From contig JBNJNM010000021.1 of assembly GCA_052426225.1 (NCBI GenBank), positions 372,001 to 436,000 of the forward strand: 64,000 nucleotides of DNA. The letters are read 5' to 3'. This document shows positions 1 through 64,000 of the stretch, in pieces. Position 1 is the stretch's first letter; every line of letters starts with the position of its first letter. The notes under the pieces are model-generated. The model was not told the DNA's origin and searched no databases. It worked only from the letters and a program-made list of their open reading frames with translations. This stretch comes from Zancudomyces culisetae HAW-14-8 (lineage: Eukaryota > Fungi > Kickxellomycota). A program made the position numbers and the translations under genes.

Positions 1-94
1 TTAATAAGAATATAGGGTTACTGATATATAGTCTTGAAAATAAAACAAAAGTTAACATTAAAAAAATTAAAGGAAAGGGGGAAGCAAGTATTAA

Positions 95-1266
95 TCAATT
101 GGTAATTGGATTCATAAGAAGCTCGGAAAACTTTTTGAGGTTTTCCACGCCTCTAACCTCGCTGGTGAGCAATGGCAATTTGGTAATGTGGAAGTCCTCA
201 TAAAGATCGTTGATTTGATCCAAGTATTTTTGCTGCATTTTTCTTCTGACCAAACATTGTTCACAGTTGGAATCTTTGGGTGGAAACAGCAGCTGGTTGA
301 CAACAATATTGTGTGTGTCAATGTTGTCATCAGTGAGTTCCTGGATTAGTCTCTCTGTTTCGTACAGGGACAAAAACTCTGATATACAAACGCAGATAAA
401 TGTTGTTTTGTCGGGGTCTTGGAACTGTTTATTGACCTCGTTAATTACTGCTCTCATGCTCTCCAGTTTTGCAAACATATCCTCTTGATCGGCATTTACC
501 CCCATCATTCCTGATACCTATTTTTTTGATTTTTTTTTCTCTTGTTTTTAGATAATTCTAACCCCGCACCTATGCCTAATTTCATGGTTATCAAATCAAA
601 TGTAATTTTTTTTATTTACCTGTTGTACCATGGGTCCAAATCGTCCAGAAAGCTGCGAAACCTTTGCCAAGGCCTTTTCCAAAATCGATGGGAACGACAA
701 AAACCTTAGCGTATGACCTGTTGGCGCCGTGTCGAAAATGATACAAGAGTATTCCATCGATTTCACTAACTTCATTACCTCAGCAAAGCCCATAGCCTCA
801 TCGACTCCTGGTATTGCAAAAGCCAAATCTTTCATTATTGAAGTCATTGCGCCGTTTTCTGAATTTTCCAGCATTTCCTGGATGCTTCCTGCTGGATCGA
901 TTTCCATACAATATAGATTTTCGATTCCCTGCACAGGTGTTGGTGTTTTAGAAAACTTTTGTCCAAAGGCATCTGAAAGATTATGAGCAGGATCTGTTGA
1001 AATTAGCAACACATTTTTTCGAACTTTGGCCATTTGTACAGCCAAGGAGCAACTATTATTGTTTGATTGTTTTTAATAATCTCCAGGATGAAGAGGTGGT
1101 GGAAGTATCATATCTATGGATAAAAAATTTTAAAAAAAAACAAAGATTACCTTGTGGTTGTCTTTCCTACACCACCTTTTCCTCCAACAAATATCCATTG
1201 TAATGTGGTTTGATCTAATATGTTTTTCAACGAAGGCTCGAGCTCAAAAGATTCAGAGTCTGACAT
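95..1266 (-). CDS. GET3: ArsA/GET3 ATPase for tail-anchored protein targeting; 3 exons (1266-1151, 1052-620, 517-95)
   Basis: Spliced translation [43 protein letters not shown]... has the deviant P-loop, [26 protein letters not shown] and a C-terminal CxxC; GT-AG introns 1150-1053 and 619-518 keep frame. Confidence 0.97.
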
Positions 1267-1407
1267 TTCTTGTTTATTCGCGTACTAGTTTCCCCTCTTT
1301 TATTATTCTTGTCGGTAACTCTTATTTCGTTGCCGTATTTTTGTTCTAATAGATTTTCGATGAATCAGCAGTGAATTTTGGACTTTAACTAATACAGGTA
1401 AGCGTTG

Positions 1408-1659
1408 ATGTACCACTTGCAATATAAATATTTATTGCGTATGTTTTTTTGGGGTGGGGGAGAGGGGCTCTAAACTAACACAGCTTGTAGTACCATCTAT
1501 ACTAGCTTTTTTTTTCCACGTCTATTACGTGTTAATTTTTGTTTTCATTAATGTTCCACAAACTGTATGTAATCGAACCTAGCCAATAATTCCAAAAAAA
1601 AAAATTTTTTTTAACCCCTTCCTGTATTTCAGTTGGCACGATTCCCCCAAATAACATAA
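1408..1659 (+). CDS. Candidate 43-aa single-pass membrane microprotein; 3 exons (1408-1438, 1491-1564, 1633-1659)
   Basis: Two introns (GTATGT...ACTAAC...TAG and GTATGT...TTTAAC...TTTCAG) join in frame to give MYHLQYKYLLLPSILAFFFHVYYVLIFVFINVPQTLARFPQIT*. Confidence 0.6.
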
Positions 1660-1769
1660 TGGTTCAAGATTTCAATCAGTGCACAAGACTGAGGTCAAGC
1701 TGCATATATCTCAAAGCCGTCTATACATAGTCTGAATTGTTCCATAGTAAGACCAAAACAATGACAAAA

Positions 1770-1800
1770 CCAAGACCAAGACCAAGATCAAGACTAAAAC
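1770..1800. repeat. Imperfect (CCAAGA)n hexamer repeat
   Basis: ccaagaccaagaccaagatcaagactaaaac. Confidence 0.8.
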
Positions 1801-2079
1801 CAAATCCAATATGCACCAATCATACGTTTAAAGCTGTTAGTACAGGTCATAAACTATAAAGGCTATGTTAAGTTCAAGAAAAGAAGTGTGACTATCACCA
1901 GTTTGTACTAATATATAAAACAAAAGGAAAAAACCAAAGTAAATAGATAGAGCGATATTAATACAGCTAGATAGACAAGTTTTAGTGTATAGGAAGATAT
2001 ATCAAACATGCTACAGGCTCTAATAAATTTTGAGTTTGGTGTCAGCCCATCACAAGACTCAAGCTAAAAACAGAGAAAA

Positions 2080-3318
2080 CTAGTATGTATCGCCATCATC
2101 ATCGTCAAAGTCAAATTCATCGCCCTCACCGTTATCAAAGTAATTATTTACATAGTCATTCTCCTCCTCCTCATCTTCCTCATCCCACGCTGCATCATCC
2201 TGTGAGTTATTACCCTCACGATCCTCTTTGTCGTCCTATACATTCGTAAATAGTTTTGTGGTTTACTTGGTTTCATACACAGAGTTAGAAGAGGTAAAAT
2301 GGATATATTTGAAAATGCAGAAATAAACTGTATAAAGCACAACTTACCTCATCTATCTCATCCTCTTCACCAGAAGCAATCGCCGTTAGTAGCAAATCGC
2401 CTTCATTTTTTACCCTTCCATTGCTTTTGCCAGAGCCTAAGAATAATACACACCAATTTAAATTATATATTCAATGAAGCAAAGCATCAGTAATATAAAT
2501 AAGTTTATTCATTACGTTTTTTTATAGTTTTTGAAATAACAGAATGCAGCTCTTCGGGGAATAAATCCAAATCTACATCAAGATGGAATAGTAAATATGA
2601 GTAACAATAAACTTAAGGCAGTTTTTTATATAGAGTTTATCTCAGATTATGTGTGTGCATGTGTATATATAATATTAAAAAGTGAGTGAATAGTGTATTA
2701 CTAGTATTAATGTTTCGCAAGTTTTTCGAGGAGAGGGTGTCGTTTCGAAAGTATTTGTCAGAGTATCGCTCAATATCTAAGAGATTAAATAATTACTTGA
2801 TTACCGTTCTCAATTGATGAGCAAGTAGGTATATGATAAAATAAGAAAATATGCTATCAAGACCCCGGAAAGGTTAAAAAGTAAAATAAAAAAAAGTCAA
2901 AGCCAAAGTTATAACGATAAAGGATAAAAAATAAAAAATAAAAGATAAAGGGTGTATACATAGAGAGTTTAGTTACCTTTTTTCACGGGCGGTTCGGTCA
3001 GATAAAACTCTGAATTGTTCAATTCGTCTAAATAGCCCTTATATAGATCATACATGTGTTTTTCTTCATAGGTCGGTTGTTTTGCCACCGGCATATCACG
3101 ATATTCCTAAATTCCATATAACAATTGTTAAATATCTACACTGTCAAATTTATGCAAGTAAATTATCAAATTAAATACCTACGTACTACAAAGAAGATAC
3201 TTACCGGAAACAGCTGAGCTGAACCCTTATTCGTATTAAAAGTTCTTCCCAATTCGGTTAGCAATGCACTTTGAGGAGGTCTTCTTGAACCACCTCTACC
3301 ACCCCTTGCTCCTGACAT
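2080..3318 (-). CDS. RPC31: RNA polymerase III subunit Rpc31/C31; 6 exons
   Basis: Spliced product has N-terminal GARGGRGG, LFP, DIERYSDKY, LFPEEL and an acidic tail with NDYVNNYFDNGE; five GT-AG introns keep frame. Confidence 0.9.
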
Positions 3319-3787
3319 GTTTGTGTGTTTTAAAAGCTACGTCACAATTGCAGGAATATAATACACTTTTTCGAGATTCTGCTTTGGAATTCTACCAGCA
3401 GTCGTTGTTTCAGCAGGAAAATATTTTCAAAAAACCTTTGAGGGCTAGAAAATGAATTATCGATTTGGTCTAAGAAAAAAAAAGCGAAAATCTTTGTAAA
3501 CTCAATGTGAAGCTGGATTTCAGGCCTTATTTTTATTTGGACAAATCACATTGGCCAGGTACAAAAAAAAAGGTTGAAGTGCTCAAAGCAAGCTGAAAAC
3601 GAAAAAATGTAAATACAAGGCAAAGCATTGAATTGATTACAACCAAGTCTCTAAACGAGGTATTTATTCCAAGTTTACCATCTTCCTTTGCATTATTATA
3701 ACAGAGCTTTAGTTTTTTTTTAATTTTACCTACTTTGGTCATTGTGCTACAATAACGAAAAGCGAAAAGAAAGTGAACACAACAAAA

Positions 3788-6700
3788 ATGGAACAAAACA
3801 AGGAGTTGGAGTTTATCCACAAACTCATGCACAAAAAGTTTGATGATAAAACGGTAAAGATGTTTAAGGATAAAAGCATAAATGAAGTAATGGGTTCAGA
3901 GCTGGAGCTAAGAAGAGACATTAGAGAAGCAACAGAAGATATTTGTAGAATAATAAAAGATAATCATCATATATGGCTAGACTCTACAAATTCGCTAAAA
4001 ACTCTAATGACAGAAACCGAATCTATAAAAAGCAACTATGATAGACTAAGAGAATTGATTATGAATAGTCAAGCAAAAGTGGACACGGCACAGGAAAACA
4101 GCGAAAAAGAGATAAAAAAAAGGGAAAAGTACGAACTTGCGTCGCAAATGAAGGTATTGGCAGATAGTAGTGAAATAATATGGCAAGGTTTGGAGAGCGA
4201 GGGTTCTGGGCTTGTAGAGATAGCTCTAACATATATGCTGGCAGAACAGGTGTACATGCATCTTAAAATAAACAAGGATAAGGTTATGGACAGCTTTTTG
4301 GCGATCGAAAGACAATGGGCAACAATAAAGCCATTAAAGGGCCAAATAATAAAAAAGTGCAAGAGAGAGCTAGCAAATAAAGGGAATTGGCGGGATGAAA
4401 GCAGTAATAAATACGTAGGAGCAGTATGTGGGCTGGTAATGCTTCAGGAGGTGCAAATAGTAGATGTTTGCCGCGATTTTTTGGGAGTTGGGTACAGAAA
4501 ATATATTGAGGAGCCGGAAGAAAATAGAGAAGTGGATGAAAAGCAAGAGGAAAAGATAATTTGCAACAGAGTATTAGAAGGTATAGAGGCTATTAAAGAA
4601 AAGGTCATTGAATTTACAGAGATATTTGGATACAAGGAGGTAGATCTGGCAGGGAAAAAGATAACCATTTCATACTTATTGGCACAACTAACAAACTTTG
4701 CCACTGGAACTAGTTTGACATCACAGATTAATTGGAAGGCAAACAAGAGTGTGAGTAATATGCGCCACAAGATGAGAAGAAGAAGTACATTGTTTAGCGA
4801 AACGACAAAGAATTTTCGGAAAGAGCATACAGATGACTTGTTTTCAGGTGTTATTAAATCAGAACTTGCAGTTAAAAACAACAACTATTTGAATAATTAC
4901 CTTCCCAAGGAAATAATGGAGTTTAAACCAAAATTGGAATTTCTAGACTTTCCGCGACATTGGAACAAAGGGGACAGTCCCATTAGTGTTGATGATATAG
5001 CATCAGTATTGTCAAGGATGGACAGGAGATGTATGGTAGACCCAATGAAGCAATGGGTAGGGTGGTACAATAGAACAGTACAGGAATTTTTAAGCAAACT
5101 AAAAGCCTTGCTGAAAAGTTATAACTTGAGTGCAGCCCAATGTGGTAATATTATACGTGTGCTGAATTCACGGGAAAATAAAAGTGACCAGAGGTGGCAG
5201 AGTGTTGTAGATGACTTGAAAGGTATTCTCTTGGAATTGGAGGGTCATGTTCCAGGTGTAGATATAAGCGGGATAGACTTACAACTGTACAGTTTAGTAT
5301 CAAACGAAATAGCAGGCTACGTAGGTACCACAGTTTCAGACGGGCTGAAGTATGGAGTCTATGAATATCCAGTACAAACAATTGAAAGCTGGATTGCTAG
5401 TTTGGCAGAAAGAAATCCGAGCGTATCCATGGGTGGATCATTATTTATTGGAGGTCGGCGGGGTTCGGGGTTGGCGTTAGGAACGGGGTCGGTGAGCAGG
5501 ACAAAGACACAGTGGGGTGGGGGGATGGATATGGGTAATTTGAGTTGGAGGATTAGTTTTGTGGAGGAAGATAGTGCAGATCTAGGAATGCATAAAACCA
5601 CAAAGCAAAAGGAATACGACTCTTTGGTTGCGCTGAAAAGGGCTGTATCAAAGCTTATAGACCATTATCCGCCACATTTGAAGGGCCTTTTCAAAGCGTT
5701 TCATGGGCAGTGTGATACAATTCTTGAAGATTGTAGCTGGTTTGATAACCACTTAAGAAGTTTTGAAAGGCCTAACCCAGGCTCAGGAGAAACAGGGAAT
5801 GGGATTATGTATCGTTATTTAAATCCTAATTACTTACAGACCGGTCAAACGCTGTATTTTACCTTGGCTCAACAGCTAGCAGAAAAGTTGAAAGAGTATA
5901 CGGGGGTGGTAGTTTCCAAGTCACAGGGCAAATTGAAATTTGCTCTGAGCATTGGTAACAGTAGCACGCCATACCCACTGTACCACACTACTGAAAATCT
6001 AGCCGTTCTCCTGTCGATTGGCCATTTTGCTTACTTAGTATTAGAAAGTGTCGCTACTCTACTTATTTCTGACCAAAAGCTATCGAATACTGGTGTGGTT
6101 ACTGCTGAATCTGTTGACAAACTTTCACAGAACCTCAACTCGATCACTATTTCTTGCTTTGAACCGCTGATTGCGTTGTATACCGATTCATTTATTTCAA
6201 ACTATGAAAGAATAGTCAAATCATTGTACCCGGCTTTCTTTACTGATCAAAGGCTAGACGAAAAGACTGAAGTATGGAGAAATGTGGAGCTATATGTGGA
6301 CAATAACACTCGAAAAGACGGAGATTTTGCTCAACAGGACTTTTTCCCGGTCATGGACACTCATACTAGTCTCTATAGCTCTCTAGGTGACGTAGATTTT
6401 GTTTATCAACCGAAATCTAAGCAAGGTATGCAACATGAAGAGATTGATCCCTGTGGTGGTCTCGAGCCCTCCCCTGCCCTTGTTTATTTACTCACCTTGC
6501 TTTTATCGGATTCAAGATCCAAACTGTACAAACTAAGCGCAGAACTAACCGCCTCTTTGATCAATAGCCTATTCAAGCAAATATCCAGGAGAATCGACAC
6601 TCTCTTCTCGTCAATTTTTTTGCCTTCTCTTGAGCCCACAAATGAAAAACAAGACAATCTTACGACTTCCGTACGTTCGGGCAGTGATGATGAAACCGGT

Positions 6701-6994
6701 AGCTTTGACGCGACGAACGGCGCTGTACACGCACATTACTCACACAGCTCCAATAGATGTTACCAGGTTTTACAACTGGTTGTGGATTTACAGTATCTCA
6801 ATCGATTCTTTTTGTCAAATATCACAACCACACCAGATACAAACATAGGGGAGAATCCAGACGCCCCTAAACAGGCGCTGTTTTTTTCAACTACCATTTC
6901 TGGTATTCAGGACTATGTCAAAACTGACGAAAACCAGCACCACCAATCCTGCTACTTTTGTAGCTTATCTGCAAATGTACTTGCTTCGTTCTAG
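3788..6994 (+). CDS. COG1: Conserved oligomeric Golgi complex subunit 1-like protein (N-terminal Vps51-like coiled coil)
   Basis: Intronless ~1068-aa ORF from ATG 3788; segments LASQMKVLADSSEIIWQGLE and IERQWATIKPLKGQII resemble COG1; the C-terminal half is divergent. Confidence 0.65.
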   Translation: MEQNKELEFIHKLMHKKFDDKTVKMFKDKSINEVMGSELELRRDIREATEDICRIIKDNHHIWLDSTNSLKTLMTETESIKSNYDRLRELIMNSQAKVDTAQENSEKEIKKREKYELASQMKVLADSSEIIWQGLESEGSGLVEIALTYMLAEQVYMHLKINKDKVMDSFLAIERQWATIKPLKGQIIKKCKRELANKGNWRDESSNKYVGAVCGLVMLQEVQIVDVCRDFLGVGYRKYIEEPEENREVDEKQEEKIICNRVLEGIEAIKEKVIEFTEIFGYKEVDLAGKKITISYLLAQLTNFATGTSLTSQINWKANKSVSNMRHKMRRRSTLFSETTKNFRKEHTDDLFSGVIKSELAVKNNNYLNNYLPKEIMEFKPKLEFLDFPRHWNKGDSPISVDDIASVLSRMDRRCMVDPMKQWVGWYNRTVQEFLSKLKALLKSYNLSAAQCGNIIRVLNSRENKSDQRWQSVVDDLKGILLELEGHVPGVDISGIDLQLYSLVSNEIAGYVGTTVSDGLKYGVYEYPVQTIESWIASLAERNPSVSMGGSLFIGGRRGSGLALGTGSVSRTKTQWGGGMDMGNLSWRISFVEEDSADLGMHKTTKQKEYDSLVALKRAVSKLIDHYPPHLKGLFKAFHGQCDTILEDCSWFDNHLRSFERPNPGSGETGNGIMYRYLNPNYLQTGQTLYFTLAQQLAEKLKEYTGVVVSKSQGKLKFALSIGNSSTPYPLYHTTENLAVLLSIGHFAYLVLESVATLLISDQKLSNTGVVTAESVDKLSQNLNSITISCFEPLIALYTDSFISNYERIVKSLYPAFFTDQRLDEKTEVWRNVELYVDNNTRKDGDFAQQDFFPVMDTHTSLYSSLGDVDFVYQPKSKQGMQHEEIDPCGGLEPSPALVYLLTLLLSDSRSKLYKLSAELTASLINSLFKQISRRIDTLFSSIFLPSLEPTNEKQDNLTTSVRSGSDDETGSFDATNGAVHAHYSHSSNRCYQVLQLVVDLQYLNRFFLSNITTTPDTNIGENPDAPKQALFFSTTISGIQDYVKTDENQHHQSCYFCSLSANVLASF

Positions 6995-7480
6995 ACTAAT
7001 CTTTTTTTGCCTTTTTCCCCTTGATTTACCTTCATTTGTATATCATCTTCTTGTGTATCACTATCAGCATTTTTTGGATTGAACGGGATATCGATATAAG
7101 TCAGCAAACCTTTCTTAAAAAGGCCCCAGAGCAAGGCCATTTTGAATACACCAGGGATTTTTTAGATGGGAATATATTGGGTCCATAATTGGATCCTTTA
7201 TGACCGAAACTGCAAGTATTTTTGCTTGAATTTGTGAAGTCAAATTGGGGAGAAAATTTTTTTTATCTTTGTGGGTTGTTTTAGCGCGGCCTTTAGCTTA
7301 GTTGTCCATTCAATTAGCTAGCTCAGGCTAATCAAATTTTGACTTTTTTTTTTGATTTTTATGTTCTTAAATCGCAAATAAAAAAATATTGATATATTCA
7401 TGATTTAGAGAAAACGAAATTCAAACGCAATTGGTTTTTGTCGTATTTTTATCGTATAATCTCCAAGAAAAGAAATCAAA

Positions 7481-8536
7481 ATGAATATACAGTTTGTAAA
7501 AAGCTTACCTCTTTCAATAACACGGGCACTTAATGTGCGAGCCTTTGGAACTCACTCCTCAGTACTGCTAAACAAATTCGTAGATGGCAAGGATTCGATA
7601 AACGATTTCGGCAAATTCAAAGAATACTATGAAAAAGATGGTAAAATAATCTCTCAATTTTTTTTATATTGTTAACTGATGAGTATCCTACACCCTAACT
7701 ATTGCAGTGTAAATGATGATATGGCCATTAAATCCGCATAATAATAATCTTTTGAAATATTTGTAGGAAAGGGTGTTGATTTGGAGCTTCCAAACAGTTT
7801 TGAATGTAATTTACCATTCATTTTGCTATTTTACAAGAGCTGAATTAATTATATAACACTAAAAACATTAAGAATGCTAAAGACAAAACTGTATCTGAAA
7901 TGCCTAATTTTATAAATAAAATAGCCATAGACAGAGCAGTAAAGCCACTGAATACAAAGAGGCGCGATATTAGATTCGATCTGAGCACTCAAAGCAGGCT
8001 TGATCAGGCATTTTCAATGAACAATAATCACAGTAAGCCTATTTATATATATATATATATACTTAGTCAGGGAATACCCTTGCATTTAAATATAATTATA
8101 AACTCAGCATTACATACTAAAAATAAACCCAACTATAGAGAACTATTCCGAAATGACCTTTTTCAACAAAAAATTCCCCAGGCAAGGATTATACCATCCA
8201 TATGATCTATTGGAAACCTCAGCTCGGCCAAAACCACCACCATCAACCATCGATACACTGCAAAATAACCTAAATAATTTACTTGGATCTGATGCCAACA
8301 AAAAGAAAAAGACAGATGTTTTCAAGACATTACAACTTGACCCCCTTATTGAATACAAAAATGTCACTATTTTGAAGTCCTACTTGTCGGATTTTGGAAT
8401 GATCCTGCCACGCCGAAAGACCCATTTGCGAGCCAAAACTCAAAAGAAATTGGCAAAGGCAATAAAACGTGCCAGGGCTTTTGGTTTGCTCTCGTATATG
8501 AGTAATTACACTACACTGGACGATGACACCAAATAA
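7481..8536 (+). CDS. RSM18: Mitochondrial small-subunit ribosomal protein bS18m; multi-exon, 5' exon boundaries uncertain
   Basis: Presequence-like N-terminus; last exon has the S18 domain DPLIEYKNVTILKSYLSDFGMILPRRKTHLRAKTQKKLAKAIKRARAFGLL. Confidence 0.88.
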
Positions 8537-9329
8537 ATATACTTACAGCTTTCTCTTGTCCAATATTCCTATATAATAACTAACTCTTACATTCCAACAT
8601 ACTATTATTATTATTATTCGAGATTTCAATATATTTTAAACAAGATAATATATTATTTCGAATTTTAAAACTTCTATTTGCTAGCATTGGCATAAAAGAA
8701 GGCAAAAAAAACACATGAACAGAAATACTGAGTATATACCAGCAATATCAGAAAATATGCACTTTTTACACCTTTGCACGTTCTATTTCAGCGTTGGGGT
8801 ACGCTGTTATATAAAGGCACTCCAAGGATCGTGTTTTCTAGATACAGTACTATTATTATGAATACTGTATTACTATTGCCGATGCCTTGGTTCTATGCCC
8901 ACTTTTGCATTTATACACACTCCTAACACTACCACTGCTGGTACATTTTTTTTGTCCCCTGTCTCAACCTTTTTTTTTTCGTGTTTCTTTCACCTTCCGC
9001 TTCCCTTTCATACATTCCCTCTTCTCCCCACATTTCCTTTTGTTCAACTTTCTCTGCTAAGGCAGTCTTGTTTTTTATGACGTAAAAGACCAAATCAAAA
9101 CATAGTGGTTACAGAAATAGGAGTATATTTCAAAGTTTTATTTATTATAAAGACAAAAATGATATCAAATAGACTTCTCGTTCAGCTCATACTTTGGCAT
9201 AACCATACCCATTGCTGGTGTACATTTCCCACTATTTCAAAGTCTTATTCGCCACCAGCTGTCACTAGATTTATGTAGTTTTTTTTACTGCTGTTTTTTT
9301 CTACAAGTAAGCGTAGCATCGGACTGGGA

Positions 9330-9602
9330 TCATTGTTTGGCCTGTGCCTCCATCAGAGCCTGATTTTCTTCGGCAAATCTTAGCCCAACTCGTTCGTTTA
9401 ATTTCATCATTTTTTTGGTGCAGTTTCTGCTACAAGTAATCTCCTTGGAGGATGTTGCACTGCTTGTGAATTCAGTTACACAATCGTCAAAACACCTGGT
9501 CACCAATGTTGCGTATAGTCGCATGAAATCCTTGATTTGCTTTTGTTCAAGCATGGCTTGCATTTGTTGCTCTTGTACTGAATTGCCGTATCCTCCGTAC
9601 AT
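9330..9602 (-). CDS. TIM9: Mitochondrial intermembrane-space small Tim chaperone
   Basis: 90 aa with twin CX3C motifs (CFDDC, CSRNC); EQKQIKDFMRLY and ERVGLRFAEEN are typical of Tim9. Confidence 0.93.
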   Translation of the reverse strand: MYGGYGNSVQEQQMQAMLEQKQIKDFMRLYATLVTRCFDDCVTEFTSSATSSKEITCSRNCTKKMMKLNERVGLRFAEENQALMEAQAKQ

Positions 9603-10280
9603 TTTGTTGTCGACTTTTGTGTTTTTTTATCTAGTGTCTTGTGTATTGTGTCGTGATTTAGTTTATACTTTTCGGATACCTACTTTGTATATTTCTGCTT
9701 TTCGAAATTGGCTAGGCAAAGATTTAATCAAAAGAAATTTTGATTCAGAAACAAAATTACGCATTTTTAGGAGGGGGAGGGCAGGATATTTTTGAACAGT
9801 TTTGCTTGCCCCACAAATAGCAGAGAAGATTTGCGCTTATTTATTTTTTGTTTGCTAGGAAGACCTGTGGATAAAAAAAATTTTTTTATTTGCAATTACA
9901 GAATGTATCCAGCTATCAGCGTAAGGAAAAAATACTGATTTGTGAAAAATGCGCCTATTTCTAACTAGGCATTTGATTAGCCCAGTCTTGTTTTCAGTGT
10001 TTTACATTTTTCAATATTAAGCAAACCTATAAGCACAAGTGAACCTCCCCGCCTTGTTGGAGTTTGTTAAATTTGAGATCCACATCAAAGGGAAAAAAAG
10101 GAGAGATGACATGGATATATCAAGAAAAAGATAGGATATATTGCCGAAAATTTAACGTAAAAAGCTGGAACTCAAGTATTAAACTGCGGTCATAACATAC
10201 ACAAAGATACACTAAAATGAAGAAAAAAAATAATCCAAGAAACTAATAAAAGAAAAAAGAGAACAAAACGCTGAAATAAC

Positions 10281-11726
10281 TCAAAGTTCGTTTATGAGAG
10301 TGGGTGAAGAAAAGACTCTTCCCTCAAGAGACTCCAATCCCTCACCATTGTATGAAACTAGAGGGGAAATTTCAAAAGATCTGCGAGCAGCGCCTATTAC
10401 CTGTGCGCCGGCCTTTTCAGCAAATCTTATGTGCAAATTCATCAAGTCTTCACGGCTGGTTTCGGGACAATCTGCGCCACTTCCAGGTGCATTCTTCAGA
10501 GGTGAGAACTGTTCTTTTCTGCTGACATCTAGGATAGCCAACTTATCAACAAATGGGAAGACATCAAAGATAAATCTTTCCAACTTGATTCCGTTGTTCT
10601 TTTCAGGTGCAACACTCTTTCCTGTCTCGCTGTCATAATACTTGATCTTCTTTTTTGCGATATGGTACTCCAATTTGTGTTGGATGTTTTCCGTCTGGTA
10701 TAAAAAGTCCAGCGAAAAGACGTGGTTGCAAATATTTCCTGCATTGTATAAAAGAGTTCCATCTGGTCTTTTCTCGCGTGATAGTTCCTCTGGAATTTCA
10801 CTATATTCAAGCACAGCATACTTTTTTTGTTTCTTACAAATAACTCCGACTTTTTCATCCCATGAGCTCTTTGCAACCACCAAAGCGCCAGTTTGAGCCT
10901 TTTTCAAGGCTGAGTATCCAACAAATCTTGGATCAGCAACGCGAACCAAAATGTTATCTACGCAATAAGCGTGAACGTATGTTACACCCCTCCTCTTTAA
11001 TTCATCAAGAATGCCTGATTCCAAAAGCCCGCTGTAGATTCCTCCGTTTCCATCTGGTGCTGTTGATATTTTGCCTTTACTTTCCAAAATGAGCTTGCCA
11101 TCAAAAGTAAACGCTGGCAGAGATCCTTGATCAAAGAAGAAAACTTGATCGTCCCTGAGACCGAAATTGTTATTGTGTCTGAAATAATCAACTGTATCTT
11201 TTTTGGTTGCGTCTGACACCATCACCAACCATGGGATCACGACGCTATTTTTATCCACCTTTGCAAATTCTGCGGCCACCTGTTGAAGTCTCACTATCCT
11301 CTCTCCCTGAATCTGAAACAGACTCTTTCCTGAAGGTATACCTACTTTGTAGAAACCCTTGGGGAGAGTGCTTCCGAGTCGAGTACCTTGGCCTCCTGCC
11401 ATGACCAGTGTTGCTACTTTGTTTTGTGCTATCAGCCTTAACCCTTCTTCATACCATTCGTCCTGACCACCACTCTTGTTGTCTACTTCAGAGTCAAATT
11501 CGCAAGTTTCTAGAGGCTCAATGTTATTGCTTATTATGTGAGCACCCTCAAGCTCCATTGTTTTTTTGAATCTTTCAGTGATTTTCTCGATATTGAGTTT
11601 TTCCAGCGTGTTCAAGAAGCCATCCAGATCATTTTGACCCAATTCATCTACATATTGAAATACATGTTCTTGTCCTACGGCGGCATATCTCTTCCTCAAT
11701 CCCTCTACCCTGTTAGAAGCCATCAT
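10281..11726 (-). CDS. UAP1: UDP-N-acetylglucosamine pyrophosphorylase
   Basis: MAGGQGTRLG, PDGNGG, YCVDNIL, EYSE, NGIKLERFIFDVF and FSPLKN motifs. Confidence 0.97.
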   Translation of the reverse strand: MMASNRVEGLRKRYAAVGQEHVFQYVDELGQNDLDGFLNTLEKLNIEKITERFKKTMELEGAHIISNNIEPLETCEFDSEVDNKSGGQDEWYEEGLRLIAQNKVATLVMAGGQGTRLGSTLPKGFYKVGIPSGKSLFQIQGERIVRLQQVAAEFAKVDKNSVVIPWLVMVSDATKKDTVDYFRHNNNFGLRDDQVFFFDQGSLPAFTFDGKLILESKGKISTAPDGNGGIYSGLLESGILDELKRRGVTYVHAYCVDNILVRVADPRFVGYSALKKAQTGALVVAKSSWDEKVGVICKKQKKYAVLEYSEIPEELSREKRPDGTLLYNAGNICNHVFSLDFLYQTENIQHKLEYHIAKKKIKYYDSETGKSVAPEKNNGIKLERFIFDVFPFVDKLAILDVSRKEQFSPLKNAPGSGADCPETSREDLMNLHIRFAEKAGAQVIGAARRSFEISPLVSYNGEGLESLEGRVFSSPTLINEL

Positions 11727-14457
11727 TTTGATTCGATTATTCCTGTTTTTTCTGAATGAAACTATTAAACCCTTTTAAAAGGTATATACTCGGTCTATTT
11801 ATTTGAGGGTAACCTCTTGAACTCGCCAATATATTGGAAAACAACAACAAACTTGTGTTTTTATATTACATTTATTTGGAATGACATCCACTTTAATTTG
11901 CTGACTGAAAATGGCCTTTGTTGGGGCGATATAAATTACTGCCAATTGTCATCCCAATTGGATTTCATTGACAGATATGCTTGTTGTTAATTTTTTCTAT
12001 TGTTTCTAAATCCAGCAGGAAAGCAGGCTAACAAAATTGGTAACAGCATTGTTGTAATTACATAAGGAGCTATAAGAACAGTAAAGAGAGCAAAGAATAG
12101 ATGTGAAATGGAATAATACTAGGTGCAGTAGTTAAGCGCAAGTAGAAGATCAATGTTCAAACCCCCCCCCCAATCTCTTTATCTAATAATGCTAAAAATA
12201 CACAAGCCTTTCCTCATCCACACAAACAATCGCTTTTGCATAATCAATCACAGCTTTTTCCTCTATTTTTTCTAATCTAAATTTGCCTTCCTCTTAGCTC
12301 TTTCACGACATAAGGCCTAATAATCGAATCGAAACTTGTGGAGTAACCCAATTCGTCTGTTCGAGCAGTAACTGACTCGATGACAATCTTAGTTAAATTA
12401 GAACCTTGTAATCAACCAGAGTTATTATTTGGTTGGTGGAGTTAGATTGGTGATGGGAATTTTTAAAATATGCTATTGCATGCAGAAAACATACTATTAC
12501 CCTCACCCGTCAAAAAAAAATAAAAATTCCGAAAATTCTGAAACGAAAGATGGGGAGAGGAGTATTAGAGATAGTCATCCCAGATTCAAAAGGGTATAAT
12601 CAATTAGTGGATATCCCCTCCCCCTTTCTATGTTGGTTATAAGTTTTTTACTTTTTGTACCAGAGTTTAGCTATAACGTCTCTATTAGTGCAGTATTTGT
12701 GTGTACTCATGATAAATGTAAAGCTCAGTATTCTTTGGTTTAGCCAATCGAATGCAAATGCGCTGCGTCCGCAAATTGTACTATAAACATAAAATAAGAA
12801 AGCAATAGACACAAACAATAGACAAGTTAATTCTGGAATAGACCTTAATAAAAAATGAGTTTACCGAGGTTATCCAAACTTGGAAATCTCAGCATAGGCA
12901 TTTCTTTGCTTGTATTTTTGGGGATTGACAATTGTGAATGAGTTTGTTTGATTAACCGTTTTTCGAAACTGGATTATTCCCAACCAGGGGAGGAGGGAGA
13001 TAGGGCCAGGTCAAAACAATAGCTTCAATTGTTTTTTGTTGCTCTTTATCGATAACAAATGAATGGACAAGGACTGCAAAGTAGAAACAACAACAAAAAT
13101 ATAAATAGAGTTTGGTGATTTCAAGGGTGTGGCAGATTACTTTATCAATTGCGCTTATTTCTTGGTATTTTGCTATAAAGTCCAATTCATACTTTTATTC
13201 ATTCCTCATGTCCTTTATGTTTTTTCCGTAAGGGACAGAGTAAGCTCGGCTTTTTTATGATTTTCTTTTTTTTTTGAGGAGAGTGGAGGAGGGGTAAAGA
13301 TGTGACCATTTTTCTTTGCAATCTCCTAAGAGGTGTGTGTGAATAAACAATTGCCAAGTTGAATGATATAGCCAAAACTCAATCTGAAACTGTAAATCCA
13401 GATCAGCATTCTTTCGGGGGAAAAATCAGTAAAGATAACAGAAACATGAGAAACGTTTTCTGTTTCAGTTTTAACAAGACACGGAAGATTGGGGGTAATT
13501 AAACTTCCGACTAAAAGTTGGGATTGTTAGTGGACATAGCCCGATTTTTTGTTAGCACCAAACCTTGACAGTATAAAGTTAGGAATGCATAGTAGATACG
13601 ACATGACTTGCCAGTCGTTACTAGCTGGCAAGATATTGACTTGGTGTTTGGATTGTCATCGTGTTTTGTTTTTATAAAAAATGAAAAAGAATACTCAAAA
13701 GGCAAGCGTAAAAGCTACGACACAGGTATAAGTGGTCAAAAAAAACTTTTTGAGCTAATTAACACAAAATGGCGCTCCGATTCAAGCTTTTAGAGATGGA
13801 AACTCTGTGTTTGGGAAAATGTAACCAAAGAGTAGATTAAATTATTGGTATTTTTTTGAGCTCTGCAAACAAAACCAATTTTATCACGTGCATTCACGAC
13901 AACAAAGAATAAAAAGTAACAGAAAGCACATTTAATTTACTTCTATTTAATTTGCGAGGATGGGAGCGTCAAACACGAATCGCTGATAAGCTACGTTTGA
14001 AGAAATGGCGCAATAAGAGCCCATTTAAGCTTTACACAGGCCATTCTTCTTCCATTTTAAAAAATGACAGAGGGGAATGACCTAGCAACAACACTAAATT
14101 ATAAATTTGCGACAATTAGCGACACAAAGATTAAAAATTATTTGATCCGTTTATGCCCTAGACTCGAATTAGAAATGCACCAAATATACTTGAAAATCAA
14201 CCACATCTTGTAGTTAGTAACAAGCAACAACACCAAAAATGCAAACATATGTTGAGTATAAAACAATGGTCCATGAGGGTAGCTGTTGTCAAATAACAGA
14301 ATGGTATTGGTATCAAAGCCATGGTAATGTATGAATGTATCAAAAACAAACAGTTAAAACGTGTACATGGGAAATCAAAGTCGCAAGAGCAAAAAAATAA
14401 TAATAGGCAACGTCAGTAACAGTCAGAACGTTTCTTTGAAAAATAGAAACGTTACTT

Positions 14458-15888
14458 TCATCTCTGACTTAAGAACGTAATGATATCAACAGGTGATTCG
14501 GCTATAACACTGGCATAGGGTGCGGCCGCATCGTTATACTCACATTTTATTAGTATTGATGTTGCACCAGCATATTTTCCACATTGCATATCATCCATGC
14601 TGTCTCCAATCATCAGCAGCTCGGAAGAGTTCACATTCTATAATGCGTAAAATTAAACAAAACATGTAGAGATACTCACCCCTTCAACCACAAACCAAAT
14701 AAAACAACATTCAGAAAAAGCAAAAGTGTGTTACCCATAAACCCGCTATGTGGTGTAATAGTGTTGGATCTGGCTTCAAAATGCCAAAGTCGCGAGTAAT
14801 AATATGATCAAATGCATGTTTTTTGCCATTTGATTCAGCTGGAATAACAGTATTGAGCATATGATTCACAGAGTCAATATTGTTGTTTGTAATTATTGCC
14901 TTGGGGATGCCCTTATTATCTAAGAGCTTTATTTTTAAGCATTTTGTTAGAAGTTCGTTGCGTGTGTTAATGTAAATAAATGTTAAACGTGTTATATGAC
15001 CGAATCGTATAAGAATGTTGATACCAAGACAAAAGCTCACTTAAAAAACAGCTTACATCAAGCAAATCCAGAATTCCTATTACGTGAGTTAATAGTAAAG
15101 TTAATACCCAGGTAAGAGTTTAAAATGTGATCAAGAAACCATAGAAGAAATAAGGTAAAAACAATCAGGAAATGACAAATATTTGCTTTCCAATTATTTG
15201 GTGTAGCTAGTTACCTGGACGCATTTGCATATTCAACATAGCTTCGTTTTCTATCTCTAAGATAACTTTGAATGCGTTGACCTTTTCTTCCGGTGAAAGT
15301 GTTTCTACGCTTTCTAAAACGGGAATGTCTAGCGGAAGGCCTAAAGTTTCTTTTATCTTTTGGAGATATTTCTATTGTTTACGAGGTTCGGACAACCAAA
15401 TAGCTGTTATGTGTGTGTGTATTTGTATGTGTAAAGCAGTCTTGTAATCAACGTATATACACGCTTAATATATACATGTATTTTTTGAATTTGCAGTGTT
15501 AATTCATTCTAGAACAAACCTTTTATATACCCTTAGAATACAACAACTTACATTTATGGGCATGATCAGAGTTCCATCCATCTATGAGAATAAAATGCAC
15601 AAACCTTCGAATTACATCATAAAAACAGAAACATGTGCTATGGAGGAAATTTTCTAGAAGGGTTTCGATCTATAGATTATTGACAAAGTAGAATCTTACA
15701 TCGAAAACAACCCCCTTGACCAATTTAGGCGGGTTTGCCCCAGAATTACCATTTTTGCCGCTAGGCGCGTCGTTTTCATCGACATTTGAACTATTTTTAG
15801 TGTGAAAAGATGACCCCATGACTCGAGAACTTAGTACCTTTCTCCTTATTCCGTAAAAAAACCTGAATGCAGTAGACAGTTGTGGCAT
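14458..15888 (-). CDS. HAD-superfamily hydrolase with probable mitochondrial presequence; about 6 exons including a 30-nt exon
   Basis: Spliced motif I GVVFD|MDGTL, motif III KPDP and motif IV MIGDSMDDMQCG; TGA stop at 14458-14460. Confidence 0.88.
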
Positions 15889-15943
15889 TTAAGTTTTTTT
15901 TTTTGGTGCAATATATCAATGTGTTTATGCTAATTAAAGTGTC

Positions 15944-16006
15944 ATAAAAAGCATACATTCGCCGGTTCGAGTTCGGCAGAAATAAAAAAAATAAAAAGCA
16001 TACATT
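15944..16006 (+). mobile_element. Tiny tRNA-derived retroposed fragment (T-arm plus A-rich tail) flanked by a 16-bp direct repeat
   Basis: ATAAAAAGCATACATT at 15944-15959 and 15991-16006 flanks C-GCCGG-TTCGAGT-TCGGC-AGAAATAAAAAAA. Confidence 0.5.
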
Positions 16007-16703
16007 ACCTGCATGTTGATTGGTAATTAATTACTGAAAAATTTCCATACATTGGCCTTGACCTGTTTCAGCAAAAGAAAAATATGGAGTTTTGAAACCA
16101 TTTGGGAGAAGACGTTTTTCAATATAAGTTCTTGGTACATGTCGTTTACTTTTTTTAAAAAGCTCAGGGTTTTACACGCAAAATTTCGCTAACAAGGATG
16201 ATGGTATTGAGCCACAATTAAAACTTGAGGTGGAGTAACATGAAGGTCGTAAAACCTAACACAGCGCAAATACAGAACCACCGGTACCAAAAAAGGCTGT
16301 TAGTGTATCTGTAATGGGCATAGCATCTCTCCCTTCAACTACAAATAAACAAGCCATGTTTAATATTTGAACTTTATAAATACGTGAGATAAATGCTTAC
16401 GCTTATATACTATAGTAATACTGAGTGTACAAAGGGCTTTTTTACTTTTGCTAAAAATCAAAATACTAGCCTTGCTTTTCTCATCTATTTTGCAACTATG
16501 TAAGACCAAATATATCTAGTTGCTCAGATTTGAGCTGATTAGTATCGGCATCAAAGGAAGCTAAAAATTGGTTGCTAACCAACCCATAAAAAGACAAAAA
16601 AAACTGAACTTCGTTTATAATAGAGTAGTTACAACATTAGAATGTAATAAAAATATATCATATCACGCTGGTTGAAGTTCCACAGACCCTTTTTATTCTT
16701 TCC

Positions 16704-17028
16704 ATTTTACCTGCCATAAAAAGAAAGAGTACATCGGAAGAAAGGTACTCTAGCTGACTGTGTAATGGTCATTGATGTGTTCAGCTGCACTTGGATCATA
16801 TTTCGCCTAGCTACTTGAAACAGCCAGCTTGGGTTAGTCAGATGATTTTAGAATCCAAAGCCAGGACCAATAAAGACTCGTAAAATGACAAGTAGAGTGG
16901 GAATTGGCTAGTTGGCACTTCTCATGAAGAATTTTGTGGGGCTGAGAACAAAGCAAGAAACCGCAAACAAACGAACCGTTTGTTAGCATTCAGCTTTAGG
17001 CAGAATTTTTATATGTCAACTAGTGACA
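16704..17028 (+). ncRNA. U1-like spliceosomal snRNA, expanded, with a variant 5' end
   Basis: 5' ATTTTACCTG; SL1 AGAGTAC/GTACTCT with loop ATCGGAAGAAAG; SL2 with TGCAC in its loop; closing helix CTGCC/GGCAG followed by Sm-like AATTTTTA and a small 3' hairpin; alternative Sm-like site AATTTTGTGG at 16930-16939. Confidence 0.6.
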
Positions 17029-17093
17029 AGAGATTTGTATAAGTATAGTAATAATTCACAACTCTTTTAGCATAAAGTAGGTTTTTGGTCAAA

Positions 17094-18450
17094 ATGGAAG
17101 CCTTGATTCCCAAACAAATACAATTAACCATAAAGGATCTGGAAAAAAAGACAAATTTGCAAATCGACGAGGTATATTACGAGTTTGAAGATGAGGAAAC
17201 GCCACTCCCGATAAAGCTAATACAAGACAAAAATATTGTTTTTGTGGTAGATTTGACTGCCAAAGAAATAGCAGACACAGGTAGCAAAGATGAAAACACT
17301 ACCATTGCACCCGTCACTAACATGGGTTCGGACGATGAGACCATTCCTCAAACAGTTAAGGAAGTTGCAGGAGCGAATATAAACAAAACACTTCCAAATG
17401 TATTTGCGATAAACAAGAACAGATTATTTTCACATATAGGAAGAGCAAGTACAGAAAAGCCACGACATTCCAGTAATTACGATAGTATTAATGACAGCGA
17501 AGCCAATAACTTGGATAAAAGGTGGAATATAAACGAGGATAATGAGGCCGAAAGGAAAAGTATAAGAGAACGTATGTTTTACAGCCACGACCAACCCACA
17601 ACTTCTTGTGATAAATCATTACACGAAAAAAATAAAGATACATCTAAAAAGGTACTAGCTTTGCAGGCAAAGAATGTGATATCAAACTCGAGCGACTATT
17701 TAGTGACGGATTTTAGCAACATGGTGGTATCAGCAAAACAGGGAAGTAAAAATCAGAGAACAAAAGAAAAAGAGAGTAATAAGGAGAGTGGGTTGCACCA
17801 GGAAGACGGAATTTCTAATAATGAGTACCATGATATTGGTTCAGGATATAGATTGGAGATTGATGTAGACGTAGTTCACAACCTGAGGTAAGAAAATTTG
17901 TCTTGACAGGTTTATTGTGTGTATATGTATGGTACTATAAGAAAAAGAGTATTGAGTCGTGTACGTTGCTTATACACATTTTTTGTGTTTTAGTATTTAA
18001 TATGAAATGTGAAATAATATATTGAAATATATGGCAGTACGAAGCGAAAAAGCAAAGTAAAGACGCTATTAGAGTATCAGAATGAGCTGAATAAAGAAGA
18101 AGAAAGAGAATCCGAATTTGGATCAAAAGAACAGCAAAAGATAGGAGGAGTGGATAATAATGGTAGCGATGGAGGTGGCAGCAAAGATCTTCACGCGGCT
18201 GCAACCAAAGACTTGAGCACTTCAAATGTAGAAGAGGTTTTACTTCGGCTTCAGGATGAGTTTGATCTTTTGGCCAAAAGGTAAGGAATAGTGGCAGCTC
18301 ATATTATATATTCATTAGATGTTCAAGTGTTGTATTCTGATTGAAGAGGGGAGGAGGAAAGCAACGGCTAAGCATTGATGTATGTGCTAACAAGCAGATA
18401 AATTACAATTATATAGATCCAAAGCTATTATTGGAAACTTTGAAAATTAA
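17094..18450 (+). CDS. Hypothetical protein, weakly Atg31-like; 3 exons (17094-17887, 18038-18280, 18417-18450)
   Basis: GT-AG introns keep frame; VYYEFEDE, VFVVDL, SNSSDYLV and a C-terminal helix EFDLLAKR recall Atg31-type blocks separated by low-complexity inserts. Confidence 0.6.
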
Positions 18451-18768
18451 AAGGGAATCCATTCAGTCTTTAGAAATAGTTTCTTTTCCCCAACAGAATG
18501 AAAACTGGTCATAAAAACAGCAAAGGAGTAATAAACCAACTGTATCATAAAGTGAGGTGGAATCAAATATACAGCAGGAACCGAGTTGGCATTTTTGTGG
18601 TTGTATGTATCTGTTGACCTTTGTTTATTCGTATAAACATATGTTGAATTGTGTTGTGATATTAAATGAAAAATACAAAATTCAACAATAGTTTGAAAAG
18701 TATCCTACTAATCACTCATGTTTAGTCGACTAGCAAAGAAAAAAAAAACATGGATAGATTATTATAGG

Positions 18769-19695
18769 CTAATGATTTAAGGTAATTGTGAAAAGCAAGT
18801 CATTTTGTAATCCAGTGATAATGGAAAACCCAGTAAGATCTAAAGTGACTTTATCCAGGTAATGGGTTCTCGAGCTTGTGGTGGCTTTGGATTTGGGATT
18901 AGAGTCGTCTCTAACTGAGATGGATGCCAAAGAACCAGTATTACTATTGTGGGTATCGTTGCCCTTGTTGATTGCTTGGCTGGAAGACTCCTCAAACCTG
19001 TCTCCATTATTTGTACCAATGTTCAGGTTGCTATTGCTATTGCTATTGCTACTACTGCTATTACTTATATAGAACCCATTGTTACCGTTATTGGTATTGA
19101 TGATATTACTCGCGTTTGCAATTCCATGACTGTTATTATTCTTCGAAACATTACCTATTTAGCACGTTTGTATATTAGTATTTTAGTGAAAAATATACTT
19201 TTAGGATTAGTGGTGGTACAAATAAAGCTCGTAATATTACCAATATTGTTGGCGCTGCCAGTATTGCGACCAGCGGTTGTAGAGGTAGAAGTACAAGAAT
19301 CTATAATTGACAAAAGCTGGGCAGATTCATTCACAAGAGTAGAGAGCTCAATTAATTGTGCCGAATCAAATAATCCTGCCTGGTTTTGCTATGTAAATAT
19401 AATATATACACACTCGTGTTAATCTACAAGTATTATTCCCCGCAAGAAAAAAAAAACAAAGCGCATTTGATGATTATTATCATTTGAAAGGAAGGGGTGG
19501 GGGGGGCTGACTTACTCGCAACTTTTCACCACTTTTGGTGTATATGGTGACGGAAGATACATTTGGAACTGCCGCTAGTTGATTATATATGTCGTCCACA
19601 GCGTCATTCTGTACGTTTGTGTTGCTACTACTTTTGCTTGCGCTTATGGTTTTTTCCAAAAAATCATTATTATTTGGGCCGAAATTTGAATTCAT
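18769..19695 (-). CDS. Roadblock-fold protein, LAMTOR4-like, with a long Asn/Ser-rich insertion; 3 exons
   Basis: Spliced ...IYNQLAAVPNVSSVTIYTKSGEKLR|QNQAGLFDSAQLIELSTLVNESAQLL...[N/S-rich]...LDKVTLDLTGFSIITGLQNDLLFTITLNH*; only exon 1 appears in the ORF track. Confidence 0.6.
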
Positions 19696-20119
19696 CGTTT
19701 TCAATATGTATACTGTTAAGCTGTCCTGAGGCGTGACAAATAAACACGTTGTTAAAGTACAAGTTTTAAAATTTAAATTGAAATTTGACAGCAATTGTTT
19801 GCGTCAAGTACATGTTATGTATAGCTTTATCTATTCACGAAAATGATGACTATTATTTTGAGTAAAAGGAAGGGATTTAAGTTGTGAGAAAAAGCGTGTG
19901 TGTGGAGTGAGGTGGAGTTACACAAATATGTTGAAATCACGCTTTTTTTTCTAAACCGCACGTAAAATAAATCGTGCGAATTAAAAAAAATTTTTGTATC
20001 GAAAAACATTGCATAAAAAAATTACTCAAAACGAGCTTAATGAGTGTATATTTGTTGATTCATATTCCAAGAGAGTCATCAGCATTCAATCAACACGGCT
20101 TTTAATAGAAATATAACAA

Positions 20120-20192
20120 AGAGCGAAAGAGAAAGAGAAAAAGAAAGAGAAAGAGAAAGAGAAAAGAAAAGAGATAAAAATAAAACAGAAAA
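20120..20192 (+). repeat. Polypurine (GAGAAA)n-like tract just upstream of the ATG at 20195
   Basis: agagcgaaagagaaagagaaaaagaaagagaaagagaaagagaaaagaaaagag. Confidence 0.8.
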
Positions 20193-20194
20193 GT

Positions 20195-21388
20195 ATGGAT
20201 TTAAAGAGAAAAAATCCACAAGAAGAATCGCAACAGCAAGTAGAAAGTGCAAATAGTATGGGTGCAAATATGGATATTGACAAATGTACTAGCGAATCGG
20301 GTGAAAACGTGAATAGCACCGGCGAGTTTGAGAGAGAATTGAGTACGACTGTCGATGCAACTAATGCTGACAAGATGATTGAGGCAAAATCCAAACATTT
20401 CAAATCGTACCATCAAAATCAAGACAAAGCTCACCACCACACACTATTGATACAGCAAACGCCTATGGATAAAAACAAAAATAAGAGTGTTGAGGAACTG
20501 GATTTGGAATACAAACGTAACGTAGATAACTATCTCTTCCGATATTTTAACCATGTATATAGGGAGCCGCAACCAGAACAACAAAGCTTCTCAGTACTGA
20601 CAATCCCGCTATCGATACGGATTTTAACCGAGGCTAAGCCTGAACATAGGCAAAGCCAGACAGATATTGATAAAAATTTGTGTATCGAGGTAGATGTTGG
20701 CAATAATGATGCTGTGGGTGGACAAAGCGATATAAAGAAACGATTCAACTTGGAGTTGCGTGTGATCAACTATTATCTGTACTCACCTAATGGATTATGT
20801 ACTATTTGTGCTAAATGTGAAATGTCAGCAAATGATGCGGGTACTTTTGTGGACCAGCAACCTGAAAAGGATCATGAATATGAATTTGATTGTGTTTTGG
20901 GATTTAAAAACAAAATACAAGACCACGTTTCATTTCAACATACAAAGAATGAAAATGGTGGAGAAAATGGTCAAAAGGGAGGCGAAAAGGGGGCTAGAAA
21001 TAGAAATAAGGGTAGAAATAGAAAATTTAAAGGTAACAAGGTAAAGGATTCCAAGGCGATAATGGTGGATTTTGCACGAGAGGTAGTTATGGGCGAGATC
21101 ATGTGGATCAAAATAAGAGTAACTGACAAGAGCAGTGGACGAACTGTAGAGGATAGGATAGACATACCGGATGGAAGAGGTCTTGTAAAGTTTGGAATAA
21201 ATGGTACATTGGTGGACTTTGAATCAGAATCTGAAACTGTATTAGAATCAGAAAATAACAAGACAGAAGCTGAAAAGAGTAAAGAAAAAGAAATGGTAGT
21301 AAATAAAGGAATAAATAAAAAATATATAGCTATAGTAATACCAAAAATAAAGGAAGAGAGCCGAATGGAAGAACTATCTTCGTTCTAG
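20195..21388 (+). CDS. FAM206A/Simiate (ABITRAM)-like protein with insertions
   Basis: Collinear blocks YLFRYF, YLYSPNGLCTIC, NKVK, GTLVDF and YIAIVIPK match the FAM206A pattern from memory. Confidence 0.65.
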   Translation: MDLKRKNPQEESQQQVESANSMGANMDIDKCTSESGENVNSTGEFERELSTTVDATNADKMIEAKSKHFKSYHQNQDKAHHHTLLIQQTPMDKNKNKSVEELDLEYKRNVDNYLFRYFNHVYREPQPEQQSFSVLTIPLSIRILTEAKPEHRQSQTDIDKNLCIEVDVGNNDAVGGQSDIKKRFNLELRVINYYLYSPNGLCTICAKCEMSANDAGTFVDQQPEKDHEYEFDCVLGFKNKIQDHVSFQHTKNENGGENGQKGGEKGARNRNKGRNRKFKGNKVKDSKAIMVDFAREVVMGEIMWIKIRVTDKSSGRTVEDRIDIPDGRGLVKFGINGTLVDFESESETVLESENNKTEAEKSKEKEMVVNKGINKKYIAIVIPKIKEESRMEELSSF

Positions 21389-24300
21389 TTTGCGAGCACC
21401 GGCGGGTTTGTTTGGTCGAGAAGGAGAATTTGAGTCTGAACGGAGGTAAGCAGGATGAGACTGCTGTTGCTGTTGCTGTTGCTGCTGGGGAGGAGGAGAT
21501 TGGGAGTATTGATCATAAACATTTGAGTTTGAATAAGTCATCGAAGGGTCGTATTCATAGTCAAATTGCTGGGAATTTTGTTGTTGAAACTCATTTTGGT
21601 GTTGAATATGAGGTTGGCTTTGTTTGCGAGAAATTGATGAATAAGACATGTTTTGTAGTTCGAATTCTTCATTTTGGTTTTGGTTTTGGTTTTGATAATA
21701 AAGATTAGGATTTGAACCATATTGATAAGGCTGGCGTGAGTAGGTGGGAGCGGCAGGAGTGTGAGAAGGAAGAAGAGAAACGCCCTCAGCCATTTCGTCA
21801 TCAAATGTACGACTGGCAAAGTCACCACTATGCTCAAGTTCGTAAGATCCATTGCGACTTTCGGCATGTTTGGCATTACGCATGTCGCGGATTCGGCGGC
21901 GCTCATAGTCCTCCCAACGTCTGAGAGGAACCATACGGGGATCGAAATCGCCATCGCCAGAGCCGTGACCATCGTCTGTACCCTTGACTTCGCCTTGGAC
22001 CTTGCGGGTTTCGCCCCAACTGAAATCGTCAAAGTGCCAGTAGGCATATACAGGCAGCACAAAGTTCCAAACAGGAAGGGAACACAAATAGATGGCCATC
22101 CACATTAGATAAATCCATTTCTTGGTGGTAAAGACAATGAGGAAAGCAGGCATAAACAAAATGGAAATAAGCATAATCAGCGGAATGTAGTCGGAAAAGC
22201 CGTTGTAAGTCGCCTTGAATACAGATATTATCAGAACAACTGTCATCATAATAGCCACAGGCAGTGATACAGTACCAATTAAATCCAAAAACACACTAAA
22301 CTGCATGGACAAACAAAACGTGCCACACAATCCACGCACAAGCACTAACTCCATCAGGTTATGGACAGTCGAGTTGATCCAACGTCTACGTTGAGACAAC
22401 AGAACTTTGAACTCGTCGGGGACCATTGTTTTGCAGATTGCTTGAGGCATAAACATCATTTTGCGGTTCGGGAAGTTACGCAACATCAGTGTAGATAAGT
22501 ATCGATCCTCACCCAGCAACATCAAATTCTTTTCATGCAACGTAGTGACTACGTTTTGAGAGTAATCCTGTACAATCTCTGGTTTAACCAAAATCGGTAC
22601 CCAATCCTGTCCCTTGCGCGCCTTCAATCGATACATACAGAAACATCCAGGAAGACATGTAACACCACCAAATACCGACTCAAAGCCCTTACCCAAGTGA
22701 TGTGAAATATAGTATTCATATACCTGGATCGCTGTCACCCACGAATCACGTTTATTTGCTATCTTTGTTTCTCCGCAAATACCCATAATCAAGTGGTCGT
22801 TGTATAAGCAATTCACCAGCAACCGCAAACTGTCTGGGTACACTCGTGTATCTGCATCAACCATAAGCACTATTTCAAACAAATCTGGAGTTGCCCCTGT
22901 CAAATGGTGGATTTTGCGGAACAAATCGTAGTCTAGTGGCGTTAGTCGGTCGTTGTAGATTACTCTTGAAAAGAATCCCATCAAAATAATCTGCGAATCA
23001 CGCTTTCCTCGATTACCTGGCTTGGGGTCGTTCTTTTCTTTATCTGCACCGCACTTCACCACCACTACTGTTGGCACGCGATGTTGTCCCACCCTGTAGT
23101 ACCCGCAGTACACTTTTGCTGCATTCATTTGTTTTGATCCTGATCCTACTGCCAAGTACAAAGATGGCTCCGGGTTCTCAAAGATTTCTTCCTGCTCAAT
23201 CAACCCCACACAGATATCTGGTGTTGTTTGTGTGTTTCCCGACCCTTTGATGATTCCGTCAGCAACTATAAACAACAACTTGCGCATACTGCTGTACTCT
23301 GTTTGTACCAATGAATCACATGTCCCTCTAATCGAATCTTCTCCCTCACTATAACATGTTACCAACATTACCGTATACAGTTCATCGCTTTCTCCTTTTC
23401 CCACCCCCTTTGTCGCCCCTTTTGTGGTTGCTCCCTTTCCTGACCACGGTGCTGATGCATTATACGATATTGGTCTTACTCTATCTCGTGCTGGTCTTTT
23501 TGTTAGATTAGGTGAAATAAAATAGCTGAATCCCAATGCCATACAGAATCGTGTAAATATAATTCCCAAAATTATTGTCAATGCAATATAATTGTATAAC
23601 TGCACTCCAAAGCATCCTACTGTTTGTTTTGCCAATATTCCAGCCTTATACTTGGCAAGAATACACTTTTCTGCTGCCTTCAAGTCATCTGATTTCATGA
23701 AATACACTGTTCCGTCTGATCCTGATTTGCTTGCTGCTCCCAACAATACTGCATCCAGTAAATCCGACTTTGGATTATTCTTTGTTGCAATCAAATACGG
23801 GTTCAAATTCACTACTGCTCCGTTTAGTGTAAACGATCCTTGGGTCACATCTTCCCAGTCAAACCCAATAGGTTGGCCCAATGGCTCCAACCCGTACGTT
23901 TCAATTGCTTTTGGTAGTTCATCCAACGGGCACCCACCATTTCCGTTTTCTGTCTCGCATGTACTATATTGAACTGCCCTAAATTTTTGTATTGATGGAT
24001 CCTGACATTCTTTTGGAGCTGATCGTTTAAAATAGTTTGTGATATCTTCTCCTGGTTTTGGATTGAAAGTTGATGGCCATTTTGCATTTTGTGTCGAATA
24101 TGCCTGTCCCAATATTCCTACAGTCCCTGGCGTTTTCCCCACCATCAGCGCATTATTTTGCACTTGCGACTGCGTGTCTGGACAAAGTACCATCCCCAAA
24201 AATAGCGTCAAAAACACCAATACTCCACTTATCAACACAATTATAAAAATCAATGCTATTTTTTCTCTCCATGCTTGCTGCACTTCTGGTGTTCTCTTAC

Positions 24301-24490
24301 CAGCAACCTTTGCGAGTGCCGCCCCCGGAATGAAAAAGGTCAACACCCTTGAAAAGGCATACCATGGGCCTGAGCCCGCCTTTCGGCTCCCCACTAGTGG
24401 CTCATCGGCTTGCGTCCTTTCTGGACGATACAGTGTCCTATTCCGACGCACTGCTGGGTTGTTTAGGTTTTCTCCTCGGTCTATTGGCAT
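21374..24490 (-). CDS. Chitin synthase, division 2 (class IV/Chs3-like)
   Basis: AWREK, TCYSEG, GNRGKRDSQ, MVDADT, TCLPGCF, LGEDRYL, SQRRRWINST and WHFDDFSWG motifs; no myosin motor domain. Confidence 0.97.
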   Translation of the reverse strand: MPIDRGENLNNPAVRRNRTLYRPERTQADEPLVGSRKAGSGPWYAFSRVLTFFIPGAALAKVAGKRTPEVQQAWREKIALIFIIVLISGVLVFLTLFLGMVLCPDTQSQVQNNALMVGKTPGTVGILGQAYSTQNAKWPSTFNPKPGEDITNYFKRSAPKECQDPSIQKFRAVQYSTCETENGNGGCPLDELPKAIETYGLEPLGQPIGFDWEDVTQGSFTLNGAVVNLNPYLIATKNNPKSDLLDAVLLGAASKSGSDGTVYFMKSDDLKAAEKCILAKYKAGILAKQTVGCFGVQLYNYIALTIILGIIFTRFCMALGFSYFISPNLTKRPARDRVRPISYNASAPWSGKGATTKGATKGVGKGESDELYTVMLVTCYSEGEDSIRGTCDSLVQTEYSSMRKLLFIVADGIIKGSGNTQTTPDICVGLIEQEEIFENPEPSLYLAVGSGSKQMNAAKVYCGYYRVGQHRVPTVVVVKCGADKEKNDPKPGNRGKRDSQIILMGFFSRVIYNDRLTPLDYDLFRKIHHLTGATPDLFEIVLMVDADTRVYPDSLRLLVNCLYNDHLIMGICGETKIANKRDSWVTAIQVYEYYISHHLGKGFESVFGGVTCLPGCFCMYRLKARKGQDWVPILVKPEIVQDYSQNVVTTLHEKNLMLLGEDRYLSTLMLRNFPNRKMMFMPQAICKTMVPDEFKVLLSQRRRWINSTVHNLMELVLVRGLCGTFCLSMQFSVFLDLIGTVSLPVAIMMTVVLIISVFKATYNGFSDYIPLIMLISILFMPAFLIVFTTKKWIYLMWMAIYLCSLPVWNFVLPVYAYWHFDDFSWGETRKVQGEVKGTDDGHGSGDGDFDPRMVPLRRWEDYERRRIRDMRNAKHAESRNGSYELEHSGDFASRTFDDEMAEGVSLLPSHTPAAPTYSRQPYQYGSNPNLYYQNQNQNQNEEFELQNMSYSSISRKQSQPHIQHQNEFQQQNSQQFDYEYDPSMTYSNSNVYDQYSQSPPPQQQQQQQQQSHPAYLRSDSNSPSRPNKPAGARKLERR

Positions 24491-27400
24491 CCTTTCTTCA
24501 ACTTTTTCTCGTTTTTTTATATTTTTTCTCTGATTCTAGTATTTTTCAATGTTATTTTCAAGTTAGCTTTGTTTGTTTCTTTTCTCTTATATATACGTTT
24601 ATGGTCGATATACCAATCCACTATATCGCTATTCATATTTATTAATTGGTTAAACTCCTTACCGCTTATTTAGGGTCTTTTTCTTTTTTTGCTAAATGCT
24701 CGTGATTGGTAATACTCTACAGAAATATTGAAATTTAACTCAAAAAATACAGTATTTTGATTTAAATTCACTCTTTCTGGTTTACTCTTTTTTCTTTGTG
24801 TATTTATATTCTGTCTAGATGATTTTTACTTTTTTCTATAAAAGATACACTGAAATACAAACGAGTTCTCTTTTTTTTTTGTTTGCTTGTTCCTCTTATT
24901 TTGATTATAGATTTTTTTTTCCAGATTTAGTCCTGGATTTAAATTAATCCAACCAAAGTTTTCGTTTCCGTCGAAATCGAAAATTCTCTGTTTTCACCTC
25001 GCTATTTTGGCGGTTGGGATTTGGGATTTTAGTCCGAAAAATAATAAGGCTAAATGGTGATGGGAACAGTTTTTTTTTTTTGCCTTGGACTAAAAACACT
25101 TTTCCAATTTTAGTTCAATGAACCATTCAATCTCTCTCCTTTTTTAACTTTCAATTCCCCTCCCAACCCCCTCACCCTACACGCATCTCTTAACGCATTA
25201 CTAACAAAGTATTTAGAAATAAACCCTCAAATACGAGCCAGTTGGGAAATAACCAAGTCTTGTTAATGTTTGGAACACATCAACCCATTAATTACATTTC
25301 AACCCCTTGCGCTTTTTTCTTTTGTTTCTGCTCTTTTTAATTCGCCGTATCCAAAATCTATTATTCAAAGTACAAGTGTGTAAAAAATGGCTTTTTACAC
25401 ATAGGGTCCAACACCATAACCCATTAACCCAAAACTTTATCATGATTTTTTTTTTGTCATTTATTTGCTTTTAGTTTTTGTTTTGTCCTATGGATAAATA
25501 TGCTGCCAATTGGATATGTATTTCTTTTTTTTTTTTCTCAAGGTCATGATTGTTATGTAACTCGCTACTATATTTTGATTCAACTCTATCTTTTGGCTCC
25601 ATTCTATTTGCCCTGTTGCAATATACAATTAAACAATGAATTTGTTGGGCTTTTAGACCAGTTTCCATAATTACCAATCAATTTCCCAGTTAGCCAACTT
25701 TTGTTCAATTGTTTTTCTCCACTCTTGTAAATCATCGTGAACACTTCAAGTATACCCAAAATGTTTTCGTTTTAGAACGCTTTTCATCTAGCTTTTGCTC
25801 GCCTTCTACAAACTAAACAGCGTTGAATCAACAGTGATGTGGTAGCCGATATGTGCCGTATCTTATTATAAAAGCTATCATCAAGTCAGTGGAACAACGC
25901 ATTACAACGATGTCAACGAAGATAAACTATACACTTGGATGCAATGTTTACTACTCTCTTGTTAAAGTTTTTCTTTCTTTATTGCTATTTTATCATCATT
26001 TTTTGAGGGGAGGCAAAAGATCTTGTAAAATGTCATTGACACCAAGACTCTGCATTTGAGAAAAGGCATGTTCTCTCTTGCTTTGAGCCTCATTACCTAT
26101 TAGAGTCATGAACTTGGCTTTTAGAAAAAAAGGAAATCCAGCAAATAGCTAAAAGTTTACGGCAAATTTCTGGTTGTAATTTCTCTCAAATTAGAAACCA
26201 TTAGCAACTCAATAATCTCGGCAATCTCGGCAATCCCAGCAAATCACATATCTTCTACCAGTTGCAGCAATCTATGTTCTTTTTCTTCACTATTTGGCCA
26301 TATCATCTTGTCCATCATATCTTAAAGAATCAGCCTGCAAAGTATTTTAGCGATAGCAGAAACATCCAAAGATCATTAATACATAAGTGTAGATATCGGC
26401 CAAGGCGTTGATGATTAAGAGATAATTCCCTTTTTCTAGAATTTTCATCTGGGTCATCGGATTCCGTTTACTACACATGCTTTTTTTGTGTGAAAAAAAA
26501 ACCATTATATATTAAACTCGGGTATTTGTGATTTTGTGATATATAAACGACAATGGCAGCAACAGCTTCCTTGGTAGTTCATGTTCCTCTATAATTTTTG
26601 TAGCGTCTATGCTCTTATGTATTTATATAAATTTCTTGTTTGAAAGCAAGAATGCGTCAACACTGAGTTAGACCCTTGTGATATGGGCTCTTTACATATT
26701 ATTTACATGGTATATATGGTATATATGGTATTTTTTTTACATAGTTTACACTTCAAATGTATTTCTCTTTGAGAATAAGACACGTCTGTACATACATTAT
26801 AAATTATTAAACTTTGCTTTTTATCTTTTACTTGATCATTATCTGGTGGTTTTGGCAATCAGATAATTTGCAATACCACCTTATTTCCAAGCAAAGTCAG
26901 AATGCGCTTCTTTATATATTTTGCATGGATATCATAATGGAAATGAATAAAGAAATGTCACAAGGGTGTAAAGCCCGTCTGTGCTATTATAATTTTACTA
27001 AGATCGGGTAGTCGCAGCTAGATGCACTAAAATTAGCAGAAACTAACAATAGGAATGTCTGTATTGTTGACATAAGATAAATATATATATTTTTATTTTC
27101 TAGCATCCATCAGCTGTTTTTTGGTAGATTCCATTTGAATAATAGCCTCCAGTTTATTGGGAGTGGAAAAAGATGCTACTTGTAGTGACAACAACGAAAG
27201 TGGCAAACATACTGAGCTAGCATTAACAGTCCTGCGTGTTGGAATTCAAATTTTTTTTGTGTCTGGATAGATTTTGTTATCAAAAATATTCAACTCAGAA
27301 AAAAAAAAAGCCAGCCTAAAAAAAGTTTTTTTTATGTTTTTTCTGCTTTGTCTCGCTATTTTTTTATTTTTTTCATTCTTTTTATCATTTCCTCAAATTT

Positions 27401-27815
27401 TTGTTATCCGTTCAAAAAAATAAAAAATAAAAAAAATAATAGGCTCAATCTATCAGCAAAAAAAAAAATCCCTGTATCAGTAAATAGAAATTCAGTTTTT
27501 TGCACATTAAAAACTTGGTTGAAATTATCAATTTTAACTTTTGCTAGTTGCAAAAAAAGATAAAACATCTAGGCTCCACAATAAAGAATATTTTCCTATA
27601 TCTTATTAATTGTTAAAAAGGTAACATTTAAAAATATATTCAAAATCAAGTGTTTTATACATTTAAAACTCTGACTTGGCACAGTCAAAAAGTGTAGATT
27701 CCAGCATTTTGATTCGATTGCAGCCCTATAAAATTCCAGATTATAACTTGCCATTCCATACAAATTTAATAGATTTTAACGAGATCAGTCATAAAAAGGA
27801 AAACATATAGATAAG

Positions 27816-29809
27816 ATGCAAAGACTATTTTCCAGAAGATTAAACAAGGTAAATATTCATAATCCACATTTAACTATTTATTTTTTTTTCTTCTCACCTC
27901 CAATCTGCGATCCATTGGGCCACACTTAGTATTATGATCATGGTTGAAAGAAATGATAAAATGAGCAAAGCTTAAATTTTGAATTTTCTTTAAAAGCATT
28001 CGAGAATACTGGGGTTTTGCTAGTTGGAGATGGCAGAAGAGAAATGTGAATGACTACTTGGAAAATGTTTCAGGTGGCTGGGACCCTTTTTCTATAATAT
28101 TTTTCAATTTAGATATAAAAATCAATATTTGAGGATCAACACGAGAGGACTATGGCTAGGATGATCTATTTGAATTAGACTAGGCATTCAGATTGCTAAT
28201 AACGATTAATTTATTTTCAAAAAAAACAATAGGGATTGTTGTCCAACTTGAACAAGGTTACCAGATATTCCACACACTCAGGACCAAAGACACAAGTAAC
28301 TACTCTTTCAAATGGATTTACAGTTGCAACTGAAACAGATCCTTCAGTCAAGACAGCAACAGTAGGAGTCTGGATCAATGCAGGAAGTCGATTGGAAAAC
28401 GAGGCAAATAACGGCAGTGCACACTTTTTGGAACACATGGCCTTCAAGGTACGTATGCTATTCGCATAGTGAAATATAAGCTTAAAATAGTAGCGGGGAT
28501 ACAATAAATTAAAAATTTAGTCAAAAATGCTAACAATACTGGTAATATTACATGAAATATCTAGGGAACCAAAGCAAGAGGACAACATGATATCGAGTTG
28601 GCCATCGAAAACATGGGAGCACACTTGAATGCCTATACTTCACGCGAGCAGACAGTTTACTATGCCAAGGCCTTTGAGAAGAACGTTCCTGAATCTGTTG
28701 ACATTTTGGCAGATATTTTGCAAAACTCAAGATTGGACGAAGGAGCTATTGAGCGTGAGAGAGATGTTATATTGAGAGAGCAACAAGAGGTTGAAAAAAT
28801 CATGGAAGAGGTTGTGTTTGATCACCTCCATGCTACTGCCTTCCAGAGTAAGTTTATTTTCCTCATGATGATCGCTTTGTATCTTGTGTTTTTTTTACAA
28901 TGACTTACATGATCAATAAATATAACAACAATAATAGACTCATCACTTGGATATACCATTTTGGGTCCAAGAGAAAACATCTTGTCAATCACCAAGAACG
29001 ATTTGACTAAATACATTGAAACCAACTACACCGCAGACCGCATGGTTCTTGTTGGCGCTGGTTCCGTCAAACACGATGAACTTGTCAAACTCGCTGAGGC
29101 TAAGTTTGGTGGCTTGAAGCCAAGCAACCCACCATTCGCTTTGCAAACCACAAGAGCCAAGCCACCTCGCTTCTGGGGATCCGAAGTCCGTGTCCGCAAC
29201 GATGACATCCCACAAGCCCATATTGCTCTTGCTGTCCAAGGTGTCTCATGGTCACACCCAGACTACTTCACCATGCTGGTTCTTCAATCCATTGTTGGAA
29301 ACTGGGACAGAGCTTTGGGTGCTGCTGGAAACATCTCATCCAGACTCTCCCAAACCGTCTCCAAACACAACCTGGCCAACCAATACATGTCCTTCAACAC
29401 CTCTTACAACGACACTGGTTTGTGGGGAATTTATATGGTTTCTGAGAACCTCACTCACCTCGACGATTTGGTTCACTTTACTCTTAAGGAATGGAGTCGC
29501 CTTGGCGTTTCTGTTTCTGAAGCTGAAATTGAACGTGCCAAGCAACAGCTCAAGACTTCTTTGTTGTTGAACTTGGACGGAACCACCGCTGTCGCTGAAG
29601 ATATTGGCAGACAAATGTTGACTTATGGAAAACGTGTTGAGCCACGTGATATCGCTGCTGCTGTTGACCGCATCACCGTTAAGGATGTTCATCGTGTAGC
29701 CTCTGAAAGAATTTGGGACAATGAGCTCGCTGTAGTTGCTCTCGGAAGTGTCAATGGTGTACCAGACTATAACCGTGTCCGTTTCGGCATGTCCTTCATG
29801 CGTAGTTAA
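27816..29809 (+). CDS. MAS1: Mitochondrial processing peptidase beta subunit (M16B); 4 exons (27816-27848, 28233-28448, 28565-28847, 28938-29809)
   Basis: Presequence exon [11 protein letters not shown], inverted zinc motif [15 protein letters not shown] and [14 protein letters not shown]. Confidence 0.96.
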
Positions 29810-29914
29810 ATTCTCTTTCCTATTACATTCACTATTATTACTATCCCTAAAATAAATTATTGGCTCATTTGATCTTGTCTTTTTTACTTTATTATTATTT
29901 TTTTGTTGAGAGAG

Positions 29915-31095
29915 TGTGGAGAGAGAGACAGAGAATATGTGTGTGGGGGGTGGGGGGATTCTAATAAGTACTCGGAGAAAATGTTCAACTTTAATTTTAT
30001 TTTTTCTGATAGGAAAAAAAAACACCAACAATACCGACTGCGTTTGAGTTTCTGGTCTGTTGGGTTATGTAAATACCAAGATATTTAAGGGCTTGAATGT
30101 TGGGGTGCTTGGGTGCTTGGGTGCTTGGGTGCTTAACAACATGTATTATTTTTACTCGTAATACAAGTATAGTTACTTTTCCTGCTTAAACAGAGTTCAG
30201 AGAGGAGGAAAGCGTGTGCCTGGGCCGCTGGGTGTTGATAGGAATGAAACTGACTACCGGCTGTGGGAGGGGGGGAGTTGAATCTTTTCCAAAATTGGCA
30301 AAAGTGAGGCCTGGTACACAAAAATAGAAACTCTCATCCCACTTTATTTGCTTATAGTTCATTTCAACAGGATTCACACCAGTTTCGACAAATACCTTAT
30401 CCTCGCACCCTTGAGCCCAAATACAACGACTCTAGGTATCAGTAAAAATAATAATAATAGAATTCTGGAACACCAATATGGTTTGCGCCCCCCACCGTTT
30501 GTATTGAGTGTTATGTTTCTCCACAGTTGCCAGCGTTTATAAACGGGATTTACTCACAACCTAAACTCGGGTACCCGAACCATGTTGTGTTTTACAGCAT
30601 GTTATATAAATTTATGTTCATAGGTATACTTGGCATACTTTTCCCAAAATAGATTCAGGTGCGCTAATATATCACTGAGTTCTAATTACGCAAAAAAACG
30701 CATGGTTATTTTCCTCTTTTTTCATTTCTGGGTATTTACGTAAGCGTATTTGAAAAAGATGATCCTACTTTTTATCCCAATTAGACAAAGCTTAAACATA
30801 TGTGAATATCAAGTGATTTAAAGTAAATGGCATTTTTGATATAGCAAATAAAAGCGGTTTATGTAATCGTTTAGTTTGTTATTACTATTGGCTAATAGAA
30901 GCTCCTATCACTGAGCGATATAAAAAAAATGAATATGAGTGGGGTTAGGGTTAGATTTGGTGAGTGTCTTCACTGTTGTATCCAATAATCCTCTTGCTTT
31001 TACTTCTTTTTTTTGGGATTACAGATACGATTAGTGCCTTAACCATTATCATATGATAAATCGCCAATACTATTAGCTGTTAAATCCCGTTTACA
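29915..31095 (-). ncRNA. Candidate telomerase RNA (template 5'-CUAACCCUAACCC-3' at 30954-30942)
   Basis: Template-like motif enclosed by a 15-bp helix (31095-31081 with 30552-30538); stem 5' of the template; a second nested helical domain at 30525-29915; most G-U pairs near the template fit the minus strand. Confidence 0.5.
30103..30134. repeat. (GGGTGCTT)x4 tandem repeat
   Basis: gggtgcttgggtgcttgggtgcttgggtgctt. Confidence 0.95.
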
Positions 31096-31716
31096 TATCC
31101 AGGAACTCAAACGCAAAACCTTTTAGTGCGATTTCCTTTTAGGAAAGAAAAAGTAAATCAAACTTACGATTTGATTCATTTTATTAATTTGATTACATAA
31201 TTCTCTATTTACAGATTTAAAAAAAAAAGGTACACTCCCAATCATGTTGCGGTTAACTTTCATTTCCCCTCTGTTGCTTTTTTTCTCACTTATAAAAGCT
31301 TCCTGACCAATTTAGTTTTGACCGACTCTTAGCTTTTTTTTAAAGAAAAAACAGTATACCTTCTTACGAATATTATAAAGGGGGGTACAAGTGGTAACTA
31401 TACACCATTAGCCTCTAAGATCGATTACTTTTCAGCCTTTAGATTTTCTGATATTTATATTCATAAATATCAATATAACCTCCCCTTCACCCTACCTTTT
31501 ATTTTTGGTTTATTACTGTTTTTATTATATTTATGATACATTAGATATTATCCCTAGGACCTGTTAGATATTATTAGCCAAAATATAATTATAAGAATCA
31601 AAAGAACAAATCCGATTCTATTGAAAATAACGAACAGGAAAAACATAGAAACCTCAACCTAGAAAAAGAAAAGAAAGGAAAGCGACTTAAAACCAAAAAC
31701 AAATAAAGAAAACAAC

Positions 31717-33055
31717 ATGAAACTCTCTACAGCAAAAGGAATCGGCGGTGTACTATCTGTCTTTTTGACTCTTACTTCAGCTCAACTAGACTGTGATAGT
31801 ACCCAGAACTACTGCGATAGCGAAGGAAACGCTGTAAATTGCAACAAGAATGCACTCTCTGTCAACGCTTGTCCACAGGGCTTCCAATGCATGGTCATTG
31901 ATCAGAAGGCTGTTTGCGTTGATTCAAAAGATCACAACGACGCATCAAAAAATAGAAGAGATGGTGGTCTATATTTGAGACAGGGAACCGTAGGAACCCC
32001 AGCTTCTACTACTGCAAACGGTAAGCGTTTATTTCCATCATTGTCACTCTTGTATTTTTGTAGAACTTTGATCTATCTTTGCCAGAATTCATGACTCTAG
32101 TCAGCTGGTATAAATAGACAAACCATCAGCTTGAAAAGAACTCACAAATATGTCTAAAGCTACATATTTACTTAATACACTCAGGTTCGTATTAACACTT
32201 ATCTTTAAAACTATAGACTCACAAGAACAAAACGCTCCCAGATCAACACCACAAGCTGTAGTCACTCAAACAGTAACTGCTTCAGGCGCGCCTCCATCCA
32301 GCCCGGCACCATCCAGTCCAGCATCATCCAGCCCAGCGCCAAACACACCAACATCAGCATCCCGAACAACTTCGTCAGCTGATAACAACAACAACAATAA
32401 CAACAACAATAACAATAATAACAACAATAACAGTAACAACAACAACAACAACAATAATAATAATAATAATAATAATAATAGTAGCAGTGATAGATCATCT
32501 TCAAGTTCATCCTCTTCTCAAAAGACCACTACCACACAAACTTCGAATGCAAAGACTACCACTTCAAGTGCCGTTAGTACAAACGATCCTTACTACTGCC
32601 CAAATGGAAGCAATGATTTCTGCTTGGACGACAACACACTAATGATCTGTAGAGGAAACAAATGGGGGTCTTTATCGTGTAACTCGAGCCAAATCTGCTT
32701 CACTGATGGAACCAAGAATAATAAGGCATCCTGCGAAGACAAGGACAAGGCCACAGCATGTAACGTACAAGGTATGTCCAGATGTGATGCCATTAGCGCC
32801 AATGCATACTCTACATGTGATGGTAAATCCTGGGTATCCTACCAATGTGATAATGGTGAAGTGTGTCAGCCAAAGGGTGAAGATGAAATCACCTGCGTTC
32901 CTGCAGACCAAGTTGATGAAAGCAAAATAACTACAATGCCACCTGCTACACCCTATGTTCCCCCTTCATATGCTCCTAAAAACGCATATCCTTTGACTTT
33001 TATCTCCATTTCTCTCTCTCTACTTTCTACAGTTTTGCTGTTCTCTACACATTAA
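31717..33055 (+). CDS. Secreted, probably GPI-anchored Cys-repeat (CBM19-like) protein; 2 exons (31717-32020, 32217-33055)
   Basis: Signal peptide, Cys modules of the type C-x-C...C-x-G-x-W-x4-C-x4-5-C, an S/T/P and poly-Asn linker, and a hydrophobic C-terminus. Confidence 0.85.
32382..32480 (+). repeat. Coding (AAC/AAT)n microsatellite encoding poly-Asn
   Basis: About 32 Asn codons interrupted by one AGT. Confidence 0.95.
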
Positions 33056-33319
33056 TCAACTTTTTTTTAAATTCCTATCTACCTTTTTTTATTTATTCTT
33101 CTTATCACGTATGCTTTGATAGTTAAAAGTAAAGCATTTGTCGCGAATCATGGTCTCTTTTGGGTTGTTTAACATGGTAGTGTCAAAACAGTGTCAACAT
33201 TAGCATTGTGGATTTTCGTTTATATAATTCCTTCATTGATGTGTAGTAGACAGCTAAAAAAATTCTAGTAAATCTTAATAATTTAAAACATTTTAGTTCA
33301 TCTATAACCTTATAACGAG

Positions 33320-35045
33320 TCAACAGAAATTCAAATCCTTTGTCATCTGAGAAAAAATAATCGAGATATTAAGCAGTGATTGCATCAAAGTAATTCTATC
33401 AGTGAGCTTTCTGATGTCAAGAATATCCGAAACCTCGATCAACTCATTTGTGTGGTCAATCGCAACCAACAAAACGTTGTATCCGGCGGTCGCATAACCC
33501 AGCATGTATGGCAGATGATGTGGTATTCCTATCTTGTTCTCCTTCATTTTATCCGTTAACTCCTGTGCTATTTTACGAACACTGCCTTTCTTTTTTTCCT
33601 CACCTTTAAACACCAGCATCTTGTTCAAGTAAGTTAAACAATAATCTGGTCTTAGTTTTCCTTTAGTCATAGAAACCTCAGCCGAGTTTCTGTTATACGT
33701 AAATCCAGGATTATGTAGCTTCAGTGCCTTAAACACAGGACCTAGTATTACATCTATGTTTTGCTGTAGGAACGCTTCTGTGGACTTTTTATCGCCCTCT
33801 GGATCCCTCGCAACTCCATGTATTATTTCAGTCTCAATCTCTGAGGAAATTTCATTACCAAACTCAAATGTCTTGCCAAACTTATCCTCGAGCTTGTACT
33901 TCTTGATTCGTCTGTACAGGTGTATGTAATGGCTTTTGTTTACCCTAATTTTCTGTCTCAACCCTCCTGATAAATGCGTTTTTAATTCACTGAGTTTTGG
34001 TATCTCATTGCCTGAGCTGTATACTGCATCTACAAATTTCTTTGAATCAATCAATTGGTTTTCTTCGTTTCCAACACTGTTTATACTACTGATACTGTTC
34101 TTGTTACTCTTTTTTACAAGCGCTTTGGACTCACCAATGTTCATCTCGTTGATTTTAGTGACTATTTCTTCAACTTCTGATTTTAATCGATCCAAATCAG
34201 TAAACTTTAGTCCACCTGTTGCACTTTTTTTGACACTTGTATCTGCATTTGAATCTTTGGCTTTCAAAAACTCTGCATACATGCTGTTTACGTGAGCTCG
34301 CAACCCCGTCAAGAGATTTACACTCGGTTCAACATCCTCTTTGCTATTTCGTTCCATTACCGGTTTTATCTCTTTATCGAATGTAAACATAACTCTGTCG
34401 TGTTCGTATGAGTTTGTGGTACCTGATGCCAACGTGCTAAACGATTTGCTCTTTTGCGAAATTTTCGACTGCCTAGAAACAGTCCTTGCCGCAGTTTTAT
34501 TTATACCCTCAGCTCTATCAACCGGGATAATCGGATCCCTTTTATCGTCGTCCTGGCTGTTCACAGCCTTATTTGCAGTCCTACTCCTCGTCTGTACTCT
34601 GCATTCTATTTATATAGTTAAACTCGCTCTATAGTCTATTTTTTGAATAAAGCTAAATAAAAAACAAAATAAAGAGAATTGAAGATAGCTTCTTGCTGCA
34701 TAGGAAGTACCAGCAAGTATAGAGTTACTCACCTTCTGGTTTTTTGTTGATAGCTTTATGTGCTTCACCTTTTGCTAGCTTTAGTTTAGCATCATGACTC
34801 CCATCGGCTACCTTTGCCTTGATACCACTATCTATACCAACCCTTAGGTCTTTTGGTATCTTTAATGTTGTGGCTACATTTTCATTACTACCTTCTTTAC
34901 TACTAACAGTCCGGGTTCTATATCGTTCTAATATCAGACTATCACCTTTCTCAATTACGGTTTTTTTGGACATTCTAGTATTTAAAGCACACTTGATTTT
35001 TGTTAAATTTTGGTCGCTAACTTTTTGTACCATTATTCTCAACAT
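33320..35045 (-). CDS. Crinkler-associated PD-(D/E)xK (REase-fold) domain protein; at least 2 exons (intron 34732-34606), start uncertain
   Basis: RPDY...VFKGEEK...ELTDKM...LPYMLGYATAG matches the REase domain usually found before the kinase in CRN proteins; ORFs 34725-35054 and 33320-34564 join in frame through GTGAGT...TAG. Confidence 0.75.
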
Positions 35046-36557
35046 TTGAGTCAATATAAAGGAGAATACTGGATACTAATATATCATTTGCCTATCACTA
35101 TCTTATTTATTTTATTCCTTTCCAATACACATAGAATTGGTGCTATTTATATCATTGTTGTCCTCAAAAAAGTGATAAGTAATTGAACACAGAAACTGTT
35201 TTTTTTACCATAAAGTGTACTATTAATCTTATTCATAGTGTATTTATTGAAAAATTAGCTTTTATACTTGATTAGCGGATAAAGCATGTGTGTCTGCATT
35301 TGGTCTACATTTTCGGACCAACATCACAAGATCTGTGCAGCTGTGATAGCCAAAATATTTCACTATTCTTTTATTTCACAATATATATATATTTAATTTC
35401 AGTTATCTATATGTTCACACGCTTAGTTTGTGCAATTATTGATACGTTAAGGTTAACATAAATAATTAAAAGTACAATATTCATCATTTTCTTTTAAATA
35501 TACTCATGATATCGAGGATGCTAAAATTGTGACCAAGTTAAAGTTGGCATACGCAACTGTTCTCTATTTCTATGGTTAATTGGTGTATTTAAAGCGCACA
35601 AGCTGTCCCAAGACAAAATCCCATTTTATAAGTGTATCACTACAAACAGGTAACCGAGAAAAAGAGCCATTTATTTCAGTTTATTTTACACTAGCATTTT
35701 TTCCAGTTCCATGTCATAAAAATAAGAAAATACTGGTTTTACCTAGACCTAGAGTAAGAATAGTTCACGTAAATTGAACTTTGCTTTTTTTTTTTTCCAT
35801 CCATTTTTTCCCGTTCTTGTCCATTGGTTCGCTACACAACAGGCTTGTTTTTGTATGTCTTTTTTCGGTATGATACATACAAAAAAAATACCATAACACT
35901 TGTTCAATTTTTAGATTAGTTAATATTTCTCAACCAGGTGAATGTATGTTTTATTTTATATCATTATTATTTTATTTTTTCAAAACATGAGTCGAGTATA
36001 TCATGGGAGATGTGCTATATGTCATATATACACCATAGATACCAAATGTGTGGTGTATGATAGTTTTTTCAGGCTGAAATGAAGCTTTTAAATCAAATGT
36101 ATGTGCACGTGAATATATTGTGAGCAGGTTCACAGGATTTCGCGGTTTTGCAGTATTTAGCACATCTATTTTTCTGCCACTTTGTTGACTCATGAGGATC
36201 CACATAGTATATTATATATACACAGTGCAACATATATTGTGAGTAAGCAGAGTTTATGCCAGCAAATCATTTTTGATACAATGGTCATTCGATCACGGAG
36301 GTAAAAAATCACTAAACTTAACCCGCTTTAAAAGCAAATAGCTAAACAAAAATCTAAAAGTTGATAGCTGGAAGTTGAGAGATGTCGGCATATTTGAGTG
36401 TCATAAAGCTACGTAATTGCCCTTTACCAGGAATTGTAAAATTTTTTTATTAAGATTAATGCAAAAGCTGAGTAGTTGGTTTGGTAAGTACAGAAATGGC
36501 AATTAAAATGATGGTGCAGGTTTGATAAAAAGATGCAAATAAAAAAAGATATTAAAT

Positions 36558-39061
36558 CTATTCCTTTTTGGCTATCAACCCAGATAACATATCAAAGCTG
36601 TTCCCATCTGGTTGCAAACTATACATGGTGTAAGGGTATGAGACTGACTGAGCCTTCAAGAAGCCTTGATTTGTATCAATTCCAATAATTTTTGCATCAA
36701 CATAATCATAGCTTTTCAGTTTAACAATTTGGTCTCTATTTTTTTAGTTTTTAGTTTTTAGTTTTTAGTTTTTAGCTTTTAAAGCAACACCCACTACGTG
36801 TATAATTACAGACACTAAGTCAAGGTGTATACAGAAGCCCATACAAAACCATCAAAAACTTACGTATGGAGCCAACGGCTGTAATACAATTTTTCAAAGC
36901 TGGAAAACCCGGATACCAAAAATGTGTAATACATTTTCTCAAACTTGCTCAAGATGTCTGCTAATGCCTGTTCTAGCGACAAGTATTTAAGTTTTCTATT
37001 GTGCAACTCGTTGTACCTTGTGATTAGGTTGTTGATTGAAGTGAGAGGTTGGGAATTGTTGATATTGACTCCAGTTCCTAATTATTGAGTATATGTAATG
37101 TAAATATTAGTTGTTCATCAAAAATTAGTCAACTTTACTGCCCATATACCAGTAAACCTTGGCAGTGAAATAAACACAACTAAAAAAAAAAGAATTTGAT
37201 AAAGTTAAACGTACCAATAACGATAGAGAATGTTCCGTTTTCAAATGATGAATTCACCAGAGAACCGCCAAACTTCTCGGGTCTTTTACTATTTGTGTGA
37301 TCCAGCGCATGAGTGCATATATACAGATCATTAGGCCATTTTATATGCAAGGGTAGATCCTATAAGGAGTTTATTACAAATTCCACACGTTATTGCAAAC
37401 AAGTCATTATATTCGTTACGCATTTCCAATAAAATAATAAAAAAGTACCTGATAGCCTGGTTTAGAGCGCACAGCTTCCACAACAGCCAGTGTCATCAAG
37501 TACTGAAGCATAACTGCTGGCGCTGTACTTGATTGTGGGTGCTTGAAGAGAATGGAAAATTGAAGGCATCCAGGTGGAGAAACCCACATATTTTTACCTC
37601 TTCCTCTTCCACTGGTTTGCGTAAATGCTATGTTGACAGTAGGATTGGGCAACGCAGCTTGTATTTTTATATTTCTAATGGCATAATTAAATCGTATCAG
37701 TATAAATCCTCTTTATATTTACATCTTGCTTAAAAAGACTTAGAAAAAGTAAAGAAAGTATCTTACTTTTCCAGAAATGTTTGAGTTGAAGTCGTGATGT
37801 CCGTGTATATTACCCAGCTACCAAAGTGTGTAGTTTTGTTCATGTTCATATGATTTTTAAACAAGGACAAATCAAATTTTAGTTTTTTATGGTCCAGTGA
37901 TGAGGTTCCATAGTTACAAAAGTATAGCTCTATAGGACGTTTATCACCGCGAGCGTCTTGGGAGTCCAAGTTTTGGTCTTGATTTTCGGGTCTCGCCTGT
38001 TGTTCTTTTGCTTCCAACTGCTCTAAAATATCGAATTTAATATTATCGAAGCTGTCCCTGATCAAGCCATTCGAAGAGAGTGATCGCATTTTATATGTAA
38101 AGTTGGCTACTTCAGTAACAGAGACGTTTTTTATTGGCACTATATATGAAGGCGTTATCGCGAGATCATTTTCGATTTTTACTGGTTTAGTACCATCAGG
38201 CAACCAGCTTTCCTGCAAACCGAGATGGTAGAAAATCAAATCTAAAAGCTTCAGCCTATCCTGCTGACTTTCTTTTAAATCATGCAAGACATGTTCAGGT
38301 AGAGAGTGTCTGTGTATGGAGAAGGCACTGTATGAAACTTCAAAGTGTACTCCGGACAAGAGTGCTAACCCTTTTCCCACACGGCAGAGTATCATTGATG
38401 GCGCATTTTCAACTACCTTATCTCGATTGTATGGGTCAAATACATCGTTTGGATACCATGCCAACACCTGAACTTCATTTCGAGTCCCGCCAGTAACATC
38501 ATATTTAGTATCTCCTGCACCGACAAAATATCCTCCACCATTATAATATAAGAACGGGCTCTTGAGTGATTCAATATATTCCTTAGAGGCAAGATTCGGT
38601 GTTAGGACCTCAGTATTTAACCGCATCTTAACCGCTCTGGCACCTACCTCGCTGTTATATCTAAACCCTGGATATGCTGCGCCTCTACATTCTCCCGGAA
38701 AAAACTTGAGTGGTCGATCACCAATCACCTCGAGCTCACTATTAGGCTCAAATACACAGGTAGAACTGAAATAATATGCTCCCGCGCAGATTCCGAGAAC
38801 TTTTCCCCCTTGCTCGACATATTGTTTAATTTTGCTGTTAGCCAAGCCTCCTAGATGTTTGAGATATTCTAGATCCTGCCCCCCAGGGATAGCCAATAAC
38901 GCAGTCGAGTCTTCCCATGGCTCATTCGCGAGTTGGATGGAATCAACGACCAAAAGCGCATACCTATTTCTATATTTCTGTTTGAACATGTCGACAGTTT
39001 GAGACAATGATAGGTTACTAATCCCGTGGTCGCCGTAGACAAGGATGTTAATTTTCCCCAT
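36558..39061 (-). CDS. BPL1: Biotin-protein ligase (holocarboxylase synthetase) with a BPL_N domain; 5 exons
   Basis: N-terminal PGGQD and GICAGAY, then QTSGRGRGKNMWVSPPGCLQFS, KWPNDLY and C-terminal QPDGNSFDML. Confidence 0.95.
36741..36775. repeat. (TTTTTAG)x5 repeat at the 3' end of the last BPL1 intron
   Basis: Reads (CTAAAAA)x5 on the transcribed strand just before the TAG acceptor. Confidence 0.9.
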
Positions 39062-40029
39062 CGCGGTCTTTAGGGCCTCGGTGCTAATTTCAGGTATATC
39101 TTGTTAGTTGAAAACTTTGATGAGGTATGGAATTTTAATGTGAAACAAAGAACCGCTTGAATAACCATAAAGAAAGGAAAAGAAAGGATCAAATAAAAAG
39201 CACCAACTTCTTACCTTTTCGCCATTTTTTTTTGCTTGTTGCTTACCCTTTGGGATGAAATGTGTGATTGAAAAAGAGAAAAGATATATCGGCGTTTTTT
39301 TCTAGAAACTTGATTTATAAATGTATTATGATTACATAAAATTTTCAGCAAGGACTGATGAAATCAGAAGCAAAAATGCCGAATGGTGCTGGTATTGGAA
39401 ACCCCGGAGTGAATGCAATTCATTTCAAGCAGAGTTGCAAGATAATCCAGATATAGTTCTTTTCCTTCTGGTTGCTTTTGTAGTTCAAATACACCCTTTA
39501 TCAGGAAGATAAAAAGTACTTCAAATGCTTTTAAGAAAATGGGGGGAGGGGGGGGCTTTTTTTAGTAGATACAAGGGAGTTTAGGGACAAGCAATGATAT
39601 TTGTTTTATAGCTATTGCTTGGAAACCCCCATATGCTTCAAATTAAAGTATCTGAAATCTGGAAAAGCTCAGGAAACAATTTGCTTGGCAGCACTATGAA
39701 AACTAGTCAGGACCCTAGAAGAACGAAGTTTTATTCGCGGGCGAAAATTGTGGTAGCCCTAAATTAACTAACACCATTATTAAAATTATACTACAAACAA
39801 TAATGGTATTTTTCATTGCTTTGGACGTCATTTTTAGCAATAAAGGTAGGGTTTTTGGTGCAAATTCAAAGAAACAAAACTTTATCGTCAGCTCTCAATA
39901 GCTACACTTTTAGCAGAAAGTTAGCACATTTATCAACAGTTGGGCTTTGGACTTCCTAAGCTACAGGAATCCTTCCCTTACAACTCACCCGAGAATTCAA
40001 GAACAGTACAGATTACAGAACACCCAGAA

Positions 40030-43000
40030 ATGAATGCCTCAAATTTGAATAAATTTCGAGAGCAGGTTCTTGCTGATGATACCCTTGAAGAAAAGGTAAA
40101 GTGGCCGTTATCTCGAAATATATACAATTAGTCTGTTTTAATCTATTCATTCTTGGAAACAATCATAACAAAAAGAAGATTGTATGTAGACAAAATAAGC
40201 AATATATGAACAGGACTTAACACTAGAATCTTTTTATTTGGTTTAGGTTGAGGTCAACCAGAGACATTTGATAGATAAAATACTTGCAAGGTTAGTTTTT
40301 GAGGCTCCAAATAGTTCTAGTGGTGCAGATTTCGCCACTATGTCGTTTGTAGTTGAATATATGTATATGTACGCAGTGGATACTTACTTTACAAATGTTA
40401 TTAATCAACTTGAAAAAAAAAATAATTATAGATATTCAGCAGAGTTTACCATATATCGTGAGTTGTTACAAAACGCTAACGATGCGGAAGCCTCAGAGGT
40501 AAAGATAATATTCCATACTAAGAACAATGGAGAAGACAGTGTATCTGAATATAGCGACGCAGAAGAGGTAATAGATACTGCAGTGGATGAAACTCAGGAT
40601 CAGGGGCCGGAGGTGATGGGTCTTGAGGGAATTTACAAGACCGCTGCCGAGAAAAAGACCAAACTAAATGAACAGTATACTTCGGTTTCTGTTTGCAACA
40701 ATGGTCGATCGTTCAGTAGTGAGGATTGGAAACGGTTAAAAAAGATTGCTGAGGGGAATCCAGATGAACAAAAGGTAAAATAACGTATAATATTCTATAC
40801 AAACTACAAACCTGCGCGAAAAAGTACTCAGTAACACGTATCTAATATAAATGTGATTTTGGATTAATAGATAGGGTTCTTTGGAGTTGGATTTTATAGT
40901 CTTTTTTCAATATGTGAGGAACCGTTTGTGATTTCTGGCGAAGATTGTATGGCGTTTTATTGGAAAGGTGATCAACTATACACAAAGAAGGGGAAAATGG
41001 ATGAAAATACAAAGGACAAGGATTGGACATGGTTTTTGATGCAGCTGAGAGAGGAGGATAAGGTAGTACCAGACGTGAAAGAGTTTGGCAGGTTCTTGGC
41101 TACAGCAATAGCATTTACAAGATTTTTGAAGACAGTGAAAGTGTACATCGACGATTCAGAGATATTTAGAATAAACAAAACGGAGGTAAGGGTAGAGACC
41201 CAGGGGCTATCGATAGAAACGGGGTTATTTGGAATTAAGCGGGGAAAGTATAAGCTTGAATCGCCACGGAATATTTTCGGAATTAGTAGGATTGAGAAGA
41301 GGGAGGTAGAAATACAGTGCCAGTATGTAGAAATCAAAGTTGAGGAACGATTTGTGGAGGAAATAGGGAAAATGGTGGGAGGAATGATACGAGGTGGGCT
41401 GGAAGGAGCAGCATTAAGCAGAGGAACTTCTTACTTTGAAAAGAAAATAACAAACTTTTTTTCAGGATGGTCAAGTATGTTTAAAAAGGAGACAGAGAGC
41501 GTGCACGAAGAGCGCGCCGAAAGCCAACAGTTAAGGACCGGCATGGGTAATGACGAAGTAAAAAATACCAAAACAAGTACAGGCGCAAGCGCAAATAACG
41601 CTGACAAGAATGGTGGTCAAAAGTTTGAGTATGTGTGCAAGGAAGAAAAAATACGGCTGAAAATAGCAGAGGTTTATATTAACGTAAACGTGGATAAAAA
41701 AATGGAGGAACAAATGGAAAGGTCAACTAAGAAAAAGCCTCCAAAGACAACCACAATGAGTATTATATGGACGGGGCATAAAGAGCGGAAGGAAGCAGAG
41801 CTGCAGGTCAAAAATACCGGTTCTGAAAGCAAAAAGCAGAGCAACCTGGAGGTATTGGGGCAGCTAGAAGCATATCCGCAACAGGGGAGTGTGTTTATTG
41901 GATTTGCAACACACCAGACTACAGGGTGTAGCGCACACATGGCGGCAGCACTTATTCCCACGGTGGAGCGAGAATCGATTGATTTCGTAGACCCAGCATT
42001 GGCTCAATGGAATCAGGAACTTATTACGATATTTGGTATTTCGATGCGTATTCTTTACGATGCGGAGATAGAGTCGTTTTCAGGACATTTTGATAAAGCT
42101 GGAGATAATAAAAGCATTGGGGATATGCTTAGGGACGAGGAGAGCATGGAGATTTTCAGATCGAGCGCACAGGCAATGAGGTTCTTTACGCCACAGCACT
42201 CGGTGCCCAGCACAATACCAGGACAGCTTTTGCGGCATGTATTTTTTATGTGTACTAAGGAGCCCATAACAATATTAACGACGGCTGGGCCACTACCAGC
42301 ACCAAAAGCTCGGCTTTATGTGCCATTTAGAGGGCAGCGATCGGCGAGCGAAATGCGCAAGGAATGGATAGGAAAAACTACAGAACATCCGATGTTGTTG
42401 GATACTCTTTCACGACTTCCGCTGGTCACGCCAGAAAACTATGAAGACGGAACAGAAATGTTGAGTATGCTTATTGAAGCTGGACAAATCGTGCCTCTGG
42501 AAATTAGCGATGTCATTTTAGAATTGCAACGAAGAGAGGCATTGGATTGTAAGCAAGTTACTGGTATTTTACAGTGGATGTTAACGCAGAGTGGTGCCAG
42601 TAGATCTGAACGAAGGTCTTTAGTTGATAATATCAGAGTAAAAGTTAACGCATACGACTATGGGCATAAAAAAACAGGAATGAGGAAAGCCACACAAACC
42701 ACAACTGAGAGTGTTGATGATACGTGTGTTGAGTGGCCAACGTTTGTAATTAGACTGGGGCATATGCACTACTTTTATAATAGTAAACATATGCCTGTGT
42801 TTGATATCCCTGAGCTAAGCAGCCTTGGAGCAGAAACTGTAAAACGAGTGATTGGCAGACCACAGAGCGAGCTGCCAGTACCAGAAGAAACATTACCGCT
42901 AGCAATTTCAAACAACTTTACAAATTCTAAATTAGAGGAAATATTTGAGGGGCACTGGAATGGAGTGCGAAATGGTATTGAAGAACTTCCCGTTTCCAAG

Positions 43001-46000
43001 TGGTTAAAGCACATTGTTTTGAACAGCAAGGTGATGTATGGACTTACACAGAGCGCTGGATCGGGACCACAGAGTTATCCAACAGCATTTCAGATTTTAG
43101 CTACGTTGTCAAAGAATTGGACACGAGTTGGCTCTGAGCAGAAAGCCGTTATCATATCGATGCTGGATCGAGTACCAATAATTCCTACAGTTAATGGACT
43201 AAAACCACCGCAAGAGGCATACTTTCCATCAGCGAACCTATTCTCAGATGTGGCTATTATAACATCACAAGTAACCAATGGAATCAAGGAGCAGCTACTT
43301 CGAGAATTGGGCGTAAAAAAGCATGTGGAGTTACAGCAAATTTTTGATCGTTTGGAAACCGACTTAAAGTGGGATTATGTACAATTGATCAAATATTTGA
43401 CGGGAATCTATAAAAATCTGAGCCACACAGAAATTGTGAAGCTTAAAACTGCACATATATTTCCAGGTGCATTGCTGCAAGAAGGATCAACATCGGGCCA
43501 ACCTACTGTCCGGAACTACTGTGCCAACAAGCTGCTGTTTCCGAACGAAAAGCTTGCAAAATTGGGATTCGTGGTTCTCCACTGGGATCCTCCATACAAG
43601 AATCTTGAATATACTAGTGAATGGGACTTTATGTCTTCTTTGGGAATGATGAAGCATCCTGAACAGTTGAGTTTGTTACAGATAGCTGCCTCTGCTCCAA
43701 TTGTCACAAGTGTAGTTGACAATATTAAGGACAGTTTCATAATTGAAACGACCTTGTTTGATAGGGAAATAGACGTTGACAGCACAAACAAGCGAGTATT
43801 GGCGCTGAGTTATCTTTTAGATAACTTTGATTCAGTAGAAGAAAAGTATTCAAAGGCCAAATACCACGAAATTGCGTTTTTGCCAGCAATAAACTGCAGG
43901 AAAGTGATGAATGAATCTCACGACGGTGGTTTTGTTTACAAATACTCGGTTCAACTAAAGTCGCCCGACCAATGTTATAGCGACCCTGCCTGTGGTGTTT
44001 TTGGATACTCAGTGCTAGATAAGAAGTATCGTAGATATAGCGAACGATTAGGTGTTAAACGAGAGCCAAAGGCCAGAGAGTTGGCGAAAAGACTTTGCGA
44101 AACCAAACTGGATACGTTTGAAGAGGCACAGATGGTATTTGGATACTTGTCTAGCAGGCTTTCTGATTTTTCAGATCATGAACTTAAAGTATTGAAAACC
44201 ACGAAAATAGTTCCAATATTCAGTGGAGATACAAATAAGGATAAAGAGTCTAATAAAATACAGTTGGCAAAGCACTACATATCACCAAACAGCTGTTATT
44301 TTAGTATCAAAAACGTAGAACTGGGAACAACAAAATCAGGCCAGAAACAACTTTTCCAAACAATTGATTTTGGACAAAAGGCAAATTTATTCCTTAGAAG
44401 CTGTGGAGTTAAGGATGAACCAAACCCAGCTGACCTGGCGAACAAAATGATGGGAGATGAAAACACACAGGGAGACATTAGTGGGCCTAGAGGCTTTTTG
44501 GATGAGATTGGGGGTAGTTACGATGAATACTTTAGAATGATAAAATACTTGGCAGGATATAGTATGGAGCTTAAAGAAAACTATCCGCATTTGTGGAGAC
44601 GGATGAGATCAGTTCCATGGTTGATATGTACTCAGTATAAACATCAAAACCAACAAAAGGACTTGGGAAAAGAAAAAGAAAGTATCGAAGATGACCAATC
44701 AAGTACAAATAACCGCTTGGAATATGAGTTAGGATCAGTTAGCGATACAGTTTTGGTAGACGACACCTTTTTGGCACAACAATTAAATCCAAAATGTTGT
44801 CCGAGAGACCCCGTGTTGGAACAGTTTTACGAAAAGCTTGGATGTTCTTGGCTTCGAAAGACCGTTCAAATCACAAACATTCCTACTGGTGATCCCGAAA
44901 TCACCGAGGATTCGGAAAAATTGGAAACATTAATAAAGACTCGCGCCGCTTTACTGCTTTATGAGTTTAGTAAAGATAGAGTTACCAAACGAGGCGTGGA
45001 CTGGCTGAGAAACTGCTTATCGGTTAGGCAGGTTGATAGAATCCAGTGCCAATATCTGTATAAAATATCTAAAACCAGATATACTAGCTACACTACAGCC
45101 TGCTGCAGCACGCTTTCTGTATCTTCAATGCCATCGTCTTCCTCATACTCTTCTTCAAATCGACAAGATAATAGAAACCGCTATACCAACTCAAACAATA
45201 ACTCGAGTATATTCGGTTCGATTTACTCAGCATATATCCAAGCGGTTAAAGACGATGTGTGTATACTAATTGCACCAATTTCAGCAAACTCTGCTCCCGT
45301 AGATACCAACAGTGATGGATTTTGGGATCCCTTTGATATTGGTTTGGCTATTGGAACTCTGACTCTCAAGACTTGTAAACTGAACGATGCCCTATTGATT
45401 TCCACCTTGCTCACATCGTCTCTGGAAAATTTACGGCGAAAAGGATTTCCTGTTGATCGATTGCTATATAGAAATACCAGTATTGAACCAGATTTAATTA
45501 TTCACTCACCCAGCAACCAAAACATCACTGATTCTCGCCCGAACAAACCCATAAACCCACCTCCCACTTCTACTGGTACTATGCAGGCTGTCGACACAAA
45601 AAAGAGTGCTCAGGAGGCTGACCCAGTTTCTTCCCCACCTCCATATCGACCACCCGAATATGCTTCCAAAGGCGAGGTCGTCATTAGTTTACAAGCTCGT
45701 TTGGAAGCTAAATATCCAAGTCATACCAAGGAGCATTTAAAAAAAGTTGTAACACAAGTCACTAATAAGTATAAGGATGAGAAGCAATTGAGCAATGGCT
45801 CCGTTGATTTTGAAGATTTGGTACGCCAGTGCGAACAAATAATAAATACAGAACAACAACCACGCCAAAAGCCTGCTAATAACCCTTTGTCGACCCTATT
45901 GAATACTGCCGGCTTGCAACGTACTTTGAACGAAGCTGTAAAATCTACTCCTGCGATTTCTGGTATTGATGGGAAAACTATGGTAAAACATCAAAATTCT

Positions 46001-46807
46001 AGAGATGTTGGTATCCACTCAAATCCCTCTGCTTCTGGCAGTAGCGGTGGCAATGGCAGCGGCAGCGGGTTTGATTCAAAATTGCTTAGAAATAGCCTTT
46101 CCAAACTATTTGGAGCAAATTTTGATAACAATACCAATCGTGGCCGTGCCTCTTCTTTAAATAAGCCCAATACTCCACCGATTAGTACTGAATTGCCATC
46201 TGAATTTCCTCTCAATCCTCCTCAACAACAACAAAAACAACAAACTTATTCCTCGGCAATGGATAAACGTTATGATAATCTCGGCAACAACAACAACAAC
46301 AACAACGGTTTGCTTCTTCCTTCCCAAATAACTCCAGAAAACTTGGAAGCCAACTTTGGCTGTAGCCCATTAAGTTCTCAAACTCTAAAATACTACAGCC
46401 AAGTTAATGGACTAGATGTTTATCTCGACTCCACAGCCTCAACTTCAAATACCACCCCTCCAATTTCACAACAAAATCTTGCCAACTTGCCAAAATTCTC
46501 CAAGCTTTTGATTCTCTTGGCCGATAAAGTCTTTGGAATGCAGGATAAAACAACAATGCACATATTCATAGCTGAAGATGCAAACGTAATTGCGTTTAAT
46601 CGAGCAAGAGTGTTGTTTTTCAATCTCTCGTTTTATACAAGACTTGGTCATGCATCCGATTCCAATAGACTCAGTGCCCTTTCTTTTTGGTTTGTAACTA
46701 CCTGTCACGAATTAGCTCACCATTTTACTACTAATCATGATCAGGTGCATGCATACTATTCCGAAAAGTTTGCTGAGTTGTATATGCCAAAGCTACTGGA
46801 GCTATAA
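40030..46807 (+). CDS. Large GHKL/Hsp90-like ATPase (DUF3684/sacsin-like) with a C-terminal HExxH motif; 4 exons (introns 40096-40246, 40291-40431, 40775-40870)
   Basis: VEVNQRHLIDKILARYS, RELLQNANDA, NNG, GNPDEQKIGFFGVGFYS, FIGFATHQTTG and CHELAHH. Confidence 0.88.
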
Positions 46808-47036
46808 TTTACTTGTTCGTAATGCATGGTTTTTTTATTTTTTTACTTTATATTACAGAACTTACTACCTCTCAAAATAAAAAAAAGAACTTACCACTTC
46901 CTCTCCTACTCATGTATAAAACGGTAATGTTTGTAATACTCTTTTCTGTGGAGATGAAAGTGTTGAGAAAAGCTTTTTCTTTTTCTTTTATTTAGTTAGT
47001 AAAGTATAAATAGAGAAAAAAATACACAGGAATAAT

Positions 47037-48539
47037 TTAACGAGTAAACCTCAGAAGAAATAAGAATACGAATACTAGGACAATCTGACTTGATAATATA
47101 TTTCGGCTATGTGTCGATGCCGTACTACCCAGTAAATTGTTGCTGATTATCTTTACTTCTCTTGGCGTAATACACCCAACACTTGTACGATCATTTAGTA
47201 ACGAACACTCAGTTCCACTACCACACTTCATCTTTGTCCAATTGTTATTCAAGCACTGATAATAAATGTCTTTTCCATCTGTAGAATTACCTTTCGCATT
47301 ACCACCAAGGATTGAAGAATCATTAGCACATTTGAGTTTTCCTTCATCGTCACATGGTTCCAATGCCTCTGGTGCACCCAGTTTGGGATTATAACACACA
47401 GCAATTTCCTCAAACACTACACCATCGCTATTACTGAACTCATTTCTCTTTTTGAGTGCGTTTGGATTGGCATTGCTCATTATACACTCGTTATCACCAT
47501 CGCATGTCATACCAACCCACTCATTTTCAATACATTTCAAAAAAATGTTTTTGTTTTGATCATCACACTTGCTCTCTCCATTGACTTTGCACTTTTCAAC
47601 TTCTTTCTCTGCAACCTCCTTTTCTATACACTGAGCACGCCCTGTGGCCTTGTCCAATTTGCACACATTGGTTCCACCACATTTGCTTACTGTCCAGCCA
47701 TCCTTATCACATTGCAAATAATTGTACTTGCTCACATAATCACACCTGGTCTGACCCAATGTTGTACATGGCTTCTTTTGTGCCAGCTTTTCGCTTTTCT
47801 TTCTGTTCGCAATTTCTTGATAACTTAGACATACCGCCTCTCGCTCACTTTGAGTATAGCACACCGTGTCCATCCCGCAGTCCATTTGTGTCCAATAGCT
47901 ACCAGTACACTTATAAAACCTACGTTCCGACTCTGTTGAGCAAACGGATTTCCCATCCTCAGTGCATGGTTTTTTATATTTGTTTGGATCCTCTATCTGT
48001 TCCGCTTTTTGTTCACCACTCTGTGTTACAAGATTGCTATCACCGGCACTGATTATATCGGCGCTCTGACTTACTTCTTGAGCGGTTGACCCCACCTTTG
48101 GTGCAGTATCAGACAATCCATGAGCGTCAGAATCTGCTACTTTTGTAGAGCTCATATTTTTATTGTCAGGATTTATATTCGTATTCATATTCGTATTGGA
48201 GTTTGTATCTACATCAGCATTCCTACTACCGATAATAGTATTTGGAGCGCTGTTGTCTATGGGTGATGCAGCGACTGTATTTTTGCTGCTTGGTTCCTCT
48301 CCACGCTTGACTTTTAGGTTGTATTTAAAGTCTCCTTCATGGATCTGCTTTTGAGTAAACAACCCAGCATTCGATTCATCTCTCCAAGAGCGGTAGTGAT
48401 TGCTGGATATTTTTTTGTAATCCACACAGTCCTTTGTATCTATAACATTGTTATTTATATCGTTTGCAGAAGTTCCATTGGCACCTATACTGGCAACCAT
48501 TAATACTACTAAAGAACTTATTCCTTTGTAATATTTCAT
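47037..48539 (-). CDS. Secreted, probably GPI-anchored protein with four CBM19-like Cys repeats
   Basis: Signal peptide from ATG 48539; four repeats PC..G...C......Y/F..C....W....C....C; KR dibasic sites; hydrophobic C-terminal tail. Confidence 0.85.
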   Translation of the reverse strand: MKYYKGISSLVVLMVASIGANGTSANDINNNVIDTKDCVDYKKISSNHYRSWRDESNAGLFTQKQIHEGDFKYNLKVKRGEEPSSKNTVAASPIDNSAPNTIIGSRNADVDTNSNTNMNTNINPDNKNMSSTKVADSDAHGLSDTAPKVGSTAQEVSQSADIISAGDSNLVTQSGEQKAEQIEDPNKYKKPCTEDGKSVCSTESERRFYKCTGSYWTQMDCGMDTVCYTQSEREAVCLSYQEIANRKKSEKLAQKKPCTTLGQTRCDYVSKYNYLQCDKDGWTVSKCGGTNVCKLDKATGRAQCIEKEVAEKEVEKCKVNGESKCDDQNKNIFLKCIENEWVGMTCDGDNECIMSNANPNALKKRNEFSNSDGVVFEEIAVCYNPKLGAPEALEPCDDEGKLKCANDSSILGGNAKGNSTDGKDIYYQCLNNNWTKMKCGSGTECSLLNDRTSVGCITPREVKIISNNLLGSTASTHSRNILSSQIVLVFVFLFLLRFTR

Positions 48540-49110
48540 CTCTGTTTGCACCAGGTATTTTTATTAGTCGTTAACTTTAACGTCTTTTAATTTATTTCTG
48601 TTAATTGAGCTGTTTCCCTGATATAATGCATATACTAAAGAAAGGGAAACTATATTTATTTTATTTTATTTGTTCTAGCAAAAACGAAAAAAACATACGA
48701 TTTAAATAGTATCGATTATAACCAAGGTAGAGAACAATGGTACATGATATACAGCACCCTTTTTTTTTTCTCCCATCATTAATTATTGTTTGTTGTATAA
48801 CATTAATTCTCCCCGTTTAGGAGGACCATGAAAACCACATACCTCGAAGAGTAAGGGTGAGATTGAGGGTTACACACCTGTGTTATTGTCTATTTTCTCA
48901 ATACTTAGTCTCCAATGCTATTGTTCATCAATGAGAAAAAAGAGTACTGGGAGGGCTCGCGAGAGTGAACAGAAGTACACTTTGATCCTGTCAAACCCAT
49001 CCCTTCCCCTCACTTGTATTTCTTTCCATCTTTTCTCTTCCAATCTTTACTTTCTTTATCCTTCATTCCTTATTCTTTCCTGCAACTCCCCGCTTATTTC
49101 ATAACTTTTT

Positions 49111-49164
49111 GAGGAGTATGAGGAGTATGAGGAGTATGAGGAGTATGAGGAGTATGAGGAGTAC
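49111..49164. repeat. (GAGGAGTAT)x6 intergenic minisatellite
   Basis: Five perfect 9-mers plus GAGGAGTAC. Confidence 0.95.
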
Positions 49165-51269
49165 GCGAAGTGGGGATAGGGCTTTGAGCTCAATGAAAAA
49201 GATTTTGAACATGAATTGGAAGAAACACCAACGCAGCTCCTAATGACAATAGTACCTTTCATGTTACCATATGCTTGTGTGTACCCATCCTAGCTCATAG
49301 CAAGGAGAATATTTTTTTGCTTTAGTTTTCAAAGTTGGTGATGTCTTTCTTTCTTTCTCTCCCCTCCCCTTGTATCCACTCACTTTGTAATTGAAAGAAC
49401 AAAAACGTTTTTCGTTTAACTAAAAATGTTTTTGGGACATTTTTTTTTGGAGGGGTATTTGTATAAGAGAGTAGAAAAATAGGCATTCAAGAGCCAGCAA
49501 TGTCATACCATTATTCTCCCTACTTTCATTATATCACTAAATAAATTTGCACTCAATATTTACCCCATTTTATTCTAATTGTTTTCAAATTACTTATTTG
49601 TTATTTATTGGAGTCTAATGATTGTTTTTACCACTATTTCATAAACCTAGCAAGAAAATCATAGAAAAAAATACTTGAGGGAGAAAGGCTTAGACATTAT
49701 ACTCTGAAAGAGTGTGTCGAAAGGAGGTGGGGTGGGAGAGATGTGAAGTTATATTTTATTATTTCTTGTTGTATATCTATTTAGTCATTCCTATACTAAA
49801 AGTGACATATCAAGTTTTTGCCTATTTTGTTTATTGTTTATTTTTAGGCTCAATAATGCACAATATACTAATAATCATTCCACAGCATTATTATATTAAT
49901 TGTCAAGCTAACTTGTATACATTAGAGTTACTTTGCTTGTATTAGAATAGTAATATCCTACTCCCTCATTAAATACTCAAAAATAATAACTTTTGAGCGA
50001 TGCTGGAAGTGCGACAAAACTGTATTATGGTATTCTAATGTGTACCAGACTATGGCACAAAAAAGCTGATCGATGAAATCAAGAGAATCTAAGGCGTAAT
50101 GATAATTATCTGTTATTGAGTTGTATACCACTAATCTAATAATAAATTGATTGTTCTTGCCACAGCTCTGGGAATAAAATGCTTTGAATAATGGCGTGTG
50201 TAAGTGCGTGCTGTATCGTGTACTAGATATGGGTGCATTCATATCGTTGTTTACGATAGTATCTAGATTTGTGGGCACAAACATAAATTTTCTTTTCTCA
50301 GTCATAACTACCACCATCACTCTACCCATTGCTTTCCTTTTCCTTTGAAATGAGAAACACAAAATGTTTTTTTTTCAGTGACCCAGAAAGCAATACAATC
50401 AATAAACAAATTCAACTAGCCAGAATACTCAGCTCTGAATGCACCAAAAAGACAAGGTCCATAGACAGCAGAAGTACTTGGGCATCCTTGCTCATTTTGC
50501 TTTGAGCACTTTTTCTCTTAGGAACGGTTTTATGGAGCTCTGTACAGACCTTACGCATCGGAGAAAAAGAAAAAAAAAGATCTTTTACACATCTTTATTA
50601 AATAACTCCAGCTTTTAAAAGTAAAAGGTATATCTAGAAGGCAGTAGTAACTATTGATGTAAACTTGATATGTTTGCTCATGAAGGCACTGTTTATTTTA
50701 AACCCTATTTTTTGCAAAATAAAAAAGTGAAATGAGGGGTTTACCATAGTATGCCCTTCTCTTCCCGGTGAGTTCTCAATATTAACCTTCTTATATATCT
50801 CAGTGTGCAGTTTCCAACACTATAGTTCATGAGTACTCAAACTACTGACTCCAACTCCAAGCGTATAGTTTGGTAGCGTATAACCAGCTCTGTAAACTGG
50901 TACTGAAAAATATAATAACCCAGAATAATATGGTAATTGATCACAATGCGTTGATTCGCCCACTGATTTTCTATTATTTTTCCTGATTTGAGAAAATATG
51001 TCAAATCAATTGTAATTGAAAAAAAAAACACAAGTTAAAAAGCTGAGATAAAATATCAAGTGCAAATGAGCAAATAATCGAAAAATCGAAACCAAACCAA
51101 GCCAAAGCTGAAACAAATTCCTTCCCATCAAACCCTAACAAATTTCACTGGTTTGTGTGTGCAATAAAAAAATAGATGGAATAAAACCGATATAAATACA
51201 TTTATTATTGTTTTCTTCTTTCGCTTTTTTCTAGAAAAACAAAATTTTCGTATTCTATTCAACACAAAA

Positions 51270-51831
51270 ATGAGCCACAAGAAAGAAGTCATCCTCCCAA
51301 ACTCAGCACCATCAGCTGGTCCCTACTGTAAGTTCAACGTTTGTATTTACTATCTTGTCTAGCTTTTTTCTGTCCTGTTTTCGCACTCTTAAATTTCAAC
51401 TCTTCACATTATTCCAAGCTCTACTGTTCTGTTGTTGGGTTTTACGAGAAAATTAAAAGATTTTACTAAACAATAAGTTGGCTATCTATCTATCTGCAGC
51501 ACCAGGAATCATTTCAAATGGTTTTGTTTTCACAGCCGGTCAACTCGCTATCGATCCAGTAACAAAGCAATTTGTTAATGGAGATATTACCGAACAAACA
51601 AGAATCAGCTTGATGAATGTAAAGGCTCTTGTCGAGGCTGCTGGAAGTTCAATGGACCACGTAGTAAAAACCACCGTCTATTTGGCAGATATCAACGAAT
51701 GGCCAATAATGAACGAAGAATACTCCAAGCACTTTAGCAAACCAGCACCTGCTCGCTCTGCATTCCAGGTTGCAGCTCTCCCACTTGGAGCCAAGGTTGA
51801 AATCGAAGTCATTGCTGCCATCCCAAATTGA
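51270..51831 (+). CDS. RidA/YjgF/UK114 imine deaminase; 2 exons (intron 51329-51499)
   Basis: APSAGPY|SPG, AGQL, VVKTTVYL, PARS and LPLGAKVEIE; no presequence, so cytosolic Hmf1-like. Confidence 0.95.
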
Positions 51832-52251
51832 GCTAAATAATATTGTCTTTTGAATGATAAACCTAGTGTTGGAACTCGAAAATAAAACCCATTTAAAGCT
51901 AGTAAAAGTTCATATATGTGTTTTATTACTTTTTTTTGACGTTTCGTGACTTTAAATAAAATAATTAGGCGTTTTTCCGCGAATACATCATAAGGTTGTT
52001 TACAATTGCTTGGTATATGTACTGTTGTAGGACCGAAATTTAAATGATCTTTTATTTTACCTCTGGGATCATACTTTCATTCAAAATTTTTTTTGGTATT
52101 TTCTCGATTAAATTTTTGGTTGGAAAACTAAAAGAAAGAAAAAAAAAGAAAAAACTCTTCTGATGTTCGGTTTATTTGATTATTAAACACACATTGTACA
52201 TATTTTAACTAACCCCGAAATTATAGAATACCAACACAGCTGATAACAAGA

Positions 52252-53340
52252 ATGAGATTAACGCCATTAACTTTGTCGAGCATTATAGAAAAACACTTGG
52301 GTGAAATCACCGAGTTGAATCTAAATAACAAGGAAATTAGCCACATCGAAGATATATCATGCTGTACAAGTTTGCGAAAACTGAATCTTTCCAACAACAA
52401 ATTAAAGTCAGACGAGTGTTTCAGCGGTTTGAAGTATGTCACTGAGCTTACTTACCTGAACATGTCCAAAAATGAAATGGAATCTATAGATGGAGTCGGT
52501 GATTTAAGAAATCTAACAGGTGAGTACAAGTTTTATATTCATGATTACTTTTTTTTCTATTTAAACACCATTGGTACTGCTACTGAAAAGAGTATTCAGG
52601 TGTATGGGAATGTAATAATAATAATCAAACAAACAAGCAAATAAACATTAAAGCGAAATTCTCAATAAAACGTAGTCTTGAACTTGAGTAACAACCAAAT
52701 AACTCGGGTTCCTCAAGGTATTGTGAACTGTGAAAAACTCAAGGCGCTTATATTGAATAATAACCAGCTCAAAACAGTCGATAATATTCTTGGACTGAGT
52801 GAACTCGGTACCTTGGTTATTTCACATAACCAGATCGAAGCTCTTTCAGGGCTGGTTGGGATGTCAGGGCTGACTAAGCTTAGTGCTGCACATAACAAGT
52901 TGCGTGTATTTCCCAACTTTGGAGACAACGAAAACATGAAAGAAATGCGGCTGAACAACAATAAGATTCAAAAAGTTCCCGAGTATATTGGGAAATGTAT
53001 CAACCTGAGTGTCTTGGATTTAGGAAATAACCTAATTGCAGAGTTCAGCAGTATTGAATCACTCAGGCTACTTCGACATCTTGACAACCTAAATCTTAAG
53101 GGAAATGCCATAACTGAGGTGGAAGGGTATCGGGAAAAGGTGCTGGAAATGATCCCAAGCCTCAGAATTCTGGATGGTCAGCGATTTGACCCAAAATTTC
53201 TAGCTCGGAAGGAGAAACGGGCAATCATTGATGAGATAAAAGTTAGAGAAAAGAGAGAAAGGGATTTGGGGCTGAAGCCCGGTGCCTTGAAAAAGGAATA
53301 TATGAACAAATCTCAAAAGAAAGCTAAAATCCAAAAATAG
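52252..53340 (+). CDS. SDS22-type leucine-rich repeat protein with LRRcap and a basic tail; 2 exons (intron 52520-52675)
   Basis: About 10 LxxLxLxxNxI repeats followed by YREKVLEMIPSLRILDG. Confidence 0.9.
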
Positions 53341-53729
53341 ATGATGGTATATGACTTGATACTAAATGATTCATTATGTACATGGCACGAAAACAAACAT
53401 GGTAAATGTGCAACACCATTACCAGTATACATCTAGCTTTATTCGCGTGTTTATAGCGTTTGTTTTTGTTTATAACCTTTGTTTTCTCTTTTTTTTTTAG
53501 AATCACTACAGCTTATACATCGAACCCATAATGCGCCTATATCGTGTTTTATTTTTTTGAGCCCCTATTTATTTCTGAGAAAGCGGGGTTTTAAACAGGA
53601 GTATAAAAGCTTAAACGCAAATAAAGAGTGCGAAATGGAGGCTAGGTAGAAAAAAAAGTAAGGAGTGTTAATCCTTGCAAAATTCGTACAGCTCACCACG
53701 AGAAAGATGGATCCGATGGATAGGTAGTT

Positions 53730-54812
53730 TTACAAACTTACACGCTTCAAAGTCGCAGTACCTTGCATAGCCAAACCATCCTCATCGTTTATTGCCCATA
53801 GTTCACATTTCAATTGATCTGGGCGGTCTCCGGCATCCAACATTTGTTTTTGTTCAGCATTCCACTTTCCACATAATGTCATTTTGGATTTTACATATAG
53901 TGGGCTTACAGCCCGATAGCTGAAGGTGTGTACTTTGTAACCAGTGGGTAAGTTGCAGCGCAGATTCTCCAACAAGAGAGTACAAGTTAATGGACCATGT
54001 ACAAGTAGATTGGGATGCTTCTCCACTTTGTTAGCGTAGTTAAAATCGTAATGTATAAGATGCGAGTTCCATGTAAGTGCGGAGTATCTGAAAAGCGAAA
54101 TGTTTGATGGAACAAAAGAATGTTGAAAATCGGGCTCATTCTTTGGTTTTACATTTTTTCTTGCGGGACTCATTTTCTCCATATATGCCAACTCTCTTCT
54201 CTCGGTTATACTAAGACCATTTTCGTTGAAAACCTCTCGTTTAATCCCCACCATGATAAGCGGACCTCCCGATTCTATTGGCCGATACTTTTCTTTGACG
54301 CTGTCTATTTGCGAAACAAGTGTTGCAGTATGACCAACTCTTAGGGGATTCTCCGTGCTAAATGTCAGGGAACCGCCTGCCCATACCCTTTGATTATACG
54401 GTTCTGGTGGTGACTCTTCTTCATTGTACCCATCAAGAGACAGCTCATGTTCCGTGTAGTTTGGCAAAAAGTACAGTAAATGTGAATTTAATGGCAGCTC
54501 TGTCCCTTCTTCGACTTCTCTTGCTCGCGTTATCTTGGGAACTGGGTATGTTTGTGGCAAAAGTGGCGATACAGTGCTTTGAAAATATACCAGGGGCTTT
54601 CCATAGATTTTCTCTACAAATTCCTCCTTTTTGTTTAGTGCACCTTGTGCCCATTCATCGACTGTGCCTTGTTTTTTATTCTGGGGTCTGGTCGTAAAGA
54701 ATCCCTTGGTGTTGAACCTGTGTACTGTAGGCCCAATTGAGTTAGCGCTAGTCAAGTTGAAGAGAATGTGTTTTCCACGGTTTATGTGTTTTGCTTTTTG
54801 AAATAACGTCAT
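53730..54812 (-). CDS. HTD2: Mitochondrial hydroxyacyl-thioester dehydratase (double hot-dog fold)
   Basis: HLLYF, RVWAGG, LFRYSALTWNSHLIHYD, VHGPLT and YRAVSPLY; basic presequence. Confidence 0.88.
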   Translation of the reverse strand: MTLFQKAKHINRGKHILFNLTSANSIGPTVHRFNTKGFFTTRPQNKKQGTVDEWAQGALNKKEEFVEKIYGKPLVYFQSTVSPLLPQTYPVPKITRAREVEEGTELPLNSHLLYFLPNYTEHELSLDGYNEEESPPEPYNQRVWAGGSLTFSTENPLRVGHTATLVSQIDSVKEKYRPIESGGPLIMVGIKREVFNENGLSITERRELAYMEKMSPARKNVKPKNEPDFQHSFVPSNISLFRYSALTWNSHLIHYDFNYANKVEKHPNLLVHGPLTCTLLLENLRCNLPTGYKVHTFSYRAVSPLYVKSKMTLCGKWNAEQKQMLDAGDRPDQLKCELWAINDEDGLAMQGTATLKRVSL

Positions 54813-56743
54813 TTTTTTGCCTCCTTTTTTTATTCTATATCTTGACTAAACAGTACAAAGATGTTCTCTTTTAGTATACACTAGAATCGTCAAATCAGTT
54901 CAAAAATTATAATGGTTATGAAGATACTTGCTCGGATATCAGAATATCTTGTCCTAAGTACAAAAACACGAGTTACCAAATAAAAAGAGAGTGCTAAAGA
55001 CCTGGAACCAAAGATAAACTGGCGGAGTTTCGGTACAATTGTACACAATAAACCCCCTCTCCCCTTAGCCTTTTTTTTTTACACACGGGGTTTCTTGGAT
55101 CTTTCTTTTTTTCATGAGGTTTCGATTAACATTTGTGCCAATAGTGTTTCACCGATTATTTGGTGACATGAAACACCAGGTTTTATTTCTGGATACTGCT
55201 GCTTTATGGATTTCGTGGAATCCTTATCCAGATGAAAACAAGTATATAGTAACTAGAAAATACAGCAAAGGCTGTCAGTGCGTTTGATGTTGTTTCTGCA
55301 TCCCTCCAAACACCTCGTATATGCGTGAAATTAGCTCAATCTTCATAGCAACAAGTGTATACGCTCTCATATATTCTTGCAGTACATGTCCTCTCGCGTC
55401 GGTTCATGTTTTTGAAAACAGACGTCCAGGTAATTCTTGTTGACTTTAGTGTATAAATGCAAGATATAAGCCAAGCGCTAGCTGTTCTTGTTAGACAAAA
55501 CCATAGTTGGAAATGTGCGATATGAAGACAACACAACTACACTGCGCTGATCATCTGCGTCATGCTAATATTATTTCGCCAATGTTTTCTGTCTATTTGT
55601 TATTTTTACTGGTGTATATACCGCCACACATCGTATACACCACCTTGTGCATTGGTATGTGGTATTTCTCGGTTAAATATAAACCTTTTTGTACACATTC
55701 TCGTTTTATGAGAATTACATATTATTTGTAATTGTTAACGGAAAAAATGTACTGAAAAATGAAAAATAATGCTAAGGATTCTTTGCTGACACCCAACACG
55801 CTTTTTTCTTGAGTTCACACAGAAAAATGTAGGATAATGTTCCTGCTCTTTCCTCTAACCCAGCACAGAATGCTGGATTCATTTTCAAAACATCTGGAAT
55901 ACAGCTGCTGAGAAATATGTCTAGTCAACATTAAATGGCGTGATAGCGGGAAAAGATGCTTATTTAGATAAAAAAAAAGGCCTTCTTCAGTAGCAATTTG
56001 GACTGTGTATGTGAGTATATGTGCGGATTTTATTTCTGAATTCTTCTGCAAATTGGCCTGCCCAGCTCCGAGTATGCTACAATCTCAGATGGATAATTAA
56101 GACGACATAGTGGGATCTTCTCTTTTGGACGTGATTACGAGATATCCAGGCAATTTGTAACAAAGCGAGTCAGAGTTTGTTGTGGTGATTACAAGAATTT
56201 TCAATGGTCAAAAAGGTGAAGGCAGAATTCCAGGGAAAAGCGAAATAATGGGCTCACATTTCCACTCAACCTCACTTTTTGTTTTGTAAACATTGCCCTA
56301 CCTTGGCTCATCTGTTTGCTAAGCTCTAACCTAAGCATTGTAACATCCTCAGTAAGGTAAAAACAATTACCACCTAAAAGAGAAAAGTATGCTGCAATTT
56401 TTTTAATTGTTTACAAAATTTTGCTACTTGTGGCTTTTAAAAGTTGTACCAAATTGCAACCAATTTGTACAGAAGTACAACCTGCGTAAAAAAAACACAA
56501 TTTCAAGTCAAACCGGTTTTTTTTACCAAGTAAAATGTATTGCAATAAAAGTGCTTTTTAAAATTGGAATCAGGTCTTTCTCGGCGTATAGTAGAATATA
56601 ATTATATCAAACGTGAGACCGAGTTGGCACCTACAAAATACAGTAGAGGGGTGCTGAACTCAAGTATTTGTCACTGAAATCAATAGACCTTAGAGCTGAA
56701 TGTTTTTAAACATTACGCATTCATAGTAAATTGGAATCATAAA

Positions 56744-59383
56744 ATGGCACCTCCTCAGAAAGAAAGAATAGGTGAAAATAGGCAAAGAATGCAGGATATA
56801 GATAAACTTGGAGAATTCTCCAGTTTGAATGCCTTTCCAAGCCTCGAAAAAATCGACAGCGATGACACGGATGTATCTAGTGGAAAAAGAAAAGACGAAC
56901 AATTCGAACAAGATAGCAAATACGAACTAACCAACATAACAAGCTCTTTTGAGGAAAATGAGCGAAAAAAAGAGCTGAAAGGGTGGAAAATGAATCATAC
57001 AAAAATAAAACTAAGTAGATTCGTGAACAGATATAGCTTTGGGGATGTGGAGAGGCAAGTGATGCATACGAAAGTAAGAAGCAGGTCACAGTCTGTTCCG
57101 GTGATTCCAAAAGATGTGTTGGAATTCGCAGTGAATACGGATGGAAAACATGCGAGGAAGCGAGAATCCAAAAAAACCCTTTTTGAGCAGGAGCCCACCT
57201 CCGCGGTGAATACAAAAGCCACTAAAAAGGAAAGTATGACGATAATGCTAAAAGGACACAAACGAGAAGATAGCAATAAGCAAGTAAAATACAGAAATAG
57301 GAAAAGAATGATAACTTTATGGGAGCAGCACAATAACATGCTGGATGAGGTGGACGTGGAGAAAATCGATGACTTGAAACGACGGAGAGTGGTACACTTT
57401 TTGCTAGTGCCTTGGGAGATAGAAAAATTGATGACACTGGGAATAGCGGTGTGCGCAGCTTCGATGGTCAAGACGTTGGTAACACTGCCAGCAAAGGCAT
57501 TCCTGGGTGCCACGCAATTACTAAAAGGAGCCACTGTTAGAATCAAAAGTAAAATAAACAATAAAAATTATGTGATAGTGTGGCCAACTGTAGATAGAGT
57601 AACAGACCTAGCGAAATTTTCCATATTGGGGCTTGCATGTATAGTTGTGGGGAATATAGATGCAGCAAAGGTGTATCATACAATTAGGGCCCAGTCGACC
57701 CTTAAGCTTTATTTTATATTTAATACTCTTGAATTATTCGACAAGTTGTTATCATCGCTGGGCTTGGATATTATTGATTCTTTGCACATCAGCGTCGGTG
57801 AATATTACAATGATAATGAAAAGCATAAGAGAACGCTTTTCACTTTTGTGGGACATTTAATTCTGAGTTTTTTGTATGTAACTATACACTCACTTGTACT
57901 GTACTACCAGATTCTCACACTCAATGTAGCCATCAATTCATATAGCCAACAACTAGTTTCCTTGCTGATTTCCAACCAATTTGTGGAACTAAAGGGGAAT
58001 ATACTAAAAAGATTTGAAAAGGAGAATCTGTTCCAACTGACTTGTGGTGATATTGTCGAACGCTTCCAGGAGATCATAATACTTTCGCTGATATTTTTCC
58101 GGAACTTTATAGAGATGAATGAGTACCAAATAACTGGATGGAATATCAACGCCGAGGATTTATTTACTAGACTACTTGTACCTGTTTTTATGATTCTTGG
58201 GACTGAACTACTCGTAGACTGGGTCAAACATGCATATATCACTAAATTTAACTGGATTAGACCACAAGTCTACGAAAAATATGGCCATGTGCTGTGTAGA
58301 GATCTTGTGGATTCACAACATAAAGATGACCTAACTGGTCCGTCAGTACCTGTTTCTGCATCTCCTGAAGCGAGCTCAAATAAGACGTTCGACCATGTGA
58401 ATTTTGTAGCAAAAAAAATTGGGTTTATACCGCTTCCTCTGCTTTCTGTGTTACTTCTTATGACATTTCAATCCATCTCGTTGATTCTCGGACCGTTTTC
58501 CTCGCCCTTAAAAACACTGCTGCTGTTTCCTAAAATGTATTTTTATTATGTCTTCTCCGCAATCTCTGTTTCCTACCACCTTGTGACAAACCTAGTATCT
58601 CCGACAGCAAACTTTGCCCTGTTTTGTATTAACACTACAGTTTCTATAATAGCCAACAGCCATACTTACCTATCACTAAAAAATATCATAACTAGGTATA
58701 TATTTATGTATGGTCATATAGATGAACATGTAGTCTTTGAGAGACTAGCTACAATCCCTCATATAACCTATGGATCCATATCTTACATAGCTGGGTATAC
58801 AAATCGTTATTACAATAAAGCGATTGGGCTTTTCAGGATACTCACTCCTCCAATAACTGATGGTGAGATGCGAAACTTCCTGGGTTTCTTTTATTTCACA
58901 ATGCTAATCATACTTGTGTACGTAATCTTTTCATTGGTTAATCTCTACTCGTCCTATCTGTTGAAAAGGTATGCCCTAAACAGGTACCTAAGCTACACAA
59001 AAAAACCTAATGAACCTACCACAGTACCTCTATCAGCCTCTATCAGCAACAGTAGTAACAGCAGCAAAACTGGCCACACCAGCACTATTCGCAATTATGA
59101 TCGCGACCGCAACCATAGTTCAAATACAGTTGCCAGTATAAACACCAACAAAAGCGATGTAGTTCCGGAAATTCTAGTGAATAATAAACCTATAGGATCG
59201 CAGAAGCCCCAAAATACAGAGAATTTTGATGATGAAACTAAAGGTGTTGATGTTGGGAGGCTAAAAGGCATAGCAAGCTTTATAAGTAACGACGCTGAGG
59301 ATAAGAAATGGGAGTCATTCAAACCAAAATACACTTTAGATAATGTCACTCGGTATTCTTTGGTTAAAAGTAGAATCCCTTGA
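56744..59383 (+). CDS. EMP65: TAPT1/Emp65 (DUF747) ER membrane protein
   Basis: YHTIRAQSTLKLYFIFN, TLNVAINS, ISNQFVELKG, KRFEKENLFQ, DIVERF and VDWVKHAYITKFN. Confidence 0.93.
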   Translation: MAPPQKERIGENRQRMQDIDKLGEFSSLNAFPSLEKIDSDDTDVSSGKRKDEQFEQDSKYELTNITSSFEENERKKELKGWKMNHTKIKLSRFVNRYSFGDVERQVMHTKVRSRSQSVPVIPKDVLEFAVNTDGKHARKRESKKTLFEQEPTSAVNTKATKKESMTIMLKGHKREDSNKQVKYRNRKRMITLWEQHNNMLDEVDVEKIDDLKRRRVVHFLLVPWEIEKLMTLGIAVCAASMVKTLVTLPAKAFLGATQLLKGATVRIKSKINNKNYVIVWPTVDRVTDLAKFSILGLACIVVGNIDAAKVYHTIRAQSTLKLYFIFNTLELFDKLLSSLGLDIIDSLHISVGEYYNDNEKHKRTLFTFVGHLILSFLYVTIHSLVLYYQILTLNVAINSYSQQLVSLLISNQFVELKGNILKRFEKENLFQLTCGDIVERFQEIIILSLIFFRNFIEMNEYQITGWNINAEDLFTRLLVPVFMILGTELLVDWVKHAYITKFNWIRPQVYEKYGHVLCRDLVDSQHKDDLTGPSVPVSASPEASSNKTFDHVNFVAKKIGFIPLPLLSVLLLMTFQSISLILGPFSSPLKTLLLFPKMYFYYVFSAISVSYHLVTNLVSPTANFALFCINTTVSIIANSHTYLSLKNIITRYIFMYGHIDEHVVFERLATIPHITYGSISYIAGYTNRYYNKAIGLFRILTPPITDGEMRNFLGFFYFTMLIILVYVIFSLVNLYSSYLLKRYALNRYLSYTKKPNEPTTVPLSASISNSSNSSKTGHTSTIRNYDRDRNHSSNTVASINTNKSDVVPEILVNNKPIGSQKPQNTENFDDETKGVDVGRLKGIASFISNDAEDKKWESFKPKYTLDNVTRYSLVKSRIP

Positions 59384-60406
59384 GCTTACATGGCCGTTTT
59401 TGGGAATAAAGTTATAGTTAGTGCACATTCTGTTATATTTTTAGACTATTCCTACTATCGGCTTTGCGATCACCAATTATTGAGGCTGTTGCTTTACTTT
59501 GGTAAAAATTAAATGTATTTACTGTTTATCGTATGTCGGTAGCATGATTATGTTATTTATTTTACACTATGGCTAGTACCATGGGGATATATAATATTAA
59601 GGGAGGGTATTCAGATGTCCTAATTTTTCGACACCTTACCATTCCTCTTTAGTCACGCTTGTGTTTAAGCTTGTTTTTTCTTAAATAATATATTACATGT
59701 AATGCACACTGAAAAAAGGATAACACAGATCCAAATATTGGTACTAAATGCCTTTTCTGTTTTGCGTTTATATTCTAAATTAATGAAGCCCCTTTTTTGT
59801 TCTTGTTTAAATATCTCGTATAAAAAAAACCAGGTTCAATTTAATCAATAGCTGTAGTGAGTTTGGTTTATACAATACCCCATCTCTTCCTTCTTCATGA
59901 CGAGAAAGAGAATGAGAAAGAACTGGTTAGCTAAATATATATATACGATTCCCGTCATTGAGAGTGCTATTATGTGTAACCCACATATGGTATGTACCAG
60001 GCTCTTGTTTCTGATCCTTTTTAGAATACTACTCTGGTAGTACTCTTAAAAAATCAGATTAATCAAAGTATGATAACAGGTTCTTATATTAGCATGATAA
60101 TATCTGTCAACAATATGAGGGAATCCCTGTTGTTTCAATATAAATATGTGTAAAATTACTATTCACGGTTCTGTATACAACTTTTCCTGGTATTGAATCA
60201 ATTATAACACATATCGGTTTCAGGGATAATTGATGCTAGACTTGCAAGCACATAATTATAAGCTTACAGCTTTGAGTATAAAATGGAATTTGTATTACAT
60301 TACTGGAAAATTATAAATCCCACTTGGAGATCTTCTGATACACAATACTCTCTTTTTTTACAGGTCACAAAGAAATTAGACAGTATACACAAGCACTTGG
60401 GAAATA

Positions 60407-60994
60407 ATGAAGATCAAAATATTTATCGTGAGAATAACTGCTATCTTAAACATCCTACTGCAAATCTCCAGTCATCTCCTGAGTGTGGAACAGATGGAGC
60501 ACAAGGAGGATGGGTGTACTCAATATGAAGGATTACATAATATTGAAAGAGCAATAGGTAGACTTGGAATATTAAAGGACGTCGAACACATTCTTGCGTA
60601 CGTAAAAGTACCTAGCTACAATGAGGCAGACCATGACCACAGCAGTTTCTATGAGTATATCTTGACAGAAGTTTGTGATTTGGCCGTAGGATACACTTCG
60701 ATTGGTGCTAAAGAATGGGTAAACTCAAGTGATGCCAGGAAAAGTGCCATGCCTCAAAAAGAGAACTGCAGCTACCCATTTTTTACCGAGGCAATAGTCA
60801 AAAAAACTCAGGCAACAGGCCCACTAAAGCCATTTGTTGAGTACAGTGTTTGCGAGGCAGATAACTCTTGTGTTATAACAGCAAGCGCTGTTACACTGGC
60901 TCCTGGGGAAAAGAAAGATGTGCCAAAAACGGAAGGATGTGTAGTATCCCTGTTTATGCCGCTCTTCTCTATTGATGCATATCTTTCTCCTTAG
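60407..60994 (+). CDS. Hypothetical 195-aa protein, possibly secreted
   Basis: Open frame with coding-like composition, a hydrophobic N-terminus and six Cys; no family recognised. Confidence 0.55.
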   Translation: MKIKIFIVRITAILNILLQISSHLLSVEQMEHKEDGCTQYEGLHNIERAIGRLGILKDVEHILAYVKVPSYNEADHDHSSFYEYILTEVCDLAVGYTSIGAKEWVNSSDARKSAMPQKENCSYPFFTEAIVKKTQATGPLKPFVEYSVCEADNSCVITASAVTLAPGEKKDVPKTEGCVVSLFMPLFSIDAYLSP

Positions 60995-61393
60995 TTTTTA
61001 CAAGCTTTTTTTCGCTTTTTTCTACAAGCCCTCAATGAGATTTATAATAAAGCATACCTTTGCAAATATCCCTTTTCTGTAAAAAAGGCATGCACAAAAC
61101 AATAATAGAAAATTAGTATTATGTGTGTGAGGGGAGAGGAGGTGGGTTATTACAGTACGAGTATGTTTTCTCGATACACGTTTTAATATATGCATACATT
61201 ACTATTAATAAAGATATGGTATGTTGCATTCAAACACATGAGAATAAACACAATAAGAAATATGAAAATTATTAAAGCACTAAGATAGCATGCAGATTCT
61301 AACTACTTTACAGAAATAACGTTTATACTATACATAAACCATGAAGTATGCTGCTCCGAAGCCCGAGTTGGATAAATACAGAAAATGGTGTCA

Positions 61394-62410
61394 TTACCCA
61401 AATACTCTTTTGAACCATCCATCTTTTTCCCTATGTGATTTCCAGGTCACAATACATGCCTCGGGCATTTTTTCAATATCTTCCAAACCAGTACAGGTTA
61501 CCTGGTGGTAGTCAGAACCATTAACAACTATTAATGCTGGAGTTGCACTAATTTGAAACGCTTTGATGAGTTTTTTGATAATTTCCTCTTTAAACGCAGG
61601 TATGAATGTTATTCGTGAGTTTTTGATGACACTTAGTGTTTCCACATTGTTTTGGTATATTGGAACATAAATAATATTTATAGAGTTTTGATTTAGTTTT
61701 GCAAAGTTTAGCATCCTCTTTGTTGTACCAGATAGTATGTACCCTTGCGAGTCTGAAAAATAAAATCCAATAAGTTTGTTCCCCATCTCTGTTAATGTAC
61801 TAAATACTTCATTTCCTCTGCTATCTCTCAGTTCATATAATGCGTTTACAATTGGATCATGTTCAACTAGCTGCTTGTACCGCATACTATTAATTGAGTT
61901 TTTAGAGAGCTTTATGCTCATTTTGTTAAAATGCTCTGTGCCGGATGGGATCCTTTCTAAGTTCCCCCCTTTAAACAAAAATACTTTTTTAATGATAGGT
62001 GGGTCTTTCTTTGCTTGACCATCACCAGCTACTGCGTCGATACTGCTATGTGAGTGCGCGTTGCTTATCATTATTGTATCGCTACTTTGACTTTCATCGA
62101 TACTTTTCTCGGTCGTTGGGCTAGTTTTGCTGTGTAAATCCAGCATCTGGCCTGATCCAATTGTCAGTTCATCACTACCTCTCTGTCTGTAAGTCTGTAT
62201 ATCATACAAATCATCTTTATTATTAACGTGATCCTCACAAACGGTCATTATGTCGCTATTTGAAGGAGATATCAGTCCCGTATTATCTGTTGCGATCTTA
62301 GAGGACTGGTGCTGAGACCAAGTGCTACAACTTGCATTTTCTTTTATGCCTGTATCGTGTTTATCTTTGTTGGTTTTTATAAACAGTGGGTTAATTTTGT
62401 TTTCTTTCAT
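61394..62410 (-). CDS. Nucleoredoxin/tryparedoxin-like thioredoxin-fold protein lacking CxxC, with a disordered N-terminus
   Basis: NKLIGFYFS...INIIYV...FIP...LIKAFQISATPALIVVN...G follows the nucleoredoxin-type pattern. Confidence 0.7.
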   Translation of the reverse strand: MKENKINPLFIKTNKDKHDTGIKENASCSTWSQHQSSKIATDNTGLISPSNSDIMTVCEDHVNNKDDLYDIQTYRQRGSDELTIGSGQMLDLHSKTSPTTEKSIDESQSSDTIMISNAHSHSSIDAVAGDGQAKKDPPIIKKVFLFKGGNLERIPSGTEHFNKMSIKLSKNSINSMRYKQLVEHDPIVNALYELRDSRGNEVFSTLTEMGNKLIGFYFSDSQGYILSGTTKRMLNFAKLNQNSINIIYVPIYQNNVETLSVIKNSRITFIPAFKEEIIKKLIKAFQISATPALIVVNGSDYHQVTCTGLEDIEKMPEACIVTWKSHREKDGWFKRVFG

Positions 62411-63275
62411 TTTATCGTTTGTTTGCCGCTTGGACGTATTTACTCTTACTTTACTCTTACTTTTGTGCTTTTATATTTCAAAATACTGGTATTTTTTGTT
62501 TGTATATATTTAAGATTGCTTCACCTAGTGATATATACTCCTTTTTTCTCTCTTGACCTGCTCTATCTCCCCTCCCTTCTAGACGAGCTTTAAATTAACG
62601 TTTTTTGAATATTGATGTAGTTCCTATTCACCTTGAAGTTCAAACCCACCAATTTGTTATTAGTGAAGAAATTCTACTTTTGTCAAGAGTGAATAAGCGT
62701 TTAAAAATAAAAAATTGGTGTGCGAATTAAGATATATTACTTTTAATTTTCTGTTCATAAAGAGTTTGAAATACGAATATTGTCTTAACACCACCTTAAA
62801 TGTATATTTGCTTTTTTCAATGCCATATAAAATGGTATGTATTTGTACCCTAATATACGACAGCCACTGAGAATTCGTGCATATAAGCCAAATCACATTA
62901 TTAGCATTTTAATGATTTGTATGGTTTTTTTTTTTCCTTTTTGGAACTAAGAATTGAGAAAAAAATCTAAATGCCGATTTAAATTAACCCCATTTAGCCT
63001 CAGGCTTACCATCGCATTATTATTAAGAGCATATTCACCATCTTGGTGATTGAACTTGTTGCATTTTTCAAAATCCTCCTCTGCTATCCCCCATCCAACA
63101 ATGACCATTAGTCTCAAACATGATATCATTTTTGCCTTTGTCTTTTGCTGTTTTCTTTTTGGCATTTTTCAATTTGTTGCCAGCACGTAAAAAAAAAGCC
63201 ATCATTAATAAATAAAAACACAGAATAGTTAACCTGAAATGTGTGAGCATGTAAACAAAATCAAATCCAGAGGTA

Positions 63276-63304
63276 AAAACAAAAACAAAAACAAAAACAA
63301 AAAC
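63276..63304. repeat. (AAAAAC)n hexamer repeat
   Basis: aaaacaaaaacaaaaacaaaaacaaaaac. Confidence 0.85.
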
Positions 63305-64000
63305 GAAACGTCAAAAAATAAAGAAAAGGCATCCACTACCAAGTCTGATAATCGATATTGCATGGAACCCATAAAGGACCTTTCCCCATTCCAAATATTT
63401 AGCATAAAAGACAATAATCTGTGGAAATTGGCTACTTTAATTCGCCATTTACTCCAATTAGCTCAATAAGCCATTTGCTTGTAGTTTGTAGAAAATGCTA
63501 AATGAACAAACAGCCAAATAGAAAGCACAGGAAAACAAACCCAACATTGCTGCTTTGTATTGTTTTAATCACAATCGAGTTTTTTTCTAATTTTTTTTCT
63601 TCGCATTCAGAAACTTTGGTGTGGTCATTTATTCTTTCATTCTGATGAAGGAATTTTAACAGCCATTATTTACTCTCATCAAAGCATTATTACCATTTTA
63701 TTTACTTTTGCGCTTTATTTTACATCGCGGTAGTGGTGATGTAGTATGAAAAATGTAAAGGCACCTGTTACATATAGTGGGTATTCATAAAAAAAGTGAC
63801 AAAAACGAACAAACATCATTGTGGAAAGTCTAATGTGTTTTAATCAAATTTTGCATTCTCTTCTAGTTCAGATAAAAACAGATTGCGCTTGTATCTTGAT
63901 CAAAAAACAAAACTTGGCACATGTAAAATAACTGAGTTCATCTGTGTCCATGCCCTTGAATAAGAAAAAAAAAGGCTCTAGTTGAATAGCTTTGTATGTG

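Follow-up and report, generated by a model that had tools for sequence, protein, structure and literature searches.

A candidate telomerase RNA gene beside MAS1 in the zygomycete Zancudomyces culisetae

Introduction

Which RNA serves as the telomerase template in fungi outside Ascomycota and Basidiomycota, and can it be recognized in a gap between two genes of Zancudomyces culisetae, which lives in the gut of mosquitoes? Telomerase RNAs are established in Ascomycota and Basidiomycota. The literature searched holds no validated telomerase RNA for Mucoromycota, Zoopagomycota or chytrids, and the sole suggestion there from early-diverging fungi is an unconfirmed ciliate-like RNA in Lichtheimia.

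The need for such an RNA can be read from the genome. Long TTAGGG arrays are found on contig ends, as anticipated by the earlier note that proposed the present gene, and a match to Telomerase_RBD, the RNA-binding domain of TERT, lies at C8:1867664-1867975 (C numbers denote contigs). Together these mean that the organism uses telomerase with TTAGGG and must have a template RNA somewhere. The terminal arrays, at C13:2800-3300 and on other contig ends, contain many degenerate units, including TTAGGGG. These may be real variants or long-read homopolymer errors.

The locus and its setting

The DNA analysed, here called the window, is a stretch of 64,000 nucleotides (C21:372001-436000) from the 27-Mb, 25-contig assembly of Zancudomyces culisetae HAW-14-8. 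This assembly matches the published PacBio HiFi genome, and a transcriptome of HAW-14-8 has also been published (BioProject PRJNA1254182, PMC12611240). Positions given below without a contig are those of the window.

On one side of the locus lies MAS1, whose last exon ends at 29809 on the plus strand. Searched alone, with the exons left unjoined, this exon matches the known mitochondrial-processing peptidase beta subunit of Zancudomyces culisetae at 100% identity, and its nearest relatives are found in Furculomyces and four Smittium species, at 77-82% identity. On the other side, a gene with a signal peptide and a weak CBM_19 match starts at 31717, also on the plus strand. The gap of 1907 nt between them has ORFs of at most 64 aa (at most 46 aa in its conserved part), and these small ORFs have no Pfam match. 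A gene on the minus strand of the gap would be convergent with MAS1 and divergent from the gene at 31717. The candidate stretch is single copy in the genome.

Every sequence feature that the earlier note described in the gap is present. The features considered here are collected in Table 1.

Table 1. Features of the candidate locus, in window coordinates.
Feature	Position	Strand	Remarks
Variant-free block upstream of helix A	31116-31251	minus	AT-rich, TATA-like runs
Helix A, 5' strand, UGCGUUUGAGUUCCUGG	31115-31099	minus	pairs with 30055-30039
Helix B, 5' strand, including ACAGC	31095-31076	minus	pairs with 30560-30538
Hairpin 5' of template, template-boundary-like	31028-30978	minus	in minimum-energy and centroid folds; variant-free
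Small hairpin GUGA/UCAC	30974-30961	minus	6 nt upstream of template; in minimum-energy and centroid folds
Template-like motif, CUAACCCUAACCCC / CTAACCCTAACCCC	30954-30941	minus	two full repeats plus one base on each side; 14 nt
U8 tract	30922-30929	minus	11 nt past template; possible pseudoknot or triplex strand
Helix C (third complement), 13 positions	30743-30731 with 30077-30065	minus	crosses helix B; one C.A on minus
Helix B, 3' strand, GUUGU-GAG-UAAAUCCCGUUUAUA	30560-30538	minus	pairs with 31095-31076
Variable 3' domain between 3' strands of B and A	30537-30056	minus	five variant events; fold z +1.8
Helix A, 3' strand, CCAGAAACUCAAACGCA	30055-30039	minus	pairs with 31115-31099
U9 tract (30022-30014) and AAUAAA (30001-29996)	29996-30022	minus	just past helix A

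The template-like motif

The template-like motif proposed for the minus strand is confirmed, and its 14-mer occurs once in the window. It contains the human template CUAACCCUAAC. A telomerase template has to be complementary to at least 1.5 of the organism's own telomere repeats, and CUAACCCUAACCCC is. As a template, however, its 14 nt would be atypically long by comparison with the 9-nt templates (UAACCCUAA) of known TTAGGG fungi (PMC9564094).

How much weight can be given to such a motif depends on how often it is found elsewhere. Of its 29 genomic occurrences, 26 are inside terminal arrays. The three internal places are the present locus and one duplicated pair, against two for a reversed control. 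Because the reversed control occurs twice, the 14-mer alone is at chance level in a whole-genome scan.

The duplicated pair lies at C21:2060824-2060837 and 2110117-2110130, in an inverted duplicated segment whose copies are 50 kb apart and 94% identical over about 760 nt. Each is part of an interstitial (TTAGGG)3-4 tract, and the copies differ inside the tract, one of them with a T-to-A change. A dispersed repeat family with 16 listed places, one of them at C21:1618173, carries TACGGTTGAGTTCCTGG in a GC-rich, coding-looking stretch and is probably a transposable element. A metagenome scan with a 20-mer around the template returned eight contigs whose flanks were unrelated, some looking like coding sequence by eye, and was set aside.

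At least seven other telomerase RNA candidates have been proposed in the same genome, two of which were located. The candidate at C21:63868 is weak, having a 9-mer only; another, beside three U3 copies, is weak as well, having an 8- or 9-mer that differs between the copies. The three U3 snoRNA-like copies are on one contig (C15:176210-176508, 220298-220596 and 321252-321550), and all score under the Rfam gathering score (48 bits vs 95). Near the copy at C15:321252-321550 there is sequence that reads as a tRNA by eye.

Predicted structure and strand

The helix said to enclose the template (31095-31081 with 30552-30538) is present, with 15 contiguous pairs of which one is G-U, and its pair probability is 0.7-1.0 in the full-length fold. 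So is its ACAGC/GUUGU extension, in which 31080-31076 and 30560-30556 form five pairs across a 3-nt bulge. Just outside this helix B lies a new one, helix A, of 17 positions: 16 Watson-Crick pairs and one C.A on the minus strand, which is G.U on the plus strand. Its predicted pair probability in the full-length ensemble is 0.85-1.0. The two helices are nested, 3 nt apart on the 5' side.

Helices of this kind are uncommon. A and B are the only two in the 64-kb window with at least 15 bp and a GC count of at least 5, and two of the four in 244 kb sampled (the window and 18 random 10-kb pieces, allowing at most one G-U). Elsewhere, helices this strong occur roughly once per 90 kb.

The stem and the small hairpin claimed 5' of the template were both recovered (Table 1). 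A telomerase RNA needs a closing helix and a boundary helix 5' of its template; in single-sequence prediction, helices A and B and the hairpins at 31028-30961 would supply them. The third complement, helix C, is contiguous on the plus strand with one G.U and has probability 0 in the minus-strand ensemble. It could represent either an alternative pairing or a tertiary contact.

Could these helices be the ends of a foldback or terminal-inverted-repeat transposon, of which multiple copies sharing their inverted repeats would be expected? Only one copy of the region exists in the genome, and the helix arms (both arms of A and the arm of B) are unique there and belong to no repeat family, which removes this objection to the earlier proposal. 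A 15/17 likeness of arm A to a repeated element was dismissed as a sign of a transposon end, the flanks being unrelated. Elsewhere in the sample, a contiguous 31-bp inverted repeat pair with one G-U is found at C12, about 1,907,800-1,909,100 (piece L033:7797-7827 and 9096-9126). It flanks a 1.3-kb segment that looks like a non-autonomous DNA transposon.

The earlier note also held that G-U pairs form on the minus strand only. This is true of the helices it described, helix B having two G-U pairs on the minus strand, but it fails for helix A and the third complement, which have C.A on the minus and G.U on the plus strand. The long helices have four transition mismatches, and two of these point to the plus strand. 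With the wobble evidence mixed in this way, the strand is not settled by wobble pairs.

More broadly, the locus could be a DNA relic without RNA function, either an old inverted-repeat or foldback element or a healed break that left an interstitial telomere seed. The comparable inverted repeats in the sample, such as the C12 pair, do resemble transposon ends; interstitial telomere tracts are present in the genome; and wobble positions without strand preference are what decaying DNA repeats would show. Against this, the region and its arms are unique, the element resembling arm A has unrelated flanks, and the arm order a b c b' c' a' is unlike a simple inverted duplication. The scarcity of variants described in the next section would also be unexpected for a neutral relic. 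Such a relic is very improbable.

Folding statistics do not support the assignment to the minus strand. Compared with shuffled sequences, the minus strand has a z-score of -0.1 over its full 1091 nt; taken in pieces, its core scores -0.65 and its 3' parts score -0.53 and +1.8. The plus strand gives -2.43 and, for 30030-31120, -2.75. Local 200-nt windows are unremarkable on either strand. The plus-strand fold of 30030-31120 is made of long-range pairs rich in G-U, including GGUUAGGGU (30943-30951) with GCCUUAACC (31036-31044).

Variation between strains

Three haplotypes were compared: the window and two contigs of GCA_001969505.1, an older Illumina assembly of another strain, COL-18-3, at about 99% identity. 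LSSK01000071.1 corresponds to 25072-35787 and LSSK01000891.1 to 21815-32403. These two contigs differ, and this points either to two haplotypes in that strain or to a duplication that was collapsed. Annotations of the locus conflict between the two contigs, one having an 85-aa multi-exon minus-strand model and the other a plus-strand first exon that runs through the telomere-like motif.

The gap of 1907 nt holds 20 variant events, of which one (30635) is in the core, 30538-31115, and none is in 30636-31251. The chance of at most one event in the core is 0.007, and that of a variant-free gap of at least 617 nt is 0.0085. The 617-nt variant-free interval ranks third in 14 kb, and both longer ones are protein-coding. 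The variant rate of the core (0.17%) is level with that of the MAS1 exon (0.12%); the flanks have 1-2.6%. The most polymorphic part of the gap is the proximal promoter of the next gene (31252-31716), with 12 events in 465 nt. The variants are too few for their effect on predicted pairs to be read.

Upstream of helix A, the variant-free block at 31116-31251 is possibly a promoter, a 5' leader or both. The 3' domain between the 3' strands of B and A is variable, and at about 30134-30103 (minus) an 8-nt tandem repeat, (AAGCACCC)n, has 4, 3 and 2 units in the three haplotypes.

A telomere-like motif, two rare helices and a polymorphism desert thus fall on one 600-nt core. This would be very unlikely if the sequence were neutral, so a functional non-coding element is probable. 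The constrained non-coding element likely comprises the template domain and about 136 nt upstream.

The same observations can be read as ordinary intergenic DNA in which chance produced the motif, the helices and the variant-free interval independently of one another, and they drew notice because a whole genome was read for motifs. Many telomerase RNA candidates have been proposed in this genome, the 64-kb window has many gaps of 2-3 kb that lack long ORFs, the local fold z-scores are unremarkable on both strands, and the desert rests on two to three haplotypes. What makes coincidence quite improbable is that helices found about once per 90 kb, a desert with P of about 0.007 and a 14-mer with about two independent sites per genome coincide on the 600-nt core, for which the joint expectation is estimated at far under one per genome. 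Chance and a DNA relic, taken jointly, are still improbable.

Search for telomerase RNA hallmarks

In telomerase RNAs, as the earlier note pointed out, a separate CR4/5 or three-way-junction domain follows the pseudoknot. The P6.1 hairpin is common to vertebrates, Ascomycota and Basidiomycota. In its canonical form (4-bp stem, NUNGN loop), a scan of the minus strand over 29810-31716 gave three weak AU-rich matches, none of them in a plausible junction. No P6.1-type hairpin was found in the variable 3' domain (30056-30537) either, and no Rfam match points to such a domain.

The pseudoknot suggested from U-rich and A-rich segments fared similarly. No H-type pseudoknot with a loop-1 U tract and a stem-2 A run was found in 30960-30530 by a scan for canonical forms.

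Searches with known families were negative. At E up to 10 the locus has no Rfam match, and at gathering scores the window has none. RF00024 has no match on the genome; nor has RF02462, which was searched in a stricter mode, so that this result says little.

The 3' limit once placed at 29915 is unsupported. The 3' domain varies from strain to strain, and its fold is poorer than those of shuffles (z +1.8). On sequence grounds, the U9 tract and AAUAAA just past helix A may be 3'-end signals. No Sm site with a 5' splice site behind it was recognised at the locus.

These results leave room for another functional element in the conserved 600-nt block, either a long non-coding RNA on one strand or the other or regulatory DNA, with the 14-mer being coincidental. 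The polymorphism desert indicates constraint and is silent on its cause; it is the plus strand (z -2.75), not the minus, that folds better than shuffles; half of the transition mismatches favour plus; P6.1 and the U/A pseudoknot were not found by the scans; and about two 14-mers of such composition are expected per genome by chance. By estimate, however, one would fall in a given 617-nt block by chance only about 6 times in 100,000, and here it sits in the place expected of a template, between a hairpin and a U tract and within an enclosing helix. The desert is no extension of the promoter of the next gene, since the proximal promoter is the most polymorphic part of the gap, and neither strand matches any Rfam family. 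An element of this other kind is somewhat unlikely.

Search in related fungi

Conservation of the candidate beside MAS1 found no support. Around MAS1 in Furculomyces and in four species of Smittium (Harpellales) there is no telomere-like 10-mer and no nhmmer or blastn similarity, so that the five relatives yield no homologue there. Synteny is broken at these loci: where neighbours were called in Furculomyces and Smittium, the genes beside MAS1 differ, with GET3/ArsA or TFIIA downstream.

The MAS1 locus of Smittium simulii has, in the same order as here, a 19-mer identical to window 31162-31144, a look-alike hairpin and UAACCCUAA followed by U8, the last lying 900 nt downstream of the 19-mer on the same strand. 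As a homologue this was dropped, because it scored no higher than reversed and off-target controls (37.0 vs 35.6) when tested by local alignment and by chains of exact words or ungapped segments. The 19-mer was also rejected as a shared promoter element, having no enrichment in the genome over its reversed control. Between the genes for DAHP synthase and MAS1, Smittium simulii has a very AT-rich stretch of 7.9 kb (piece L014:2073-10001), in which the 19-mer and UAACCCUAA lie, with a single ORF of at least 70 aa (82 aa, 9578-9826).

Comparison with known telomerase RNAs

The telomerase RNAs of Pezizomycotina and Taphrinomycotina (Neurospora crassa, Aspergillus, Schizosaccharomyces pombe) are about 1-2 kb long and have a 5' template of the TTAGGG type (PMC3592445, PMC3603654). 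The candidate is like them in its size, its 5' template, its upstream boundary helix, its one or two core-enclosing helices and its variable arms, and it matches the layout of the fungal template domain, in which an enclosing helix, a hairpin, the template and a U tract follow one another (PMC3592445, PMC3603654). In contrast, the 9-nt template, the pseudoknot with U-A.U triples, the P6/P6.1 junction and the 3' Sm site with a 5' splice site are features of those RNAs; none was found in the candidate. RF02462 gives no match on the locus or on the genome, where the search in a stricter mode says little.

Another comparison is offered by the basidiomycete Ustilago maydis. Its telomerase RNA, of about 1.3 kb, serves TTAGGG synthesis, and P1 and a template boundary element belong to its template/pseudoknot domain; putative templates lie at 782 loci of the genome, the true one being 9 nt long (PMC9564094). 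The candidate shares the size of about a kilobase, TTAGGG, a P1-like helix and a template boundary element. The two differ in that the Ustilago maydis RNA has P6.1 and is released by cleavage from an mRNA 3' UTR, whereas the candidate would run towards MAS1 and away from the next gene, and P6.1 was not found in it.

With vertebrate telomerase RNA (RF00024) the candidate has in common the human template CUAACCCUAAC within its motif and a P1-like helix enclosing the template domain. It differs in being about 2.5x longer and in having no recognised CR4/5 or H/ACA domain and no RF00024 match.

Proposed mechanism

If the candidate is a telomerase RNA, 31250-30000 (approximate limits, minus strand) would be a single-copy non-coding RNA gene whose 5' half forms the template domain. 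TERT would align CUAACCCUAACCCC with the TTAGGG chromosome ends and copy it onto them, and the hairpins at 31028-30961 would halt copying at the 5' edge of the template. Helix B would close the template domain and helix A would tie the 5' end to the 3' region, with an arm of 480 nt, variable in sequence, between helices A and B. From the DNA we infer the transcription, strand and ends of this RNA, its binding by TERT and the role of every helix.

Evidence for this reading is provided by a motif that follows a hairpin, precedes a U tract, lies within an enclosing helix and has a conserved upstream flank, in a genome that needs such an RNA. Against it are the missing P6.1 and pseudoknot, the folds that favour plus, the length of the putative template and the fact that the candidate is known from the DNA of one species. 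The earlier claim of a telomerase RNA from an early-diverging fungus stands in part: TTAGGG ends, single copy, the TERT RNA-binding domain, helix A and the polymorphism desert argue for it, while P6.1, the pseudoknot, the strand and conservation on the MAS1 side do not. That the locus encodes the telomerase RNA of Zancudomyces culisetae is a tentative reading, with a little under an even chance of being right.

Implications

As a candidate for the first telomerase RNA of an early-diverging fungus, the locus is reasonable but unproven. A stronger statement is that it would be the first from a zygomycete (Zoopagomycota, Harpellales) and would depart from the plan of animals and Dikarya. Its template would be 14 nt long, its two stacked enclosing helices would have 17 and 20 pairs, and neither P6.1 nor a standard U/A pseudoknot would be recognisable; this we regard as unlikely. 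If it is true, P6.1 and the U/A pseudoknot were reshaped or replaced in this zygomycete lineage.

If validated, an RNA from Harpellales would anchor the comparison of animal and Dikarya telomerase RNAs, and it would tell whether all fungi descend from an ancestor that already had the P6/P6.1 junction and the triple-helix pseudoknot.
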